From an uncultured Chloroflexia bacterium (GTDB lineage Bacteria; Chloroflexota; Chloroflexia; QHBQ01; JADMIH01), in NCBI GenBank assembly GCA_963797095.1, contig CAWCNY010000006.1, forward strand, positions 996,374-1,060,373: a stretch of 64,000 nucleotides of DNA, in the 5' to 3' direction. How positions within the stretch are numbered: the stretch's first letter is position 1; each line of letters opens with the position of its first letter. Below are positions 1 through 64,000 of the stretch, one piece after another. Made by a program: the position numbers and the translations under genes. The notes beneath the pieces are model-generated. The model was not told the origin of the DNA. It saw nothing but the letters and a program-made list of their open reading frames with translations, and did no database searches.

Positions 1-1
1 C

Positions 2-775
2 CTGGGGCTGGCCTCGCTGCCTACAGCCTTTTTCTTCTCGGCTCTTTATACAGAAGGTTTGTTCCTGTTGCTTGTGGTTGGCTCGTTTGCGCTGGCGCGC
101 TCGGATTGGCGGTGGAAGTGGCTGTGTGTTGGGTTGGTGGGGATGATGGCGTCGCTCGATAGGTTTGCCGGCGCATTGCTGCTTGGTGTGATGGCGGTGG
201 AGTATCTGGCGCAGAAGGGGTGGAAACCGAAGCGGGTGCGGGCCGACGCGGCCTGGCTGCTGCTGATTCCGGTGGGGGTGGCGATATACGCGGCGTTCCT
301 GTGGCTGAGGTTCGGCAGCCCGTTCGTGCTGAATGATAGTATGTTGAAGGGGTGGAACCACCAGGGATCGTTCTTTTTGGTAACATACTGGGAAAGCCTA
401 TCGCAACTGTGGATGAGTTTGACCGGCGCGTTTGCTGCCGGGCAAGATCCGGTGTTGTATTATGGGCAAGGGAGCAGGCTGTACTTGATCCTCGATCTTG
501 CTTTACCGGTGGCGCTGCTGGTGGGTGCATGGGTGGGGCGCACCAAGTTGATGGCCTCGGAATGGACGTGGCTGGCGCTGGGGATTGTGTACCCACTCAG
601 TACAAACATCACATTCTCGATGGCGAGGTATGTCTTGCCGCTTTGGCCTGGGTTGGTATGGCTCGGCATGGATAAGAAGGGTAGGCGTGTGGTCGCGGTA
701 GTGTGGATCGCGGTGTCGCTGGCTCTGATGGCATGGTGCAGCAGTGTCTATGGGAGCGCACGCTGGATAGGGTGA
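2..775 (+). CDS. GT-C membrane glycosyltransferase (PIG-V/mannosyltransferase-like), 5'-truncated by window edge
   Basis: Frame open from nt 2 ([24 protein letters not shown]); [11 protein letters not shown] and SMARY motifs; many TM segments. Confidence 0.75.
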
Positions 776-864
776 GTGGATTTTGGGTTTTGGACTTCGG
801 ATTTAGTGGGCTGAAGGATAGTTCGGTTATAGGGTTTTGGGAGAGAGTAGAGAGGAGAAGGAAA

Positions 865-2259
865 ATGAGAGTGCTTGTGGTTGGGTCGGGGGCGCGGGAG
901 CATGCCATCGTATGGAAGCTGGCTACCAGTTCTTTCGTGACGGATATATATTGCGCTCCTGGGAATGGCGGTACGACGCTGTTGGCGCGGAATATCGACC
1001 TACCTATCGAGACCGAGAGCCAGTGCGACCAGTTGGCGGGTTGGGCGTTCAACAACAGCATTGACCTGGTGATCGTGGGTCCGGAGATACCGTTGAAGCA
1101 TGGGATCGCCGACTCGCTGGCCCTGCTTGGCGTGCCGGTGTTCGGGCCTACGCAGGCAGCCTCTCGCCTGGAGTGGAGCAAAGTGTGGGCGCGCGAGTTC
1201 ATGCACAGGCATAATATCCCGTCACCCAGATATAAAGTGGTGCATGGGATGGAGGCGGTGCTTGCGGAGTTAAGATCGCCGGAGCTTGGGTGGCCCCTTG
1301 TGATCAAAGCGGATGGGCTGGCGGCGGGCAAAGGAGCATTTGTTTGCCAGGACCCTATGGACGCGGAAGAAGATGTTACCAGGATGCGCGAGGCGGGGGT
1401 GCTGCCTCTTGTGAATGATGATGTGACTGTGGTGCTCGAGGAGTATCTTGAAGGCACGGAAGTGAGCGCACTGGCATTTTGTGATGGAGAGCGCGTGGCG
1501 ATGATGCCTCCCGCATGTGATTACAAAAGGTTGCAGGATGGCGACCTGGGACCGATGACAGGGGGGATGGGGGCTTATTCGCCCACAAAGGAGATAACGC
1601 TGGAAGCCTGGGAGGGCATCAAGCGGGAAGTGATCCAGCGCGCGGTGGACGGGATGCGGGCTGAAGGAATGCCTTACAGGGGCGTGTTGTACGCAGGATT
1701 GATGCTCACGAAAGATGGGCCGAAGGTCCTTGAGTTCAACTGTCGTTTGGGCGACCCGGAGGCTCAGGTGTTGTTGCCTTTGCTTCAGACGCCACTGGAA
1801 GATATCGCGATGGCGGTCGCGAAGGGAGACCTATCGCCGGTAGGGCAGATTAAGTGGAGTGGGGAGGCGGCGGTGGGCGTGGTGGTGGCATCTGAGAACT
1901 ATCCCACGGGCAAATCGTCAGCGGTGCCTGTGACGGGCCTCGGCGACCTCGATGAAGGAGTGCTGGTGTTTCATGCTGGGACGAAAGCCCAGGGCAATAT
2001 TTCACTTGTGCCTGACGAGCTAAGTCCCGGTAAGAGCCAGTCTATATTCAAGACACTGTTCGGGGGAGAGTTGCAGAACCTTAGTCTTACTACAGGGTCG
2101 TTTGAGATGCAACTGGACGCTGTGGGTGGCCGCCTGTTGACGGTGGTCGCGACAGCGCGCACGATATGGGAAGCACGCGAGAAAGTATACAGGAACCTGC
2201 CGAAGATCAAGATCGCCGGATCGCAGTACAGGAAGGATATTGGGGAGCGAGAGGCTTAA
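865..2259 (+). CDS. purD: Phosphoribosylamine--glycine ligase
   Basis: [14 protein letters not shown] start after AGGAG; [30 protein letters not shown] motifs; ~35-aa insert in C-domain. Confidence 0.96.
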
Positions 2260-2266
2260 GTGTGCT

Positions 2267-2803
2267 TTACGTCAGGCGATTTGCGTACATCAGGATGCCA
2301 CAAATGGATTTGGCATCGCAGATTTCGCCCGACCAGATGGCGGCTATAGCTTCTTCGAGAGTGAGGCGCTCGACCTCGATGTTTTCGTCTTCATCGCCTG
2401 GTTTGCGGCTCTCCTCAAGATCTGTAAGCAGATAGCAGTGGAGGAATTCGGTGCAGAAGCCTGGGGCCGAGAAGAAGCCCCCCATGTGCTCGACCTTACG
2501 AGGCCTGTAGCCGGTTTCCTCCTGGGTTTCACGGACGGCACAGGTTTCAGGGTCTTCGCCTTGCTCGCGAGTGCCCGCCGGTATTTCGAGGAGGACATGC
2601 CCGGCGGCACGTCGGTACTGGCGCACGAGGACGAGCTTGCCCTCGTGGTCGACGACCACGAGGGCGACAGCGCCTGGATGGACGACTATCTCGCGGGCCT
2701 TCTCGTGGCCGTTGTGGATGAGGACTTTCTCTTTGATCACTTTGAAGAGGCGACCGTTGTAGATTGTTTCCTGTGATAGACCTACTTCCGGGTCGATTGC
2801 CAT
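2267..2803 (-). CDS. NUDIX hydrolase, ADP-ribose pyrophosphatase-like
   Basis: Nudix box GTREQGEDPETCAVRETQEETG; LVRQYR, EIPAG, SAPGF, DAKS motifs. Confidence 0.88.
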   Translation of the reverse strand: MAIDPEVGLSQETIYNGRLFKVIKEKVLIHNGHEKAREIVVHPGAVALVVVDHEGKLVLVRQYRRAAGHVLLEIPAGTREQGEDPETCAVRETQEETGYRPRKVEHMGGFFSAPGFCTEFLHCYLLTDLEESRKPGDEDENIEVERLTLEEAIAAIWSGEICDAKSICGILMYANRLT

Positions 2804-2927
2804 CTTGTAACCCCCTGGTGGTGAAAAATATGGGCATAGTGCTTGCTTTTAGTATTATACATGGCAGAAGGATGGAAGACGACGAGTGACGAGTGGCTTG
2901 CGAAGCGTATGCATAAAGAGGAGAGAG

Positions 2928-3644
2928 ATGGCACATCCACATAGCAGTGTTGAAGAGGCAATCAGGCCGCACGATGGGATGCTGGAGGATAAGCCTGTGC
3001 AGGTGGTGGGCAAGGCTTTTGAACGTGGTCCCGCTGAGGCTATGGCGGCGTTGCGTGAGCCGGGGTTGCGGTGTTGCAGGTGCGACTTGTGCGCCACGCG
3101 GACTCAGGTAGTATTTGGAGAAGGTTCGCCTCAGGCGCGGCTGATGATCATCGGCGAGGCACCGGGCGCGGACGAGGATAAGTCCGGGCACCCCTTCTGG
3201 GGTCGTGCCGGGCAGGTATTCAACTCGCTGCTGGCTGCTGCAGGGATTGCGCGCGAGAACGTATGGGTGACGAATACGGTGAAATGCAGGCCAACCAAAG
3301 GCGACGGGAGGAGGGTGTCGAACAGGCCGCCGCTCGCGCCGGAGATCAAGGCTTGTAACATCTGGCGCACTGGCGAGCTTGAGATTATCAAGCCGAGGAT
3401 CATCTGCTGTTTGGGAGCGGTGGCGGCCAAGGCGATACTGGGCAGGGATGTGCGTATGACGATGGAACGCGGGCAATGGTTCCCTTATCCCGGCCCGGTG
3501 GAGGAGCTGGAGGGCAGCGAGGTGATCGTTACCTATCACCCCTCCTATATCATGCGGCAGGAGGGAGAGGCGTATGATAGGATCAGGGCGCAGTCGGACG
3601 CTGATTTCGCGGCGATTGCCAGCAAACTGAAGGTACTATCTTAG
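2928..3644 (+). CDS. Uracil-DNA glycosylase family 4 ([4Fe-4S])
   Basis: CCRCDLC, GEAPGADED, TNTVKC and TYHPSY motifs; start codon uncertain. Confidence 0.88.
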   Translation: MAHPHSSVEEAIRPHDGMLEDKPVQVVGKAFERGPAEAMAALREPGLRCCRCDLCATRTQVVFGEGSPQARLMIIGEAPGADEDKSGHPFWGRAGQVFNSLLAAAGIARENVWVTNTVKCRPTKGDGRRVSNRPPLAPEIKACNIWRTGELEIIKPRIICCLGAVAAKAILGRDVRMTMERGQWFPYPGPVEELEGSEVIVTYHPSYIMRQEGEAYDRIRAQSDADFAAIASKLKVLS

Positions 3645-3664
3645 CAGTTTAGAGCCATTTACCG

Positions 3665-5191
3665 TCAATCGAGCACCAGATCGTGAGGGCCGCTTTCGCG
3701 CAGACCGGCAGGAGTGATGCGAACGAAGCGGGCATTTTGCCAAAGTTGATCGAGGTTGTGAGCATTGGAATAGCTCATGCCTGAGCGCAGCCCACCGACC
3801 AATTGGAAAAGGACTTCACGAGCAGGTCCGCGATAGGGGACCATAGCTTCCACGCCCTCGGCGACCACCTGGGATAGCCACTCGTCATCTTCCTGGCGGG
3901 TTATGTCCGTAAGCTCTTGTTCACGCTTCTTGCGGGCGACCGTGGCGCTGACAGAAGCCATACCCCGGAAGGTCTTGTAGCGCCCGCCTCGGCGAGTGAC
4001 GATCTGACCAGGGCTTTCATCGGTGCCTGCGAGAAGAGAGCCTATCATGACGGTGGATGCACCTGCGGCGAGAGCTTTGGCGATGTCCCCGGAGGTCTTG
4101 ATGCCACCATCAGCGATGAGCGGTACGCCGCGCTTATGGCAGACATCGGCGCATTCCATTACGGCTGTTAACTGAGGCACGCCCGCACCCGTGACGATGC
4201 GGGTGGTGCAGGCAGCGCCGGGACCGACGCCAACTTTTACGGCGTCTACGCCCGCCTCAATGAGGTCGAGCGCGCCTTCGCGCGTGGCGACGTTGCCAGC
4301 GATTACATCTATGTTGGGCCAGCGCTCCTTTAGCCCCTGGACTACAGAGATGACAGCCTCAGAATGTCCATGGGCTACATCCACTACCAGCACGTCCGTG
4401 CCTGCGTCGAGAAGGGCCTCCGCGCGCTCCATTGCGTCATCCGTGACACCGATGGCCGCGCCCACCAGAAGATGACCGCGGCGGTCTTTGATGCCCTGGG
4501 GGTTATCTCCTGAGTGAGCGAGGTCGTAGGCGGTGATGAGACCAACGACACGACCATCTTCGACAAGAGGAAGCTTTTCGATCTTATGCCGCGCAAATAG
4601 CTCAGAAGCTTCTTCGAATGAGATATCGGCTGGAGCTGTGACAAGTTTCTGGCGAGGGGTCATTACGTCGCCTACGGCAAGGTCCGGATTACGGACGAAG
4701 CGCACATCGCGGGCCGAGAGAAGGCCGGCAAGCCTGCCTGCATCGTCGACCACTACAAGGCCCGAAACATCGCGTCGCTCCATCGCGGCACGGGCGCGTT
4801 CGACCGTCTCATCTGGGGAGATGGTATAGGGTTGAGGGATTACGAAGGACTCGGCGCGTTTGACGCGGCGAACCTCGTCGGCCTGGGCCGCTATGGGGAG
4901 GAAGCGGTGGATAATGCCTATGCCACCCTGGCGGGCCATCTCGATTGCCATGGCGTGCTCCGTGACGGTGTCCATATTAGCGGAAACGATAGGGATGTTG
5001 AGGCGGACGTTGCATGAGAGGAGGGTGGTGGTGGATACATCACGCCGCGACTTCACGGTAGTGCGTTGAGGGACGAGGAGGACATCGTCATAACTGAGGC
5101 CGAGAGGGATGTCGGATTTTGGGCTTTGGATCTTGGATTTTGGATTATGTGAGTTGGTTTTGCGGTTATTGGTGTCGCGGGTGGTCGGCAT
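3665..5191 (-). CDS. guaB: IMP dehydrogenase/GMP reductase family enzyme with CBS pair
   Basis: [25 protein letters not shown] (catalytic Cys), [18 protein letters not shown]; ATG 5191 after AAGGAG; may be a GMP reductase (see findings). Confidence 0.88.
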
Positions 5192-6604
5192 TATAGGTGC
5201 TCCTTGGGTGTTCTGGTGAATTATAGCAGTTATGTAGGAGCATGGACCATTCAAACAGTTGTTTGAATGAGGTCTGTACCTTGAGGAAGCGTGTGTATCC
5301 CGGTAAGCTGAAGGCGCAAGCTGTATAATTGGCCCGAAAACATACGGCTTTCAGAGAGTTCACACTGTGCAAAGTAACTCAACCTCGTTCTCAGGAGAAC
5401 CGACGCCTTACTCCCGCGTCCATCTAGTGATCTTTGCCTGCATTCTGGTTGTCTATGCTATTACCATTAGCGTTTACAACCTGAGCATCCCGGTAGGCGA
5501 AGCACCTGATGAGGTGGCGCATATTGAGAATGTACAGGTGATCTTGCGTAGTGGCGAATTACCGACGATACCTCTCGATTCACCGCGTTATTCCTACGAA
5601 GCCGAACAGCCACCTTTGTACTATTTGTTTGAGGCTGGTTGGATCGGATTACTCTGGCCTGGTCTTGCCTTCCATGGGTCTGGTTGCCTTCCTCCCAGGA
5701 TTCGGGTTTACTTCTGCTACAGTAAATAATGATGCGCTTGCAGCTACCGGAGGTGCAGCGGTCGTGTTCATGTGTGTATATACTCCGGAAGGGTGTAAAC
5801 AGCAGGGTGGCACTGTCGACAGGCATGGTATTGGGGCTGGGTCTGTTGGCAAAGCATTCTTTGTTGGTGCTGGCGCCCCTTGTGATGGCTCTGCCGTTTT
5901 TCCTACTTATGAGTAAGTGGCCGGAAAGACGCTCAAGAACAAGAGAAGCAATATTGATGTCGGCTATGGTGCTACTGGGGACGGTGGTTGTAGGGGTGTG
6001 GCCGTTTGCCAGTGATTTTGTTGAGTATGGCGACCCATTTGCAAGCGCTGCAACGGCGGCAGTCAAGAATGAGATCGCTTCACCATTGCAAGGGAAGCCG
6101 GGGTTCTGGCTTTCACCGGGGTATTTCATCGGGCTGTACAACTCGTTCTGGGGCACATTCGGCATTCGCAATATTGACCTACCGAATCTGCTTTACGCTG
6201 GATACTATGTGTTGTTCTTGTTATCGGTGATAAGTCTGGTGTTGAACCGTAAGAAGGTACTGCGACAGGAGCGCGGCACCATATGGGTCTGCCTGGCGGT
6301 GCTGCTGTTGGTGAATATAGGAGTAGGGTACCAGAATACCCAGTTTTGGGCCGTACAAGGCAGACTTCTGTTACCTGCGGCAGCCGCGTTAGCTTTACTC
6401 ATTGGAAGGGGCTTCGTCTTGATAGGCGGGCGTATTCTACCTGAAGGCCGTTCTCGGTACTACGCGCTAGTACTAGTTTGTGGTGCGAAATGCGGTCGCA
6501 AGGCCCGGAGCAGCACGTGACACTGCCATCAAGACTGATATTTCGCACCATCGTGTTTCTGGGTGTCGTAGGTTGGCACTTGGCACATCGCCACCTAATC
6601 TGGT

Positions 6605-8241
6605 TCACGCCGCTTGCTTCCTCACCGCTATCCCAGCCCTGGTCCTGGCTCCGACCCTGGCTCCAGCCCTGCGTTGTGCTGCCCGTGCTATCTGTGTATC
6701 AGCGATCTTCCCCAGGTTCGCTGTCACAATACCCCACCCTACCCTTCGCCACATCCCCTCCTCCTCGTGATCCCGACCTGTCTCCAGCCCGTAATCCCTC
6801 TTCAGCACCCAAATCCGCCCTTCGATCCCCGCTCGGAACCGGAACCCGCATCTGAACCAGCGCTGATGTTCCAGTGCCTGTCTCTCCTTGCTCACTCGCC
6901 CAGTGTGTGGCAACACAATCCGCTTCACCCCCAGTTGGCGTGCCAACGCCTCGTTCGCCCTCGAATAGGTGCCACGATCTCCAGCCAGCATGTCCGGTGG
7001 GTGCCCGAAACGCTCTTGATGTGTGGCTAAGCTTCTCGGCAGTTCCATCAGGTCCAAGCCCCCGCCCTCGTCCATCAATCGATACTCGCTGATGATCCCT
7101 CCCTCAACTTCCCCCAACCACACTTTGCGTCCGAATTCGGTTGGCTTGCCTGCCTTGTGACGCTGGATGACCTGGGTGTGCGGTTCAAACAGAGAGCGCA
7201 ACTTCTCGCCACTTCGAACCGCTATTAAGGATAACCCTGATACGGCTTATGATAGTTCAAACAGAGAGAGCAACTTCTCGCCACTTCGAACAGGTTCGCC
7301 CTGCAGCACTCGGCGTCGAGCCTGCTCTATCGCCTGCCCACCAGAGGCAGAAAGTGCTCCAACTGCTCGATGATGCGCCTTACCTGCCCCTGCCGTGCCC
7401 GGGTTGCAGAGTGCTCGGTAAGCTTGGCCCTGGAGAAGGTGTCGGCGAGGGTGGCGAGAGCATCGTGCACTTGATTCGCCTGCTTGGCAGTGGCCTGGGC
7501 GATACCCAGCAGCCTGGCATAGGCTGCCTTGAGTTGCTCGGCAGCCTCTTCCCCTTTGCGGCGGGCCACCCGATGAAGTTGTTGAGCGATACGCCGGACC
7601 GAGCGGGTACGGCTGCGAAATGCCCCTTTCAGGCCGCCCTTCAGGATGGTCGTCCCTATGGTCGTCCCTTCTCCCACTTCTCCCAGCTTTTCTCCCAGCA
7701 CGGTTTTGGCTTTGTGCAACAGCCGACTGAGCACACGAACTCCATCACCAACAATGGCGCTGTCTGTTGGATAATGGATATTGGTCTGCACAACGGTGCT
7801 GTCCACGCGCAGTTTGCGCCCCCTAGTCACCTTGAGTTGAGTGGCCAACTCCACTACTCGATCGTTGACCCTGGCAAGAGTATCCGGACCGACAAGGTTG
7901 GCCCATCGGATGAGAGTGGTATCGTCGGGGACGGGCTGGAGATAGAGGCGGCAGAACTGGCGTAAGACCAGGCTATCCGAGACGAAGTGTTCGGTTTGTT
8001 CGTAGCTCCAATCGTACAGGCGGCGAACGATGAGCATACGCAGGATCACCTCAACTGGGGTGGAGTGACGCCCCCTAACCAGGGTGTGAGGATAACGCTT
8101 AGCCAGGTCAGCCTTGACCTGCTCGAAGATCTCATCGTCTTTTAGCAACTGGTCCAACTCAGCTAGCTCCGGTTCCATCTCCAATTGCAACTTGGGCACC
8201 AGTTCAAAGAGGTTTACAGGGTCATATCGTTCGATTATCAC
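6605..8241 (-). pseudogene. IS5/ISNCY-family DDE transposase, inactivated
   Basis: DUF772-like N-term (GRHSTPVEVILRML, PDDTTLIRW); RVDSTVV, AGDRG, RAGIEG; 1-nt frameshift near 7340 and a 72-bp insertion with in-frame TAA. Confidence 0.88.
7183..7291. CRISPR. CRISPR-like repeat-spacer-repeat unit (37/35/37 bp) inside the transposase; no cas genes in window
   Basis: GTTCAAACAGAGAG(C/A)GCAACTTCTCGCCACTTCGAAC at 7183-7219 and 7255-7291 (1 mismatch); 35-bp spacer 7220-7254, 14/35 GC. The duplication is seen directly; CRISPR origin is inferred. Confidence 0.6.
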
Positions 8242-8612
8242 GTTATTGAGCCTCCGGTTGAGTTTTGGATCATGGGCAACTTAATCCTAACTCACCAAGG
8301 CTCATCTTGTCATTTCGCACCCCAAACTAATACTAGGCGTGTTGCTGTGCGCGCTAATTGTAGCGGATTGGTATGCGCTGATCGTGTATGTGCTTCAAGT
8401 CTATTATGGCTGACGGGTATATTTGAGGCCCTGCCCAGCCCAACTGAAAGATTGAAAGGGTCGTTTTCTTTTATAATAGTCCCATGTTTGTCGTAGCCAG
8501 CAATAAAATGAAATAAGAACAGGTTATTCGTTATCGGCACCAAACCTAGCGAAGCATAGCACCGGATGGCGAAACCCGCCGGCTATCCGGGTAGCGGAGA
8601 GGAGATACTACT

Positions 8613-11054
8613 GTGTTTGAGTTTGATACAGCTATTTCCAGCGTTGTGGAGGTACAGGGGGAACTGCAACCACGATCTTCTGGCGAGCCAATTGAGGGAC
8701 CATTGTCGGCGGAGATGCTGGATAAGATGCAAAGGTACTGGCAGGCAGCTAACTACCTGACAGTTGGACAGATCTATTTGCAGACAAACCCTCTTTTGAG
8801 GGAGCAATTGAAGCCTGAGCATATCAAGCCACGGTTGCTGGGTCACTGGGGTACTTCGCCGGGGCTTAGCTTCATCTATGTGCATCTGAACCGGCTGATC
8901 AACGAGCATGATGCTAATGTGATCTACCTGGCGGGGCCGGGGCACGGAGGGCCTGCGATCGTCGCCAATGTGTACCTTGAGGGAACTTATTCGCAGATAT
9001 ATCAGGAGGTCACTCAGGACATGTCGGGGATGCGGCGGCTTTTCCGGCAATTCTCGACACCAGGTGGAATACCGAGCCATGTGAGCGTGACCACGCCCGG
9101 ATCAATTCACGAGGGGGGTGAGCTTGGGTATGTGCTGGCACACGCATTCGGGGCGGCGTTCGACAACCCCGACCTGATAGTGGCGGCTGTAGTGGGAGAT
9201 GGCGAGGCAGAGACCGGACCGTTGATGGCATCGTGGAGAGGGACTAGCTTCCTCAACCCGGCACGAGATGGGGCAGTGCTCCCGATCCTGCACCTGAACG
9301 GCTACAAGATCGGCGGGCCGACGGTACTAGGGCGCGACTCGGACGAGGATGTGCGTGCTACGATCGAGGGGAACGGATATGATGTGTATTTCGTGGAAGG
9401 CGATGAACCTGCCAGGATGCACCAGCAGTTCGCCGCCACCCTGGAGACGTGCTATGCACGCATTCGTGCTATCCAGGAGGACGCGCGGAAGAACGGTGTA
9501 AGCGGGCGGCCACGGTGGCCTGCTATTGTGCTGCGAACACCAAAGGGTTGGACCGGGCCGGCGGTGGTAGGTGGAATGCCGATTGAAGGAACGTTCCGAG
9601 CGCATCAGGTGCCGTTGAGCGACGTTCGGGGAGAGCCAAAGCAATTGGAGCAACTGGAAGAGTGGATGCGCAGCTACCAGCCTGATGATGTGTTTGATGT
9701 GAACGGGAAACTGATAGCAGAACTGGGCGCGCTTGCGCCGCGCGGGCTGAGACGGATGGGGTCCAATCCACACGCCAATGGAGGGAAACTGCTGGTAACA
9801 TTGCGAGTGCCTGACTTTCGCAAATACGCCCTGGAGGTGGCAAAACCTGCGACCGAGTGTGCCGAGTTGACGAGGCAACTGGGGAAGTTGATGCGGGACA
9901 TCTATGTACAAAACGCCCAGGATGCCAACTTCCGTCTCTTCTGCCCGGACGAAACCAACTCTAACCGCCTTGGCAACGTATTCGAGATAGAGAATCGCTG
10001 CTTCGTGGGCGAAACGATCTCGATTGACGATCATGTATCGCCCAATGGGCGGGTGATGGAGGTACTCAGCGAGCATCTTTGCGAAGGTTGGTTGGAGGGA
10101 TACTTGCTTACCGGGCGGCACGGCCTGTTCGCTACTTATGAAGCATTCTCGATGGTGTCGGCTTCGATGACGGTGCAGCATACAAAGTGGATGCAGGAGG
10201 CAATTGAGCTACCGTGGCGGGAGTTGATCGCGTCGTTGAATATCCTGTTGACTTCGACTTGCTGGCGGAACGACCACAACGGATTCAGCCATCAAGGGCC
10301 GGGGCTGATCGATGTGATGCTGTCGAAGCGGGGCACTGTAGCGCGCATCTACCTGCCGCCTGACGCGAATTGCCTGCTGTCGGTGGCAGATCATTGCTTC
10401 AGGAGTCGCAACTATGTGAACCTGATCGTGATCGACAAGCAGCCTCAGCTTCAGTGGCTCGACATGGACTCGGCTATAGAACACTGCGAGCGCGGGGCCT
10501 CGATATGGCATTGGGCGAGCAACGACAATGGTGAGGAGCCGGATGTGGTGCTGGCGTGCGCGGGTGATATCGTGACTATGGAGATCGTGGCGGCGGCGTG
10601 GTGGCTGCGGAAGAACATACCGGAACTGAAGGTGCGGGTGGTGAACGTTGTGGACCTGATGACGCTCTTTCCGCCTGCCTTCCACCCGCATGGTATGAAC
10701 GAAACTGACTTCGTGAATATGTTCACGGCGGATAAGGATGTAATCTTCGCTTTCCACGGGTACCAGCGGGCGATACACCAGATCATACATGGGCGGGCGA
10801 ACCCGGAACGCTTCCATGTTCGCGGATTCAACGAGCAAGGGACGACCACCACACCGTTCGATATGGTGGTGCTGAACAAGACAAGCCGGTATGACCTGGT
10901 GAACGATGTGGTGAATAACGTGCCCAAGATGCGGCAGCGCAGGCCGGAGATCAATGACATCTGCGACCAGTTGCTCGCCAGGGCAAAGGCGTATTCGCTT
11001 GAGCATCTTGAAGACCCGCCGGAGATCCGCGATTGGGTATGGACCGACGATTGA
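8613..11054 (+). CDS. xfp: Phosphoketolase (xylulose-5-P/fructose-6-P)
   Basis: [32 protein letters not shown] (ThDP), [17 protein letters not shown]. Confidence 0.96.
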
Positions 11055-11081
11055 AAACCTGATTATCGGAGGGATTTTGTC

Positions 11082-11123
11082 AAATAAACAGAATGGGTGC
11101 CTCGCTACCCATTCTGTTTATTT
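11082..11123 (+). terminator. Intrinsic terminator after xfp
   Basis: AAATAAACAGAATGGGT-8 nt loop-ACCCATTCTGTTTATTT. Confidence 0.75.
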
Positions 11124-11141
11124 TGCCGGTAAGCTCTCAGA

Positions 11142-12745
11142 TTAAGGGTGGGAGGGCTGGGAGAGGAGGGCCAAGCACTGGTCAAAGGGGTTGAGACCCT
11201 TAGCTCGCCAGGTGCCGAACAGGGTAGCCAACGTCATCCGGGTGGCTGATCCCTTGGGCGATTGACTACCACCCGATACCTTGCGCATCACCACCACAGG
11301 ACGGATTGACCGTTCCGCCAGGTTGTTGTCAGAGGATAAGGTGGGCACTATCACGAACTGGAATAACTCCTCCTGGTGGCGCAGCAGTCTCTTGCACAAG
11401 GTGTGGCATGGGTGCTTGCTCTTTGGGGGCCGTTACCGTTCTTGCCCCCGCCCCCGCCCCCGCCCCCGCCCCCGCCCCTGCCCTGTGGCCCTTGTTTGCC
11501 CCCGCCCTGTGGCCCGAACTCCTTGGCATCGGCATACTGCGCACCTAGCTTGGCAACCCCTTCCACCAACCGCCGGTACTCTCTTACACGCTGCTCCCAC
11601 TTGTGTGGCTCTTTTGTGGCTTCGTCTGCAGTGGGAGGGCCAAGTTCGTGTTCTTCCAACAGCTTATGGGCATCATCGTACAGTGCTCGCACTCCCCTGG
11701 CCCATTCATGCACTTCCTCGTTAGTGGGGTTGGTAGGGTTGGTAGGGTTGGTAGGGTTGGTAGGGTTGGTAGGGTTGATGGGGTTGATGGGGTGCTCCTC
11801 TTTCAGCTTATGCAAATCACGGAGCAGATGTGCCCAGCACCGCTGGTGCTCTCCTGGGAAGTCGTTGTAGCCACCGTAGAAGTCACTCGACATTACTTGA
11901 CCCTTTTCCCCAAAGTTAGACCCCATTATTCGTTTGGCTACCGCTCCCCCTCGGCTCTGGTCGTACTCGTACAATCGCTCTCCATCGGGCGTGAAGAAGC
12001 CCCAGATATAGCCGTTTTGTCCCCCTTCTCGCCAGGTGGTTTCGTCACCATGTACCACATGGCTATGGCTCCTTCGAACCCTCTTCTTTATGGAGGCAGC
12101 AGCCTCCTTCAGAGGTTCGGCTTGCACCATTCGATGCAACAACTCCACAACCTCACCCGAAGAGATGGTCAACTTGTGTATGGTGTACAGGTACTCTTTT
12201 ATGAGGAGGAGGGGCATCCTCAACGATGTGCGCAGATGAGCTATGAGGGAGGCGATACGCACCCCCATTCTGCCTTGCCCAATCACCTGACCTGTAAGGT
12301 CGACAGTGGGGTAGTGCCACCTCCCACAACGAGCACACCACCCCTTGAATAGCTGGTGCTCGGTGACTTGCACAGGAGGGGGTGGAGGGAGTTCTATCAC
12401 CTGGCGTCTGGAGGCGAGTTGGTGCTGACGAAGGGTGTAGCCACAATCGGGACACTGCTGCAGGTGGTGCTCAATTGTTGAGGTGGGCGATTGTTCACGG
12501 CGGCGGGCACCATTGTGCTCTTTAGCTCTGGGGCGTCTGGGAGGCTTTGGGGTGTTGTTCTTCTTGGGAGTGGAGGGCTTGACGAATGATGGGGCACCTG
12601 GCGAGCCAGAGCCAGAGGCTAGCTGTGTCTGCATCTGCTCCAACCTGGCTTCCAACTCGGCGATGCGCTCCAGAGCAAGGCGCAATTGCTCTTTGAGTTG
12701 TGCATTCTCTGCCCGCAGATGGGCTAGTTCTTCTTCCAGGTTCAT
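11142..12745 (-). pseudogene. IS66 TnpC transposase, frameshifted near 11417-11432
   Basis: N-terminal leucine zipper, CPDCG/CARC Zn finger, HGDETTW, QRCWAHLLR; C-terminal DNNLAERSIR in another frame. Confidence 0.85.
11720..11793. repeat. 9-bp tandem repeat encoding (NPT/NPI)n in the IS66 transposase
   Basis: About 8 copies of GTTGGTAGG/GTTGATGGG. Confidence 0.85.
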
Positions 12746-12809
12746 ACTTCATAGAATACAGTGGAAATTGCTCCACCTCAAGTCTGACCGCATACTTTTG
12801 CCGGAAGCT

Positions 12810-12838
12810 TTGCCGTGCGTGGGTTGTAGTGATATAAT
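12810..12838 (+). promoter_or_regulatory. Sigma70-type promoter of the aconitase fusion gene
   Basis: TTGCCG-17 bp-TATAAT with extended -10 TG. Confidence 0.6.
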
Positions 12839-12904
12839 ATTAGTTGGAATCAAAAGAGCCCGCTCCAAAAAGAAGCGAAAGAGCCAGAAGAGGAGTTCCT
12901 TGCA

Positions 12905-15790
12905 ATGCCGCGAAATATTGTCCAGAAGATCTTCGCAGCGCACCTGGTGTCCGGCGAGATGAGGCCGGGACGCGAGGTCGCCATTCATATTGACCAGACT
13001 CTAACGCAGGATGCCACGGGTACGATGTCGTACCTGCAATTTGAGGCGATGGGCATCCCACGGGTGCGCACAGATGTATCGGTGTCATATGTTGACCACA
13101 ACATGTTGCAGACCGGATTCGAGAACGCGGACGACCACCGCTTCTTGCAGTCTATCGCCTCCAAATATGGTATTTTCTTCTCGCGACCGGGTAACGGGAT
13201 CTGTCACCAGGTACATCTTGAGAGGTTCGCGGTGCCTGGCAAGACCCTATTGGGATCGGATAGCCATACGCCTACCTGCGGTGGGCTGGGCATGATCGCG
13301 ATTGGAGCGGGTGGTTTGGACGTGGCGGTAGCTATGGGCGGTGGGCCTTTCTATACAGCGATGCCCGAAGTTTGGTTGGTGAGGCTGATAGGCAAGCGGC
13401 AGCCGTGGGTAGCATCGAAGGACATCATTTTCGAGTTGTTGAGAAGACTGACCGTGAAGGGCGGGGTTGGCAAGATCATTGAGTATGGTGGGCCGGGAGT
13501 GGCAGATTTGTCGGTGCCTGAGCGCGGAACGATCACCAACATGGGCGCGGAATTGGGAGCTACCACCTCGATATTTCCCTCCGATCACAGGACGAAGGAG
13601 TACATGGAGGCCCAGGGGCGAGGCAAGGATTGGACTGAATTAAAGGCTGATGATGACACCGAGTACGACGGCGTGATCGAGATCGTGCTGGATGACCTGG
13701 AGCCAATGATATCTCGCCCTCATAGCCCCGACAGTGTTGTGCCTGTGCGAGAAGTGGCAGGAACGCCGGTCACTCAGGTGCTGGTTGGCAGTTGTACGAA
13801 TTCCTCGTTCGTGGATTTGCAGACTGTGGCTGGGGCGCTTAAGGGTAAGACGGTCAACCCCGGGCTTTCGTTCGGGGTGACGCCGGGGTCGCGCCAGGTG
13901 TTCACCATGATCGCGAGGTCAGGAGCGTTGGGCGACCTGATCGAGTCGGGGGCACGCATACTGGAGTCGGCCTGTGGGCCCTGTATTGGTATGGGGCAGG
14001 CTCCCGCGTCGGGAGCGGTGAGCGTAAGGTCGTTCAATCGCAACTTCGAGGGGCGGTCGGGAACGCCTAATGCACAGGTATTCCTGGCATCGCCTGAGAC
14101 GTGTGCGGCGACCGCCCTGACGGGTGTGATCACCGATCCGAGGGCCCTCGGTGAAAAGATCGAGGTAGATATACCGGAGCACTTCCTGATTGAAGACAAC
14201 ATGATCGTGCCGCCTGCAGAGAAGCCGGACACGGTTGAGGTGCTGCGTGGACCGAACATCAAGCCGCTGCCGATCAATAAGACCCTCCCTGCCAACCTGG
14301 CCGGGCAGGTGCTACTGAAAGTGGGCGACAACATCACGACCGATCATATCATGCCTGCGGGTGCGAAGATCCTGCCTCTGAGGTCGAACATACCGGCTAT
14401 TTCCGAGTATGTGTTCGAGAAAGTTGACCCGTCGTTCGCGACCAGGGCCAAGCAGCAAGGTGGTGGGTTCGTAGTAGGCGGTAGCAACTACGGCCAGGGC
14501 TCTAGCCGTGAGCACGCGGCGCTCGCGCCGATGTACCTGGGGGTGCGTGGCGTTATCACCAAGAGTTTTGCTCGTATCCACCGCGACAACCTGATCAACT
14601 TCGGCATAATTCCAATGACATTTGTGAACCCTGACGACTACGACAAGATCAATGAGCGCGATGAATTGCTGGTGGAGGATGTGCGAGACGACCTGTTGGA
14701 TGGCGATGAGTTCCTGACACTGATCAACCTGAGCAAGGGACACAGCTATCAGGTGAAGCATGGACTGACGATGCGTCAGATCAACATCATACTGGCGGGC
14801 GGGCTGCTGAACTATATCAGGGAGCATGGAGATGCGTCGAAGGTGGAGAGGGAGGCGACGGCGGCGGCTATAGGCTCGACGACGGCAATGCCTACCAGCA
14901 CAACCAAGACCACTGACTCGCCTGGCGCGACACCGAGGCCGCTGTCGAGGGCTGAGATATTCGACCAGATGGTGGTGGAGAGGGCGGAAAAGGCGGTCGA
15001 AGAGCATGACAGGCTGGGACACGGATTGCACGAGAAGACAGATGCGCGCTTCGCTGAATTGATTGCTCCAAGCAAAGGGGCGATATGCCTCGATATAGCA
15101 ACGGCCAGTGGCACGCTTGCACTTGCGCTCGCAGATAGGATCGGGCCGCAGGGACGCGTGGTAGCGATTGACCTGGCGCAGGGGATGCTAGACTACGCAG
15201 AGAGGAAAGCGCGTGCGCACAGGCTCAAGAACATCGAGTGGAAGCGGATGAACGCGCAGAACCTTGAGTTCGAGGATGACACGTTCGATGTGGTGGTTTG
15301 CAGTCTCGCGATCTTCTACTTCCCCGATATTCCGGGCGCAATGCATGAGATGCTGCGGGTGCTGAAGCCGGGTGGGAAATTGGGGATCACTACAGCGGAC
15401 CCGGAGACGGCGTTCTCGCCTTTGAGCCAGCCTTACATGGCGTCATTGAGGAAACTTGCGGAGGAGTTGAAGATCGACCAGCCTGCTTACTCAGATACAT
15501 CGAATGAGACGCGAGAGAAGGCTGGGCTGGCGAAGCTGGTGAAGGAGGCCGGGTTCAAGGACGTGGAGGTTATCGAGGAAAGCATCCCCGTGCGGTTCAC
15601 GTCGTTGGAGGATTGGTGGCAGTACGGTCGCGGGTCAACCTGGGGCGATCTGCTGCTGGACAGGTTATCACCGGACCAGAGGGTCGAATTCAGGAAGAAG
15701 CACGAGGACGAGATCAAGAAGCAGTTCGGCTCCGCAGGGATAAGGGCGGCTACGCCTATATTGTTTGCCCTGGGTAGGAAACCTGAGTAG
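12905..15790 (+). CDS. Aconitate hydratase fused to a C-terminal class I SAM methyltransferase
   Basis: QDATGT, GNGICHQ, GSDSHT, GSCTN, CGPCIG, TTDHIMP, NYGQGSSREHA (aa ~1-640); Ala/Thr linker; LDIATASG, IDLAQGML, FDVVVC, LRVLKPGG. Confidence 0.9.
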   Translation: MPRNIVQKIFAAHLVSGEMRPGREVAIHIDQTLTQDATGTMSYLQFEAMGIPRVRTDVSVSYVDHNMLQTGFENADDHRFLQSIASKYGIFFSRPGNGICHQVHLERFAVPGKTLLGSDSHTPTCGGLGMIAIGAGGLDVAVAMGGGPFYTAMPEVWLVRLIGKRQPWVASKDIIFELLRRLTVKGGVGKIIEYGGPGVADLSVPERGTITNMGAELGATTSIFPSDHRTKEYMEAQGRGKDWTELKADDDTEYDGVIEIVLDDLEPMISRPHSPDSVVPVREVAGTPVTQVLVGSCTNSSFVDLQTVAGALKGKTVNPGLSFGVTPGSRQVFTMIARSGALGDLIESGARILESACGPCIGMGQAPASGAVSVRSFNRNFEGRSGTPNAQVFLASPETCAATALTGVITDPRALGEKIEVDIPEHFLIEDNMIVPPAEKPDTVEVLRGPNIKPLPINKTLPANLAGQVLLKVGDNITTDHIMPAGAKILPLRSNIPAISEYVFEKVDPSFATRAKQQGGGFVVGGSNYGQGSSREHAALAPMYLGVRGVITKSFARIHRDNLINFGIIPMTFVNPDDYDKINERDELLVEDVRDDLLDGDEFLTLINLSKGHSYQVKHGLTMRQINIILAGGLLNYIREHGDASKVEREATAAAIGSTTAMPTSTTKTTDSPGATPRPLSRAEIFDQMVVERAEKAVEEHDRLGHGLHEKTDARFAELIAPSKGAICLDIATASGTLALALADRIGPQGRVVAIDLAQGMLDYAERKARAHRLKNIEWKRMNAQNLEFEDDTFDVVVCSLAIFYFPDIPGAMHEMLRVLKPGGKLGITTADPETAFSPLSQPYMASLRKLAEELKIDQPAYSDTSNETREKAGLAKLVKEAGFKDVEVIEESIPVRFTSLEDWWQYGRGSTWGDLLLDRLSPDQRVEFRKKHEDEIKKQFGSAGIRAATPILFALGRKPE

Positions 15791-15819
15791 TGACGAGTGA
15801 CGAGTGACGAGTGACGAGT

Positions 15820-15846
15820 GGGGCGGGGTTGAGACCCGCCCCTTTT
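15820..15846 (+). terminator. Intrinsic terminator
   Basis: GGGGCGGG-loop-CCCGCCCC followed by TTTT. Confidence 0.65.
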
Positions 15847-15879
15847 CGATTCTTACCGGCTGGTGTTACTTCGTTCGGG

Positions 15880-16926
15880 CTATTGATCGTTGTTGGTCTG
15901 GCCGCCCATGAGGCCGCCGAGAAGACCGCCCAGGTCACCGAGGCCGCCCTGGGGGTTTTGCTGCGCGGAATTGGGCTGACTGCCACCCAGGAGGCCGCCG
16001 AGGAGACCACCTACCCAGTCCATTGAGCCGCCGCTCTGCTGGCCTCCGCTTTGAGATCCCATCAGGCCACCGAGCAGACCGCCAATGTCGACGTTGCCAC
16101 CAGCGCCCTGTTGCTGATCGTCCAGTTGGGATTGGTTGCTGCCCATGAGGCCGCTCAGTAAGCCGCCGAGGTCCACGCTGCCACCGCTTTGTTGCTGGGA
16201 TTGGGACTGAGACTGGCTACCTGTGAGACCACCAAGGAGAGTGCCAAGGTCGCCCGCAAGACCGCCCTGGGGCTGAGTGGCGTAGTTGCTAGTATTATCG
16301 CCCTTGTTGAAGAGCATGGTGATCAGGCTGGGTGCGAGGGCTGTAATGATGCCGCCGATAACGTTGGTGGCTGAGGCCGCGCCGGGGTCGACCGTGCCCT
16401 GATTACCCGCAGTGCCCTGGGTGCCGGTGATGGCAGCCGAGAGGGATTGGAGGAGGCCGGCCTCGATCGGTTGGCCTGCCTTTTCGGCCTGGTTGAGGGC
16501 GTTGACGGCGGGGTGGATAGCATCGAGCATAGTGCCCTGGCCAGGCCTGGCCGGGTTGTTACTCTCGACGCCGCCGAGGAAAGATTGGAGGAACGGAAGA
16601 AGATTAGCGGAGGAGATAGACTGTTGTCCTTTGAAGTCGGCAGCGGCGTGTTCAAGGCCGTCGGCGTAGAAGGAGGCGGCTTTGCCTGTGCTTTGCTGGC
16701 GCATAGCCTGGGCGGCGGCCTGTAGTTGGACGCCCGCATCATTGCTGCCGGAGTTATGGGCAGCTTCAGCGGCGGCATTGAAGGCGGTGGCCATACGCTG
16801 GCCGTGTGTGCCCTTGTTGTCTACGCTGTTTAACTGATCCTGGGTTTGGGATAACTGCTGGGCGATTGAGGATAAGAGGGTTGGCACATCTACCTGACGT
16901 AGTTGGTCCATGTTTTGTCCGGCCAT
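15880..16926 (-). CDS. DAK2/DhaL-like domain protein with Gly/Gln-rich repetitive C-terminus
   Basis: LNSVD..GTHG, ARPGQGTMLDA, VDPGA motifs; repeated GGLLGGLMG tail. Confidence 0.7.
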   Translation of the reverse strand: MAGQNMDQLRQVDVPTLLSSIAQQLSQTQDQLNSVDNKGTHGQRMATAFNAAAEAAHNSGSNDAGVQLQAAAQAMRQQSTGKAASFYADGLEHAAADFKGQQSISSANLLPFLQSFLGGVESNNPARPGQGTMLDAIHPAVNALNQAEKAGQPIEAGLLQSLSAAITGTQGTAGNQGTVDPGAASATNVIGGIITALAPSLITMLFNKGDNTSNYATQPQGGLAGDLGTLLGGLTGSQSQSQSQQQSGGSVDLGGLLSGLMGSNQSQLDDQQQGAGGNVDIGGLLGGLMGSQSGGQQSGGSMDWVGGLLGGLLGGSQPNSAQQNPQGGLGDLGGLLGGLMGGQTNNDQ

Positions 16927-17042
16927 TTGTGTCTCCTGAGTTTTATTCTTGGTACGCCAAGGTACGAAGTGGAACGAAGATCACGAAGGATTCTCTTATT
17001 ATATAGGGTTTATTCCTGGTGATCTTCGTGGGCGAATATGGC

Positions 17043-18851
17043 CTAGACTTCCAGTTTGATGTGGAGGTCCTTGAGGGCGCGATCTGGGACCGGAGAAGGG
17101 GCGTCGGTCATGAGGTCGCGGGCCTGGGCTGTCTTTGGGAAGGCTATTACCTCGCGGATGTTGTTTTCGCCTGCCAGGAGCATCACTATGCGGTCGATGC
17201 CGGGAGCGATGCCGCCGTGGGGAGGCGCGCCGTACTCGAAGGCGTCGAGGAGATGGCCGAAGCGGGCCTGGGCGTCTTCGTCGGAGTAGCCCATTAGCTT
17301 GAAGACGGCTGCCTGCTGCTCTCGGTCGTGGATACGGATGGAGCCTGTGGATAGCTCGAAGCCGTTGCAAACCACGTCATAGGCGGCAGCACGCACGTTG
17401 GCCGGGTCGATGGTTAGAAGGTGTGCGTCTTCGGGCATAGGAGATGTGAATGGGTGGTGGACGGCGTCCCATCGTCCTTCGTCTTCGTTCCACTCGACCA
17501 GGGGTGGGTCAATCACCCAGGCGAAGGCGAGAACATCGTCATCGAGAAGGTTGAGCTTGCGGCCCATATCGGCGCGAAGCCTGCCCAGCACATCGCGGGT
17601 TGTGGTAATGGAGTCGGCGACGATCAGGAGGAGGTCGCCTGCCTTGGCACCGGTAGTGGCGACGATGGCGGAGGTCTCTTCGGGAGTGAGGAACTTGGCG
17701 GCAGGGGAGCGAACTTGCCACGATTTGTCCTCGGCCAGGGATTCGACCGCCATCCAGACGAGGCCTTTCGCGCCGTAGCGTTTGGCGGTCTCGGTGAGGT
17801 CATCCAGCTCACGGCGGGTCCAGTGGGCGGAGCCTGGGACGCGAATGGCGGCGACAAGGCCACCGGAGGAGATAGCGGAGTTGAAGACGGTAAAGGCTGA
17901 GTTGGCGACCGCCTCATTTAGCTCAGTGATCTCCATGCCGAAGCGGATGTCGGGCTTGTCGTTGCCGTATTTCGCCATCAATTCGGCGTAGGTAAGGCGC
18001 GGGAAAGGCAGGGTCTGGATGCGCTTGTCGGAGACGGCGGGGACCAACTCGATGAGGAGACCTTCGATAAGTTGGAGGATATCTTCGCGCTGGACGAAGC
18101 TCATTTCGAGGTCTAACTGAGTGAACTCAGGCTGGCGGTCGGCGCGTAGGTCTTCGTCGCGAAAGCAGCGAGCGATCTGGAAGTAGCGTCCCATACCTGC
18201 CACCATGAGCAGTTGCTTTAGCTGCTGGGGCGATTGTGGGAGGGCGTAGAACTCGCCTGCGTGGACGCGGGAGGGAACGAGGTAGTCGCGAGCGCCTTCG
18301 GGGGTGGACTTGATCAGGATGGGGGTCTCGATTTCGAGGAAGCCGCGGGCGTCGAGGTAGTCGCGGATGAACTTTATGACACGATGGCGTAGCTCAAGGT
18401 TGCGCTGCATACGTGGGCGGCGGAGGTCGAGGTAGCGATATTTGAGGCGGAGCATTTCGTCGGCGTCGGAGCCGCCCGCGATCTCGAAGGGCATGGGCTT
18501 GGCGCGGTTGAGGATTGTGACGTTATCGGCGGCGACCTCTATCTCGCCGGTGGCGAGGTTGGGGTTGACACGGTCGGCTCCCCGCTCATTGACAATACCT
18601 TCCACGCGAAGGACGTATTCGACGCGGGCTTCCTCAGCTATCTTGTGGGCAGTGGGGTTGACCTCGCGGTTGAAGACCACCTGTGTGAGGCCCCAGCGGT
18701 CGCGAATGTCGATGAAGATTAGAGCGCCCTGGTCGCGGCGACGGTGAACCCAGCCGTTAAGTTGGACGGCACGCCCCGCGTCGGCGGCTCGTAATTGGCC
18801 GCAGTTGATTTTGGTGTATTGCTGTGGTTCTGTCTCTGTTTGGGATTGCAT
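17043..18851 (-). CDS. aspS: Aspartate--tRNA ligase
   Basis: LKYRYLDLRR, STPEGARDY, LPQSPQ, FRDEDLRADRQPEFTQ, GAPPHGGIA. Confidence 0.97.
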   Translation of the reverse strand: MQSQTETEPQQYTKINCGQLRAADAGRAVQLNGWVHRRRDQGALIFIDIRDRWGLTQVVFNREVNPTAHKIAEEARVEYVLRVEGIVNERGADRVNPNLATGEIEVAADNVTILNRAKPMPFEIAGGSDADEMLRLKYRYLDLRRPRMQRNLELRHRVIKFIRDYLDARGFLEIETPILIKSTPEGARDYLVPSRVHAGEFYALPQSPQQLKQLLMVAGMGRYFQIARCFRDEDLRADRQPEFTQLDLEMSFVQREDILQLIEGLLIELVPAVSDKRIQTLPFPRLTYAELMAKYGNDKPDIRFGMEITELNEAVANSAFTVFNSAISSGGLVAAIRVPGSAHWTRRELDDLTETAKRYGAKGLVWMAVESLAEDKSWQVRSPAAKFLTPEETSAIVATTGAKAGDLLLIVADSITTTRDVLGRLRADMGRKLNLLDDDVLAFAWVIDPPLVEWNEDEGRWDAVHHPFTSPMPEDAHLLTIDPANVRAAAYDVVCNGFELSTGSIRIHDREQQAAVFKLMGYSDEDAQARFGHLLDAFEYGAPPHGGIAPGIDRIVMLLAGENNIREVIAFPKTAQARDLMTDAPSPVPDRALKDLHIKLEV

Positions 18852-18948
18852 CTAAAAGAGGTTCCTCTCCCTGGATAGGTTTTGGGATGTTAGCTATGAT
18901 CTTACCATAGGGGTGGGGGGATGTCCAGAAAGTGGGACGAAGGACCAA

Positions 18949-19069
18949 GGCTGATGCAAAGTCGGTATCGGACACACCAGGTTTGATTATGTCATTCTTC
19001 ACTTCGTTCAGAATGACAAGGCGTAGATGGGCGGTGTTTCCCACCGCTTTATCTGACTTTGCATCAGCC
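18949..19069. mobile_element. Putative 121-bp MITE
   Basis: Perfect 15-bp TIR GGCTGATGCAAAGTC / GACTTTGCATCAGCC; internal GTCATTCT..AGAATGAC hairpin; no clear target duplication. Confidence 0.5.
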
Positions 19070-19389
19070 GTGGACGAAGGACGATGACTCCGACTTCACT
19101 CATTTCTGATGACTATTGATTTGTTAATGTGCGGCCCCAACGCAAGCGAAACACCGATCTATTTCTGCATCCTTCTGCTATTGAGCATGGAGGCGAAAGA
19201 ATTGCACTATAGAATATTAGCACAGATGTTCCGCATTTGTAAACGGCCAAATGGGTAGTTCTTTTGACGAATTGCTTGTATTTCCAGTTCTTAGTTGCTC
19301 GTCGCATAGCCGGCAACTTTAGGCGGGTGAACCGATTGGTGTATGATGGTGTGTAGAGGGTATGACCTCGGAGAAGGAGATGTTTTCTT

Positions 19390-19704
19390 ATGCTCGCGTG
19401 GATCGTTTTGTTGGGGTTGATTGTGGTGGAGGTTGTTGCCCTCAGGTGGTGGCTGGCAGCTAACTATTACAAGGCATTCTTCAATGATTGGGCGCCATTT
19501 CTTTATAGCGCTTTGCTGGTAGTTGACATCGCTATTGCCTGGTTGGTCTCAACGCTTTATGAGCCAGGAGGAACGTCAGGTATGCAGTTGCTGCTGGTGA
19601 TCGGTGGAGGCTTGACGGTTATTGTGCTGCTGGGTACGTTGTTCTTGCGATGGGTTGTGCGATTGGATATGACGGATATTTCGGATAGGGACAAGAAGCG
19701 GTAG
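19390..19704 (+). CDS. Hypothetical 3-TM membrane protein
   Basis: AAGGAG RBS, three hydrophobic segments, terminator downstream. Confidence 0.7.
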   Translation: MLAWIVLLGLIVVEVVALRWWLAANYYKAFFNDWAPFLYSALLVVDIAIAWLVSTLYEPGGTSGMQLLLVIGGGLTVIVLLGTLFLRWVVRLDMTDISDRDKKR

Positions 19705-19754
19705 GGTTGGTAGTCAGTGGACGAGTGACGAGTGACAAGTGCTTGTGTATTTAT

Positions 19755-19797
19755 TGAGGAAGGACGAAGGCCCAAGACCTTCGTCCTTCCTCATTTT
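19755..19797. terminator. Bidirectional terminator
   Basis: TGAGGAAGGACGAAGG-loop-CCTTCGTCCTTCCTCA between convergent genes. Confidence 0.7.
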
Positions 19798-19816
19798 GTC
19801 CTTTGTCGTAATGTCG

Positions 19817-20383
19817 TCATCCCACATTCATGATGTCGTCTACTGGGATTGCCCAGCCTGGGAGAGCAGGTTCGGCTTCTGCTAGATCGCCGGGTTTGTA
19901 AATCGTGGGGTTATTTGGGTCTGTGTAGCGGTAGACACGGACTTCTTTGGAGCGGAGTACATCTACGTCCCAAACGACTTGGGTGCCGGCTTCGAAGTAG
20001 TCGGCGCGTTCTTGAGCCATTTCACGTTCGGCCTGAGGACCATAATCACTTTCGCTGCGCGCCTCGATCGAGAATATGGGAGCACCTTCGAGAAAGCGCC
20101 CATCACCGTCGTAAGGACCGACATAGAATGCGGCATCTGGGCTAAATGTACGCAATACTGGTCTTCTGCTGATGAAGCCTACGTTATCAGGAAATGCATA
20201 GCCGCGCCTGGTCTTGCGTTCATACTGATCCAGACTAATATAGATCCGACCGCTGGAGCGACCCGGTCCTCCGCCTGTGGGTGGCATACTCACTAACTCT
20301 CCATTAACTATTTCGGCCTTACCGTTTTCAGGAACGCGGTAAAGGTCTTCGACTGTGGCCTCTCGTTTTGTGGGGGTAGACAT
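19817..20383 (-). CDS. Uma2-family (PD-(D/E)XK) endonuclease
   Basis: KAEIVNGEL, FSPDAAF, IEARSESD, YFEAGTQVVWDVD, AEPALPGW. Confidence 0.85.
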   Translation of the reverse strand: MSTPTKREATVEDLYRVPENGKAEIVNGELVSMPPTGGGPGRSSGRIYISLDQYERKTRRGYAFPDNVGFISRRPVLRTFSPDAAFYVGPYDGDGRFLEGAPIFSIEARSESDYGPQAEREMAQERADYFEAGTQVVWDVDVLRSKEVRVYRYTDPNNPTIYKPGDLAEAEPALPGWAIPVDDIMNVG

Positions 20384-20495
20384 TTGGAGTACCTCGCTTC
20401 CATTGCCCGCTACCGTGCTAGTATAGTGCGAATTGTGGAGATGGACAGGGTGAAGTAGGGCGAACTACGAATGACGAAGCACAGCTGTTATGAGT

Positions 20496-20539
20496 TAAGC
20501 AGAAAAGACGAAGGCCAAAGCCTTCGTCTTTTCTGCTTA
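20496..20539 (-). terminator. Terminator after rpoC
   Basis: 20-bp perfect stem TAAGCAGAAAAGACGAAGGC-CAAA-GCCTTCGTCTTTTCTGCTTA. Confidence 0.8.
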
Positions 20540-20561
20540 TTTTGTACGGCGGGTTAGCCTT

Positions 20562-25205
<4,644 letters not shown>

Positions 25206-25218
25206 TTCTTACTCCTTG

Positions 25219-25290
25219 GTAGTCGGTAGTCAGTAGTCGGTAGTCGGATCGGAAAAGGGTTCCGACTACCGACTACTGACTTCCGACTAC
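25219..25290. repeat. Inverted array of GTAGTCG heptamers forming a 30-bp stem between rpoB and rpoC
   Basis: Arms 25219-25248 and 25261-25290 complementary at 29/30. Confidence 0.85.
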
Positions 25291-25297
25291 GATGTTC

Positions 25298-28801
<3,504 letters not shown>

Positions 28802-29101
28802 ATGCTATCTGCTCCTATAACTAATGCTCTAATAACACTCTGACCTTTGCGACGAAGGACGAACGTCGAGCGACGAAGGCAATACACCGCAGGGCGCGGA
28901 TGCCAGGGCTTACGATTTGAAACGGCGAAAAGTCCTTCGTCATTGGTCCTTTGTCTTTCGTCGTCTCACACAGCGAAGAGGCGCACACGACCCCTACCCA
29001 TCGCGTCGTTGCTTTTGAGGGCAAGCTGTTAGTGGGGTAAGGGTTATGATTGCGTCTGCTTATTTGTCATAAATAGCGGGATATTTGACCCTGGACAGGA
29101 C

Positions 29102-29130
29102 ATTATATCAAAAGAGTTGAGGTTTGTCAA
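29102..29130 (-). promoter_or_regulatory. Consensus sigma70 promoter for rpoBC
   Basis: TTGACA (29130-29125)-17 bp-TATAAT (29107-29102); implies ~290-nt leader. Confidence 0.8.
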
Positions 29131-29162
29131 GGGGGTTTTTGCTGGTGGGTGCGTGTCATAAA

Positions 29163-30644
29163 TTAGGCAGCTTTTGTGAGCGAGCGAGTCTTGGGCCAGC
29201 CTTGCTTCCACCGCTCGCTCAGTAACTCGGCTCTCAACGTGAGCACCCCTTGTGCCCCCGGCTTGCTCCACTCCATACCTGCCCCCTTCAACCGTGCCCC
29301 GATCAACTGCTTGCAGGCACTTTCCACTGTGCCACTTCCAATCGGATAACCCATCGCTCTGTACTCGCAGTAGCACATCCTCTGTTTGTTCGTCTCAAAG
29401 TAGTGTATCTCGCTTCGTGCTGCTTCTCCTGCTTCTCCTGCCTCTCCTTCACGCCTGCTCTCTCTGTGCAGAGCAACAATAACTGCTTCTACTCGCCCCT
29501 CCCATAGTTCATGTTCCCATTGCTTCACCCACCTTACCGCTTCGGCTGTGCCTTGCCCGAAAATGCCGTTACCTGCTGCCCACAGGTGCTCCATTGCATG
29601 GTACCAATCCAACACCTCTTCTCTGTTGGAGAAGTGCAATTCGAACTGGGTCCAGTTGCCACTTGCCCCATCTCCCAGACATACCACCCTCTCATCCACT
29701 CCCACCCCTCGCCTTGCAGCCTCCGCTCCCAATCGAAGCCCAGCCTCCTCCATCGAGCCAACCACTCCTATGTAGCTCTGACTCCCCTCCTCTGCCCCCG
29801 CTCCATCTATCTCCCCTGCCTCGTTGCGGACAGGCTGCGCCCGAAACACCACTCCCGCCTTGGTCTTGGTGTCGTGCCACCCATCATCGTATCGCACCCT
29901 GCCACCGTCCAATGTTACTGCCCACACTCCATCCGAACCTGAACCTGAACCTGAACCTGAACCTGAACCTGAACCTGAACCTGAACCTGAACCTGAACCT
30001 GAACCTGAACCTGAACCTGAACCTGAACCTGAACCTGCCTCGCCTCTTAGCAGGAGTTAATCTTCTGCTTGCAGGTGCTCCTCCAATGCAAGACCCCGCT
30101 CCTCCGTTATGCGTTGTGCTTGTTTTGGAGAGACATGGATGTTTGAGAGCATCTCCAAAGCATGGGAAACTCGCTGGAAGGGCATCTGCACTCCCAAAAG
30201 GCACACTCCTTGTTGCACCCCGTCCGAGAAGTGCTCTCCCCCTGGTATGCCCAGTGCCTCGTCCAGTGGATAGCGTCCGGTGTCGCACCCCGCGCAGTGG
30301 AAATATCCCCTCTCCAATGTAACCGGACCCACCCACGTCTGAAGGGTGCGCTTTTGCCTGCCTTTGTACCTGGCTGCTCGTCCACAACCACACTCGCAGC
30401 ACTGCTGGCCTAGCAACCAGCTTTCTTCAATGGTGCGTCGGTGCAACTCTGCTGCTGTTTGTAGTGCTGAGGCGAAACACTCTTTGCTCAGTTGGCGTGC
30501 CTGCTCTTCGAGTTGGGCGAAATCTGAGTGTGGATTGCTGTGGGCAAAAGCCCAAAGCTGTTTGACAAGCCCCTCAAACTCCTGCACAATACTTTGGAGC
30601 ACAGGTGACAGGTCGCAAACGACCTGAAGCTTGCTGCTCTGCAT
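29163..30644 (-). pseudogene. ISKra4 transposase with in-frame premature TAA (30057-30059) and (GS)17 expansion
   Basis: Both ORF halves in the same frame; RGYFHCAGC, LGDGA, LDWYHA, IGSGTVESACK. Confidence 0.85.
29935..30036. repeat. Perfect hexanucleotide microsatellite (GAACCT)17
   Basis: 17 exact copies counted. Confidence 0.95.
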
Positions 30645-30743
30645 GATGATACCCTCCAGGATTTCGGCCTCTCATAAGCCGGGATTTTGCACCTGTAGGG
30701 TATCATCTTTTCTATTTGCCTAAAACCTGACACGCACCCTTTG

Positions 30744-32207
30744 CTGGTGATTACCCACATCTCGTAAGGGAATAGCAAAGCTCTGCTCCATGCGGTAAGA
30801 AGGGAGTGTCGAACAACCTTCACAAGCCACAGAGAGGAGGCAGAGCTTTGTGTAACCATATTCTACCTATCGCACAGGTGCTTGCCAAGTTGCCGCAAGC
30901 CGAGTTGGAACAGAGTTTGAGGGAGTTTGTGGCTCCACTGACCGAATTGTTACCAGATCAGAGGCTCAGACGAATAGTGCCAGTAGCGGTGCAGGGCATC
31001 TTGGCAGGGCAAAGCCCAGTGGTGACGGCTATGGCTCAAAGCGTGTCCCGTCAGGAAGCAGACCCTTGGGCACAAGCCAAGCGAGTGTATCGCTTGCTCA
31101 ACAACACTCATTTCAACCACACTCAATTGCTGGACGGGTTGTACCGAGTGGCCCAGCACAACGCGCAAAGAGAGAAACCTCCATATCTGGTGGTAGCAGT
31201 TGATCCGGTGAACTTTGAGAAACCCTACACACAGCAGTTAGAGGGGGTGAGTATTGTGCATAAGAGCACCCCACCCGATTTGCACGGCAAAGCACGCCTA
31301 ACGCATGGATACCCAGCCATTACGGCTACCATGGTCAATACCCAGGTGCCCGCCACCACCTATGCTCAGTGGTTCTCCTACACCACTGAGGACTTTCTCA
31401 GCCAGAACCGAGAGGTGGAGCGAGCCATCAACACTACCCGCCAACTCTTCCCCTCACCTGGCTATCAGGTGCGCTTTGTAGGGGACAGTGGGCTTGATGA
31501 CCAGAAGGTGTTTGCACAGGTTGAGAGAGTGCAAGCCAAGTTCATAATCCGAGCCTGTCACCTAGAGCGGATAGTGCAAGTGTACAATCCTCGCTTGGAC
31601 AGATGGGAGACGCAGAGCTTACAAGACTTGGTAGGCACTATGCCGCATGAAGGGAAGTTTGAGGCCAGCTTCAACCATGCAGGCTACAGTTGGTTCACCA
31701 CAGTCAAAATGGGGTGGCTGCTCATCAGACTGCCTGAAACTGAAGAGCATATATGGGTGTTGGTGGCCGAAGACCAAGATGACAAAGGCAAAGAGCGCAC
31801 ATTAGTGTTGCTCACAAACGTGCCGATACACTCGATGGAAGATGCCCAGCAGGTATACTCGGATTGGCGCTTGAGAGGGCGTATCGAGGCAGGCTACCGT
31901 TTCGACCAAGAGCAAGGTTTAGACGTGGAAGACATGAGAGTACGCACCATTGAGAGGATGCGGCGGCTGTTTGTGCTGGTGCTGTTGGCTGCTCAGTTCG
32001 TCTTCTACTTGATGCGGAGTTGGCCTGCCTCTGCTGTGCGGTGGCTGCGTAAGTTGGGTGGCAAGTTAGGTCTGAGCGCGGACAGGGACGGGCCGTACAT
32101 CGTGCTGAGAGGGTTGGGCGCCGTCTGGCAGGCGGTGGCTGCTCTCACCTGGCTCATTGTCTGTCCATTCCCTCATCAGGAGTTCCTGACATGTGGGTAA
32201 TCACCAG
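30744..32207 (+). mobile_element. IS4-like insertion sequence
   Basis: 17-bp perfect IR CTGGTGATTACCCACAT; 8-bp duplication GGTTTTTG at 29134-29141 and 32208-32215 (left copy displaced by ISKra4). Confidence 0.85.
30806..32200 (+). CDS. DDE transposase (IS4-like), apparently intact
   Basis: VAVDPVNFEK, FVGDSG, LLTN and WRLRGRIEAGYR (YREK-like); stop lies within right IR. Confidence 0.85.
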   Translation: MSNNLHKPQRGGRALCNHILPIAQVLAKLPQAELEQSLREFVAPLTELLPDQRLRRIVPVAVQGILAGQSPVVTAMAQSVSRQEADPWAQAKRVYRLLNNTHFNHTQLLDGLYRVAQHNAQREKPPYLVVAVDPVNFEKPYTQQLEGVSIVHKSTPPDLHGKARLTHGYPAITATMVNTQVPATTYAQWFSYTTEDFLSQNREVERAINTTRQLFPSPGYQVRFVGDSGLDDQKVFAQVERVQAKFIIRACHLERIVQVYNPRLDRWETQSLQDLVGTMPHEGKFEASFNHAGYSWFTTVKMGWLLIRLPETEEHIWVLVAEDQDDKGKERTLVLLTNVPIHSMEDAQQVYSDWRLRGRIEAGYRFDQEQGLDVEDMRVRTIERMRRLFVLVLLAAQFVFYLMRSWPASAVRWLRKLGGKLGLSADRDGPYIVLRGLGAVWQAVAALTWLIVCPFPHQEFLTCG

Positions 32208-32704
32208 GGTTTTTGACATCGGGTGCATTTCAGATAGGGGGCGAGTTGTAGACCAGGTGCCAGCACTGATCGAAGCGTGAACTGAGGATTGCCGTCCGCA
32301 CGGGCAACAGCTTTTCGGCACCTAGGCGGCTCCAGCGCATACCCGCTGCGCGCTTTTCGACTAGTATGGTCGAAACTAGTCGCGACGATCATTCCATACG
32401 CAAAACCTATTGCTGCGCCGAAAGCGGCTGCAATGAGGCTCACGAAGAGCATCGAAAATATAGAAGGTTCGGAGGTAGAGTAGGGCATAATTCACATTAG
32501 CCAAGCATCGATGGGTACGCCACTCATCTTCAATTCAAGCGGATGTCGACGCCGACCTGAACCCATGGCCTGGTACTGCAGCTCACAGGATGCCTTGTGC
32601 GCCTCGCAACGCCGCGCGGTATAGGCCTTGGGAGCGGCGGGGTAACTGTTATGGTTGGGGCTGCTTATAGGTCATAGATAGCAGGATATTTGATGGTGGC
32701 ATAC

Positions 32705-32733
32705 TTGACATGTAGTTTAGTATAGCATAGAAT
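32705..32733 (+). promoter_or_regulatory. Sigma70-type promoter
   Basis: TTGACA-17 bp-TAGAAT upstream of the 32807 ORF. Confidence 0.65.
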
Positions 32734-32806
32734 GCGGTCCGGACGGGCGCTCCGGTGAATATATACACGCTCACAATTTTAAGAGTGATGGACGGAGGTT
32801 GCGAGA

Positions 32807-33076
32807 GTGGTTGATTTGAGGGTGACTTGTGTAAGTAGGGGCGGAGGGATCAAGCGGCACGATGCAATTACACACCTTGGTGGGCCGGGATGGCGTTGGA
32901 CCCAGGAGCAGGTAATGTGGGCTATCAAGACCAAGGAGCATACCTTTCACACGTTTGAGGGAAACAAGAGGGCGGAGGTAGCGGTGGTGGTTGTGCCGGG
33001 CGGCGAGTACCTGCGCACGCACGCGGACGGCGAATGGCGCGACGATCTATTGGAGTTGCCCGACTGTTCGGTTTAG
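32807..33076 (+). CDS. DUF3892-like small protein
   Basis: ITHLGG..W and YLRTHADG..DDLLELP pattern; GGAGG RBS. Confidence 0.75.
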   Translation: MVDLRVTCVSRGGGIKRHDAITHLGGPGWRWTQEQVMWAIKTKEHTFHTFEGNKRAEVAVVVVPGGEYLRTHADGEWRDDLLELPDCSV

Positions 33077-33079
33077 GGG

Positions 33080-33390
33080 TCAGCCCAGGTAGGCCGTCAG
33101 GCCGGTGAGCACGATGCCAACGCCCAGGAGGGAGACTACTATCGCGCTGCCCAGCGGGAGGAAGTGCTGGACGGGCGCGCCAATCGCGCTTACCCTTGTG
33201 ACCAGGGTGCGCGTGCGTACGAGCAATACGCCGACCGCGATGAGCACGGCGGCAAGCCCCAGGCTGAACGCCACGATCAGTCCCAGGCCGAGGGCGATCT
33301 GATTGAGGCTGACCGCCACCAACATGACCCCCAATGCTTCGGGGCATGGCACGATGCCGCCGGAAATGCCGAGCGCGAAATAGGCAGAAG
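33080..33390 (-). pseudogene. C-terminal remnant of RcnA/NicO-type Ni/Co transporter
   Basis: LGISGGIVPCPEAL and FSLGLA motifs; N-terminal part absent. Confidence 0.7.
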
Positions 33391-33822
33391 TCTCATGTTC
33401 GGCGTACCTTACTGGTTGGTGTAGGCTGAGCTATACTCGTATGTGAGATCGCGATAGATGCCATGTATATGTTCGGCTGCGTTGCAGCCCATCCCCTGCG
33501 GCGAGTAGCAAAATAGCTTTCAGCCAGGAATTATTAAGTTGTAGTGGAGACCCGGCAGTATCGCGGTACTACAAGATGGGGAACTTGATAAGTCCCCGTG
33601 GTTCTCTAAACGTTCTACCAAAAGTGTGGCAATATGCTTCAATCGGGTTGAGACAGTTAGAGCACGCAAAGTAACCGATAGCCGGAAATGAAGCGAAGTA
33701 TTGACATGGGTAATCAGGGTCTTTTATACTCAAAACAAATCGAAGAGCAGTAGGCGGTCTATGGGTTATAGGCGTGCCCGTATTTGTACTCTAGCGTAGT
33801 ATGGCGTCGGGGGTGACGAATT

Positions 33823-34218
33823 ATGAAGCGCCTTGTCGAATTTGCGACCGAAGACGGTGGGTCCGTGCTGGTAGAAGTAGACGACGATTTGCGCATGAGT
33901 TCGGGGAGCACGTTGCGCGGTGGGGCGGCCGGTGTGATGATCGAGAAGGCGCGGGTTAGCTACGAGGAGGCACTGGACAAGATAAAGGGGGCCGCCGAGA
34001 CGATAATTACGAAGATGCGGGCTCTGCCTGATTCTCCTGACGAGATCGGCGTGGACTTTGGTATCAAGTTGAGCGCAGATATTGGGGCAATACTGGCTTC
34101 TACATCGGCGGAGGCGCAATTTACACTGCATTTGGTTTGGAAGCGCGAAGAGCCAACCGTAATGGAGGTGGTTTCCAAGCCTCCTGGTGAAGCTTCTTCC
34201 GCATCGGCTGACGACTAG
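33823..34218 (+). CDS. Trypco1-like (CU044_2847-family) protein
   Basis: DGGSVLVEV, PDEIGVDFGIKLSA, AEAQFTLHLVW pattern. Confidence 0.78.
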   Translation: MKRLVEFATEDGGSVLVEVDDDLRMSSGSTLRGGAAGVMIEKARVSYEEALDKIKGAAETIITKMRALPDSPDEIGVDFGIKLSADIGAILASTSAEAQFTLHLVWKREEPTVMEVVSKPPGEASSASADD

Positions 34219-34229
34219 GACGCAGAGGC

Positions 34230-36833
34230 GTGACCATGCCTGATGTTCGTTACCAGAACTTTGACCTGACCATCCAGAGAGATGGTGAGGATTATTCGGT
34301 GCGGGTCAATTCGCCTGCGGGGCAAGCGGTGGGGCGGTTCAGCGTGCCTTTCTCAGAGTTGGAGCTTGAGAACTTCATCTTGACCACCACGCCCGGCAGG
34401 CGAAGCGTGCGCAGGATAGATACTCCCGAGGTGGCTGCTGCCAAGAAGTTCGGGGAGCGTCTGTTTAGCTCCATATTCACAGGTGATGTCGCCGGGCGCT
34501 TCCACAGCGCATTGAATGATGCTTATCGTAGTGACGACCGCCTCAGATTGCGTCTGCGGCTGACCGATGTGCCTGAGTTGGCGGACCTGCCTTGGGAGTA
34601 CCTGTACAATCCCGCACTGAACAGATTTCTGGCCCTGGATGACGACACGGCGGTGGTGCGCTACCTGGAACTGCCTGAGAGGGTGCGGCCAGTGGCTGTG
34701 ACGCTGCCCCTCAAGGTGCTGGTGGCTATCTCGGACCCGAACGACTACCCACAACTGGATGTGGAGCGAGAATGGGCCAATCTCAATGAGGCGCTTGGCG
34801 GTCTGGAACGCGACGGTTATTTGGAGCTGGACCTTCTTGATGGCGCTACGCTCCCTTCTTTGCGGAGGCAATTGTCGGAGGAGGAGTATCACATCTTCCA
34901 CTTCATCGGGCATGGGGGATTCGACAGGCAGTCCGAAGAAGGAGTGGTTGTGCTGAAGGACGAGCAGGGGCGGGGTCGATTTGTGAGCGGGCAGCAAATG
35001 GGCTGGCTGATGCACAACCACAAGACGCTCGCCCTGGCGGTATTGAACGCGTGCGAGGGTGCGCGCGCTGATCGAACGGACGTGTTCGCGGGGACGGCGC
35101 AGAGCCTGGTGCAGCAGGGGATACCGGCTGTGATAGCGATGCAGCGCGAGATCACCGACGACGCGGCCAAGGCGTTCGCCCACGCCTTCTACATGGCGGT
35201 GGTGAGGGGACGCCCCGTGGAAGCGGCGCTGACCGAAACGCGGCTTGCTATCTTCGCGGAGGGGCATGCGTTGGAGTGGGCCACGCCTGTGCTCTATATG
35301 CGCGCTTCTGATGGCAAGGTGTTCGACCTGGATACAATCGTAGTGAGGCGCGCGGAAAAGAGAGAGGATGCGCGGCAGGAGCCTGTAACCGTAGATGAGA
35401 CGAAGGGCCAAGATAAACGGGATGTTTCGGCCAGGCAGCAGGAAGCGACGGTTCGAGAGAAGAAGGAAGAGCGGAGGGACGAGCTGGCTAAGGCGCCCGC
35501 GAAGAATGATTACGTCGCGGACAATAAGCAGCACATGGGCGAGAACCTGGCCCAGAGCGTAGACAAGATGGTGTCGGAGTACCTCGCTGAGACTGGTAAG
35601 GCAACCACGGGGAGGGCTGATGAGCCGCAGAAGCCTGCGCTGTCGAGAAAGTGGTGGGGTTTGACGGCCATCCTGGTGGGTTTGGTGGTGTTGGGGGCGG
35701 CCGGGCTATTGACCGGAATTATTTCGTTCCCTGGTGGACAGGATACGAGCGGTGAGCCTACCGCCGCGGTGGAGACGCCGACCGGTGAGGTGCCTGCTGT
35801 GGTCGATACGGAGGTGCCATCTGCTGAGAAGACAGCAATCGTGACGGAACAATTGATTTTCTCACAGACGCTGCAAGCTCCATCGAACCTACCGGAGGAG
35901 ACAGAGATTGCGGCCCTTCGTTTTTCGAGGGATTCGACATATGTGGCAGCGTGGTACAACCTCGGCAACTACATGGGCCAGTTGGATGTTTGGTCCAGGT
36001 CGTTGATGGCTGCAACCGATACCAGTGGGAACTACCAGCCTCAAGTCGAGTGGCATATCAGCGGCTATGACTGGGGCAAACCTGAGATTGCGTTCTTCCC
36101 GAAGGGGTCCAATATTCAGGATGCACGTGATTTTGCTTTCAGGAATAACGAGCAGGTCCAGATACGAAACGTAGTGGCAAAGGACTCGATCGTGACGATA
36201 GATGTGCCTGAGTTGCTCAGTGTGGACGTATCACCGGACGGCACGTTGCTTGCCACAGGGACAAGCGAGGGCAAGGCGGCATTGTGGTCAGCGGAAACCA
36301 GGCAGCTAGTGGCCGAATTGGACGGGCACAAAGGGGGTGTGGAGAGCGTGGTCTTCTCGCCATCGGGGGCGCTGCTGGCAACCACCGAGTATGGTAAGAC
36401 GCGCGTCTGGGACGGCGCAACAGGCGAGCTTAAGTATGAGCTTGCACACAACCTCGGAGAAGACCCGGCTTCCACAATTGTGGAATTCCCATCTGACAAC
36501 TCGGTGGTGGTTATTTGCTCCGGACGCGCGGAGTGTGGGTTCTGGTATATGAGCGACGGTAGTTTCTCGGATTCGCTTGACAACTCGGTGCTGGACCTGA
36601 GCGGGTTAGGGAACATGCTAGCCATAGGGTTCATGGCGGATAGACCGGTATTCGAGGTGGGATGGGAGAACGGCACCGTGCAACTGTGGGATTCATCCGG
36701 CCTAGCAGAGACATTGCAGGCCGACCCGGTGCAGACAGGGGGTGACCTAAGCGCGATGGCCCTTTCGTCAGACGGGCACGAGGCTGCCGTGGGCCTGAGC
36801 GATGGGCAAATACAGATATGGGAGATACCCTAA
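34230..36833 (+). CDS. CHAT (caspase-like) domain + single TM + WD40 repeat protein
   Basis: LPWEYL, HFIGHG and LNACEG catalytic His/Cys; TM at aa ~478-500; SPDGTLLATG, GHKGGVESVVFS, IQIWE repeats. Confidence 0.88.
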   Translation: MTMPDVRYQNFDLTIQRDGEDYSVRVNSPAGQAVGRFSVPFSELELENFILTTTPGRRSVRRIDTPEVAAAKKFGERLFSSIFTGDVAGRFHSALNDAYRSDDRLRLRLRLTDVPELADLPWEYLYNPALNRFLALDDDTAVVRYLELPERVRPVAVTLPLKVLVAISDPNDYPQLDVEREWANLNEALGGLERDGYLELDLLDGATLPSLRRQLSEEEYHIFHFIGHGGFDRQSEEGVVVLKDEQGRGRFVSGQQMGWLMHNHKTLALAVLNACEGARADRTDVFAGTAQSLVQQGIPAVIAMQREITDDAAKAFAHAFYMAVVRGRPVEAALTETRLAIFAEGHALEWATPVLYMRASDGKVFDLDTIVVRRAEKREDARQEPVTVDETKGQDKRDVSARQQEATVREKKEERRDELAKAPAKNDYVADNKQHMGENLAQSVDKMVSEYLAETGKATTGRADEPQKPALSRKWWGLTAILVGLVVLGAAGLLTGIISFPGGQDTSGEPTAAVETPTGEVPAVVDTEVPSAEKTAIVTEQLIFSQTLQAPSNLPEETEIAALRFSRDSTYVAAWYNLGNYMGQLDVWSRSLMAATDTSGNYQPQVEWHISGYDWGKPEIAFFPKGSNIQDARDFAFRNNEQVQIRNVVAKDSIVTIDVPELLSVDVSPDGTLLATGTSEGKAALWSAETRQLVAELDGHKGGVESVVFSPSGALLATTEYGKTRVWDGATGELKYELAHNLGEDPASTIVEFPSDNSVVVICSGRAECGFWYMSDGSFSDSLDNSVLDLSGLGNMLAIGFMADRPVFEVGWENGTVQLWDSSGLAETLQADPVQTGGDLSAMALSSDGHEAAVGLSDGQIQIWEIP

Positions 36834-36847
36834 ACCAACCTGAGCCC

Positions 36848-37216
36848 TTAGAAGCTCTCAGGCTTCATCATGGCAGCCAGGAAAGCCGGGATCATAGCCA
36901 CCTGTAGCTCCATTGTTGCTTTGCGGTGTGGCGCGTTGTACGTGGGGTCGATGCACTCGCGCCAGAAGGCGAGGTGGTCGAGGTCGAGGGGATGATCAGA
37001 AGTTTCGACGTGCTCGCCGCCCTCGCCCTGTATCGAGAACCAGTAGAGATAGTCTTCTTCGCCCTGGTGCTCGCGGAAGATCATTTCGATGTACATTTGC
37101 TCGCGAGGAAAGGTGGCGAGACATTCGTCCAGGCGGGCATTTAGCATCGCCATCCATTCGTCGACGCGCTCTGCCTTGCCAGGTTTGACGCGATAGCGAT
37201 CAAGCTCGATCTGCAT
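36848..37216 (-). CDS. Conserved hypothetical protein (DUF6176-like)
   Basis: RVKPGK..VDEW, E.MY.E.IF, YLYW, H..FW.ECID pattern. Confidence 0.65.
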   Translation of the reverse strand: MQIELDRYRVKPGKAERVDEWMAMLNARLDECLATFPREQMYIEMIFREHQGEEDYLYWFSIQGEGGEHVETSDHPLDLDHLAFWRECIDPTYNAPHRKATMELQVAMIPAFLAAMMKPESF

Positions 37217-37229
37217 AGGTGTTCCCAGG

Positions 37230-37819
37230 TTAGCGCAGTATGTCGTCTACTGAGAGTTTGCCGTCATTTGGGACTTGAATCAACTCGCCCTTGCCCAGTT
37301 TGGCTCTTTTGTGATAGCTCGTTCCATGTGGTTGCGAGCATTCTTCTATTACCCCTACCTTGAGGTTGACTATCCAGTAAGCAGGTATGCCTGCGGAGGC
37401 ATACAATATGAGTTTGCGCGTGCGATCATGCGATCATAGGTGAGCGATGTATCGGAAACGTCGACCACTAAAAGGGTGTCGGCTGCCGTCGGTGGCGTGC
37501 CTGTCGGGCTGTATTCGTCGTTACGCCATTTTAGCAAAGTTACATCAGGTTGAGGGCGCGACATATCGGGGATGCGGATCGAGTTGTTCTGCGGCCACAC
37601 GTAGCCGTTGTTGCCCACCGCCAGTGTTAGAAGGCGGTTGAGACGGGCGACACACGAAGCGTGTGGGAAGTTGATCGGGGCCATGTCAAATATCTCACCT
37701 TCGATAAGTTCGAGGCGATCTTCGGGTGTGAAGATGCCCGCGTCGATCATCCGCTCGAACTGCTCGATACTGATCTTATGGGGGCGTTCGCCGGGTATCT
37801 GCTTAACCTGTAATGCCAT
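37230..37819 (-). pseudogene. Uma2-family endonuclease frameshifted by an 8-bp duplication
   Basis: RLELIEGEI, PQPDV; removing one ATGATCGC copy (37422-37437) restores YDRTRKLILYASAGIPAYWIVN. Confidence 0.8.
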
Positions 37820-38069
37820 AGCCAAATCCTGTTTGCGCAAGATACGAAACTCTATTTGAGCATATCATAGCATCATGGCGTGATGCTTACAATGTTCAGG
37901 CCCTTATTGTTTCAGGCTGGATGTTTCATCGGCTTAACATTCGAAATAGTATGGCTGTGTATATGATAAACCGAAAGTGTATACCTTGTTGTATACGCCA
38001 TCCCGGAAGAGCCTGTGCCATAATGAACGCAAGGTTGGCGGTATCAAGCTCTATTTTGGGGGAAATACT

Positions 38070-39263
38070 ATGCTATTCCCGATTTCGCAGATGGTGGAGG
38101 GGCGCGAACCGCCTCTTTGTGCAGCGCAGGACCTACAAGTGAGGCAGGCTATGAAGATCATGCTAAAGAATGACTTCAGCCAGCTTCCCGTGGTAGACGC
38201 CGATGGCTACTTCGTGGGGATGATCTCGCAGGCGGTGGTAGCAAATACTTATTTTCTGCTGGATGGGGAGGTGCAGGTGCTCGACCTCACGCTCGATCAT
38301 TGCGTGGAGCAGGTAGACCCATTGACGCCCGACGATGATCTGTTCGAGGCTTGCGACCGGGTGCGGCGTGGGGAGTACGCGGTGGTGGTTGTGCAGGATC
38401 GCAAGCCGGTGGGCATCTTTACGGCCAACGACCTCACTGAGTTTTTTCGTCGCCGCTCTGAGGATTTCCTGAAGATTGAGGATATTGAGATAACGCTACG
38501 CTTGCGCACCCGCGATGCGTTCCCCGACGACGAGGCGATGAACGAGGCGATTATGAACGCGCTGGGGCCTAACCCTGACGATCCCAAGATGGCACGGAAG
38601 GCGTTTACAGATCTGAGCCTGGGAGAGCTTGTGCAGGTGATGATCGCGAGCAATAACTGGCCGAAATTCAACGGGATGTTCGCGCCTATTGGGTTGTTCA
38701 ACTCACTGATGGGCAACATTCGGCAGGTGCGCAACCAATTGGCACACTTTCATGGAAACGCGGACCCGGTACAGAACATGGCGCTGAAGTATGCAAGAGA
38801 TTGGCTGTCGACACGGGCCGCCGCAGCGAGATATTTGAACTCACCCGCCAGGCAGGTGCGCCCTGAACAGGCGGACCTACCCGCGCAGGGTACGATAGAG
38901 GACCCCTGGCGCGCCCTGGAGGATTGGCTGAAAAAGCAAGAGAAGACTCCCGACGGGATCAAGGTGAGCCTGCGCGACCTCGATATGGTTATGGGAGGCA
39001 AACTGCCTAAAGGGGCGAGGAAGTACACCTCCTGGTGGTCTAATACACATCCGGAGAACCCGCAGTGCGCGGCCTGGATCGCGGCAGGCTGGAAGATCGT
39101 TCACCCGAACCTGGTCACCCAGGAGGTCATTCTGATGCCGGTAATGGAGGCGGATGGTAAGAAAGAAGAGCCCGTTGAGGTCGAGGGGTCGCAGGAGAGC
39201 AAGAGCAACAACGGGCATAAGGCAGGAGGCAAGGTTGCTGCTATCCCGGAAACAGACCGGTAA
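38070..39263 (+). CDS. CBS pair + Swt1-like HEPN domain + small C-terminal domain
   Basis: FSQLPVVD..GMIS and PVGIFT CBS motifs; LSLGEL..RNQLAH (RxxxxH); C-terminal LP..A....WWSN..Q..AW..AGW. Confidence 0.78.
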   Translation: MLFPISQMVEGREPPLCAAQDLQVRQAMKIMLKNDFSQLPVVDADGYFVGMISQAVVANTYFLLDGEVQVLDLTLDHCVEQVDPLTPDDDLFEACDRVRRGEYAVVVVQDRKPVGIFTANDLTEFFRRRSEDFLKIEDIEITLRLRTRDAFPDDEAMNEAIMNALGPNPDDPKMARKAFTDLSLGELVQVMIASNNWPKFNGMFAPIGLFNSLMGNIRQVRNQLAHFHGNADPVQNMALKYARDWLSTRAAAARYLNSPARQVRPEQADLPAQGTIEDPWRALEDWLKKQEKTPDGIKVSLRDLDMVMGGKLPKGARKYTSWWSNTHPENPQCAAWIAAGWKIVHPNLVTQEVILMPVMEADGKKEEPVEVEGSQESKSNNGHKAGGKVAAIPETDR

Positions 39264-39287
39264 GATGATGGAGGAGGACGAGTTGTA

Positions 39288-39695
39288 ATGCCCTTCCTGA
39301 TTGCACACTTGATCGAGGAGCGCGAGCCGCCTATGTGCATACAACAGAATATGCTTGTGAAGGACGCGCTCAAGTTGATGATGCAGCATGGATATAGCCA
39401 ATTACCGGTGGTGAACAGGGATGGGCATTACGTGGGGATGATCTCAGAGAAGGTGGTCGCGCACACCTACTTTTTACTGGGCGACTATGTGCCCATTTTG
39501 CAGTTGTCGCTCGATCATTGCCTGGAGCGGGCAGACCCAATGACTTCGGAAGATGATCTGCTGGAGGCTTGCGACCGCCTGCGGGACGACGAGTTCGCGG
39601 TCGTGATCGTGGACGACCACAAGCCGGTCGGGATCATCACGGCCAACGACCTGACCGATTTTTTCGTCGCCGCTCTAATGACTTCATCAAAGTAA
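39288..39695 (+). CDS. CBS-only tandem paralogue of the preceding gene (truncated; possible pseudogene)
   Basis: Colinear with the first ~130 aa of the 38070 gene; 1-nt loss in T run at ~39660. Confidence 0.7.
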   Translation: MPFLIAHLIEEREPPMCIQQNMLVKDALKLMMQHGYSQLPVVNRDGHYVGMISEKVVAHTYFLLGDYVPILQLSLDHCLERADPMTSEDDLLEACDRLRDDEFAVVIVDDHKPVGIITANDLTDFFVAALMTSSK

Positions 39696-39863
39696 AGCAT
39701 TTGGTCGCAAAACCTATTGACAAGGCGTGACATCCCTGGTAATATATGGGGGTTCCAGGCGTGCAAGCGCAGGGAACAAGTGCCCCAGAGGATCAGTAAC
39801 ATGATCGTCTGGGGTTACTTTTTGTCTCGGGATTGTTATGAGGGCCTGCCCAGGTGCCGGCCT

Positions 39864-40721
39864 TTATTTCGTTAAGTTGGTGAAGAAAGTATTGATCTCG
39901 TGGTTCATCGCGTCTATGAACTCCTCGGTCCAGGAATGCTGGCCGCCCGTGTAGACGTAGGTACGGATATTGTGGCGGTTGCGCACGAACGCTTCGAGCA
40001 TAGGCAGTGGAGCAAAAGCATCGTGTTCGGAAGCGAGGATGAGGACTGGGCCAGAGAATAGAGCTAGCTCGGTGCGGGCATCGGTGAGCATGAGATCGTG
40101 GAGGAACTCGCCCGCGGCTCGCAGGTCTCCCTCTTGTTTGTGGGCGATGTCACGCTCGGCGAGGATGGGGATAGCGTAGGGTGGTTCATGGATTATGATG
40201 CGGTGCATAAGCCGGTTACTGGCTCGAAGCTTGTCTAGAAGGGCGCGCGGGGGGGATGCGAGCAACCCGTAGGCGACGAAGGGGCGTGCCCATTTGGTGG
40301 GCACGGCGGGCTTGCCGAAGAAGGGAAGGTGCAACACCTGCCCCATGACGCATTCGCGGTGTTCCAGTGCGTAGCGTGCGGAGATGGGAGCGCCGGTGGC
40401 GATGCTGGCGAGCACCAGTTTCTTGTTGGCAAGGCCGATGTTGCGCAGGAATATATGAAGCCAGCGCACGTAGCCGTCGATGTCGTGTTTGTATGGTGGT
40501 GGCAGGGTGGCGGATTCGCCGCAGCCAGGAAGGTCGGGAAGGATCACCCGCCAGCTATCGGGCACTCCCTCGATGACAGGCCAGAAGGAGTCGCCCCCTC
40601 CCAGCAGGCCGTTGATCCCGATGTAAATGCATTCGGCGTCGGCAGGCCCATGCTCGGTGTAAGAGACGGGCCGCCCTTCAATGGTGACCGTATGGGATTG
40701 CATTGTGGGTGTGAGTTCCAT
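39864..40721 (-). CDS. Alpha/beta hydrolase fold protein
   Basis: NGLLG, PDLPGCGES, SEHDAF, GGQHS; atypical nucleophile elbow. Confidence 0.8.
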   Translation of the reverse strand: MELTPTMQSHTVTIEGRPVSYTEHGPADAECIYIGINGLLGGGDSFWPVIEGVPDSWRVILPDLPGCGESATLPPPYKHDIDGYVRWLHIFLRNIGLANKKLVLASIATGAPISARYALEHRECVMGQVLHLPFFGKPAVPTKWARPFVAYGLLASPPRALLDKLRASNRLMHRIIIHEPPYAIPILAERDIAHKQEGDLRAAGEFLHDLMLTDARTELALFSGPVLILASEHDAFAPLPMLEAFVRNRHNIRTYVYTGGQHSWTEEFIDAMNHEINTFFTNLTK

Positions 40722-40979
40722 AGGTGGATGGCTCCTTGATCTCATACTCCGTATTTCTTATTGTTTACTTGCCCTATGCAAGAGGCGTGCCCGCTCTAGC
40801 GCTTGCCGTTTCAGGTTGGAATGGTTGTCGCGTGACTGATTAGTTGAGGCATGGTCATAAATACCAATTACGCACAATTTGACGCTCACGATGTGGTCTG
40901 AATAGAGCCAAAATACGCGGCTCGGCTCACTATTTGATCAGTCGCCACGCGTGAAAAATGAATTATGACCATGCCTCGA

Positions 40980-42212
40980 TTAGTTCCCGCGTTTTATCGT
41001 TTCGAGGAGGGTTTCAAGGAGTTGTGCCTGGGCCCGGCGGGAGTAGTGGGCAACGACGTAGGCGCGGCCTCGCTCGCCCATTTCTTGAGATTCCTGGGGG
41101 TGGTCGTGGAGATAGAGGATGGCCTGGGCCATATCGATTGGATCTTCGGGGTGGCAGGCAATCCCCGCTTTTGCATCGCTGAGAACCTGCTCGGCCTCGC
41201 CGGAGACGCTTAGCACAGTTGGGCGAGCGCAGGCCCACGCCTCGAACATCTTGGAGGGGAGCGCCCCGCGGAACAGAGGTTCGTCGCGCAATGGCACAAT
41301 GGTGCAATCAGCGGCTGAGAGATAAACGGGCATCTTGTCTGAGGGCACTTCGGATAGGAAGCGCATATTGGGCAGATCCATTTGCTCAGACATCTGCATA
41401 AGCTCTAACTTCTTTGGTCCCTCGCCCACGAAGACGAACTGAATATCAGCCGCGTCGCGTAGTGATTGCGCCGCGTGCAGAAGGGTTTCCAGGCCCTGGG
41501 CTATGCCGTGGATGCCCGCATACATCACCACGAATTTGTCCTTAAGTCCGAGTTGCTTGCGGACTGATTGCCTCCCCATTTCGTCATAGTGGAATTGATC
41601 GGTATTTGCACCATTCGGGATGAGGGCCAGTCTGGATTCGGGCAGATCCCGCTCGATCAGGCGGTTGCCGATACCGCGTGTCACAGTCACTACGCGGGCG
41701 GCTCTACGATATAGGAGTTTCTCAAGCTGTTCGGCTGCGGCTATGGCGCGCGGGCTTGATAGCTCGCCGAGGGCGACGGCAGATTCGGGCCACAGGTCGC
41801 GCACCTCGAAGACGAAGGGGATGCGGCGCACAGTGGCGGCAGCAAGGCCCGCTGCGCCGACGAAGAGTGGGGGCGAGGTAGCGTACACGAGGTCGTAGCG
41901 CCCCTTGATGAGCACGCCGGCGAGGGCTGCCATCCCCATGTAGCTGAGGTAAAAGCGCATACGCGACTTGAAAGTCTTTTCGGGGGAGGCCCATACCCAC
42001 AGGCGCAGCACGTCAATGTTGCTTTCAAGTACCCGCTCGGAGAGGCGGCCCCGGTATCGTGGGTGAATGATGCCGGACGGGTGGTTCGGTACTTCGGTGA
42101 CGACCGTGACATGGTGCCCACGGGATGCCAGATACCGGCTCATCTCGTAAGCGCGAGTCTGTGTAGCGCCCACTTCGGGCGGGTAGTACTGGGTAAAGTA
42201 GAGGAGACGCAC
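40980..42212 (-). CDS. Glycosyltransferase family 4 (WbuB-like)
   Basis: QYYPPE, TSPPLF, FEVRDLWPES, YAGIHGIAQGL, PSKMFE. Confidence 0.9.
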   Translation of the reverse strand: MRLLYFTQYYPPEVGATQTRAYEMSRYLASRGHHVTVVTEVPNHPSGIIHPRYRGRLSERVLESNIDVLRLWVWASPEKTFKSRMRFYLSYMGMAALAGVLIKGRYDLVYATSPPLFVGAAGLAAATVRRIPFVFEVRDLWPESAVALGELSSPRAIAAAEQLEKLLYRRAARVVTVTRGIGNRLIERDLPESRLALIPNGANTDQFHYDEMGRQSVRKQLGLKDKFVVMYAGIHGIAQGLETLLHAAQSLRDAADIQFVFVGEGPKKLELMQMSEQMDLPNMRFLSEVPSDKMPVYLSAADCTIVPLRDEPLFRGALPSKMFEAWACARPTVLSVSGEAEQVLSDAKAGIACHPEDPIDMAQAILYLHDHPQESQEMGERGRAYVVAHYSRRAQAQLLETLLETIKRGN

Positions 42213-42256
42213 TCTTTCTGATCTTGGATTTCGGATTGCCGATTTTGTGTCGGTGG

Positions 42257-44194
42257 TCAGGTGACAGTGACGGGTTCGGGCTGTTGTGATTCGGGTTGGG
42301 GAATGCGTTGAGGAGAGGCTATGAAGGTGCGCCACCACGATTGCACGTTGAGAAGTTTCCAGAGATCCAGGCTGCGGTCTTTGCGGCCCGCCAGGTGTTC
42401 ATCCAGGGCCTGATTGATGTACTGGGGCGAGAGGATGCCAGTAGAAAGGGTTTCGGGCGAAGTGAGAGTGGCGCGCAGCCAGGAGGCCAGCGGGTCGCGA
42501 AACCAGGGACCCATGGGGGTTGGCATGCCCATTTTGTCGGCGCGTAGATAAATAGGTTTGGGCAGGAGGTCGGCCACAGCCTCGCGCAGGATGTGCTTCA
42601 TTTGCAAACCCTTAATCCTGAGTGAGCTGGGGACCGATGCGGCGTGTTCTAGCAGGCGGTAGTCCAGAAGTGGCGCGCGGGATTCGAGGGAGAACGCCAT
42701 GCTGGTGCGATCCTCGACCTGCAAGAGGGCGGGTAGGTACCATTTCAGGTCATAGCGCATAGTGGCAGCGAGTGACGAGCGACCATTGAGGCGTGACAGG
42801 TGCTCCGGGTCCACCCGGTACTCGTCACTCGTCGCTCGCCAATCGTCAAAGACTCGCCCAGCCCAGGGGCCTCTGGTGCTGTCGGCCTGGAGCCTGCCGC
42901 TACGGCCTGCTCGTATAGCTTTTATCAGATTTGCGCGCAGGTTGGGGCGGCCCAGGAGGGTCAGGGCATCTTGCAGGAGATCGGCTGCCAGTATGGGGTG
43001 TTGGCGGGCCAGGCGTGTCAGGGTGCGCAGGTAGGCGGGAATATAGCCGAAGTAGCCCCCCCAGGCTTCGTCGCCACCCTGCCCGCCGTTGATCACGGTG
43101 ACGCCCGATTGGCGTGTAAGCTCGCATACAGCCCATTGCAGAAGGATACCCGGCCCGGCGGCAGGCTCGTCCATGTGCCACACCATTTTGTCGAGCAGGC
43201 GAGGAAGATCGTCTGCGGTCGGCAGAACTTCTCGGTGGTCTGTGCCGTAGCGGCGGGTGACGAGGTGGATGTAGCGGCGTTCGTCGTATTCAGACCCACC
43301 GGCAAAAGCGCCTGAGAAGGTGCGCAGACGCTCGCCGCTGTTCGCCAACTGGCCGCTTAGAAGAGCCACGATGGCGCTGCTGTCGAGGCCGCCGCTCAGG
43401 TGGGAGCCTAACGGCACGTCCGAGCGGAGGCGCAGGCGAACTGAGTCTTCGAGCAATTCGCGGGTTTTATCTATATAGTAGCGTTCAGGGTGGAGGCCCA
43501 GGTCGTTCTCCTGGGAGGGGAGGTCCCACCATTGGCGAATCGTGAGACCATCCGGCGTGACCACCATGAAGTGTCCGGGCAGGAGCCTGTTGATGCCACG
43601 GAACCAGGTGTGCTCTCCTGTAGTGTACATGGCGTTCATGTACTCGATGATCGCGGAGAGGTTTGGTTCAGGGGTGATGTCAGGGTGCTGGAAAAGGGTC
43701 TTTATCTCGGAGGCAAAGACGAGGGTGTTGTTTTGCCAATGATAGTAGAGGGGCTTTACGCCAACACGGTCGCGGGCTACGAAGAGTGCGCGGCGGCGGA
43801 TGTCCCAGAGGGCGAAGGCGAACATGCCGTTGAAGCGTCGCAGGCAGTCTGTACCCCATTCCTCGTAAGCATGGAGGATGGTTTCGCTGTCGGACTTGGA
43901 GGAGAATCGGTGGCCCCGCGCTTCGAGGATGGGGCGCATCTCGATGTAGTTATAGATTTCGCCGTTGAAAATAAGCTGAAGGGAGCCGTCTTCATTGGTC
44001 ATGGGCTGCATGGCGGCATCGGAGAGGTCGATGATGCGCAGGCGGCGATAGGCCAGGCCGAGGCCCGCCTGGTCATCCAGGTAGAAGCGCTCGCCGTCAG
44101 GGCCGCGATGGGTGATGCACTGCGCCATGCGCAGAAGTGCGTCCCGGTCGGCGGGTTGGCCGTTTGTGTTGAAGATGCCTGCTATGCCACACAT
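42257..44194 (-). CDS. asnB: Asparagine synthase (glutamine-hydrolysing) family amidotransferase
   Basis: MCGIAG, HRGPD, NGEIYN, SGGLDSS, GQGGDE, DRTSMA. Confidence 0.92.
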   Translation of the reverse strand: MCGIAGIFNTNGQPADRDALLRMAQCITHRGPDGERFYLDDQAGLGLAYRRLRIIDLSDAAMQPMTNEDGSLQLIFNGEIYNYIEMRPILEARGHRFSSKSDSETILHAYEEWGTDCLRRFNGMFAFALWDIRRRALFVARDRVGVKPLYYHWQNNTLVFASEIKTLFQHPDITPEPNLSAIIEYMNAMYTTGEHTWFRGINRLLPGHFMVVTPDGLTIRQWWDLPSQENDLGLHPERYYIDKTRELLEDSVRLRLRSDVPLGSHLSGGLDSSAIVALLSGQLANSGERLRTFSGAFAGGSEYDERRYIHLVTRRYGTDHREVLPTADDLPRLLDKMVWHMDEPAAGPGILLQWAVCELTRQSGVTVINGGQGGDEAWGGYFGYIPAYLRTLTRLARQHPILAADLLQDALTLLGRPNLRANLIKAIRAGRSGRLQADSTRGPWAGRVFDDWRATSDEYRVDPEHLSRLNGRSSLAATMRYDLKWYLPALLQVEDRTSMAFSLESRAPLLDYRLLEHAASVPSSLRIKGLQMKHILREAVADLLPKPIYLRADKMGMPTPMGPWFRDPLASWLRATLTSPETLSTGILSPQYINQALDEHLAGRKDRSLDLWKLLNVQSWWRTFIASPQRIPQPESQQPEPVTVT

Positions 44195-44397
44195 GATGTT
44201 AGTATAGCAGATCGGATTGGGAACGCTCGCAACCTGAGTCACGGGAGTGCCAATACACCCCTTGAAGCTTACGTGCGTACTGCACAATCCGTAATTCATG
44301 CCTGTGTGTGTGATGCCACCTGGCGTAGTTCTTGACCGTGCCGATTGGCGGGTGCTACAATTAGCTCGTGCCCTGATTGCTGACTTGAGAGGAGCTA

Positions 44398-46104
44398 TTG
44401 TTGTTTGCATTGACCGAAGTTAGGCTTCGATCTTTTCTTTCTCGTGCGAAGTGGCAGGCCGCCTTGCCGGCTGCCGGGCTTATTCTGATACTTCTGACCG
44501 GATGCTGGCCCCTGGAAGATGGGAACACGCCGGGCGGGCCGGGTGGCCCCACACCCGGCGCTATGGTGGGCGTGACCGCGATTCCTCAGGAACCGGGTGA
44601 GTTGAACATAGCGGGTGGGATCGATGATCCGCCCTCGATTGATCCGGCGCTTGCCTCCGACTCCTATTCTCATTTCGTCATACACCAGCTGTTCAGTGGG
44701 CTGGTGATGTTCGACGACGACCTGAATGTGGTACCTGATATGGCGGCTGCTATGCCGCAGGTGTCGGCTGACGGTAAGACTTACACCTTTGTGCTGAGGC
44801 GTGGCGTCAGGTTCCCCGACGGCCAGGAAGTCACATCAAGCGACTTCAAATATTCGATTGAGCGGGCCGCCGATCCCAGGATGGCAGGCGCGCTGCCGCC
44901 CGAATCGTTGCCTGCCGGACTCTACCTGGACGATATTGTAGGTGTGAAGGATAAGCTGGCGGGCAAGGCATCGGAGGTGGCAGGGGTGCAGGCCCCCGAT
45001 CCCTATACGCTGGTGATTACCCTTAATGCGCCCAGGCAATACTTCCTCTCAAAGCTCGCAAGCGGCCCGGCGGTGGTCGTCCAGAAGTCGAACGTAGAAT
45101 CGGGGGACGACTGGACCGACAATCCAAAGGGCACCGGGCCGTTCCGGTTGGAGAAGTGGGAGCACAACCAGCAGATGGTGCTTGTCGCCAACGAGCGATA
45201 TTACGCGGGCAAGCCCAACCTGGACAGGGTAAATATCTGGATGGGGGCCAACGCCACAGGCGAGTTGCAGCAATACGAGGTGGGCGGGCTTGACGTGGCG
45301 GGCGTGGGGATCGACGATCTTGAGCGAGTGACCGACCGGAATAACCCGCTGTCCAAAGAGTTGCAGTCGGTGCCCGACCTGTCGGTGACTTACCTCGGCT
45401 TCAATATCAGGCAGAAGCCCTTTGACGACCCGAAGGTGCGCGAAGCGATCTCACGGGTGATAGACAGACAGAAGATCGCGCGGGTGATGTTCCAGGAGCG
45501 AGTGAGGCAGGCCGGTGGGTTTGTGCCGCCCGACATAGCCGGGTACGAGCCGCCTGATACGAGCGATCTGGGTTACAATGTGACTCGCGCACGCGAATTG
45601 CTGGCGGAATTGACCTATAAGTCGGCGGAAAACCTGCCGAAACTGAGGTTGTATTCGGCGGGTGACGGGCTTGGGCCGATGATCCAGGATGTGCTCAGCA
45701 AGACTCTTGAGATCGATATCGAGGTGCACCAGGTCGAATGGAGTGATTACCTGGACGGGTTGGACCGGGGAGAATACCCTATGTTCACGCTAACCTGGAT
45801 CGCTGATTATCCCGACCCCGCGGGCATCCTCGACAGCCTGTTCAGGTCGGATTCGCCAGGCAACAACTTCGGGTATAAGAACGTCGATGTGGATGCCGCG
45901 CTTGATGCCGCCGCCGCAGAAAAAGACACCAAGAAGCGGCTTGCGGATTACACGCAGATCGAAGACCGCATCTTGCACGATTTCCCGGCGGTGCCCCTCT
46001 ATTACTCGGTGGATTACGAGCTTGTTAAGCCGTATGTCAAGGGCCTGCAAGTGACACCGATGGGCATCTTGAGCCTGAAGGATGTCACGATTGAAGGCAG
46101 GTGA
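44398..46104 (+). CDS. ABC transporter peptide-binding lipoprotein (family 5)
   Basis: Lipobox LTGC; IDPA, SADGKTYTF, GTGPF, PFDDPKVREA, WIADYPDP; start uncertain. Confidence 0.88.
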   Translation: MLFALTEVRLRSFLSRAKWQAALPAAGLILILLTGCWPLEDGNTPGGPGGPTPGAMVGVTAIPQEPGELNIAGGIDDPPSIDPALASDSYSHFVIHQLFSGLVMFDDDLNVVPDMAAAMPQVSADGKTYTFVLRRGVRFPDGQEVTSSDFKYSIERAADPRMAGALPPESLPAGLYLDDIVGVKDKLAGKASEVAGVQAPDPYTLVITLNAPRQYFLSKLASGPAVVVQKSNVESGDDWTDNPKGTGPFRLEKWEHNQQMVLVANERYYAGKPNLDRVNIWMGANATGELQQYEVGGLDVAGVGIDDLERVTDRNNPLSKELQSVPDLSVTYLGFNIRQKPFDDPKVREAISRVIDRQKIARVMFQERVRQAGGFVPPDIAGYEPPDTSDLGYNVTRARELLAELTYKSAENLPKLRLYSAGDGLGPMIQDVLSKTLEIDIEVHQVEWSDYLDGLDRGEYPMFTLTWIADYPDPAGILDSLFRSDSPGNNFGYKNVDVDAALDAAAAEKDTKKRLADYTQIEDRILHDFPAVPLYYSVDYELVKPYVKGLQVTPMGILSLKDVTIEGR

Positions 46105-46176
46105 GAGGTTTCGGACTTCGGTGAGAATTGGGAACTTGGCCTTGCAATTTTAGCTTTTGATACGGAACGTGACCGA

Positions 46177-47049
46177 GTGACAGACCCACAGCCCGTCAGC
46201 CGCGACCCACAGCTCCAGATAGAAGTGTTGGCGCCGGGAGGCGTGCGCGGGTTGCGGTTGCCCTGGTTGAGCAGGTTCAATTATGAGAACCTGACGGCTC
46301 ACCTTGAGGAGAACCCCGGTAGGTCGCTGCATGTGGTGGGCACCAACGAGTACATAGTGGGCGAGAAATGGCGGCGGCGCGAGGATATCGCCAATATCGT
46401 GGAGGTGGCGGCGCGCCGCGACAAGCGCGAGTTGGTGGAGGCGCTGGCCGCAAAACTGGAAGCAGGTGGCGCGAAGTTGGTGCTGGTCGCCGAGGACGTT
46501 TGGCAGGAGGATGCCGGCCTCTTTATCGGCCTGGGGTTCGCCCTGATCGAGCGGATCGTGTTCTTCGAGCGCGACATACCGGCGCGGTATAGGCGTGGGG
46601 ACCGCGAGTGGGAAGAAGGATTACCGGTGCTGAATTTCGCGCGTGCATCGCTGGCAGACCTTGAAATGCTGCTGGAACTTGACCACAAGTCTTTCCCGTG
46701 GCTTTGGTGGAACAGCGAAGATGAAATGGGCACCTATCTGCTGATGGAAGATGTGTCGGTATTCATCGCAAGTGCCAGGGGTAAGCCTGTCGGGTACGCT
46801 TCTTTCACCATGTATAATGGCTGGGCGCATTTGGACCGGCTTGCGGTGATCGAGGCGGAACAGGGAAGGGGGTTCGGCGCGACGCAACTGGCGAACGCGT
46901 TGCGCGAGATGCAAGCGAGAGGGGCGCGCAATGTTGGCCTGTCGACGCAGGAGCAGAATGTACAATCGCATAAGCTGTACAGGCGTTTCGATTTCAGGCT
47001 GGGACGCGAGTTGATGGGGATTTATGGGAGATGGATCAGCGACAAATAA
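46177..47049 (+). CDS. GNAT acetyltransferase
   Basis: LDRLAV..QGRGFG motif A; N....LYRRF. Confidence 0.82.
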   Translation: MTDPQPVSRDPQLQIEVLAPGGVRGLRLPWLSRFNYENLTAHLEENPGRSLHVVGTNEYIVGEKWRRREDIANIVEVAARRDKRELVEALAAKLEAGGAKLVLVAEDVWQEDAGLFIGLGFALIERIVFFERDIPARYRRGDREWEEGLPVLNFARASLADLEMLLELDHKSFPWLWWNSEDEMGTYLLMEDVSVFIASARGKPVGYASFTMYNGWAHLDRLAVIEAEQGRGFGATQLANALREMQARGARNVGLSTQEQNVQSHKLYRRFDFRLGRELMGIYGRWISDK

Positions 47050-47095
47050 CCAGGAACCAGGAACCAGGAACTCGTTACGGGAGGAACAAGCTAGC

Positions 47096-48325
47096 ATGAA
47101 GGTGCTTATGCTTTCGTGGGAGTACCCACCGCATATCGTGGGTGGGCTGGGGAAGCATGTAGAGGATTTAGTACCGCAACTGGTGGCGGATGGGGTGGAA
47201 GTGCATCTGGTAGTGCCCAACCTGAGCGGTGGGGCTTTCAATGAGCCGTTGAAGTTGCCGGATGGATCGGCTGCTACCAACAATAGCCAGGTATACCGGG
47301 TCAACGCGTCCGGTTCTGATGGAGATTTCTTCAGCAACGCCTGGCACGACAACATCCTTATCACCGAGTTTTGTCACAATTTGGTGCATCACGAAGGCAG
47401 ATTTGATCTGATACACGACCATGACTGGCTGAACGGATTCGCCGCCATTGCGTTGAAGAGGGAGCACCATTTGCCTCTGCTGGCGACCATTCATGCCTCC
47501 GAGCTGGGCAGAAACGGTGGACATCTGTACAGCGAGATGCAGAGATCTATTCACCAGGCCGAGTGGTGGCTTACCTATGAAGCCTGGAGGATAATCGCTG
47601 CCAGCCACTACATGGCCTGGGAGGTGAAAAACCATTTCGGCGTGCCTGAGGCCAAGATTGACGTGATACCGAACGGGGTGGATACAAGCAGGTTCGATGC
47701 ATTGAGAGGAGATGACCTGTCAGGTTTCAGGTTGGGATTCGCCTTGCCCGACCAGCCCATCGTCTATTACGTGGGTCGCATAGTGCCTGAGAAGGGGCTA
47801 TCGGTCCTGATCGACGCGGTGCCTCGCGTGCTGGCCGAGTGGCCGGGAGTGAAGTTTGTCCTGGCGGGCGGAGGCTACACGGACGATCTAAAGCGGCAGG
47901 CGTGGGAGCTAGGGGTGGCAAAAAGCGTTATCTTCCCTGGAAGGGTGCCGGATGCCGTGCGTGACAGGCTATTTATGGCGGCCGATTGCGCGGTTTTCCC
48001 CAGCCTGTACGAGCCGTTCGGGATCGTGGCATTGGAGGCTATGGCTGCCGGTTGCCCGGTGGTGGTAAGCGACGTTGGAGGTCTCTCGGAGGTGGTGGAG
48101 ATGCACGAAACGGGGATCAAAGTGTATCCAAACGATCCGGGGTCGTTGGCCTGGGGGATCTTGCATACGTTGAGGAATCCGGAGTGGTCGAAGGCCAGAG
48201 TGGAAAACGCGTATAAAGTAGTTCGCGAGCAATATAATTGGCATAGGATCGCCGATATGACTGTCGATGTGTACAACAAGATAGTCGGGGAAGCGAAAGC
48301 GGGCGACTGGGCCTACACGGAGTAA
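47096..48325 (+). CDS. Glycosyltransferase family 4
   Basis: SWEYPP..GGLG, HDHDW, PSLYEPFGIVALEAM. Confidence 0.9.
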   Translation: MKVLMLSWEYPPHIVGGLGKHVEDLVPQLVADGVEVHLVVPNLSGGAFNEPLKLPDGSAATNNSQVYRVNASGSDGDFFSNAWHDNILITEFCHNLVHHEGRFDLIHDHDWLNGFAAIALKREHHLPLLATIHASELGRNGGHLYSEMQRSIHQAEWWLTYEAWRIIAASHYMAWEVKNHFGVPEAKIDVIPNGVDTSRFDALRGDDLSGFRLGFALPDQPIVYYVGRIVPEKGLSVLIDAVPRVLAEWPGVKFVLAGGGYTDDLKRQAWELGVAKSVIFPGRVPDAVRDRLFMAADCAVFPSLYEPFGIVALEAMAAGCPVVVSDVGGLSEVVEMHETGIKVYPNDPGSLAWGILHTLRNPEWSKARVENAYKVVREQYNWHRIADMTVDVYNKIVGEAKAGDWAYTE

Positions 48326-48331
48326 GGACTT

Positions 48332-48387
48332 CGTATTGCGTACTGCGTACTGCGTGCTGCGTATTGCGTACTGCGTGCTGCTTATTG
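48332..48387. repeat. Intergenic heptamer tandem repeat (CGTAYTG-like) x8
   Basis: CGTATTG CGTACTG CGTACTG CGTGCTG CGTATTG CGTACTG CGTGCTG CTTATTG. Confidence 0.8.
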
Positions 48388-48429
48388 GCATTGTTGTGAA
48401 GTAAGCAGTAGGAGTAAGGAGTAACGATC

Positions 48430-49050
48430 ATGTTGCTTGCGGATAAGCGTATCCTCGAAGAGATGGAGCGCGGGAATATTATCATCGAGCCGTTCGAGCC
48501 GCGCCAGTTGGGCACGAACTCTTACGACGTGAGGCTCGGCCCCTATTACTTCATCCCGAATCACAATATGGTGACGGTGAACTTCACCGAGGAAGAGGAC
48601 GCGGAAGCCTTCTGGCTTGGGCCGTATTATGCCGAGGACGGGTTGATCAAAATCAGGCCCGGCGACACGATCCTGGCCCATACTGAGGAAGTAGTGGGTG
48701 GTTGCAACGGCTTTACCACCTCTATGCGGGCGCGGTCAAGTATCGGGCGGTCGTGTTTGTCGGTGTGCAAGTGCGCTGGGGTGGGCGATGTCGGCTATAT
48801 CTCCAAGTGGACAATGGAGATCTCGAACCACAGCCACGCGATGGCGATCCTGCCCGTGGGGTTGCGGGTGGCCCAGATACTCTTTTATGAAGTGGGCGAA
48901 ACGCTGCGCGAGTACCAGGGCAAGTACGGCTCGTGGAAAGACTGGTCGCCCAAAGATATGCTGCCCAAGTTGTACCGCGACTACGACCTGTCGCAGGTGG
49001 GCCCCAACCGTGTGACCCGTAGGAACGGCCTGGAGGTTGGGCACAGGTAA
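48430..49050 (+). CDS. dcd: dCTP deaminase
   Basis: NSYDVRLG, ARSSIGR, GDVGY..WTMEI, AQI..Y.GKY. Confidence 0.88.
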   Translation: MLLADKRILEEMERGNIIIEPFEPRQLGTNSYDVRLGPYYFIPNHNMVTVNFTEEEDAEAFWLGPYYAEDGLIKIRPGDTILAHTEEVVGGCNGFTTSMRARSSIGRSCLSVCKCAGVGDVGYISKWTMEISNHSHAMAILPVGLRVAQILFYEVGETLREYQGKYGSWKDWSPKDMLPKLYRDYDLSQVGPNRVTRRNGLEVGHR

Positions 49051-49069
49051 GTATTAATTGTGCGCTTCA

Positions 49070-49103
49070 TAAGAAAATTGGCGGCATAGCCGCCAATTTT
49101 CTT
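49070..49103 (+). terminator. Intrinsic terminator after dcd
   Basis: AAGAAAATTGGCGGC-ATA-GCCGCCAATTTTCTT. Confidence 0.75.
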
Positions 49104-49173
49104 ATATAGAACCGGAGCACTGATAAATATTTGCCCTGAGTGCCGTATAGTAATAGCAGCCGGCTGGCGCACT

Positions 49174-50583
49174 ATGATAGCGTGGGAGGGACCTATGGGC
49201 AGACCCGGTGAAACCGATGAGGGCGCACTTGGAGTTAGGGATGCTCAGGATATGAGCGCGGCGGGGACCGTCGCCACCCAGGAGGTGGTCGGGCCAGCCG
49301 CCGACTTCGACACAGGTCTGGCAGTTCGCTACAGCGTGGCTACCTTCGGGTCGCAGGCGGTGTTCACCCTCTTTACCACCGGCATGTCGTTCTTCCTTAG
49401 CTCCTACACCGAGCTAAAGTCGCAGCCTGAGCTTATCGGCTTGCTCTCCAACGAGCGGGCAGCCGTGGCTGCCGTCGCGCAGCCCCTTGTTGGCCGCCTC
49501 AGCGACCGCACGCGCACGCGGCTTGGTAAGCGGCGGCCCTTCATGCTGGTGGGCATACCTGTCACCTCGATTTCTCTGGGAATCCTGGCAACGCACCCCC
49601 CGTTCTGGTTGATGCTGGGCATTCTGACCGTCGCCGCCTTCTTCCTGTGGGTGGCGCTCGACCCTTACAACACGCTGGTCGCCGACCTATTCCGGCCTTC
49701 GCAGAGAGGCCGCGTGGGCGGGATACTTGGCCTGGCACAGATGCTGGGCGCTATTACCTTCCTGTTGTTTGCCATATTCCTCTGGGATAAGACCGACCTT
49801 TCGCTGTTGGGCGTCGCGATCCCCTTCAACGGTGAGCTTCTGGTGTTCGGTGTCACAATCGCGGTACTTCTTCTCACCTTCGGTTTCACCATTGCTACAG
49901 TCAAGGAGCCGCCGCTATCGCGCGATGATGAGCCACCCTTGCAGCGTAGTGAGCGAGCCAGACCCCACCCAGTTGCGTATGTAAAAGACCTGTTCCAATA
50001 CCAGGAGGCGGTCAAATATACCCTGGCGCTCACCTTTTTCTGGATCGGGAACGGTGGAGCTACCCCCTTCCTGGTGCTCTTTGGCGAGAAGGCGCTCGGC
50101 CTATCGCAGTCGGAGAGCTTCTTCCTGCCGCTTGCCTTCGTATTAGCTACAGCACTGATCGCCGTGCCTGCCGGGCTACTCGGAGACCGTATCGGCAAGA
50201 AATCTGTTCTCCTGGCAGGCTTGAGTATATTCGGCATCGCGGCGCTGGTTGGCTCGCAGAGCGGGAACATCGTGCAGGCTGGCATTGCGCTCTTCATAAT
50301 CGGCGTCGGCAACGCGGGCATCGGCACTATGCTCATCCCCCTGCTGGCCGACCTGATACCTCACAGGCGCGCCGCCGAGCTGATAGGATTAAGCTCGGCT
50401 GTAACGTCATTCGCGCAGCCTGTCGGCTCGTTCCTGGCAGGTGAGGTAGTGGCGAGAGCTACCAACATCGTGGGTGAGAACGACGCCTATCGCTGGTCGT
50501 TTATATTTGCGGGTGCGATGGTGGTGCTGGCTGCGCTGTTGTTGCTGCGTGTGCGTCCTGGACGCGCCCGGTTCGCGGAGTGA
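49174..50583 (+). CDS. MFS transporter (sugar/GPH-like)
   Basis: GRLSDRTRTRLGKRRPF; GLLGDRIGKK; ~12 TM. Confidence 0.88.
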   Translation: MIAWEGPMGRPGETDEGALGVRDAQDMSAAGTVATQEVVGPAADFDTGLAVRYSVATFGSQAVFTLFTTGMSFFLSSYTELKSQPELIGLLSNERAAVAAVAQPLVGRLSDRTRTRLGKRRPFMLVGIPVTSISLGILATHPPFWLMLGILTVAAFFLWVALDPYNTLVADLFRPSQRGRVGGILGLAQMLGAITFLLFAIFLWDKTDLSLLGVAIPFNGELLVFGVTIAVLLLTFGFTIATVKEPPLSRDDEPPLQRSERARPHPVAYVKDLFQYQEAVKYTLALTFFWIGNGGATPFLVLFGEKALGLSQSESFFLPLAFVLATALIAVPAGLLGDRIGKKSVLLAGLSIFGIAALVGSQSGNIVQAGIALFIIGVGNAGIGTMLIPLLADLIPHRRAAELIGLSSAVTSFAQPVGSFLAGEVVARATNIVGENDAYRWSFIFAGAMVVLAALLLLRVRPGRARFAE

Positions 50584-50634
50584 GGATGGATGGGAGACGC
50601 CGGGCTAATGCCGGGCTAATAAAGGGGAGAGGCC

Positions 50635-51348
50635 ATGAGTCAGGTTGTAGCTGATGATGCCTCGGATGTAGGGCCGCAGGAGGGCAACGCCGCTCATGCG
50701 ACGTGGGCGATCAAGATCTTCCGACTTGTTCTCATGGTTCTTTTCCGGCTCTTTTTCCGTGTGAAAGTGGCCGGGCGGGGCAATGTGCCATCGACGCCGG
50801 TGATCATCTGTGCGAACCACCTGGGGTGGGCCGACGCGTTCATGGTGTTGCTTTCGCTACCGGCGCAACCTCGTATCTACATCCTGGGAGAAGCCCAGGT
50901 GGCCGGTATTTCGTGGTTCCGCCACTTCATGATTCGCAGGTTGAAGGTCATGATCCCACTCGACCGCAGCAAACCGCGCGAGGCTTTGCGGGTGATGGAG
51001 GACGTGCTGGCGCGCGGCGGCTCCTTGCTGATCTTTCCCGAGGGCCACCTCGGTGCCGAGGAAGGGAAGTTGCTGCCTTTGCAAAACGGGGCCGCCCACC
51101 TATGTCTCCATTCGGGGGTGCCCTTACTGCCCGTGGGGCTGACCGGCACCGGCCAACTGTGGCTGCGCAGGAAACTGGCTTTGCGAATCGGCAAACCTAT
51201 CGATCCTGAATTCACCAGCGGCGACTTTCGCACCCGCCTCACCGACCTCAATCAACTCCTCGATAAAGAGATGCACGCCCTCCTGCCTGGTGACAACGAA
51301 CGCCCACGTATCAGGCTGCTGCGAAAGTGGCTGACCGAACTGCTCTAG
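50635..51348 (+). CDS. Lysophospholipid acyltransferase (PlsC family)
   Basis: NHLGWAD and IFPEG motifs. Confidence 0.88.
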   Translation: MSQVVADDASDVGPQEGNAAHATWAIKIFRLVLMVLFRLFFRVKVAGRGNVPSTPVIICANHLGWADAFMVLLSLPAQPRIYILGEAQVAGISWFRHFMIRRLKVMIPLDRSKPREALRVMEDVLARGGSLLIFPEGHLGAEEGKLLPLQNGAAHLCLHSGVPLLPVGLTGTGQLWLRRKLALRIGKPIDPEFTSGDFRTRLTDLNQLLDKEMHALLPGDNERPRIRLLRKWLTELL

Positions 51349-51496
51349 AGTTGAGGTAAGAGGACTCATCCCATCACCTAGACGGGAACGGTGGGAGAGT
51401 GTATTATTAATGAGCGTGCCTGTGCGGTGCAGTGAGTGCCTACGCGTGGCTCGCCGTTTTGTTTAGAGAGAAAATATTGCAGGGTGAAGGGCTAAG

Positions 51497-51931
51497 ATGG
51501 CATTACGGTGTGAGAGTCCAATAGCGGTATGTTTGCGAACCCCGGCGGCCCAGTGCGTTATCTGCGCTCGCCACTTTTGTAAAGCGCACGGGGATGTAGA
51601 GGCTTCGGTGTGCCGCCTGTGTAAAGCGGAGTACCGGCAAAAGCTTGAGGCCGAAGCAGCGCAAGCGGCAGAGGTAGAGCGCCGCGAGGAAGCGCACAGG
51701 CGCAACCTTGAAGAGAATTTGTGTGGCTGGTACGACTGCCAGAATGAGATGTATGCGCGGTGCGAGCGGTGCGGCCTGTCGTACTGCCCCAAGCATGTGA
51801 GCAGGTACAAGTACAACTACCGGTACAGAACGCGCAAGGGCGTTTACAGGCGGCAGGCCGAGGTGACGCTTTGCGATGCTTGCAAGTACTATTTACCGGA
51901 GTACAAGACGGAGAAAAGCTGGAGAGACTAG
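51497..51931 (+). CDS. Cys/His-rich protein with two putative Zn-binding modules
   Basis: Two C..C/CxxC-x3-CxxH/CxxC units joined by a helical linker. Confidence 0.7.
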   Translation: MALRCESPIAVCLRTPAAQCVICARHFCKAHGDVEASVCRLCKAEYRQKLEAEAAQAAEVERREEAHRRNLEENLCGWYDCQNEMYARCERCGLSYCPKHVSRYKYNYRYRTRKGVYRRQAEVTLCDACKYYLPEYKTEKSWRD

Positions 51932-52058
51932 CGAGTACTGCGTATTGCATACTGCGTGATACTCATTGCGTGTCGGGTATCTCTTCCCGGTTGTCGCTTA
52001 TCAAGTGCTGCTTGCTGCTGCCTATTTTGTTGATTTAGGAGTGTTACAGATAAGCGTT

Positions 52059-53609
52059 ATGAGACCTAAACCTGTTGCATTGGTGATACTGGATGGTCGG
52101 GGATTGAACCCTAGCCGGGAGAACAACGCTATCGCGCTGGCGGATACGCCCAATATGGACCGCCTCTGGGAGGAATATCCGCACACGGCGCTGGATGCTT
52201 CGGAACATGCGGTGGGGCTGCCTTACGGGCAGATGGGTAACTCGGAGGTGGGACACCAGAATATGGGGGCCGGGTTCGTGGTGTACCAGGAACTTACCCG
52301 CCTGGACGCGGCTATCGAGAACGGCAGTTTCTTCGAGAACCCCGAATTAGTCGGCGCGTGCGATCACGTGCTGGCGAAGGGGTCTACGTTGCACTTGCTT
52401 GGCCTGCTTGGGCCGGGTGGGGTCCACAGCCACTGGGCGCACCTCTTCGCCCTGCTGGAACTGGCGAAGCGCAAGGGTATCGAGCGGGTTGTGTATCACG
52501 CGTTCACCGATGGGCGCGATACTCCTCCTACGAGCGGCATTGGGTTCATGCAGACCGTGCTGGATAAGATGGCCGAGTTCGGGGTGGGGCGCGTCGGGAG
52601 CGTATCGGGACGCTATTACGCGATGGACCGCGACAACCGCTGGGATAGGATCAAGCGGGCGTATGACGCCATTGTTCACGGTGAAGGCGCGCGGTTCGAG
52701 AACGCCCCCGACCTGTTCAAGGCTTCCTATGAAGCAGGCGTTACCGATGAGTTTATAGTGCCCGCGCTGGTGGTCGCCCAAGGCGATGAGCCTGCCACCA
52801 TCAAGAGCGGCGATGGGATCATTTACTTCAACTTCAGAAGCGACAGGGGTCGCGAGATGACCCGCGCCATTACCGACAAGACGTTCACGCAGTTCGACCG
52901 TGGAGAGCAACTGCAAGACCTATTCTTCGTGACTATGACGCGCTATGCCGAGGATTTGAATGTGCACGTGGCCTACAAGGCTATGGAGGTGCGCGTACCG
53001 TTGGCACGAGTGCTCAGCGACCGAGGCCTGAAGCAGTTCCACATCGCGGAGACCGAGAAGTACGCGCACGTCACCTTCTTCTTCAACGGGCGTACCGAGC
53101 AGCCGTTTCCGGGCGAAGACCGCGTGCTTGTGCCATCGCCCAAGGTGGCGACCTATGACCTGATGCCTGAGATGAGCGCACACGGCATAACCGAAGAATT
53201 GACGAAGCGGATAGGGTCAGGCGAGTACGATTTCATCGTAGCCAACTTCGCCAATGGCGATATGGTGGGGCACAGCGGCAGGCTGGACGCCACTATCAAG
53301 GCATGCGAGGTGGTCGACGGCTGCGTTGGCGAGGTATTCCAGGCGGTGCAGAAGGTTGGAGGTGTAATGCTGATCACGGCTGATCACGGTAACGCCGATA
53401 TGATGGTAGACCCGCAGACGGGCGAGCCGCATACCTACCATACGCTCAACCCGGTGCCCTTCATCCTGGCCGCGCCCGACGATAGCCCCTTGCGGCATAT
53501 AGCATTAAGGGATGGCGGGCGGCTGTGCGATATCACCCTCACCGTACTTGACATAATGGAGATAGATGCCATCCCCGACATGACCTGCCAGACCCTCCTC
53601 AAGCGCTAG
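52059..53609 (+). CDS. gpmI: 2,3-bisphosphoglycerate-independent phosphoglycerate mutase
   Basis: GQMGNSEVGH, TDGRD, GRYYAMDRD, AETEKYAHVT, DMVGH, TADHGN. Confidence 0.97.
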   Translation: MRPKPVALVILDGRGLNPSRENNAIALADTPNMDRLWEEYPHTALDASEHAVGLPYGQMGNSEVGHQNMGAGFVVYQELTRLDAAIENGSFFENPELVGACDHVLAKGSTLHLLGLLGPGGVHSHWAHLFALLELAKRKGIERVVYHAFTDGRDTPPTSGIGFMQTVLDKMAEFGVGRVGSVSGRYYAMDRDNRWDRIKRAYDAIVHGEGARFENAPDLFKASYEAGVTDEFIVPALVVAQGDEPATIKSGDGIIYFNFRSDRGREMTRAITDKTFTQFDRGEQLQDLFFVTMTRYAEDLNVHVAYKAMEVRVPLARVLSDRGLKQFHIAETEKYAHVTFFFNGRTEQPFPGEDRVLVPSPKVATYDLMPEMSAHGITEELTKRIGSGEYDFIVANFANGDMVGHSGRLDATIKACEVVDGCVGEVFQAVQKVGGVMLITADHGNADMMVDPQTGEPHTYHTLNPVPFILAAPDDSPLRHIALRDGGRLCDITLTVLDIMEIDAIPDMTCQTLLKR

Positions 53610-53630
53610 AGCACAGATCTCATTGAAAAT

Positions 53631-54117
53631 GTAGTGGCACCCCTTGTGGGTGTCCACTATGCATACCTCGATCTTGTCCAATCAGGGCACCCCTAGTGAG
53701 CACGGTTGTCGCATAAAAACACCAGCATAGAAATACCAATTGTAAGATGTACCCTTGTAAGTACCCGATGGAATGCCCCCCAGGCCAAGTCCCGAAGGGA
53801 CGCAAGAGAGTAGCCCAGGGCTTACGCCCTTTGGATCGCACAACCACCCAAAGCAAGTAGTGCCAATGGGACGTAAGAGGGTTGCGTCATTACATTATAC
53901 AGGGCCGGAGGGCTTATTCTTACGTATTCTTACGCCCCTACGGGGCTATGGCATTATTCTTGGGCTTGCCACAGGGCTTACTCCCTGGGCTACTCTCTTG
54001 CCTCCCTTCGGGACTATGTTGGGATGGTGTACAAAGAGGGCACCCGTTAGCAATGCCCGCACTTGGGCCATGTTCATGGGTTTATGCGACAACCTTGCCC
54101 ATAAAGGGTGCCTCTAC
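53631..54117. repeat. Nested REP/REPIN-like inverted repeats (GTAG type)
   Basis: Outer pair 53631-53656 / 54097-54117; inner ~43-bp imperfect IR 53788-53830 / 53973-54015. Confidence 0.65.
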
Positions 54118-54262
54118 CTGACCTCCAAAAATTCACCCCAAAGTACACCCCAAAACCTGTCCCGTTTTGTCCCACCAAGGCCATTAAGTTAACGAGGGCA
54201 AGACCAACCACCTTCAAATCAAAATCCTGAAACTCATATTACCTGCTGTACCAAAGTACGCA

Positions 54263-55177
54263 CTAAACGTAATTAGCAGGATTTCCTGTAGATGAGGTTT
54301 GGGCCTGATCCGCGATGTGATCGTGGATCAGGTGGCCGTGATCGTGGCGTACACCGACCTCATGCAGGTGCTCGTGAATCAGGTTGGCCCTGATCAGCAG
54401 TTTGTGGTCGGCCAGGATTTCCTCCGGCGTGCCGTCGGCCAGGATGCAGCGCTCCTCCCCGATCACGACCACTCGGCGGGCGATAATGGGCACGATCTCA
54501 AGCTCATGTGTGGCGGTGATTATCGTCTTGCCTGCTTCGCCCAGCTTACGGATCAGGTTCACCAGCACCCACTTGGTGCGTGGGTCGAGCGAGGCGGTAG
54601 GCTCGTCCAGCAAGATCACTTCCGGGCGAAGCGAGAGCACGGAAGCTATGGCGGCGCGCTTCTTTTCGCCACCCGAAAGCTCGAAAGGTGCTCGGTTCGC
54701 GAGAGGGGTTATCTCCATCTGGGCCAGGGCTTCGTCAACCCGCTCTTTGACCTCTTGCTTGGTCAGGCCGAGTTGAAGCGGGCCGAAGGCTACGTCGTCC
54801 AGCACGGTGGCGCTGAAAAGCTGGATGTCGGGGTCCTGGAAGACTAGACCGACCTCGCGATGGAAGCGGAATGAGTCTTGCCCGTTGGCGACGGCAGCAA
54901 TATCGAGGCCCAGGGCGCGCATAGTGCCCTCGCTTGGGCCAATGATACCGTCGAGTAGCTTCAGCAAAGTTGATTTACCTGATCCATTCGCCCCCAGAAG
55001 CACCACCTGTTCGCCAGGGTCGATATCAAGGTCTATACCGTCGAGGGCGACCTGCCGCCCGGCGTAGAGGTAACGCACGCCTCGCAGGTGAAAGGTGCCC
55101 CCTTCACGGTCGGTGGAGAGTTGGGCGAGATTGTCTTGAGCCGCAACATGCCCATTATTTGAATAGGTGCCTGTCAA
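54263..55177 (-). CDS. cbiO: ECF Ni/Co transporter ATPase (CbiO/NikO)
   Basis: GANGSGKS, FQDPD, LSGGE, LLDEP; His-rich C-tail; TTG start overlapping cbiQ stop (uncertain). Confidence 0.9.
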   Translation of the reverse strand: MTGTYSNNGHVAAQDNLAQLSTDREGGTFHLRGVRYLYAGRQVALDGIDLDIDPGEQVVLLGANGSGKSTLLKLLDGIIGPSEGTMRALGLDIAAVANGQDSFRFHREVGLVFQDPDIQLFSATVLDDVAFGPLQLGLTKQEVKERVDEALAQMEITPLANRAPFELSGGEKKRAAIASVLSLRPEVILLDEPTASLDPRTKWVLVNLIRKLGEAGKTIITATHELEIVPIIARRVVVIGEERCILADGTPEEILADHKLLIRANLIHEHLHEVGVRHDHGHLIHDHIADQAQTSSTGNPANYV

Positions 55178-56049
55178 GGAAGATACCTCCCGGCAAGGGT
55201 GGCGGCTACAGCCAGAATGACCGCCCCCAGGATCGCCAGCCAATCGGTGGCGGTCATGACGTAGTTATTATAGCTGCGTACCTGCCCGGTGAAGCCCCTG
55301 GCAAGCATAGCGGAATAAACATCGTTGCTCATCTTGAAGGAGCGGCCCATCAGGTTCATCATCTGGTTGGTTATCCAGCCTCTGTGTTCATCGCCCGAAG
55401 TTTTGCCTACCATCCTGCTCTTGCGTGCCTCAAATAACCCATTGGTTATGCGAAAGAAGAGGAAGATATAGCGATAAGTCATCGAGAGGAGGAGCACAAA
55501 GACCTGGGGAACGCGCAAGGCCTGAAGGCTCTTGAGCACATCGGCCCAGGGGGTGGTCAGCACCAGGAGCACAGCAAGGGATACGCTGACGCCAACCCTC
55601 GATATGAATATGATCGCTCCTGTCAAACCGGGCCAGGAAGGAGCTACGTGGAGAGGCCCCAGGGCGAGATCGAAGATACGCGGCCCGGCGGCGAAAAAGA
55701 TGGATGGTATGATCACGATGCCCGCGAAGAAAGGGATGCCGATCCATACTCGCTTGACGAAGAAGTCGAACGGTACGCGGCTGGCGTAGGCTGCGGCTAG
55801 TATAGCCGCATAGAGGCCGGCCAGCACCACGAACGAATTTGAGAGGCTGGCAGCCAGCACCACGGCTAGGAACATGCCCCACTTGGCGCGAGGGTCGATA
55901 CTTTGCAGCCAACCGCTCTTGCGGGCGTGCTCCTCGGTGAATACAGCTCGTTCGATTGAGGCTGTTATGCCGGAAACTGTGTGCTCCAGCCAGCCAATGT
56001 GGCCTTCCTTTTCTGCGTGGCTATGCGGGTGAGAAGTAACGGCGCTCAT
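55174..56049 (-). CDS. cbiQ: ECF Ni/Co transporter T component (CbiQ/NikQ)
   Basis: IDPRAK, TYRYIF, ARKSR, AMLARGF. Confidence 0.9.
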   Translation of the reverse strand: MSAVTSHPHSHAEKEGHIGWLEHTVSGITASIERAVFTEEHARKSGWLQSIDPRAKWGMFLAVVLAASLSNSFVVLAGLYAAILAAAYASRVPFDFFVKRVWIGIPFFAGIVIIPSIFFAAGPRIFDLALGPLHVAPSWPGLTGAIIFISRVGVSVSLAVLLVLTTPWADVLKSLQALRVPQVFVLLLSMTYRYIFLFFRITNGLFEARKSRMVGKTSGDEHRGWITNQMMNLMGRSFKMSNDVYSAMLARGFTGQVRSYNNYVMTATDWLAILGAVILAVAATLAGRYLP

Positions 56050-57344
56050 GGTGGAGACGTACCTTGAGCGCCGGTGCCGACTGTTTCACCGGTACTGGAC
56101 CTTCGTATGAGGGTAGAGAAAGCCAGGATTGCAAGGCCGAGCAACAGTATGCCGATGATACCGCTGATCTCGTAGCCGATGGCGGTCTGCCAGAGGGCGG
56201 CATTGGCGTCGCTGAAGAAGGGGAGCGGTATGTTATAGTCTGCCAAAGGCGCGCTGAAGATGCTCGACAGGTCTTGCAGACCCTTGGGCACATAGCCGAA
56301 GGCGGCCTGCACATCTTCGGGGCTACCTTCACCGTAGGCAAATCCGGGCGCGATAAGGCCAAGCGGTGCCAGGATCGCCAGCGCCATAAAGGCTGTACCG
56401 ATGCCTTTGAGGCGTTTCGGCAAGAGAAAGTATGTAAGTGGGATCAGGATAACAGCGATGATGGCTACTATGAGGAGCATGGTGCCTACATCGGCCCAAT
56501 TAACCTGCGACCAGTCTGCGCCGAAGAAGTGTCCGAAGTCGCCACCACCGGTGATCAACCCGGCAATCAAGAGGATGATCAGGCCTCCAAGTGCTGTCAG
56601 CGCGACGACCTGGCCGAGAGGTCTCCCCGCAGGCCGACCTTCGGTAATGCCCGGCCCGGCGAAGATGGAGCGTAGCGATGTGAGATATTCGGGGTGGCGG
56701 CTCTGTAGATAGGCCATTCCAAGGGCGGTGATTATACCCTCTACTATGGACGCGCCGAAGGCGTGGGCGATCAGCATAGCGGGTATAGCCGCATCTAGCC
56801 CGTAGGGACTGTAGAGGGGATTGCCTGCCGAGTTGGTGAAAAGGATCGGTTGCAAACCCAGTTCGATGCCCACCAGGAGGGCGGCGGCGGTCATCCCTAT
56901 ATACGCCCCGATCCCTGCGGCCCACGCCCGACGTATAGAGAGGATGGGGGCGTTGGCGGCGATTGCTCTGTAGGACCAATAGCCAACCAGAGGCAGGACG
57001 ACACCCATGTTGAGGCAGTTGATGAAGATGGCGAGTATGCCGCCATCGCCGAAGAATAGGGCCTGGATGATGAGGGCCATGCTTACGCCGATGATGGCGG
57101 CGGGTACGCCTAACACAATGGCGATGAGGGTGCCGCCAACGCCGTGGGCGGTTGTGCCGCCGGGCACTGGCACGTTGAACATCATGATGGTGAAGCTGAA
57201 GGCGGCGAAGATCGCTAGCAGGGGCACGGTGCGGTTGTTGAGCACCGACTGTACGCGCTTGACAGCGATGGCCCAGGCGGGGATCGTGACGATCCCGGAG
57301 CCGAGCGACATTATGGGGCTGAGGTATCCATCGGGAATATGCAC
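56046..57344 (-). CDS. cbiM: ECF Ni/Co S component CbiM/NikM fused to NikN/PDGLE-like domain
   Basis: MHIPDGYL, GGTTAH, QALFFGDGG; C-terminal PLADY domain. Confidence 0.9.
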   Translation of the reverse strand: MHIPDGYLSPIMSLGSGIVTIPAWAIAVKRVQSVLNNRTVPLLAIFAAFSFTIMMFNVPVPGGTTAHGVGGTLIAIVLGVPAAIIGVSMALIIQALFFGDGGILAIFINCLNMGVVLPLVGYWSYRAIAANAPILSIRRAWAAGIGAYIGMTAAALLVGIELGLQPILFTNSAGNPLYSPYGLDAAIPAMLIAHAFGASIVEGIITALGMAYLQSRHPEYLTSLRSIFAGPGITEGRPAGRPLGQVVALTALGGLIILLIAGLITGGGDFGHFFGADWSQVNWADVGTMLLIVAIIAVILIPLTYFLLPKRLKGIGTAFMALAILAPLGLIAPGFAYGEGSPEDVQAAFGYVPKGLQDLSSIFSAPLADYNIPLPFFSDANAALWQTAIGYEISGIIGILLLGLAILAFSTLIRRSSTGETVGTGAQGTSPP

Positions 57345-57476
57345 CTGACTTCTCCTTGAGCGGTTTGGGTGGTCCGTTTGTGATCAGCAGCCGGTGGTCG
57401 GGGCGGGGTGGTTTTGAAAGCTTTTTGGCCTTCTCTTACCAGTAAGGACATGCAAGTACAAGTTGCAGATATATGG

Positions 57477-57505
57477 ATTATACAACGTTTGCAACTGGTT
57501 GCAAA
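57477..57505 (-). promoter_or_regulatory. Promoter with overlapping palindromic operator for cbiMQO
   Basis: TTGCAA-16 bp-TATAAT on minus strand; TTTGCAACTGGTTGCAAA palindrome 57488-57505. Confidence 0.5.
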
Positions 57506-57590
57506 TCTCTATAGTCAATTACGTCACAGATCGGGATTTGGATTTGTCTCAAACTAAACTTGCCGTGTGGCGGACAACAGCTTATACACC

Positions 57591-58451
57591 TCAGCCCAGG
57601 GCGAGCGCCATCACGCCTACAACCATCGCGCTGCTGGCGGCCAGTCGTCGGACGGCATCACCTTCAGAGAGGAGGCGAGTGCCGAGGAGTGCGCCCAGCA
57701 GGATGCTGATTTCGCGGGTTGGCGCGACGTAGCTGACTGGGCTTATGACAAGGGCCGTCAGCACCAGGATGTAAGAAATCGGGCTGAGAATTCCCACCGC
57801 AAAGAGTGCGGCTTTGTGGTCGCGCCAGTGAGCCGCCACCTCGGGGCGGCGGGTGGCAGCAACGGGTATGAGGAGGAGCACTCGGCCTGCGCTGGAGCCG
57901 TAATATTGGAGAAGAGGCGCGATCATGACGGTGGAGACTGCCAGTTTGTCCCAGAGGGTGTACGCGCCTATTATGACCCCTGTGATGAGGCCATAGAAGG
58001 CGGCCTGGACAGCGCCATTGGCTTTGAGAGCGTTCAGGCCGCCCGTGAGGAAGAACGCGCCTCCAGCGATCAGAATGGCACCGGCCAGAGCGGGAAGGGT
58101 AGGACGCTCTCCGAGGAGGGCTATTGCGCCGAGCGTTGAGAGGAGTGGGCCGGTGCCGCGTGCCAGGGGGTAGACCAGAGAGAAGTCGCCAGCGCGGTAG
58201 CCCCGCAGGAGCGCGATAAAGTAGGAGAGGTGCAGGAGGGCGCTCCCGAACATCATGGCAATCTCCAGAAGGCCTATATGTGGCGATTCGAGCACGAACA
58301 GGATGACAACCAGTGGCGCAAACGCTACAAGAGAGATAGCATCAGAAAGCCAGACAAAGACCACATCACCACGCGCACGCTTCGCGAAGAGGTTCCACGT
58401 GGCATGGAACACCGCCGAGAGGAGCACCATAGTGAGGGCGAGTGTAGTCAC
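57591..58451 (-). CDS. EamA/DMT family transporter
   Basis: SAVFHATWN, YPLARGTGP, VSYVAPTRE; ~10 TM. Confidence 0.88.
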   Translation of the reverse strand: MTTLALTMVLLSAVFHATWNLFAKRARGDVVFVWLSDAISLVAFAPLVVILFVLESPHIGLLEIAMMFGSALLHLSYFIALLRGYRAGDFSLVYPLARGTGPLLSTLGAIALLGERPTLPALAGAILIAGGAFFLTGGLNALKANGAVQAAFYGLITGVIIGAYTLWDKLAVSTVMIAPLLQYYGSSAGRVLLLIPVAATRRPEVAAHWRDHKAALFAVGILSPISYILVLTALVISPVSYVAPTREISILLGALLGTRLLSEGDAVRRLAASSAMVVGVMALALG

Positions 58452-58470
58452 TTAGGTCGCGTGTATGGAG

Positions 58471-59775
58471 CTAGATGAAGCGCGCGTTTGGTTCTATATC
58501 GAGGGCAAAGTCGTACTGGAGAGAGTTGGCGTAGCGGTAATAGGCTGCCGCTGCGATCATGGCTGCATTGTCGGTACAGAGCACGAGCGGTGGGTAGCGG
58601 AAGGGAACTCGCAAGCGCTGGGCCAGCGCTTCGCGGAGGAGCGAATTGGCGGCCACGCCGCCCGCTACCAGCATCTCGCGCACTCCGAACTCGACAGCGG
58701 CGGCAGCGGTCTTCTCCACAAGGGCGTCCACGACCGCAGCCTGGAATGAGGCGGCGAGATCGGCCACTGGCAGGGTGTCCGTGTGGGTGATGCCTGCGTG
58801 CGGTTCTGGGGGGCCGGAAGAGCCCTGCGCATGGGCTACCTTGATTGGAGGCGGCGTGGGAGCAGCAGATGGGTTGTGGGCCTCCTCGGTGTGGGGAGGG
58901 GCATCGCCATCGACTGTGAAGGTGCTGATATCTACCAATTGCGTAGTTTCAAGCGACGGATGCGGGGTAGCGCGAGGTGCTTCGTTCTTCTGTGCGTTGC
59001 TTGAGAGTTGTGGGGGCGTTGGGGCAGGCGGTTGGGAGGTTTGCCAGGGCGCGGGCTTCTCGGATTGGAAGCCATATTCCTGCACTTTGCGAAGGAGTGC
59101 GGTTTTCACGCCGCTGAATGAGAAATCGTATGTGCCCTTGAGCCAGGCACGTGGGAAGGGGAAGCGCTCAGGGTTGCCACCCTCGGCTGCGCGCTGGATG
59201 GCAGGACCGCCCGGATAGCCGAGTCCGAGGATGCGGGCGGCCTTGTCAAACGCCTCGCCTGCGGCATCGTCGATAGTCTTGCCAAGCAGGCGATACTGGC
59301 CGTGACCGGTCATCAAAATAAGCTCGGTGTGACCACCGGAGACGATAAGGCAGAGGGCAGGAAAGCGCGGCTCGAACGGTATGTCTCCTTCGGCAGCCCT
59401 AGACTCTGGGATCAGCCAGTTCGAATAGATATGGCCTTCGAGGTGGTTGACGGCGATCAGGGGCTTGCCGCGTGCGAAGGCGATGGCCTTGGCGGCGTTC
59501 ACCCCGACGAGGAGGGCTGGAGAGAGGCCGGGGCCGCGAGTGACCGCCACCGCGTCGAGGTTGACCCAGCTCATACCGGTGCGGGTCAGCGCCTCTTCCA
59601 GCACTGGGACGATGGTAACGATATGTTGGCGCGAGGCAAGCTCAGGCACTACGCCGCCGTACTTCTGATGTAGCGCGATTTGCGAGGCAATTACGTTGGT
59701 GACTATGTGCCGCCCGTCGCGGACGATGGCGACGGAGGTCTCGTCGCAGGAAGTTTCGATTGCAAGGATGTTCAT
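58471..59775 (-). CDS. tsaD: tRNA t6A threonylcarbamoyltransferase TsaD
   Basis: IETSCDET, HLEGH, SGGHT, DDAAGEAFDK, FSFSG, CTDNAAM; long Pro-rich insert. Confidence 0.96.
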   Translation of the reverse strand: MNILAIETSCDETSVAIVRDGRHIVTNVIASQIALHQKYGGVVPELASRQHIVTIVPVLEEALTRTGMSWVNLDAVAVTRGPGLSPALLVGVNAAKAIAFARGKPLIAVNHLEGHIYSNWLIPESRAAEGDIPFEPRFPALCLIVSGGHTELILMTGHGQYRLLGKTIDDAAGEAFDKAARILGLGYPGGPAIQRAAEGGNPERFPFPRAWLKGTYDFSFSGVKTALLRKVQEYGFQSEKPAPWQTSQPPAPTPPQLSSNAQKNEAPRATPHPSLETTQLVDISTFTVDGDAPPHTEEAHNPSAAPTPPPIKVAHAQGSSGPPEPHAGITHTDTLPVADLAASFQAAVVDALVEKTAAAAVEFGVREMLVAGGVAANSLLREALAQRLRVPFRYPPLVLCTDNAAMIAAAAYYRYANSLQYDFALDIEPNARFI

Positions 59776-59833
59776 TGAGTTTTCCAGACCTGGGATCGTG
59801 GGTAGAGATCGATATAGCGCGACAGTGGGCCGG

Positions 59834-60640
59834 TTATTGCAGTTTGCTGCGGTCAGTAGAATGTGCGGGTGGGGGCTGAGCGCGGAACGCGGCGCTGAGG
59901 CGTTCGGTTAGCTGCTTTCGAAGGCCGGCAATGCGGCTCTTGTGCTGTGGAGAGTTGAGTGGCTCGCTCCACATGATATAGGCGTCTTCATTGTTGTCGC
60001 TGTAGTAGCGGCGGCGAACGCCGCTGATTTCGAGGCCGTATTTGCGATAAAGGGCCTGGGCAGAGAGGTTGGACACGCGCACTTCGAGGGTAATGCGGTG
60101 AGCGCCCATCTCGCGGGCGATGTCGGCAAGGCCCAGGAAAAGAAGCTCGCCTGCGCCCTGGCCCCGGTGGTCCGGGTGGACTCCTATGGTGGTGACGTGT
60201 CCCTCGTCCACCATAAGCCAGAGACCGGCGTACCCAGCCATCTCGAAGTCGCCGCTATCGACAAGGGTAAGCTCTTCCGCGCTGCTAGCGGGGAATCTAC
60301 CGTCTGTCGTTGAGGCGGACGTGGTGCTCCACCAGGGAACGAGCGATACTATGCGCGAGAGGAGGCCGACGGGAGTCCTGACGCCTGAGCCGTTATGCGC
60401 CAGCGTATGCAGTTCTGGGTGGTTGAGAGAGGTGATGGTAAGCTCGGAAGGCGGAGTAACGCCGAGGCGCGCAGCGAGAGCCGGGGATATCCACCAGGCT
60501 ACTATGTAACGGTTGGTCTCAGGGGTCTTTAGCTCGCGCCTGTACGCCGAAGTGGGCCACGGCATGCTGAAGCAGAGGCGCTCGATGCGAGCCACTTCCG
60601 GTATATCTTCGGCTGTCATGTACTCAAGTAGGTAGGGCAT
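59834..60640 (-). CDS. rimI: Ribosomal-protein-alanine N-acetyltransferase
   Basis: FSMPW, HVTTIGV..RGQGAG, TLEVRVSN, RRRYY..EDA; lies between tsaB and tsaD. Confidence 0.9.
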   Translation of the reverse strand: MPYLLEYMTAEDIPEVARIERLCFSMPWPTSAYRRELKTPETNRYIVAWWISPALAARLGVTPPSELTITSLNHPELHTLAHNGSGVRTPVGLLSRIVSLVPWWSTTSASTTDGRFPASSAEELTLVDSGDFEMAGYAGLWLMVDEGHVTTIGVHPDHRGQGAGELLFLGLADIAREMGAHRITLEVRVSNLSAQALYRKYGLEISGVRRRYYSDNNEDAYIMWSEPLNSPQHKSRIAGLRKQLTERLSAAFRAQPPPAHSTDRSKLQ

Positions 60641-60643
60641 ACG

Positions 60644-61366
60644 TTAGCTTTGAGTTGTGAGCGGTTCCGGTTGCGGGCTGCTTGCTGCCTGCTGAGGTTG
60701 AAGATAGATAGCCTGGAGAGTGGCGGGGTCGTCGGAGTCGCTATGCTGGGCGCGCTGGAGGGCCAGTTCGGCCAGGTAGGAGGCGCGGCGGAGGCCCGCG
60801 GCAGCGGGAGCGATGGCGGCCTCCTTGCCAAGCGCCCGCGTGATGTCGGAGGCGGTTTCAGGTGTGATCTCGCCGCAGAACAGAGTAGCGAGATTGGCGG
60901 CGCGCGAAGCTATTGCCGCGGCCATTTCGGCGGCTGTGGTGTTCGCGTAGGAGGTAAGACGCTGCCAGCGCGTGCCCTTGGTACGGTACAAGGCCCACGC
61001 AAGGCGATGCCTGCCCATGCTGAGGACGGCGCACACCTGCGCGGCTGTAACGGCGACCTGGCTATAGGCGAGCGCATCGAGGCTTGGCACGCCCCAGAGG
61101 GGGATGGCAAGCGCATAGGAGAGGGTCTTGGCGGTGCTGAGGCCAATCCGCACACCGCTATACGAGCCTGGACCTGTGGCAACCGCAACGCCTGTCAGGT
61201 CGCGCACGGTCACACCCACAGCGGACATGGCGCGCTGGATGTTTGGTAGCAACTGCGTGGTCTGCTCGCGCCCCGCCAGCCACGATTGCTCGAACAGGAC
61301 GCCCGACGGGGGTCTGTAAAGTGCAATGCTGATCATGTCTGTACTTGTATCTATGGCTAATATCAT
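60644..61366 (-). CDS. tsaB: t6A biosynthesis protein TsaB
   Basis: LAIDTS, GPGSYSGVRIG. Confidence 0.94.
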   Translation of the reverse strand: MILAIDTSTDMISIALYRPPSGVLFEQSWLAGREQTTQLLPNIQRAMSAVGVTVRDLTGVAVATGPGSYSGVRIGLSTAKTLSYALAIPLWGVPSLDALAYSQVAVTAAQVCAVLSMGRHRLAWALYRTKGTRWQRLTSYANTTAAEMAAAIASRAANLATLFCGEITPETASDITRALGKEAAIAPAAAGLRRASYLAELALQRAQHSDSDDPATLQAIYLQPQQAASSPQPEPLTTQS

Positions 61367-61406
61367 AGGCAGTTGAGGATTGACAGATCAATGAGCAATA
61401 ATCGGG

Positions 61407-61934
61407 TTAACCGAATGCGGCGTGCTTAAAATCATCCAGCAGTTGTTCGTAGCGAGAACCGCTTGCATAGAAGCGAAGGGTGCGTTTGGTATCGTTGAGG
61501 TGGCTGAATTGGATCGATAGGTAGTCGTCAGAGAGCCAGGGGGCAGCCTCGGCGGGCCATTCAATGACAGTTACACCCCGGCCTTCAAGGTAATCATCGA
61601 GGCCAAGCGTGGCGATGTCCTCTATTCCGTGAAGGCGATAGAGGTCAATATGGGCGAATGGGAGTCGACCGCCACGATACTCATTGATGAGTGTGAAGGT
61701 AGGTGAGTTGACATAACGACTGTCGAGGCCCAGACCCCTCGCTATCCCCTGGGTGAATGTAGTCTTACCCGAGCCGAACTCTCCTTCCAGCAGCACCACA
61801 TCGCCTGGGGAGAGGCACTTGCCCAGGTGCGCTCCCAGCCGCTTGGTCTGCTCTACACTGTGACTCACAATGTCCAGGTTTGCCCGTGTCGGCACCTCTT
61901 TTCGTGGGTTCCTCTCATCTGGTTTTATGGTCAT
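61407..61934 (-). CDS. tsaE: t6A biosynthesis ATPase TsaE
   Basis: GEFGSGKT, SPTFTL, HIDLYRL, IEW. Confidence 0.95.
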   Translation of the reverse strand: MTIKPDERNPRKEVPTRANLDIVSHSVEQTKRLGAHLGKCLSPGDVVLLEGEFGSGKTTFTQGIARGLGLDSRYVNSPTFTLINEYRGGRLPFAHIDLYRLHGIEDIATLGLDDYLEGRGVTVIEWPAEAAPWLSDDYLSIQFSHLNDTKRTLRFYASGSRYEQLLDDFKHAAFG

Positions 61935-61989
61935 GGGTCGTGCGCCGCGACGAATGAAAGTAAGGCTGCGGTTCGATAAATTCCAGGTT

Positions 61990-63177
61990 TCACCTTGTAT
62001 TTCGCTTTCTAGTCCCCGATTTGCCGGTGGTTACGCCATCGAGCACTTCCGCAGTCTGGCGGGCGGTGCGCTCCCAACTGAAGGTCGAGGCTTGTTGTAG
62101 CGCAGCTTGGCCCAGACGTGCGGCCAATGCGGGGTCGCGTAGCAGTGACCGGAGCGCATCCGCCCACGCCCCGATGCCCATCGGATCGACCAGGATGCCC
62201 GCGTTGCCGACTACTTCGGGCAGGGCCGATGTGTTGGAGGCTACCACAGGGGTACCGCATGACATGGCTTCAAGGGCCGGGAGACCGAACCCTTCATAAA
62301 GGGAAGGATAGGCACACACACCGGCGATATTATACCACAGCGGTAGCTCGTCGTCAGGCACGCGACCTAGCCAGCGTACGCGCCCGCCCTGCTCCCGGGA
62401 GCCGAGTCCAAGACGCTCGGCGGTGGCGAATATCTCATCGTAATACCAGCCCTTGCTGCCGCCTACCACAAGAATAACATCGGACAGATCGGGGTCGTGG
62501 GCGAGTGCAGCGAAGGCGTGGAGGAGAGTAGAGATGTTCTTGCGGGGTTCGAGGGTGCCGATATGGATGATGATGCGCCCTTCTATGCCCTTCTCGTAGC
62601 GGAAATTCGACCTCTCTAGCTCGGAGATCGGGTGGAACTGTGTGCCGACGCCATTATAGACCGTGGTGACGTGCGAGGGTGGGATATGGAGGAGCTTAAT
62701 AACATCGCGCCGAGTAGTCTCGGAGACCGCAATGACCTGCCTGGCATGGCGGGCGGACCAGCCGGTCATAGCGGTGAGATAGAGGCGCTTGAGAGGGTGG
62801 AAAGCGGCAGGATAGCGAAGGAAGATCAGGTCGTGGATGGTGAGCAAAGTGGGGCAGGGAGCTATGAAGGGGCGGACATTGACCGGGCAAAAGAGGAGGT
62901 CGAGGCGAAGGCGCCCAGCGGCGAAAGGGAGGATCGTTTGCTCCCAGGCGATACGAATCGGGGCGCGCACAGTGGGGAAGCGGCTGCGAGAAAAGGCGAG
63001 ATTAGGAGGGGCCGGAAAACCGGTAGGGATTGGAGCGTTGCCGACGAAGGCGGTGAAGCGGGAGTGGGGCTGCTGAGGGGGAAGCTGGATCAGAAGCTCG
63101 TAGATGTAGCGGCTGAGACCGGCCTGGCGGTAGTTGCCGGTGAAGGCCAGCAGGTGGGCGTTGATGCCGATGTGCAT
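61990..63177 (-). CDS. Glycosyltransferase family 4 (mannosyltransferase-like)
   Basis: TIHDL, GTLEPRKN, PSLYEGFGLPALEAM. Confidence 0.9.
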   Translation of the reverse strand: MHIGINAHLLAFTGNYRQAGLSRYIYELLIQLPPQQPHSRFTAFVGNAPIPTGFPAPPNLAFSRSRFPTVRAPIRIAWEQTILPFAAGRLRLDLLFCPVNVRPFIAPCPTLLTIHDLIFLRYPAAFHPLKRLYLTAMTGWSARHARQVIAVSETTRRDVIKLLHIPPSHVTTVYNGVGTQFHPISELERSNFRYEKGIEGRIIIHIGTLEPRKNISTLLHAFAALAHDPDLSDVILVVGGSKGWYYDEIFATAERLGLGSREQGGRVRWLGRVPDDELPLWYNIAGVCAYPSLYEGFGLPALEAMSCGTPVVASNTSALPEVVGNAGILVDPMGIGAWADALRSLLRDPALAARLGQAALQQASTFSWERTARQTAEVLDGVTTGKSGTRKRNTR

Positions 63178-63578
63178 ATCGGTGATTATAACAGGCCACC
63201 CGGCTGGGTGGAAGCGCGGGAGAATGGGTCGCATGAAGCGAAGAGGAATCGCAGCACATCCACAAGCAGAGGTGAGTAGAAATCCACTACGTAATATTAC
63301 GTATTTTTGACATAACGTATACTACTTTCGGGTTAACTACTTCCTTATGTAAACTTTTCGTGATATACTGCCTCACGAAGCAAAGGCGCGCTCTTTCCTG
63401 GCAGTAGTAGTACTTTCGGGCTACAACTTTAGCGGGTATGGGTCGTGCTTTTTTGTGTCGGTTGAAAGGGGCGTAGCCATCCAAGCGGTGTATTGGAGGC
63501 AAGTTTCCGCGCCGCCGGTGGAAGAGGATAATGCGGCGGTTGGAGTTATTTTAGGCTGTTTCTGAGGAGGAGTACATC

Positions 63579-63809
63579 ATGATCAGACGCACCTTACGCT
63601 ATGCTCGCTACGCTTTGGTGGTGGGCGGCATCTTCGCCTCGTTTGCTTTGAGCGTCAATTGGAGCGCAGCCGATAGTGTGAACTGGAGCAGTGTAAACTG
63701 GAGCAGACCGGATAGTGTAAATTGGAGCAGTGTAAATTGGAGCCGCCCCGAAAGTGTGAATTGGAGCAGTGTAAACTGGAGCCGGTCTGAAAGTGTAAAC
63801 TGGAGCTAG
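63579..63809 (+). CDS. Small putatively exported peptide with 8 SVNWS repeats
   Basis: GAGGAGGAG RBS; basic N-region plus hydrophobic stretch; synonymous variation among repeats; terminator downstream. Confidence 0.82.
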   Translation: MIRRTLRYARYALVVGGIFASFALSVNWSAADSVNWSSVNWSRPDSVNWSSVNWSRPESVNWSSVNWSRSESVNWS

Positions 63810-63863
63810 GCCGCTAGCTGCACGAGAGATAAAGCACGAGTTAGCACGAGAAGGAAGATTGTA

Positions 63864-63889
63864 GAGGAGGCCTGCGGGCCTCCTATTTT
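63864..63889 (+). terminator. Intrinsic terminator after the SVNWS peptide gene
   Basis: AGGAGGCC-loop-GGCCTCCT followed by ATTTT. Confidence 0.7.
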
Positions 63890-63907
63890 CGTGGGGACAC
63901 GCCACGC

Positions 63908-63936
63908 TTGACGAGGGATGTGCTATTGCGTATAAT
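63908..63936 (+). promoter_or_regulatory. Sigma70 promoter of the tRNA
   Basis: TTGACG-17 bp-TATAAT. Confidence 0.75.
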
Positions 63937-63967
63937 ATGAGGGCGCAGGCGTGAGCGTATGATACAT

Positions 63968-64000
63968 GGGGATGTAGCTCAGTTGGGAGAGCATCACACT
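63968..64000 (+). tRNA. tRNA 5' part, probably tRNA-Ala (anticodon beyond window edge)
   Basis: GGGGATG TA GCTCAGTTGGGAGAGC acceptor strand and D-arm; G3 fits Ala identity. Confidence 0.8.

What the first reader, a model, noticed from the sequence alone, without database searches (positions are those of the whole stretch)
7183..7291. Natural 'neo-CRISPR': apparent Cas1-Cas2 spacer integration into a transposase gene
Seen: a 37-bp direct repeat (36/37 identical) flanks a unique 35-bp segment CGCTATTAAGGATAACCCTGATACGGCTTATGATA (40% GC, well below its surroundings). The repeat is transposase coding sequence (minus strand VRSGEKL(L/R)SLFE). Deleting one repeat plus the spacer (72 bp) restores ...LQGEPVRSGEKLLSLFEPHTQVI.... 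It has CRISPR-repeat-like features: GTTC...GAAC inverted ends, a ...TTTGAAC end on the minus strand and a weak GAGAG/TTCTC hairpin. The spacer adds an in-frame TAA. Known: Cas1-Cas2 integration duplicates one full repeat length around a fixed-length spacer, and off-target integration at repeat-like sites has been shown experimentally in E. coli; IS target duplications are far shorter than 37 bp. Inferred: the host adaptation machinery mistook an IS sequence for a repeat, disrupting the transposase and seeding a mini-array inside a mobile element that could be moved in trans. If it recurs, this is a route to array birth or Cas1-mediated IS inactivation.
Basis: partly seen in the sequence, partly recalled or inferred. 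Interest (0 to 1): 0.9.

Follow-up and report, generated by a model that had tools for sequence, protein, structure and literature searches.

The report
Stray CRISPR-style insertion inside a transposon
A jumping gene in a soil bacterium carries a scar shaped like a CRISPR "memory" insertion placed at the wrong address, although this bacterium no longer has any CRISPR machinery; it is a rare natural trace of such a mistake.

Summary
Window 7183-7219 and 7255-7291 are a 37-bp direct repeat (36/37) around a unique 35-bp, 40%-GC segment. The module sits in the transposase gene of a 1870-bp ISNCY-family IS (6467-8336).

Evidence that it is a derived insertion:
- 98 relatives of the IS have an uninterrupted site.
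- One soil-metagenome contig (~94% identical) skips exactly these 72 bp.
- An identical module lies in a second IS copy elsewhere in the genome, so it was copied after it arose.

Evidence pointing to Cas1-Cas2:
- CRISPR arrays of the same genus, order and class mostly have 37-nt repeats (13 of 17 arrays).
- Their spacers run 32-46 bp; 35 bp accounts for 51 of 439.
- Half of the repeat consensuses start GTT and end AAC. The duplicated 37-mer does too. Only 1.7e-4 of genome 37-mers do, it is the only such site in the IS, and 0 of 98 relatives have it there.

Evidence against or missing:
- This genome (93% complete) has no cas1, cas2, cas remnants or arrays.
- The spacer matches nothing.
- Overall identity to real repeats is modest (18/37).
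- The hairpin is no better than shuffles.

Verdict: most likely (~0.7) a relic of off-target Cas1-Cas2 integration, made in an ancestor or earlier host. It is a new natural example of a known phenomenon ("neo-CRISPR"), not a working array.

The parts
6467..8336 (-). ISNCY-family insertion sequence (1870 bp), transposase gene on the minus strand, now a pseudogene
   Evidence: Inverted repeats. NCBIfam NF033593 matches both halves, and the intact relative L056 scores 467.5 bits against a cut-off of 325. Pfam DUF772 hits the N-terminal part. A second copy with 3 differences in 1870 nt lies at G000:C2:121534-123402.
6467..6492 (.). Left terminal inverted repeat of the IS
   Evidence: pair I1: 26 nt, 92% complementary to 8311-8336. 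(C)TAG lies on both sides in both copies.
8311..8336 (.). Right terminal inverted repeat of the IS
   Evidence: pair I1.
7183..7219 (.). Copy 1 of the 37-bp duplicated target ('pseudo-repeat'); carries the derived base at position 15 (Leu to Arg codon on the minus strand)
   Evidence: The G022 relative and the X4 contig agree with copy 2 at the variable base.
7220..7254 (.). 35-bp inserted segment ('spacer'), 40% GC, origin unknown, adds an in-frame TAA on the minus strand
   Evidence: No match elsewhere in the genome beyond 13 nt or in any collection searched.
7255..7291 (.). Copy 2 of the 37-bp duplicated target; keeps the ancestral sequence (VRSGEKLLSLFE codons)
7338..7339 (.). Site of a 1-base deletion that shifts the transposase frame (a second, independent lesion)
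   Evidence: Frame change between the two ORFs. An extra base is present in G022 and in the X4 contig ('put in behind 7338: T').
7327..8241 (-). N-terminal transposase ORF remnant (304 aa, DUF772 / ISNCY positions 2-254)
6605..7201 (-). C-terminal transposase ORF remnant (198 aa, ISNCY positions 280-443); its listed TTG start lies inside repeat copy 1

Best explanation
The 72-bp module is a relic of one full-site integration by a CRISPR Cas1-Cas2 integrase at a non-CRISPR site.

Proposed sequence of events (inferred from the established mechanism of spacer integration):
1. An integrase of the type that serves this lineage's 37-nt-repeat arrays, loaded with a 35-bp prespacer, attacked the two strands of the IS transposase gene 37 bp apart. 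Each attack was at the G that begins GTT on that strand.
2. Gap filling then duplicated the 37 bp on either side of the new 35 bp.

Consequences:
- The insert put a stop codon into the transposase. A separate 1-base deletion also breaks it.
- The broken IS was later copied to a second site, presumably by a transposase supplied in trans.
- One base has changed in one repeat copy.
- The integrase is not in the present genome, so the event happened in an ancestor that later lost CRISPR-Cas, or in an earlier host of the IS.

Shown: the structure, that it is derived, the matching geometry and termini, and the later copying.
Inferred: the enzyme, the host in which it acted, and mobilisation in trans.
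For: 1. Derived insertion.
- 99 of 111 loci span the site. Only the genome's own two copies carry the 24-codon insert; 97 relatives are uninterrupted.
- The G022 relative encodes one intact 479-aa protein.
- A ~94%-identical soil contig (X4) joins 7182 to 7255, skipping exactly 72 bp.

2. Duplication length equals the lineage's repeat length.
- 13 of 17 arrays found beside cas1 in relatives have 37-nt repeats.
- Same-genus G010, G013 and G024 also have them.
- G010 has a type I-B-like operon with cas1, cas2 and cas4 next to such an array.

3. Insert length fits. Spacers in these arrays are 32-46 bp, and 35 bp accounts for 51 of 439.

4. Termini fit.
- 5 of 10 consensus 37-nt repeats start GTT and end AAC (8 of 10 start GTT; 6 of 10 end AAC).
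- The duplicated 37-mer does too, as do only 1009 of 6,018,642 genome 37-mers (1.7e-4).
- It is the only such site in the IS.
- 0 of 98 relatives have it at the homologous place.
- The end score (8+8 nt) is 11/16, in the top 0.2% of genome 37-mers.

5. Published parallel (PMC6698737; abstract and passages read). P. furiosus Cas1-Cas2 makes full-site integrations in vitro at non-CRISPR sites. These are paired one repeat length apart, prefer G, and keep G1/T2/T3. The most-used site is only 43% identical to the repeat.

6. No other origin for the 35-mer: no partial self-match over 13 nt and no inverted-repeat symmetry. Its GC lies within the range of real spacers (9% of 477 are at or below 40%).

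7. The structure is real. It occurs in two genomic copies, and a 279-nt contig of run X1, identical to the window, spans 7222-7500. X1 may be the source sample.
Against: - No cas1, no cas2, no remnant of G010-type cas proteins and no lineage-type repeats, and no CRISPR array in this genome. It is 93% complete in 8 contigs, so absence is likely but not proven.
- Only 1 of 25 same-genus genomes has cas1. G010-type arrays were found in 4 of 25, one of them a weak match.
- The spacer has no protospacer match, so PAM and source are untested: 0 exact matches in viral, genome and metagenome contigs, phage hits at E >= 0.4 only, and none in plasmids.
- Whole-length identity to the best lineage repeat is only 18/37, top 2.1% of genome 37-mers.
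- No Rfam CRISPR-DR match. The hairpin is not significant.
- In type I-B Haloarcula, accurate duplication needs mid-repeat motifs (PMC4872114, abstract). No such shared motif was shown here.
- The GTT...AAC and end-score tests were chosen after seeing the data.
- It is a single event, selected by a reader who was looking for this shape.
Confidence: 0.7

Rival explanations
1. A break-repair scar unrelated to CRISPR. A staggered break or replication template switch in the transposase gene was repaired with fill-in of 37 nt and capture of 35 nt of filler DNA. The match to CRISPR geometry is coincidence.
For: The genome has no cas genes or arrays. The 35-mer has no identifiable source. Similarity of the whole 37-mer to real repeats is modest. 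The finding was picked because of its shape.
Against: It needs three coincidences at once:
- duplication of exactly 37 bp, the modal repeat length of the lineage;
- filler of 35 bp, within the spacer range;
- GTT...AAC borders, found in 1.7e-4 of genome 37-mers, unique in the IS and absent from 98 relatives.

No second scar of this kind exists in the 6-Mb genome. I know of no bacterial repair process that regularly gives long duplications with filler (own knowledge).
Confidence: 0.15
2. Footprint of another mobile element that makes long target duplications (some IS4-family elements such as IS1634 are recalled to give very long, variable duplications). The element was later almost wholly deleted, leaving 35 bp.
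For: Long direct repeats flanking foreign DNA are what a transposition leaves behind. ISs are frequent targets of other ISs.
Against: - The 35-mer has no terminal inverted-repeat symmetry: the longest internal inverted repeat is 4 nt, reached by 985 of 1000 shuffles.
- It has no partial match over 13 nt (E 1.6) anywhere in the genome.
- It has no match in phage, plasmid, viral, genome or metagenome collections.
- A deletion that leaves just 35 bp while keeping both 37-bp duplicates intact is contrived.
- It does not explain the GTT...AAC borders.
Confidence: 0.05
3. A working IS-borne mini-array: the repeat-spacer-repeat unit is kept because a Cas system in trans (in another strain or host) processes it into a guide, as with virus-borne mini-arrays (recalled).
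For: The module is conserved base for base in two IS copies that differ at 3 other positions. It rides on a mobile element.
Against: - There is one spacer only, and no cas genes in the genome.
- The pseudo-repeat is transposase coding sequence rather than a cognate repeat (18/37 to the best).
- No significant hairpin, no Rfam repeat match and no target found for the spacer.
- One repeat copy has already mutated.
- Three differences in 1870 nt are too few to show selection on 109 nt.
Confidence: 0.04
4. Assembly or sequencing artefact.
For: Short duplications can arise from mis-assembly of repeats.
Against: The same module lies in two copies with different flanks and 3 differences elsewhere. 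An identical 279-nt contig from run X1 crosses the spacer-repeat 2 junction (possibly the source sample, so not fully independent). The 35-mer is unique sequence, not a repeat collapse.
Confidence: 0.02

Closest known systems
'Neo-CRISPR' loci from off-target Cas1-Cas2 integration in E. coli (Nivala, Shipman & Church 2018, Nat Microbiol 3:310). The paper is not held; it is known here only through citing papers.
   Same: A spacer-sized DNA inserted outside an array, with duplication of a repeat-length target. Citing papers say such events can spawn new arrays and that there is 'circumstantial evidence' in two other species.
   Different: Those events were seen under Cas1-Cas2 over-production in the laboratory. 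Here it is a natural relic in a Chloroflexota-like soil genome, with 37+35 geometry, inside an IS, later copied with the IS, and in a genome that now lacks cas genes. Details of their natural cases could not be compared.
Non-CRISPR full-site integration sites of Pyrococcus furiosus Cas1-Cas2 in vitro (PMC6698737; abstract and passages read)
   Same: Paired attacks on opposite strands one repeat length apart, G preferred at the attack site, G1/T2/T3 conserved, low overall identity to the true repeat (43% there, 49% = 18/37 here).
   Different: 30-bp repeat system, plasmid targets, in vitro. No mid-site motif could be compared here.
Canonical CRISPR arrays of the lineage, e.g. the type I-B-like locus of same-genus genome G010
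   Same: 37-nt unit length, spacer length range, and G...C borders (GTT...AAC in half of the repeat types).
   Different: One spacer only, no leader, no adjacent cas genes. The 'repeat' is transposase coding sequence and is at most 18/37 identical to any real repeat sampled.
Ordinary IS target-site duplications
   Same: A direct repeat of target DNA around inserted DNA.
   Different: This IS itself is flanked by only (C)TAG, 3-4 bp. 37 bp is far longer, and the insert is 35 bp with no inverted ends.
Casposon integration by Cas1-solo casposases (recalled, not tested)
   Same: A Cas1-family integrase making a target duplication.
   Different: The recalled duplications are about 14-15 bp and the inserts are kilobases long. 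No cas1 homologue of any kind is in this genome.

Membership tests
Off-target Cas1-Cas2 integration product (neo-CRISPR unit) | Target duplication equal to the repeat length of a cognate system | tested here: met
   37 bp exactly. 13 of 17 arrays beside cas1 in relatives have 37-nt repeats, including same-genus G010, G013 and G024.
Off-target Cas1-Cas2 integration product (neo-CRISPR unit) | Insert length within the spacer length range of that system | tested here: met
   35 bp. The lineage's spacers are 32-46 bp, with 51 of 439 exactly 35.
Off-target Cas1-Cas2 integration product (neo-CRISPR unit) | Empty, uninterrupted site in related copies (the insertion is derived) | tested here: met
   97 relatives spanning the site are uninterrupted. 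The X4 contig skips exactly 72 bp.
Off-target Cas1-Cas2 integration product (neo-CRISPR unit) | Site borders resemble the repeat borders (G at both attack sites) | tested here: met
   GTT...AAC as in 5 of 10 lineage repeat consensuses. 1.7e-4 of genome 37-mers have it, and it is the only such site in the IS. 0 of 98 relatives have it. The test was chosen post hoc.
Off-target Cas1-Cas2 integration product (neo-CRISPR unit) | cas1-cas2 present in the same genome | tested here: not met
   No PF01867 or PF09827 match and no tblastn match to G010 Cas proteins. The genome is 93% complete. cas1 is present in 1 of 25 same-genus genomes and 24 of 60 relatives.
Off-target Cas1-Cas2 integration product (neo-CRISPR unit) | Spacer traceable to a protospacer with the system's PAM | tested here: inconclusive
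   No match in any collection. Most natural spacers have none (own knowledge).
Off-target Cas1-Cas2 integration product (neo-CRISPR unit) | Integration at this site catalysed by the enzyme | not testable with these tools
   Needs an in vitro or in vivo integration assay.
Functional CRISPR array | Cognate repeats with leader and Cas proteins that process and use the transcript | tested here: not met
   No cas genes, no Rfam CRISPR-DR match, hairpin not above shuffles, one spacer only.
ISNCY-family insertion sequence | Transposase matching the family model, terminal inverted repeats, short target duplication, multiple copies | tested here: met
   NF033593 matches both ORF remnants (237.7 and 173.8 bits), and the intact relative L056 scores 467.5 bits against a 325 cut-off. 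26-nt inverted repeats. (C)TAG on both sides. Two copies at unrelated loci.

The most novel reading that the evidence does not exclude
A proto-CRISPR unit born by a misdirected Cas1-Cas2 integration inside an insertion sequence was afterwards multiplied by transposition. That would make ISs both victims of the adaptation machinery (inactivated by it) and vehicles that spread repeat-spacer-repeat seeds to new sites and hosts, where a compatible Cas system could extend or use them. This would be a natural route to array birth and dispersal.
Probability: 0.1. Interest if true: 0.8.

Novelty: new member of a known kind. Interest (0 to 1): 0.55.

Why it matters
Off-target spacer integration is well shown in the test tube and in engineered E. 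coli. Natural traces are described in the literature I could read only as circumstantial, and the term 'neo-CRISPR' occurs in 1 paper of the searchable library.

This case is clean. The empty site is known, the duplication is exact, and the geometry and borders match the lineage's own arrays.

If accepted, it would show three things:
- Cas1-Cas2 mistakes occur and persist in nature.
- They can knock out a mobile element's transposase.
- Such scars can outlive the CRISPR-Cas system that made them, giving a marker of lost immunity or of an IS's earlier host.

It also offers a concrete substrate for testing what a 37-nt-repeat integrase reads in its target.

Tried and rejected
- Hairpin in the pseudo-repeat: not better than shuffles, so it is dropped as evidence.
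- Rfam, all families at E <= 10, on 7100-7400: no match.
- Spacer origin: no result. Exact 35-mer scans of viral contigs, genome contigs and metagenome contigs gave 0. blastn against phages gave only chance hits (best E 0.4) and none against plasmids. In the own genome nothing exceeds 13 nt.
- CRISPR arrays in G000: my k-mer scan gave 7 candidates, all simple tandem or coding repeats.
- Other neo-CRISPR-like units in G000: 6 repeat pairs of similar geometry. Two are the IS copies. C4:317641 (36+30) is an in-frame 22-codon coding tandem repeat, and the rest are coding repeats.
- cas remnants in G000: tblastn with the G010 operon gave only a weak helicase hit for Cas3 and weak hits for a flanking ORF. 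Synteny of the G010 cas flank could not be followed.
- Leader-like flank: real arrays are preceded by G-rich leader ends. The pseudo-repeat's + strand flank ends ...GGGTGTGCG. This is too weak to count.
- Spacer GC as a sign of foreign origin: 40% is low for the genome (3.5% of 35-mers) but normal for real spacers (9% of 477). It is consistent with the reading but not discriminating.
- RNA: no RNA holder listed.
- Parts of the IS without contig cover in runs X1-X4 say nothing.
- Primary neo-CRISPR paper: not held by DOI or PMC id. I relied on citing papers and on recall, marked as such.
- Supplements of PMC6698737 and others were closed and not seen. They may hold off-target site lists useful for comparison.
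- Organism name: only inferred. Relatives of the IS come from Chloroflexota MAGs; the genome itself is unnamed.
Full report
**What is there.** Window 7183-7219 and 7255-7291 are two copies of a 37-nt sequence differing at one base (36/37), 72 bp apart start to start. They enclose 35 bp found nowhere else in the region. The bases just outside the copies differ, so the duplication is exactly 37 bp and the insert exactly 35 bp. The insert has 40% GC against 58% for the surrounding element.

The module lies in a 1870-bp insertion sequence (6467-8336) with 26-nt terminal inverted repeats. Its transposase runs on the minus strand and belongs to NCBIfam's ISNCY family model NF033593. An intact relative scores 467.5 bits against a cut-off of 325, and a Pfam DUF772 domain sits at the N-terminus. 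On the minus strand the reading frame goes ...EKLLSLFELS*AVSGLSLIAVRSGEKLRSLFEPHT..., so the insert adds 24 codons including a TAA. A second lesion, a 1-base deletion after 7338, separately shifts the frame between the 304-aa N-terminal and 198-aa C-terminal remnants.

**It is a derived insertion, and it is real.**
- I collected relatives of the transposase from relatives' genomes, public metagenome contigs and public genome contigs. Of 111 loci compared, 99 have an alignment spanning the site. Only the genome's own two copies carry the extra 24 codons, and 97 relatives read straight through a conserved EK(L/I)xS(L/I)FEPHT motif.
- The nearest full-length relative in a sister genome (G022, an unpublished genome; 73% DNA identity) encodes one intact 479-aa protein without the 72 bp and without the frameshift.
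- When public runs were laid on the IS, a 180-nt soil-metagenome contig (run X4, about 94% identical) joined 7182 directly to 7255, skipping exactly 72 bp. It also carried the base that is missing after 7338.
- A 279-nt contig of run X1, identical to the window, runs from inside the spacer through repeat copy 2 (7222-7500). X1 may be the sample the genome came from, so it is weak as independent support.
- The G022 relative and the X4 contig both agree with copy 2 at the one variable base. Copy 1 has therefore changed (Leu to Arg codon) since the duplication.

**It was copied after it arose.** The genome holds a second copy of the IS on another contig (G000:C2:121534-123402). Its flanks are unrelated, (C)TAG lies on both sides as in the window copy, and it differs at only 3 of 1870 positions, none in the module. 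It has the same insert, the same frameshift and the same changed base. A transposase gene with two inactivating lesions cannot have moved itself, so the element was presumably mobilised by a transposase supplied in trans. No intact copy is in the assembly; this step is inference.

**Why Cas1-Cas2 is the best explanation.**
- The genome itself has no cas1, no cas2, no trace of a cas operon, no lineage-type repeats and no CRISPR array. It is 93% complete in 8 contigs. The lineage does have them: cas1 was found in 24 of 60 relatives searched, namely 1 of 25 in the genus, 5 of 5 and 4 of 9 in the two sister families, and most of the class.
- I fetched 20 cas1 neighbourhoods. Of 17 arrays detected, 13 have 37-nt repeats.
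- In the genus, G010 has a type I-B-like operon (Cas8b1/Cst1, Cas7, Cas5b, Cas3, Cas1, Cas2, Cas4, Csa1) next to a 23-repeat array of 37-nt units. Related arrays occur in G013, G024 and, weakly, G016, so 4 of 25 genus genomes in all.
- Spacers in the 37-nt arrays measure 32-46 bp with a mode of 36-37, and 51 of 439 are exactly 35 bp. The module therefore has the unit length and a normal spacer length of the arrays of this group.
- The borders fit too. Of 10 consensus 37-nt repeats, 8 start GTT, 6 end AAC and 5 do both. The duplicated 37-mer starts GTT and ends AAC. Only 1009 of 6,018,642 positions in the genome do (1.7e-4), and in the whole IS the only such site is this one.
- None of 98 relatives has these borders at the homologous 37-mer. 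The X4 allele has a different base at 7289.
- A cruder score (identity over the first and last 8 nt to any lineage repeat) is 11/16, in the top 0.2% of genome 37-mers. Whole-length identity is only 18/37, top 2.1%. These two tests were devised after seeing the data and should be read with that in mind.

**How this compares with published biochemistry.** In P. furiosus, Cas1 and Cas2 alone make full-site integrations in vitro at non-CRISPR plasmid sites. Those sites come as pairs on opposite strands one repeat length (30 bp) apart, strongly prefer G at the attack site, and keep G1, T2 and T3. The most-used site is only 43% identical to the repeat (PMC6698737; abstract and passages read). The present site has the same character for a 37-nt system.

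In type I-B Haloarcula, accurate duplication depends on two mid-repeat motifs (PMC4872114, abstract). I could not show a matching mid-site motif here, which is a gap.

Off-target integration into the E. coli chromosome under Cas1-Cas2 over-production, and the idea that it seeds 'neo-CRISPR' arrays, come from Nivala et al. 2018. I could not read that paper. Citing papers describe it so, and say natural evidence was circumstantial and limited to two other species.

**Rivals.**
- *Repair scar with filler DNA.* This would need three coincidences at once (37, 35 and GTT...AAC), and no second such scar exists in the genome.
- *Footprint of another element with long target duplications.* This is not supported. 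The 35-mer has no inverted-repeat symmetry, no partial match in the genome beyond 13 nt, and no match in any collection.
- *Working IS-borne mini-array.* Nothing supports this: one spacer, no cas genes, a non-cognate repeat, no significant hairpin and no Rfam repeat match.
- *Artefact.* This is unlikely given two copies with different flanks and the X1 contig.

**What remains open.** The enzyme is inferred, not shown. The host in which the event took place is unknown: either an ancestor that later lost CRISPR-Cas (cas1 is patchy in the genus) or an earlier host of the IS. The spacer's source and PAM are unknown, and its 40% GC is within the range of real spacers of the lineage (9% of 477 at or below 40%). 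The order of the two lesions is unknown.

**Verdict.** This is a new natural member of a known kind of event, made more interesting because it sits in, inactivates, and was then spread with a mobile element, and because it survives in a genome without CRISPR-Cas.

**Dependence on unpublished genomes.** The G022 alignment and the 479-aa reference rest on G022. One cas1-positive relative is G033, and one weak array match is G016. The main conclusions also stand on public loci and the X4 contig.

Noticed in passing
window 5729-6466 and 8337-8410: The IS sits inside the 3' end of a hydrophobic (membrane-like) protein gene. The ORF starting at 5729 runs into the IS at 6467, and a hydrophobic reading (VLLCALIVADWYALIVYVLQVYYG*) continues just after the IS in another frame. 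The IS therefore probably truncated this gene.
   Followed up: partly
L157 1990-2100 (G000:C4:317641-317740): A 36-nt direct repeat with 30 nt between the copies looked like a second candidate. It is an in-frame 66-bp (22-codon) tandem duplication, GEEDELVQTMRSSTY..., inside a 316-aa ORF on the minus strand.
   Followed up: yes
L002, right flank of the C2 copy (G000:C2, just outside 121534): The second IS copy abuts a run of the 7-nt unit CTACCGA repeated many times. Its nature was not examined.
   Followed up: no
L006 (G025:C28:452991-453159), L014 (G025:C28:452059-452084) and L004 (G000:C3:1136688-1136743): Short stand-alone matches (88-96% identity) to the left end of the IS only (query 2-164, 2-27 and 74-129), without the transposase. 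They are possibly solo ends or small non-autonomous derivatives.
   Followed up: no
G013 contigs C97, C105, C107-C109, C112, C114, C116, C117, C121, C216 (L159, L163): One same-genus genome has very many 37-nt-repeat array fragments (66 matches) on small contigs, although no cas1 was found in it. It is 63% complete.
   Followed up: partly
window 7201 (TTG) within repeat copy 1: The duplication places a possible TTG start (MRSLFEPHT...) at the head of the C-terminal catalytic remnant, so a 198-aa C-terminal protein could in principle be made separately. There is no evidence that it is.
   Followed up: no

Follow-up and report, generated by a model that had tools for sequence, protein, structure and literature searches.

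Among the enzymes of central metabolism, aconitase is universal, and we know of no described aconitase form that carries a methyltransferase. Full-text literature searches for an aconitase-methyltransferase fusion yielded no description of one; aconitase is mentioned in the available part of PMC11237513 solely as a fusion of its own subunits. Among the described systems that come closest are two methyltransferases, Tam and Tmt1. According to the available part of PMC6320622, both act on trans-aconitate, an aconitase inhibitor that forms spontaneously, and they are only weakly similar to each other; yeast Tmt1, a trans-aconitate 3-methyltransferase with 3-isopropylmalate as its main substrate, shows that a class I methyltransferase outside Tam can esterify trans-aconitate as well as an intermediate from the pathway step of an aconitase-family enzyme. 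Tam itself (E. coli; A. tumefaciens structure 2p35) is a stand-alone class I SAM methyltransferase with a cap.

The window analysed here is a stretch of 64,000 nucleotides from an uncultured Chloroflexia bacterium (GenBank assembly GCA_963797095.1, contig CAWCNY010000006.1). According to the ORF list and its translation, positions 12905..15790 of the forward strand form a single uninterrupted frame of 961 aa with no internal stop (stop codon, 15788..15790). The encoded protein consists, in this order, of an aconitase module of the PRK07229/TIGR01342 type with its swivel domain (residues 1-640; 12905..14824, + strand; assigned with Pfam and NCBIfam), a conserved, fusion-specific connecting segment of 37 residues (641-677; 14825..14935, + strand; alignments and dN/dS), and a class I SAM-dependent methyltransferase module (678-961; 14936..15787, + strand; profiles, fold model and dN/dS). 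The aconitase-methyltransferase fusion described in the initial annotation is thus real, both domains scoring above the Pfam cut-offs within one frame, and the connecting segment is indeed rich in Thr and Ala, as well as in Ser and Pro. The putative signals agree with the single promoter and single terminator proposed there, since the candidates only flank the whole gene: a sigma-70-like promoter candidate (12810..12838, + strand; TTGCCG, 17 nt, TATAAT, with TG; 10 of 12 matches, by pattern match only), a Shine-Dalgarno-like GAGGAG (12890..12895, + strand) 9 nt upstream of the ATG at 12905, and an intrinsic-terminator-like hairpin of 8 G-C pairs followed by a T run (15820..15842, + strand; pattern match). 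No promoter-like site comparable to that at 12810-12838 was found ahead of the methyltransferase part, and the linker Met (Met662) has no Shine-Dalgarno-like motif upstream, as had been noted. The gene is monocistronic, and pathway partners are absent among its neighbours.

The aconitase half was found to be complete. The score was 366 bits with Pfam Aconitase (cut-off, 28.7) and 78 bits with Aconitase_C (residues 514-575), and over residues 1-641 it exceeded the NCBIfam cut-offs of both NF005558, aconitate hydratase (989.1 bits; cut-off, 612), and TIGR01342 (945.9 bits; cut-off, 719), in line with the aconitase of about 640 aa with three Cys and a swivel domain that had been read from the frame. 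C297, C357 and C360, which we take to be the ligands of the 4Fe-4S cluster, and S533 and R535 with the GQGSSRE stretch, presumably the catalytic Ser/Arg region, do not vary among the 48 aconitases, fused and unfused, that were aligned. When the genome (93% complete) was searched with PF00330, the fused gene and a LeuC-like frame of 437 aa were found and nothing else; one citrate synthase gene and one ICDH-like gene are also present. AcnA occurs in 14 of 14 sister-family genomes and in 0 of the 26 genomes of the genus, in which the fused aconitase stands in for it. As the sole aconitase in the genome, with intact catalytic residues and in the place of the AcnA of the sister families, the N-terminal 640 residues are well supported by these sequence comparisons as the housekeeping aconitase (citrate to isocitrate). 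The unfused PRK07229/TIGR01342 aconitate hydratases (approximately 640-670 aa) share 64-72% identity with residues 1-640 and agree with them in the catalytic and Cys residues and in the four-domain layout; most of them end approximately 2-12 residues past the GGLLNY motif, and those of FCPU426, L056, L060 and L079 have longer tails that are unrelated to the segment of the fused protein. Both the conserved segment and the methyltransferase are absent from every unfused homologue compared.

Both domains were found in one stop-free frame of 967-1024 aa in 20 of the 26 species-level genomes of the genus; in five the frame is interrupted by contig ends, and one genome, 77% complete, gave no match. 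At least 40 protein clusters (90% identity) with both domains were counted when the 8000 candidates sharing the most words were scored. The fused clade is monophyletic in the tree (13 of 13 tips, support 1.0), which shows a single origin of the fusion. The median dN/dS over 105 pairs was 0.069 for the aconitase, 0.151 for the linker and 0.177 for the methyltransferase module; each of the three parts is under purifying selection. The initial annotation had asked for conservation in relatives and had allowed that two separate genes there would point to a stop loss or a sequencing error. The 20 complete frames come from independent assemblies and none is split by a stop; since the fusion is genuine, extends across the genus and is kept by purifying selection, these two explanations are excluded.

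It is highly improbable, more generally, that the locus yields two separate proteins, by an internal start at Met689 or by cleavage of the linker, or that it is an assembly or stop-loss artefact. Methyltransferases of 272-287 aa that start within the frame are listed in NCBI records (one of 273 aa starts at the internal ATG of Met689, 14969..14971, + strand), and GAGGG, the only Shine-Dalgarno-like motif there, lies 17 nt upstream of the Met689 codon. However, Met689 is replaced by L, K or R and Met662 by L or V in many orthologues, no promoter-like site precedes the methyltransferase part, as described above, and purifying selection acts on the junction at the peptide level. NCBI records often break the fused gene at an internal Met that is not conserved, so that public annotation partly conceals the architecture.

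Two candidates for a split form were considered and rejected. The unfused paralogues of G012 and G014 are a distant outgroup (53-54% identical) and lie in a cluster with a TPP-enzyme and a dehydrogenase. A methyltransferase neighbours the aconitase in 3 of 64 unfused loci, all of one lineage (three of the four FCPU426 loci, with an aconitase of the same type followed by a class I methyltransferase on the same strand); this methyltransferase belongs to a different, generic subfamily, matching in the SAM core alone (32-36% identity), so that it is not an independent split form. The adjacency is no more than a weak hint for the reading preferred below, against which the rarity of such neighbours among the 64 loci counts.

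The connecting segment had been described as an Ala/Thr linker in the initial annotation, which overlooked that it is a conserved element of fixed length in its own right. In 45 sequences it shows no length variation, and its invariant fraction is 0.405 vs 0.208 in the methyltransferase; the conservation of K668 is at least 90%. An RNA element in the junction was ruled out, since the synonymous divergence (pS 0.61) is the same as in the flanks; together with the dN/dS of the linker (0.15), this places the constraint on the peptide and not on the RNA. The 45-residue junction peptide gave no match to PDB sequences up to E 10. Residues 663-680 form beta bridges in the fold model at a pLDDT of 56-60, and, to judge from the model, they may pack on the methyltransferase. 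The full-length AlphaFold model, built with 30 close orthologues, is poor (pLDDT 57.5; about 25 in the aconitase part) and therefore says nothing on the domain arrangement or the linker, and the complex prediction of the two halves with SAM (ipSAE 0.00 in two runs, controls absent) is no evidence either way.

The strong conservation of this indel-free segment, above that of the methyltransferase, together with that of K668, would also fit a protein methyltransferase acting on the enzyme itself (for example, on Lys668 or another residue of the segment) or on a partner protein, and the list of fold matches includes LahSb, which methylates peptide C-termini (Z 22.5). We consider this explanation improbable: the matches to PrmA and PCMT are weak and generic, nothing points specifically toward such families, and part of the segment (residues 663-680) may do no more than pack on the methyltransferase.

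The methyltransferase half has 284 residues (about 270 had been estimated) and is of class I by Pfam, with scores over residues 705-888 that all exceed the respective cut-offs (Ubie_methyltran, 95.5 bits; Methyltransf_25, 82.9 bits; Methyltransf_11, 76.7 bits), the fold being supported by a model of high confidence (pLDDT 87.8). Its layout comprises a UbiE-like N-terminal lid, a Rossmann core and a C-terminal cap. In the SAM core, D730, D756, F794-D795 and RVLKPGG are invariant and G736 is conserved; motif I reads A-T-A-S-G, with a single Gly, in the protein of the window vs A-T-G-T-G in many orthologues. From sequence and model, the module looks catalytically competent. The degenerate motif I, which also counts against the reading preferred below, and the fixed length of the tether would both suit a SAM/SAH sensor, with little or no catalysis, that allosterically regulates the aconitase and so ties the citric-acid cycle to the methyl-group status. 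Such a sensor seems quite improbable to us, because the canonical G-x-G is kept in many orthologues and the invariant residues extend beyond the SAM site, across the substrate-binding lid and the cap.

The nearest relatives, among the best 150 listed, are stand-alone UbiE-like methyltransferases of about 275 aa from metagenomes (P0162-P0308), which are uncharacterised. They are 33-39% identical to the fused module, cap included, and share with it the SAM core and a WW motif, but they have neither the 37-residue segment nor the pocket residues specific to the fused clade. This family is the likely source of the fused methyltransferase, as judged by sequence. The elements GHGL.EK, Y805, PLS..Y, P.Y, TR and GRGSTWG are invariant in the fused clade and missing from 62 stand-alone relatives; they contribute R870, R909, K711 and H706. 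They map to the lid, to the segments that follow beta4 and beta5, and to the cap, the parts of a class I methyltransferase that make up its substrate site. On this comparison, the substrate pocket appears to have been remodelled after the fusion, with a gain of invariant cationic residues.

The fused methyltransferase proved by sequence to be neither Tam nor MenG/UbiE. The Tam models NF002463 and NF010703 (cut-offs, 297 and 320 bits) are not among its best 25 NCBIfam families, the weakest of which scored 31.2 bits; the BLASTP alignment with E. coli Tam covered 103 residues of the SAM core at 21% identity (27 bits), and E. coli Tam did not match the module when compared with the genome, which argues that it is not a Tam-family member. 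Structurally, 2p35 can be superposed on it (Z 20.9, rmsd 2.9, 236 of 240 residues; 24th among the matches listed), and the identity to Tam, 13-21%, is limited to the SAM core. Tmt1 is not among the 50 fold matches listed, which excludes nothing. With the MenG/UbiE models the module scored well below the cut-offs (TIGR01934, 94-95 bits, cut-off 158.35; NF001244, 96 bits, cut-off 216).

A more serious alternative, although in our judgement still unlikely, is that the module methylates a small molecule unrelated to aconitase (quinone-like, a thiol or a secondary metabolite), and that the fusion couples its expression or stability to an abundant enzyme. The top-scoring sequence families are the quinone C-methyltransferases (UbiE/MenG) and ArsM-like enzymes, and the best fold matches listed (Z up to 25.7) are OxaG, RoqN, GtmA and TmtA. 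These fungal enzymes, which methylate natural products at S, O or N (thiols in the case of GtmA/TmtA), and Coq5/UbiE have Z scores of 24-26 over 206-264 aligned residues and the UbiE-like lid in common with the module; they are 17-21% identical to it among the matches listed, and act on hydrophobic compounds (natural products or quinones). The WW motif common to the module and its stand-alone relatives suggests an aromatic pocket, and the monocistronic gene without pathway partners nearby fits as well. On the other hand, a true MenG is encoded elsewhere in the genome (G000:C6:870087-870749; 220.7 bits, cut-off 158), compared with 95 bits for the fused module. In the lid and cap, the fused clade has invariant Arg, Lys and His residues that set it apart from GtmA, TmtA, OxaG, RoqN and Coq5, and the apparent remodelling of the pocket after the fusion, with the cationic residues gained, speaks against a substrate of this kind. 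Nor would a conserved tether of fixed length be expected if the fusion served expression alone.

We therefore prefer, tentatively and at somewhat less than an even chance, a bifunctional enzyme in which the methyltransferase converts an anionic metabolite from the aconitase reaction, for example, trans-aconitate, into an ester; that the module is catalytic, the class of its substrate and any advantage of its proximity are what we infer. One gene would give one bifunctional protein. The methyltransferase would have been recruited once, at the base of the genus, from the stand-alone UbiE-like family of about 275 aa, and its substrate pocket would have been remodelled following the recruitment; the conserved 37-residue segment of fixed length would tether it to the aconitase. 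It would then O-methylate a small anionic metabolite arising at, or inhibiting, aconitase, the leading candidate being trans-aconitate, to which released cis-aconitate gives rise, or a related tricarboxylate. In this way, the inhibitor would be esterified at its place of formation, in the manner of Tam and Tmt1, by a member of neither family.

A built-in Tam-like repair module had been proposed for this locus before. The clade-invariant Arg, Lys and His of the pocket and the precedent of Tam and Tmt1 are in its favour, whereas the module lies outside the Tam family, and the genome has a Tam-like gene of its own elsewhere (37% identity to E. coli Tam, 201 bits), which leaves no obvious need for a second enzyme that esterifies trans-aconitate. 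This Tam-like gene is found in 8 of the 26 genomes of the genus vs 11 of the 14 sister-family genomes; its rarity in the genus is a weak hint for the trans-aconitate reading, the genomes being kin and not independent. Metabolite repair would remain the most attractive idea for the fused methyltransferase. More speculatively, and rather doubtfully, this would be the first case of a damage-control enzyme covalently built into the central enzyme that it protects, the remodelled, tether-held methyltransferase esterifying trans-aconitate or another tricarboxylate by-product on its way out of the aconitase; the conserved tether might serve for docking or gating and so hold the two active sites in position. 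If this is true, the citric-acid cycle of these soil Chloroflexia would be self-clearing and sensitive to the SAM supply.

The whole genus gave up AcnA for the fused form, and thus the added module matters to a housekeeping function. If the substrate is trans-aconitate or an acid related to it, the fusion would serve as a naturally occurring Rosetta stone for metabolite repair and point to a third, independent origin of tricarboxylate methylation; if the substrate is something else, or the protein itself, it would be a new connection between SAM and the citric-acid cycle. The conserved pairing in these uncultured soil bacteria may protect or tune a central metabolic step.

The fused gene (window 12905..15790, + strand) is a single 961-aa open frame, in which Pfam matches above the cut-offs place Aconitase and Aconitase_C at residues 7-575 and a number of class I methyltransferase models at residues 705-888. 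With NCBIfam, residues 1-641 were assigned to the PRK07229-type aconitate hydratases (NF005558, 989 bits against a cut-off of 612; TIGR01342, 946 bits); residues 641-677, between both modules, are rich in Thr, Ala, Ser and Pro. A promoter-like site (12810-12838) lies upstream, GAGGAG is located 9 nt 5' of the start codon, and a strong hairpin of terminator type (15820-15842) follows; ahead of the methyltransferase part, no comparable promoter-like or ribosome-binding signal was found. Because the open frame, the domain matches, the Thr/Ala-rich junction and the flanking signals were all found, the initial annotation (an uninterrupted aconitase-methyltransferase frame with one promoter and one terminator) was correct.

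The fusion is not an artefact. The genus is represented by 26 genomes at species level (this genome, G000, with G001-G024 and G041). In 20 of them, six-frame searches found both modules in one uninterrupted 967-1024-aa frame, or in 18 of 23 without the unpublished G016, G021 and G022; contig ends cut the gene in five genomes (G006, G008, G010, G016 and G019), and the six-frame search did not find it in G011 (77% complete). A collection of 5.8 billion proteins gave 40 clusters at 90% identity (methyltransferase part, 57-100% identical), all with aconitase domains. The records that carry a name are MAGs of soil type, entered as Chloroflexia bacterium or Chloroflexota bacterium. The median dN/dS (Nei-Gojobori, 105 pairs, 15 genes) was 0.069 for the aconitase, 0.151 for the connecting segment and 0.177 for the methyltransferase, which indicates purifying selection; two separate genes in relatives, the alternative raised at first, were not encountered. 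NCBI records do hold 272-287-aa "class I SAM-dependent methyltransferase" proteins, and on the contigs of loci L013, L014 and L016 and of genome G018 these (P0043, P0044, P0049 and P0045) are separate CDSs with an internal start in an uninterrupted frame; at least one of them, P0043, coincides exactly with the last 273 residues of the unbroken L013 frame, from Met689. Many orthologues have L, K or R in place of Met689, and some have L or V in place of Met662; internal initiation is thus not a conserved feature, and it would be very improbable that two products are made separately or that the frame is an artefact. The JGI label for the whole fused protein is just "aconitate hydratase". The initial annotation knew of no described example, and full-text searches of freely accessible articles likewise turned up no aconitase-methyltransferase fusion; PMC11237513 concerns a fusion of aconitase subunits only. 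We rate the protein as a new architecture from two known domains.

The aconitase half is predicted to be the housekeeping enzyme. In this genome (93% complete), PF00330 matched only the fused gene and a 437-aa LeuC-like frame. One citrate synthase gene and one Iso_dh-family gene (G000:C2:811035-812081; L098:124-1206) were found; the latter is isocitrate-dehydrogenase-like in its best models, yet below every curated cut-off. No monomeric IDH was found in the genome, and PF00180 detected no separate LeuB, though the LeuC-like gene exists. AcnA (TIGR01341, E <= 1e-100) was found in all 14 genomes of the two sister families (one, G032, unpublished) versus 0 of 26 in the genus. In a phylogeny built from 50 aconitase domains, the fused proteins formed a single clade (all 13 tips, support 1.0), nested among unfused aconitases of other phyla (64-72% identical), with two unfused aconitases (L056 and L060) as its sister. 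The AcnA pattern and the single clade show that the genus ancestor replaced AcnA by a short aconitase, to which a methyltransferase was added once. The L056 and L060 proteins carry 35-50-residue Gly/Ala-rich C-terminal tails, unrelated to the connecting segment, with a common terminal TGGAGATGG motif. Two genomes of the genus also have a second, unfused, divergent aconitase-family paralogue (L096:3995-6031 in G012 and L097:3906-6011 in G014; 53-54% identity) adjoining a TPP-dependent enzyme; the G012 copy is further accompanied by an aldehyde dehydrogenase and a short-chain dehydrogenase. This may be an accessory catabolic cluster.

The neighbouring genes do not help with the function of the methyltransferase. 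The fused gene is monocistronic and, in 6 of 6 loci examined, convergent with genes for a DAK2-domain protein (window 15880..16926, - strand; also L015, L016, L020, L024 and L027) and aspartyl-tRNA synthetase; the former, which sits between the other two, has a long Gly/Gln/Ser-rich C-terminal tail. The upstream genes vary among these six loci. Directly upstream in the window is an IS66-family transposase ORF (11351..12745, - strand; DDE_Tnp_IS66, zf-IS66), which looks like a local insertion because IMPDH or other genes take this place in orthologous loci; close to its C-terminus it shows a tandem PTN/PIN repeat and a stretch of poly-Gly. Farther upstream are a full-length phosphoketolase (8613..11051, + strand; XFP_N, XFP, XFP_C) and an adjoining DUF772 transposase fragment (7330..8241). 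In 3 of 4 loci of the candidate division FCPU426, a 259-261-aa class I methyltransferase (L052:8055-8840, L063:8324-9103 and L085:7145-7927) lies 54-344 nt downstream of an aconitase of the same type and shares its strand; this methyltransferase belongs to a different subfamily from the fused module. Among the 64 unfused aconitase loci, no others had a neighbouring methyltransferase. These FCPU426 aconitases end in Lys/Ala-rich tails.

The connecting segment is, by its sequence conservation, evidently not a floppy linker. Among 45 distinct fused sequences it had no insertions or deletions, and its invariant fraction, 0.405, lay between those of the methyltransferase (0.208) and the aconitase (0.592); since its synonymous divergence equals that of the flanks, the constraint acts on the peptide. 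Unfused aconitase homologues do not have the segment, mostly stopping about 2-12 residues past the GGLLNY motif, and it matched no PDB sequence. Modelled with the methyltransferase alone, residues 641-662 had pLDDT <50 and residues 663-680 about 56-60. Self-methylation or protein methylation involving this conserved segment would be improbable.

For relatives of the methyltransferase, 1.84 billion representatives were scanned exhaustively with HMMER. Among the best 150 matches listed there were, besides fusion fragments, only stand-alone proteins of about 275 aa, uncharacterised and "UbiE-like", the nearest 33-39% identical over the entire methyltransferase including the cap; their alignments omit the connecting segment, save two partial ones that begin at residues 11 and 34 of the query. 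The SAM core and WW motif are common to the fused clade and 62 stand-alone relatives. Invariant in the fused clade and not in these relatives are GHGL.EK (705-711), Y805, PLS..Y (839-844), P.Y (860-862), TR (869-870) and GRGSTWG (908-914), segments which we take, from the known class I layout, to be the substrate site. The fused clade has thereby gained invariant Arg870, Arg909, Lys711 and His706, which would suit an anionic substrate.

The module was modelled confidently (pLDDT 87.8, pTM 0.84); the top fold matches were OxaG, RoqN, GtmA and TmtA (Z 24.9-25.7), with Coq5 at Z 24.0, whereas Tam of A. tumefaciens (2p35) ranked 24th (Z 20.9, 236/240 residues aligned, 13% identity). The nearest models by sequence were UbiE/MenG (94-96 bits against cut-offs of 158 and 216), and a true MenG (220.7 bits) is encoded elsewhere in the genome. 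Identity of the module with Tam was rejected, since Tam models were absent from its 25 best NCBIfam families and BLASTP gave 21% identity to E. coli Tam over 103 residues. The genome also encodes a distinct Tam-like protein with 37% identity to the E. coli enzyme (best family NF002463, 201 bits, under the cut-off of 297); its gene lies directly downstream of mnmA (G000:C7:181121-181828; L094:2622-3380) and was found in 8 of 26 genus genomes versus 11 of 14 sister-family genomes. Its presence alongside the fusion speaks against simple equivalence, and its frequent loss would fit partial redundancy; because kin are not independent, this distribution is equivocal. According to PMC6320622, trans-aconitate, which forms spontaneously and inhibits aconitase, is methylated by both Tam and Tmt1, and 3-isopropylmalate is a further substrate of Tmt1; the two enzymes resemble each other only weakly, so that trans-aconitate methylation has arisen in different class I lineages. 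Among the readings of the fused module, we consider an unrelated small-molecule substrate unlikely and SAM sensing distinctly improbable. We tentatively favour a methyltransferase that would esterify a small acidic metabolite associated with aconitase catalysis, with trans-aconitate as the leading candidate substrate.

Follow-up and report, generated by a model that had tools for sequence, protein, structure and literature searches.

What purpose is served by a small gene that encodes a signal-like leader followed by eight identical copies of one pentapeptide, SVNWS? The question is raised by the last part of a 64,000-nucleotide stretch of DNA from an uncultured Chloroflexia bacterium (here called the window). 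Chloroflexota abound in soil, but most have never been cultured and what they do outside the cell is poorly understood; to our knowledge, peptide communication and exported multi-copy propeptides have been well worked out only in Bacillota. The gene and the signals that frame it are as follows.

63564..63572, plus strand: ribosome-binding site GAGGAGGAG, 6 nt 5' of the ATG, read directly
63579..63809 (stop included), plus strand: coding sequence of the SVNWS-repeat protein, 76 aa, ATG start
63579..63647, plus strand: predicted Sec-type signal peptide, residues 1-23, from sequence features, an AF2 helix and conservation
63651..63806, plus strand: eight SVNWS units with the spacers AAD, RPD, RPE and RSE, from repeat finding and unit comparison
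63865..63891, plus strand: terminator-like hairpin (63865-63884) and T run, closing a monocistronic gene

Direct reading confirmed exactly the layout given by the initial annotation, a 24-residue signal-like leader and eight SVNWS units. The order in the 76-aa protein is the N-terminal 24 residues and then SVNWS-AAD-(SVNWS)2-RPD-(SVNWS)2-RPE-(SVNWS)2-RSE-SVNWS-stop, with a super-repeat of 13 residues (two units and a 3-residue spacer); in the gene, Tandem Repeats Finder picks out repeat periods of 15, 39 and 78. The ribosome-binding site and terminator that had been claimed for it are both present, GAGGAGGAG lying 6 nt before the ATG and the hairpin at 63865-63884 being followed by a T run. 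When the eight fifteen-base units are compared, only bases 3, 6 and 9 vary, which are third codon positions, and every change (AGC/AGT, GTC/GTG/GTA, AAT/AAC) is synonymous, bearing out the earlier proposal that selection acts on the units at the protein level. The spacer arginines are encoded by AGA, CGC and CGG. A wider tally of 199 units in 22 small ORFs with available DNA, for which the search pattern demanded intact units and four of the 22 ORFs came from unpublished genomes, shows three Ser, four Val and two Asn codons in use. All three antisense frames contain at least one stop, here and in three orthologues, and an antisense ORF of 103 aa was dismissed on that ground. The degenerate pattern VNW-x-S-VNW matches this genome 11 times in the forward direction and 0 times when reversed, and the reversed control gives 1 match in total over all 26 genomes of the genus. 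The SVNWS frame is not a chance ORF; it is a real, stand-alone gene that is constrained at the protein level.

The N-terminus of the protein has four Arg within residues 3-10, a 14-residue uncharged stretch and the small residues A-S-F-A, after which, judging from these features, signal cleavage is likely. AF2 places a helix at residues 2-26, and the alignment shows this region to be kept among relatives of the same type (type i, below). A Tat signal was also considered and dismissed as unlikely because the RR pair is not conserved, being replaced by KR, TR or NR in relatives. The mature protein would be ~52 residues long, Sec-exported and, going by the model, intrinsically disordered: past the helix, AF2 predicts no strands and no regular structure, with a pLDDT of 52-58 in the repeat part (the alignments behind this and the S8 model described below are shallow, with 18 and 15 rows). 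Pfam and NCBIfam scans of the peptide returned 0 families (Pfam at E up to 1), and ESM Atlas gave no usable match to it.

A pattern search across genomes had been set as a check, and genome searches did turn up homologues, in 15 of 26 genomes of the genus, as well as S8 proteases that carry the unit in their tails. A word-indexed search of 5.8 billion proteins returned 14 small homologues (63-109 aa) and one S8 (AprX) fragment. When a homologue profile was run against 401 genomes of the class, 23 matched: the 15 genus genomes do so in a small open frame (a count that includes the unpublished genomes G013, G031 and G133), three further genus genomes, one of them unpublished, only via long S8-like frames, and five genomes outside the genus in frames of 540-583 aa with a subtilase tail at their end. 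Against 1.84 billion representatives the profile gave 78 matches, 19 of which are small proteins with a signal-like N-terminus and units. Source databases call the small proteins only "hypothetical protein", no description of the SVNWS unit or of the S8 tail was found in the literature searched for unit sequences and Chloroflexi signalling peptides, and none of the papers listed for Chloroflexi RRNPP/signalling peptides deals with Chloroflexota peptides. By sequence similarity, the SVNWS protein is thus one of a family, as yet unnamed, of small proteins that bear a signal, with relatives in the genus and in metagenomes.

The anatomy of this family was tallied over 51 sequences; two of these are unrelated hits, one is a cut entry, one a frameshifted gene, and four come from unpublished genomes. 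The pattern [VI]NW picks out 374 units. Just ahead of it stands S (354 units) or T (14); just after it comes S (143), N (111), G (73), A (21) or T (15), and position -2 is most often D (103), S (68), G (58) or A (50). Units follow one another at a distance of 5 (78 times) or 8 (107 times) residues and also at 7 and 10-14, spacers in relatives measure 2 to ~15 residues, and each protein has 3-18 units. From these tallies, [ST]VNW is the invariant element, and spacers and copy number are free. The chain ends [VI]NW-x-stop in 46 of the 51, the five others being the two unrelated hits, the cut entry, the frameshifted gene and P0089. One repeat-peptide gene (L062, G127:C3, ~9828-10400) consists of two overlapping frames, of 143 aa without a proper end and of 56 aa ending in a unit, reflecting a frameshift or a sequencing error.

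Where, then, is the same unit found outside these small proteins? This genome holds only three arrays of it, namely the SVNWS gene and the tails with which two S8 genes, out of seven, end at the C-terminus. The likeness to SVNW-type tails on Chloroflexota S8 proteases that the initial annotation had pointed to is real, even within the same genome. Its S8 tails and the SVNWS peptide have a common unit written in different codons, and the likeness therefore lies at the protein level. The SVNWS gene is not a detached remnant of a protease tail, an outcome that the initial annotation had allowed for: it has its own ATG, signal, ribosome-binding site and terminator, its units are intact, its family is diversified and its codons are unlike those of the resident tails. 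A scan of one genome per species, covering 185,579 species, gave 23 loci. In 20 of them the array closes a subtilase-like frame (in one case a 102-aa remnant), two are genes standing alone and the 23rd fell below the three-unit filter; the record titles give Chloroflexia, Anaerolineae, Ardenticatenaceae and Chloroflexota MAGs. The ten "longer" homologues all belong to S8 or AprX and reach 18 units, and source databases name the tailed proteins only "serine protease AprX". Outside SVNWS-type small proteins, uninterrupted arrays were found, at the level of sequence, only on S8 (AprX-like) subtilases that are predicted to be secreted.

Contiguous arrays are present in 15 of the 26 genus genomes; in a sample of 400 genomes from elsewhere in the phylum, only 3 have them. 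A tail array is also present in 11 of the 15 peptide-bearing genomes; four peptide-bearing genomes have no contiguous tail array, and four tail-bearing genomes have no peptide. These figures are descriptive only because kin are not independent; in addition, the genus is represented mostly by incomplete MAGs and the counts include the unpublished G013, G031 and G133, and the main conclusions stand without the unpublished genomes. Two further details of tail-bearing S8 genes were noted. In one of them (L049:8414-8580), three FSVNWQF[KR] units precede the hydrophobic signal segment in frame, and the sequence suggests that this stretch is translated because the Ser codons differ between copies (AGT in one copy, TCG in two). 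Directly downstream of another lies a canonical pentapeptide-repeat protein (L003:1788-2387, G000:C5; Pentapeptide_4, E 2e-24), a neighbour that is probably a coincidence.

How could the small protein and the proteases be connected? The anatomy described above (a small protein predicted to be exported, a short unit that does not change, spacers and a copy number that vary freely, a chain ending just past a unit, no confident fold) fits a multi-copy propeptide or a multivalent linear-motif protein. Since its unit forms S8 tails, the stand-alone protein is most likely coupled to S8 proteases, and since uninterrupted arrays were found on no non-S8 protein, the units are most likely sites at which S8 enzymes recognize or cut. 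We therefore propose, as a tentative reading that we hold well short of probable, an exported, disordered multi-unit propeptide that is coupled to tail-bearing S8 proteases and cut into short SVNW peptides by a Phr-like logic. We infer that the protein would be exported via Sec, that its functional elements would be the eight [ST]VNW-x units rather than a fold, and that these would act as recognition or cleavage sites for the tail-bearing subtilases; cleavage outside the cell would yield short peptides ending in, or containing, SVNW, and the released peptides may have some activity, as a signal or otherwise. Subtilisins prefer large hydrophobic P1 residues. The proposal ties a family of small proteins, predicted to be secreted, to one subfamily of secreted proteases through an easily synthesised pentapeptide unit, and could be tested with a synthetic peptide and one recombinant enzyme.

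The closest bacterial analogy is with the Phr-type (RRNPPA) propeptides of Bacillota and their phages. As described in PMC11343458, these propeptides measure 50-120 aa, leave the cell via Sec and are then processed by extracellular proteases; the pheromone, in 1-4 tandem copies, typically forms the C-terminal end. The SVNWS protein resembles them in being small and, by prediction, Sec-exported, in placing a short unit at its very C-terminus with repeats upstream, and in the proposed maturation by extracellular proteases. It differs in its host (Chloroflexota instead of Bacillota), in its copy number (8 here and 3-18 in the family, against 1-4) and in its surroundings, the Phr-type gene adjoining a TPR receptor gene and the type-i SVNWS loci (n=6) a GT4 gene and a tRNA. 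PMC11343458 also describes a mature Phr peptide of 5-10 aa that is re-imported by Opp, with which the C-terminal position of the SVNWS unit would be compatible. There is no sequence homology between the two, and the SVNWS protein is at most a protein that would work like the Phr family, not a member of it. Precursors of the yeast alpha-factor type and others processed by KEX2 have a signal peptide, many identical short units and variable spacers. The SVNWS protein shares this plan of a signal peptide followed by identical short units with variable spacers; unlike these eukaryotic precursors, it is bacterial, has no dibasic processing sites and is without a known receptor link.

Several observations speak against a propeptide. 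The residues that flank the units do not make up a conserved, defined cleavage site, and the eight copies exceed the 1-4 given for Phr-type propeptides in PMC11343458. No S8 gene, receptor or importer adjoins the gene, S8 tails are present in other classes in which the stand-alone peptide was not found, and the co-occurrence of tail and peptide has exceptions in both directions and is confounded by relatedness and by incomplete MAGs. A complex prediction for the S8 catalytic part (137-470) with the mature peptide (25-76), run with no controls folded, gave a score of 0.00 and a mark of 0.32, which counts neither for nor against the propeptide. The earlier idea of a precursor for an undescribed peptide signalling system survives in part: a multi-copy exported propeptide is the best single fit, and a receptor or importer linked to the gene is missing.

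An unlikely reading is that the [ST]VNW pentads are a multivalent binding tag, aromatic "stickers" that would hold the S8 enzyme on an envelope polymer or an insoluble substrate. The stand-alone protein would then be a free, multivalent version of this tag, coating those sites or competing for them. Tails and peptides are both exported, by prediction, and both have low-confidence, unstructured AF2 models; in one of this genome's own S8 proteins, tail residues 468-528 have a pLDDT of ~30 against a whole-protein mean of 66.6. The tails keep a Trp every 5 residues even past the perfect units, and multivalent linear motifs would tolerate the varying spacers and copy numbers. S8 tails are also present in other classes, where the stand-alone peptide was not found, so the tail must serve some purpose for which the peptide is not required. 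However, a general anchor would be expected on several classes of secreted enzyme, and the array was found on none but S8 (10 of 10 longer homologues; 20 of 23 loci). Nor does a tag account for the stop that almost every stand-alone protein has exactly one residue past a unit, and it is without a known ligand. Tails and stand-alone proteins have in common the pentapeptide unit, a protein predicted to be exported, low AF2 confidence and an end soon after the last Trp pentad, whereas the tails are uninterrupted arrays of 4-18 units on an enzyme with an end cap such as SDYWG-x, and the stand-alone proteins have their own signal peptide, variable spacers and a stop one residue after the unit. If the tag were true, it would name a function for an unannotated C-terminal module of S8 proteases.

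Returning to the propeptide, does the locus offer it a regulator or a receptor? The region between the gene and its neighbours contains the following.

61990..63234, minus strand: divergent GT4 glycosyltransferase, first gene of a GT4-tsaE-tsaB-rimI-tsaD block; context, outside the system
63288..63303, no strand: perfect 16-bp palindrome TACGTAATATTACGTA, candidate operator in the GT4/peptide intergenic region
63360..63369, plus strand: candidate extended -10 promoter element GTGATATACT, kept in an alignment of 4 type-i loci, of putative function
63908-63936, plus strand: promoter-like site TTGACG-17-TATAAT; context
63968-64000, plus strand: 5' part of a tRNA gene, its first 33 bases, from an Rfam scan

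The SVNWS gene and the divergent GT4 gene are 344 bp apart. Within this interval the palindrome is kept as TACGTAA-A/T-ATTACGTA in the window, L035, L036 and L058, and a direct repeat, TACTTTCGGG, occurs twice 3' of it (63323-63332 and 63411-63420); on sequence grounds, palindrome and direct repeats are candidate operator sites for a regulator. A sigma-70 scan did not report the candidate -10 element at 63360..63369 because the -35 is poor. The Rfam scan of 63000-64000 found nothing but the cut tRNA, which is incomplete, with nothing readable beyond it, because the window ends at the contig end; relatives have tRNA-Ala(GGC) at this place. Type i (this gene, and the only type in this genome) and type ii (SVNWS-SVNWN-[KR]A-x) occupy one locus, between the divergent GT4-tsaE-tsaB-rimI-tsaD block and tRNA-Ala(GGC), and the type-i loci with this GT4/tRNA synteny are six (window, L035, L036, L058, L061, L070). 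The locus next to tRNA-Ala is variable. In G043 (L059, G043:C30, 6197-19900), ~10 kb separates the peptide from the GT4 block, with an esterase and an alpha-amylase/CBM48 gene among the ORFs, and an Eco57I-like methylase lies on the other side of the peptide. At two other loci (L036:7761-11681 and L058:3561-7630) a CHAT protease domain fused to a family-5 solute-binding (peptide-binding) domain is encoded ~3 kb from the peptide, preceded in L036 by a Trypco1 gene. The genome studied here has a CHAT homologue, 67% identical across the first 372 residues, at window ~34227-35339, ~29 kb upstream of the peptide; at that distance, and with the HD-domain neighbour not found, a CHAT/SBP_bac_5/Trypco1 association was dismissed for this genome.

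A different situation was seen with type iii (SVNWG-SVNWN-KA-x), which adjoins a STAND(NB-ARC)-TPR-LuxR gene in four other genomes (L063, L065, L066 and L071, all domain-scanned); L067 has the same layout, by position only. One can imagine from this a Chloroflexota pheromone system in which tail-bearing subtilases cut the Sec-exported propeptide and in which propeptide and protease tails release the same SVNW peptide, as a signal that also reports the amount of protease secreted, with the STAND-TPR-LuxR protein beside the sister-genome paralogue as a possible receptor, and we regard this as doubtful. Were it true, it would mean an RRNPPA-like logic outside Bacillota and a new type of receptor. 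An adjoining STAND-TPR-LuxR gene is a feature of the type-iii paralogue only, in those other genomes. Of the S8 proteases, radical SAM enzymes and sensors that the earlier annotation wanted sought in the neighbourhood, none was found among the scanned neighbours of this gene; the STAND-TPR-LuxR gene lies beside a paralogue elsewhere. These regulators are greatly expanded in the genome studied here, with at least 35 paralogues in 6 Mb (e.g. G000:C2:967075-969306). A crude script found 0 convincing secreted small ORFs downstream of the 35 paralogues in this genome, the G006 regulator, which is 67% identical, has no peptide beside it, and a general pairing of STAND-TPR-LuxR genes with secreted small ORFs was dismissed on these results.

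Another way to connect peptide and protease, improbable in our view, is that the stand-alone protein is a decoy or inhibitor, which would mimic the protease tails and tune extracellular proteolysis as a competitive pseudo-substrate. Exclusivity to S8 and the common unit favour it on the same basis as they do a propeptide. In addition, the fifth residue of the peptide unit partly tracks that of the resident tail, S with S and N with N: the four genomes that have both an SVNWS tail and a peptide (G000, G025, G088 and G006, which also has an SVNWG tail) all have peptides of the SVNWS type, and SVNWN units were seen in peptides only in genomes with SVNWN tails (G043, G049, G100, G094). This match, however, follows clades and is broken in G019, where an SVNWN tail meets an SVNWG peptide, and the protein, predicted to be disordered, has no known inhibitor fold or reactive-site loop.

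To the same improbable degree, the units may build a folded repeat, be it a beta-helix like that of pentapeptide repeats, some other solenoid, an amyloid or a layer with surface activity. Pentapeptide repeat proteins (PF00805/PF13599) have the consensus A(D/N)LXX, and their unbroken five-residue period forms a right-handed quadrilateral beta-helix. The SVNWS array shares with them a five-residue period, and V-N-W-S-S, with Trp central, resembles and fits that consensus; moreover, long S8 tails (14-15 units) match Pentapeptide_4 weakly (E 0.003-0.012). Those matches reach 16-18 bits, far under the 38-bit cut-off, and the peptide itself has no Pfam match at threshold or at E up to 1. The central Trp also sets it apart, its spacers break the period, and those spacers, of 3 residues here and up to ~15 in relatives, are something that a regular solenoid cannot absorb. 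AF2 predicts neither strands nor a beta-helix, at low confidence and from the shallow alignments of 18 and 15 rows. The beta-solenoid or amyloid structure suggested earlier is thus weakened by unit spacings of 5, 7, 8 and 10-14 and by AF2 models without regular structure.

That the protein is the precursor of a modified peptide, a RiPP or glycopeptide with its maturases encoded elsewhere, seems very improbable. The case for it is the invariant short core in many copies, with Trp and Asn, and the N-x-S sequon in every unit of this gene. The sequon is missing from the SVNWN, SVNWG and SVNWA units of the family, and the divergent GT4 gene, although it lies next to the peptide, is found throughout the order whether or not the peptide accompanies it, with an orthologue in 40 of 40 genomes, a count that includes the unpublished G097. 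When GT4 loci were read with 1.5-kb flanks (n=30), the repeat peptide adjoined seven, one of them from an unpublished genome, and was absent from the other 23; GT4 as a dedicated maturase was dismissed, being conserved independently of the peptide. These results weaken the glycopeptide that had been suggested from the sequon. The darobactin-type RiPP raised alongside it loses ground too, the N-terminus being a predicted Sec-type signal instead of a leader peptide. Among the neighbours scanned at 15 loci, a scan that covered 68 of 140 listed neighbouring ORFs, there was no maturase of the radical-SAM, ATP-grasp, cyclodehydratase or dedicated-transferase kind. The SVNWS gene has as its neighbours the housekeeping-like GT4 block and the tRNA, with neither an S8 gene nor a receptor or peptide importer beside it.

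Finally, that the repeat-bearing ORF is unexpressed or functionless is barely credible, for although the gene is absent from 11 of 26 genus genomes, many of them incomplete, and the G127 copy appears frameshifted, variation is synonymous only, the signal peptide, ribosome-binding site, terminator and upstream elements are conserved, and the family has diversified around invariant units. A look-up of sequencing runs gave no RNA run and one soil metagenome, which contained 0.07 of the sampled words.

A motif resembling the unit was seen in giant proteins (P0016, of 2809 aa, P0017, P0018, P0019-P0021 and P0024). No Pfam model covers their repeat, and we treat the resemblance of G[VI]NWxD[LI] to the SVNW unit as a likeness of motif only. 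In these proteins the 13-residue repeat G-[VI]-N-W-x-D-[LI]-x-x-L-S-x-x recurs dozens of times, giving up to 107 Trp, and some of them also have Laminin_G_3 or Ig_Rha78A_N domains.
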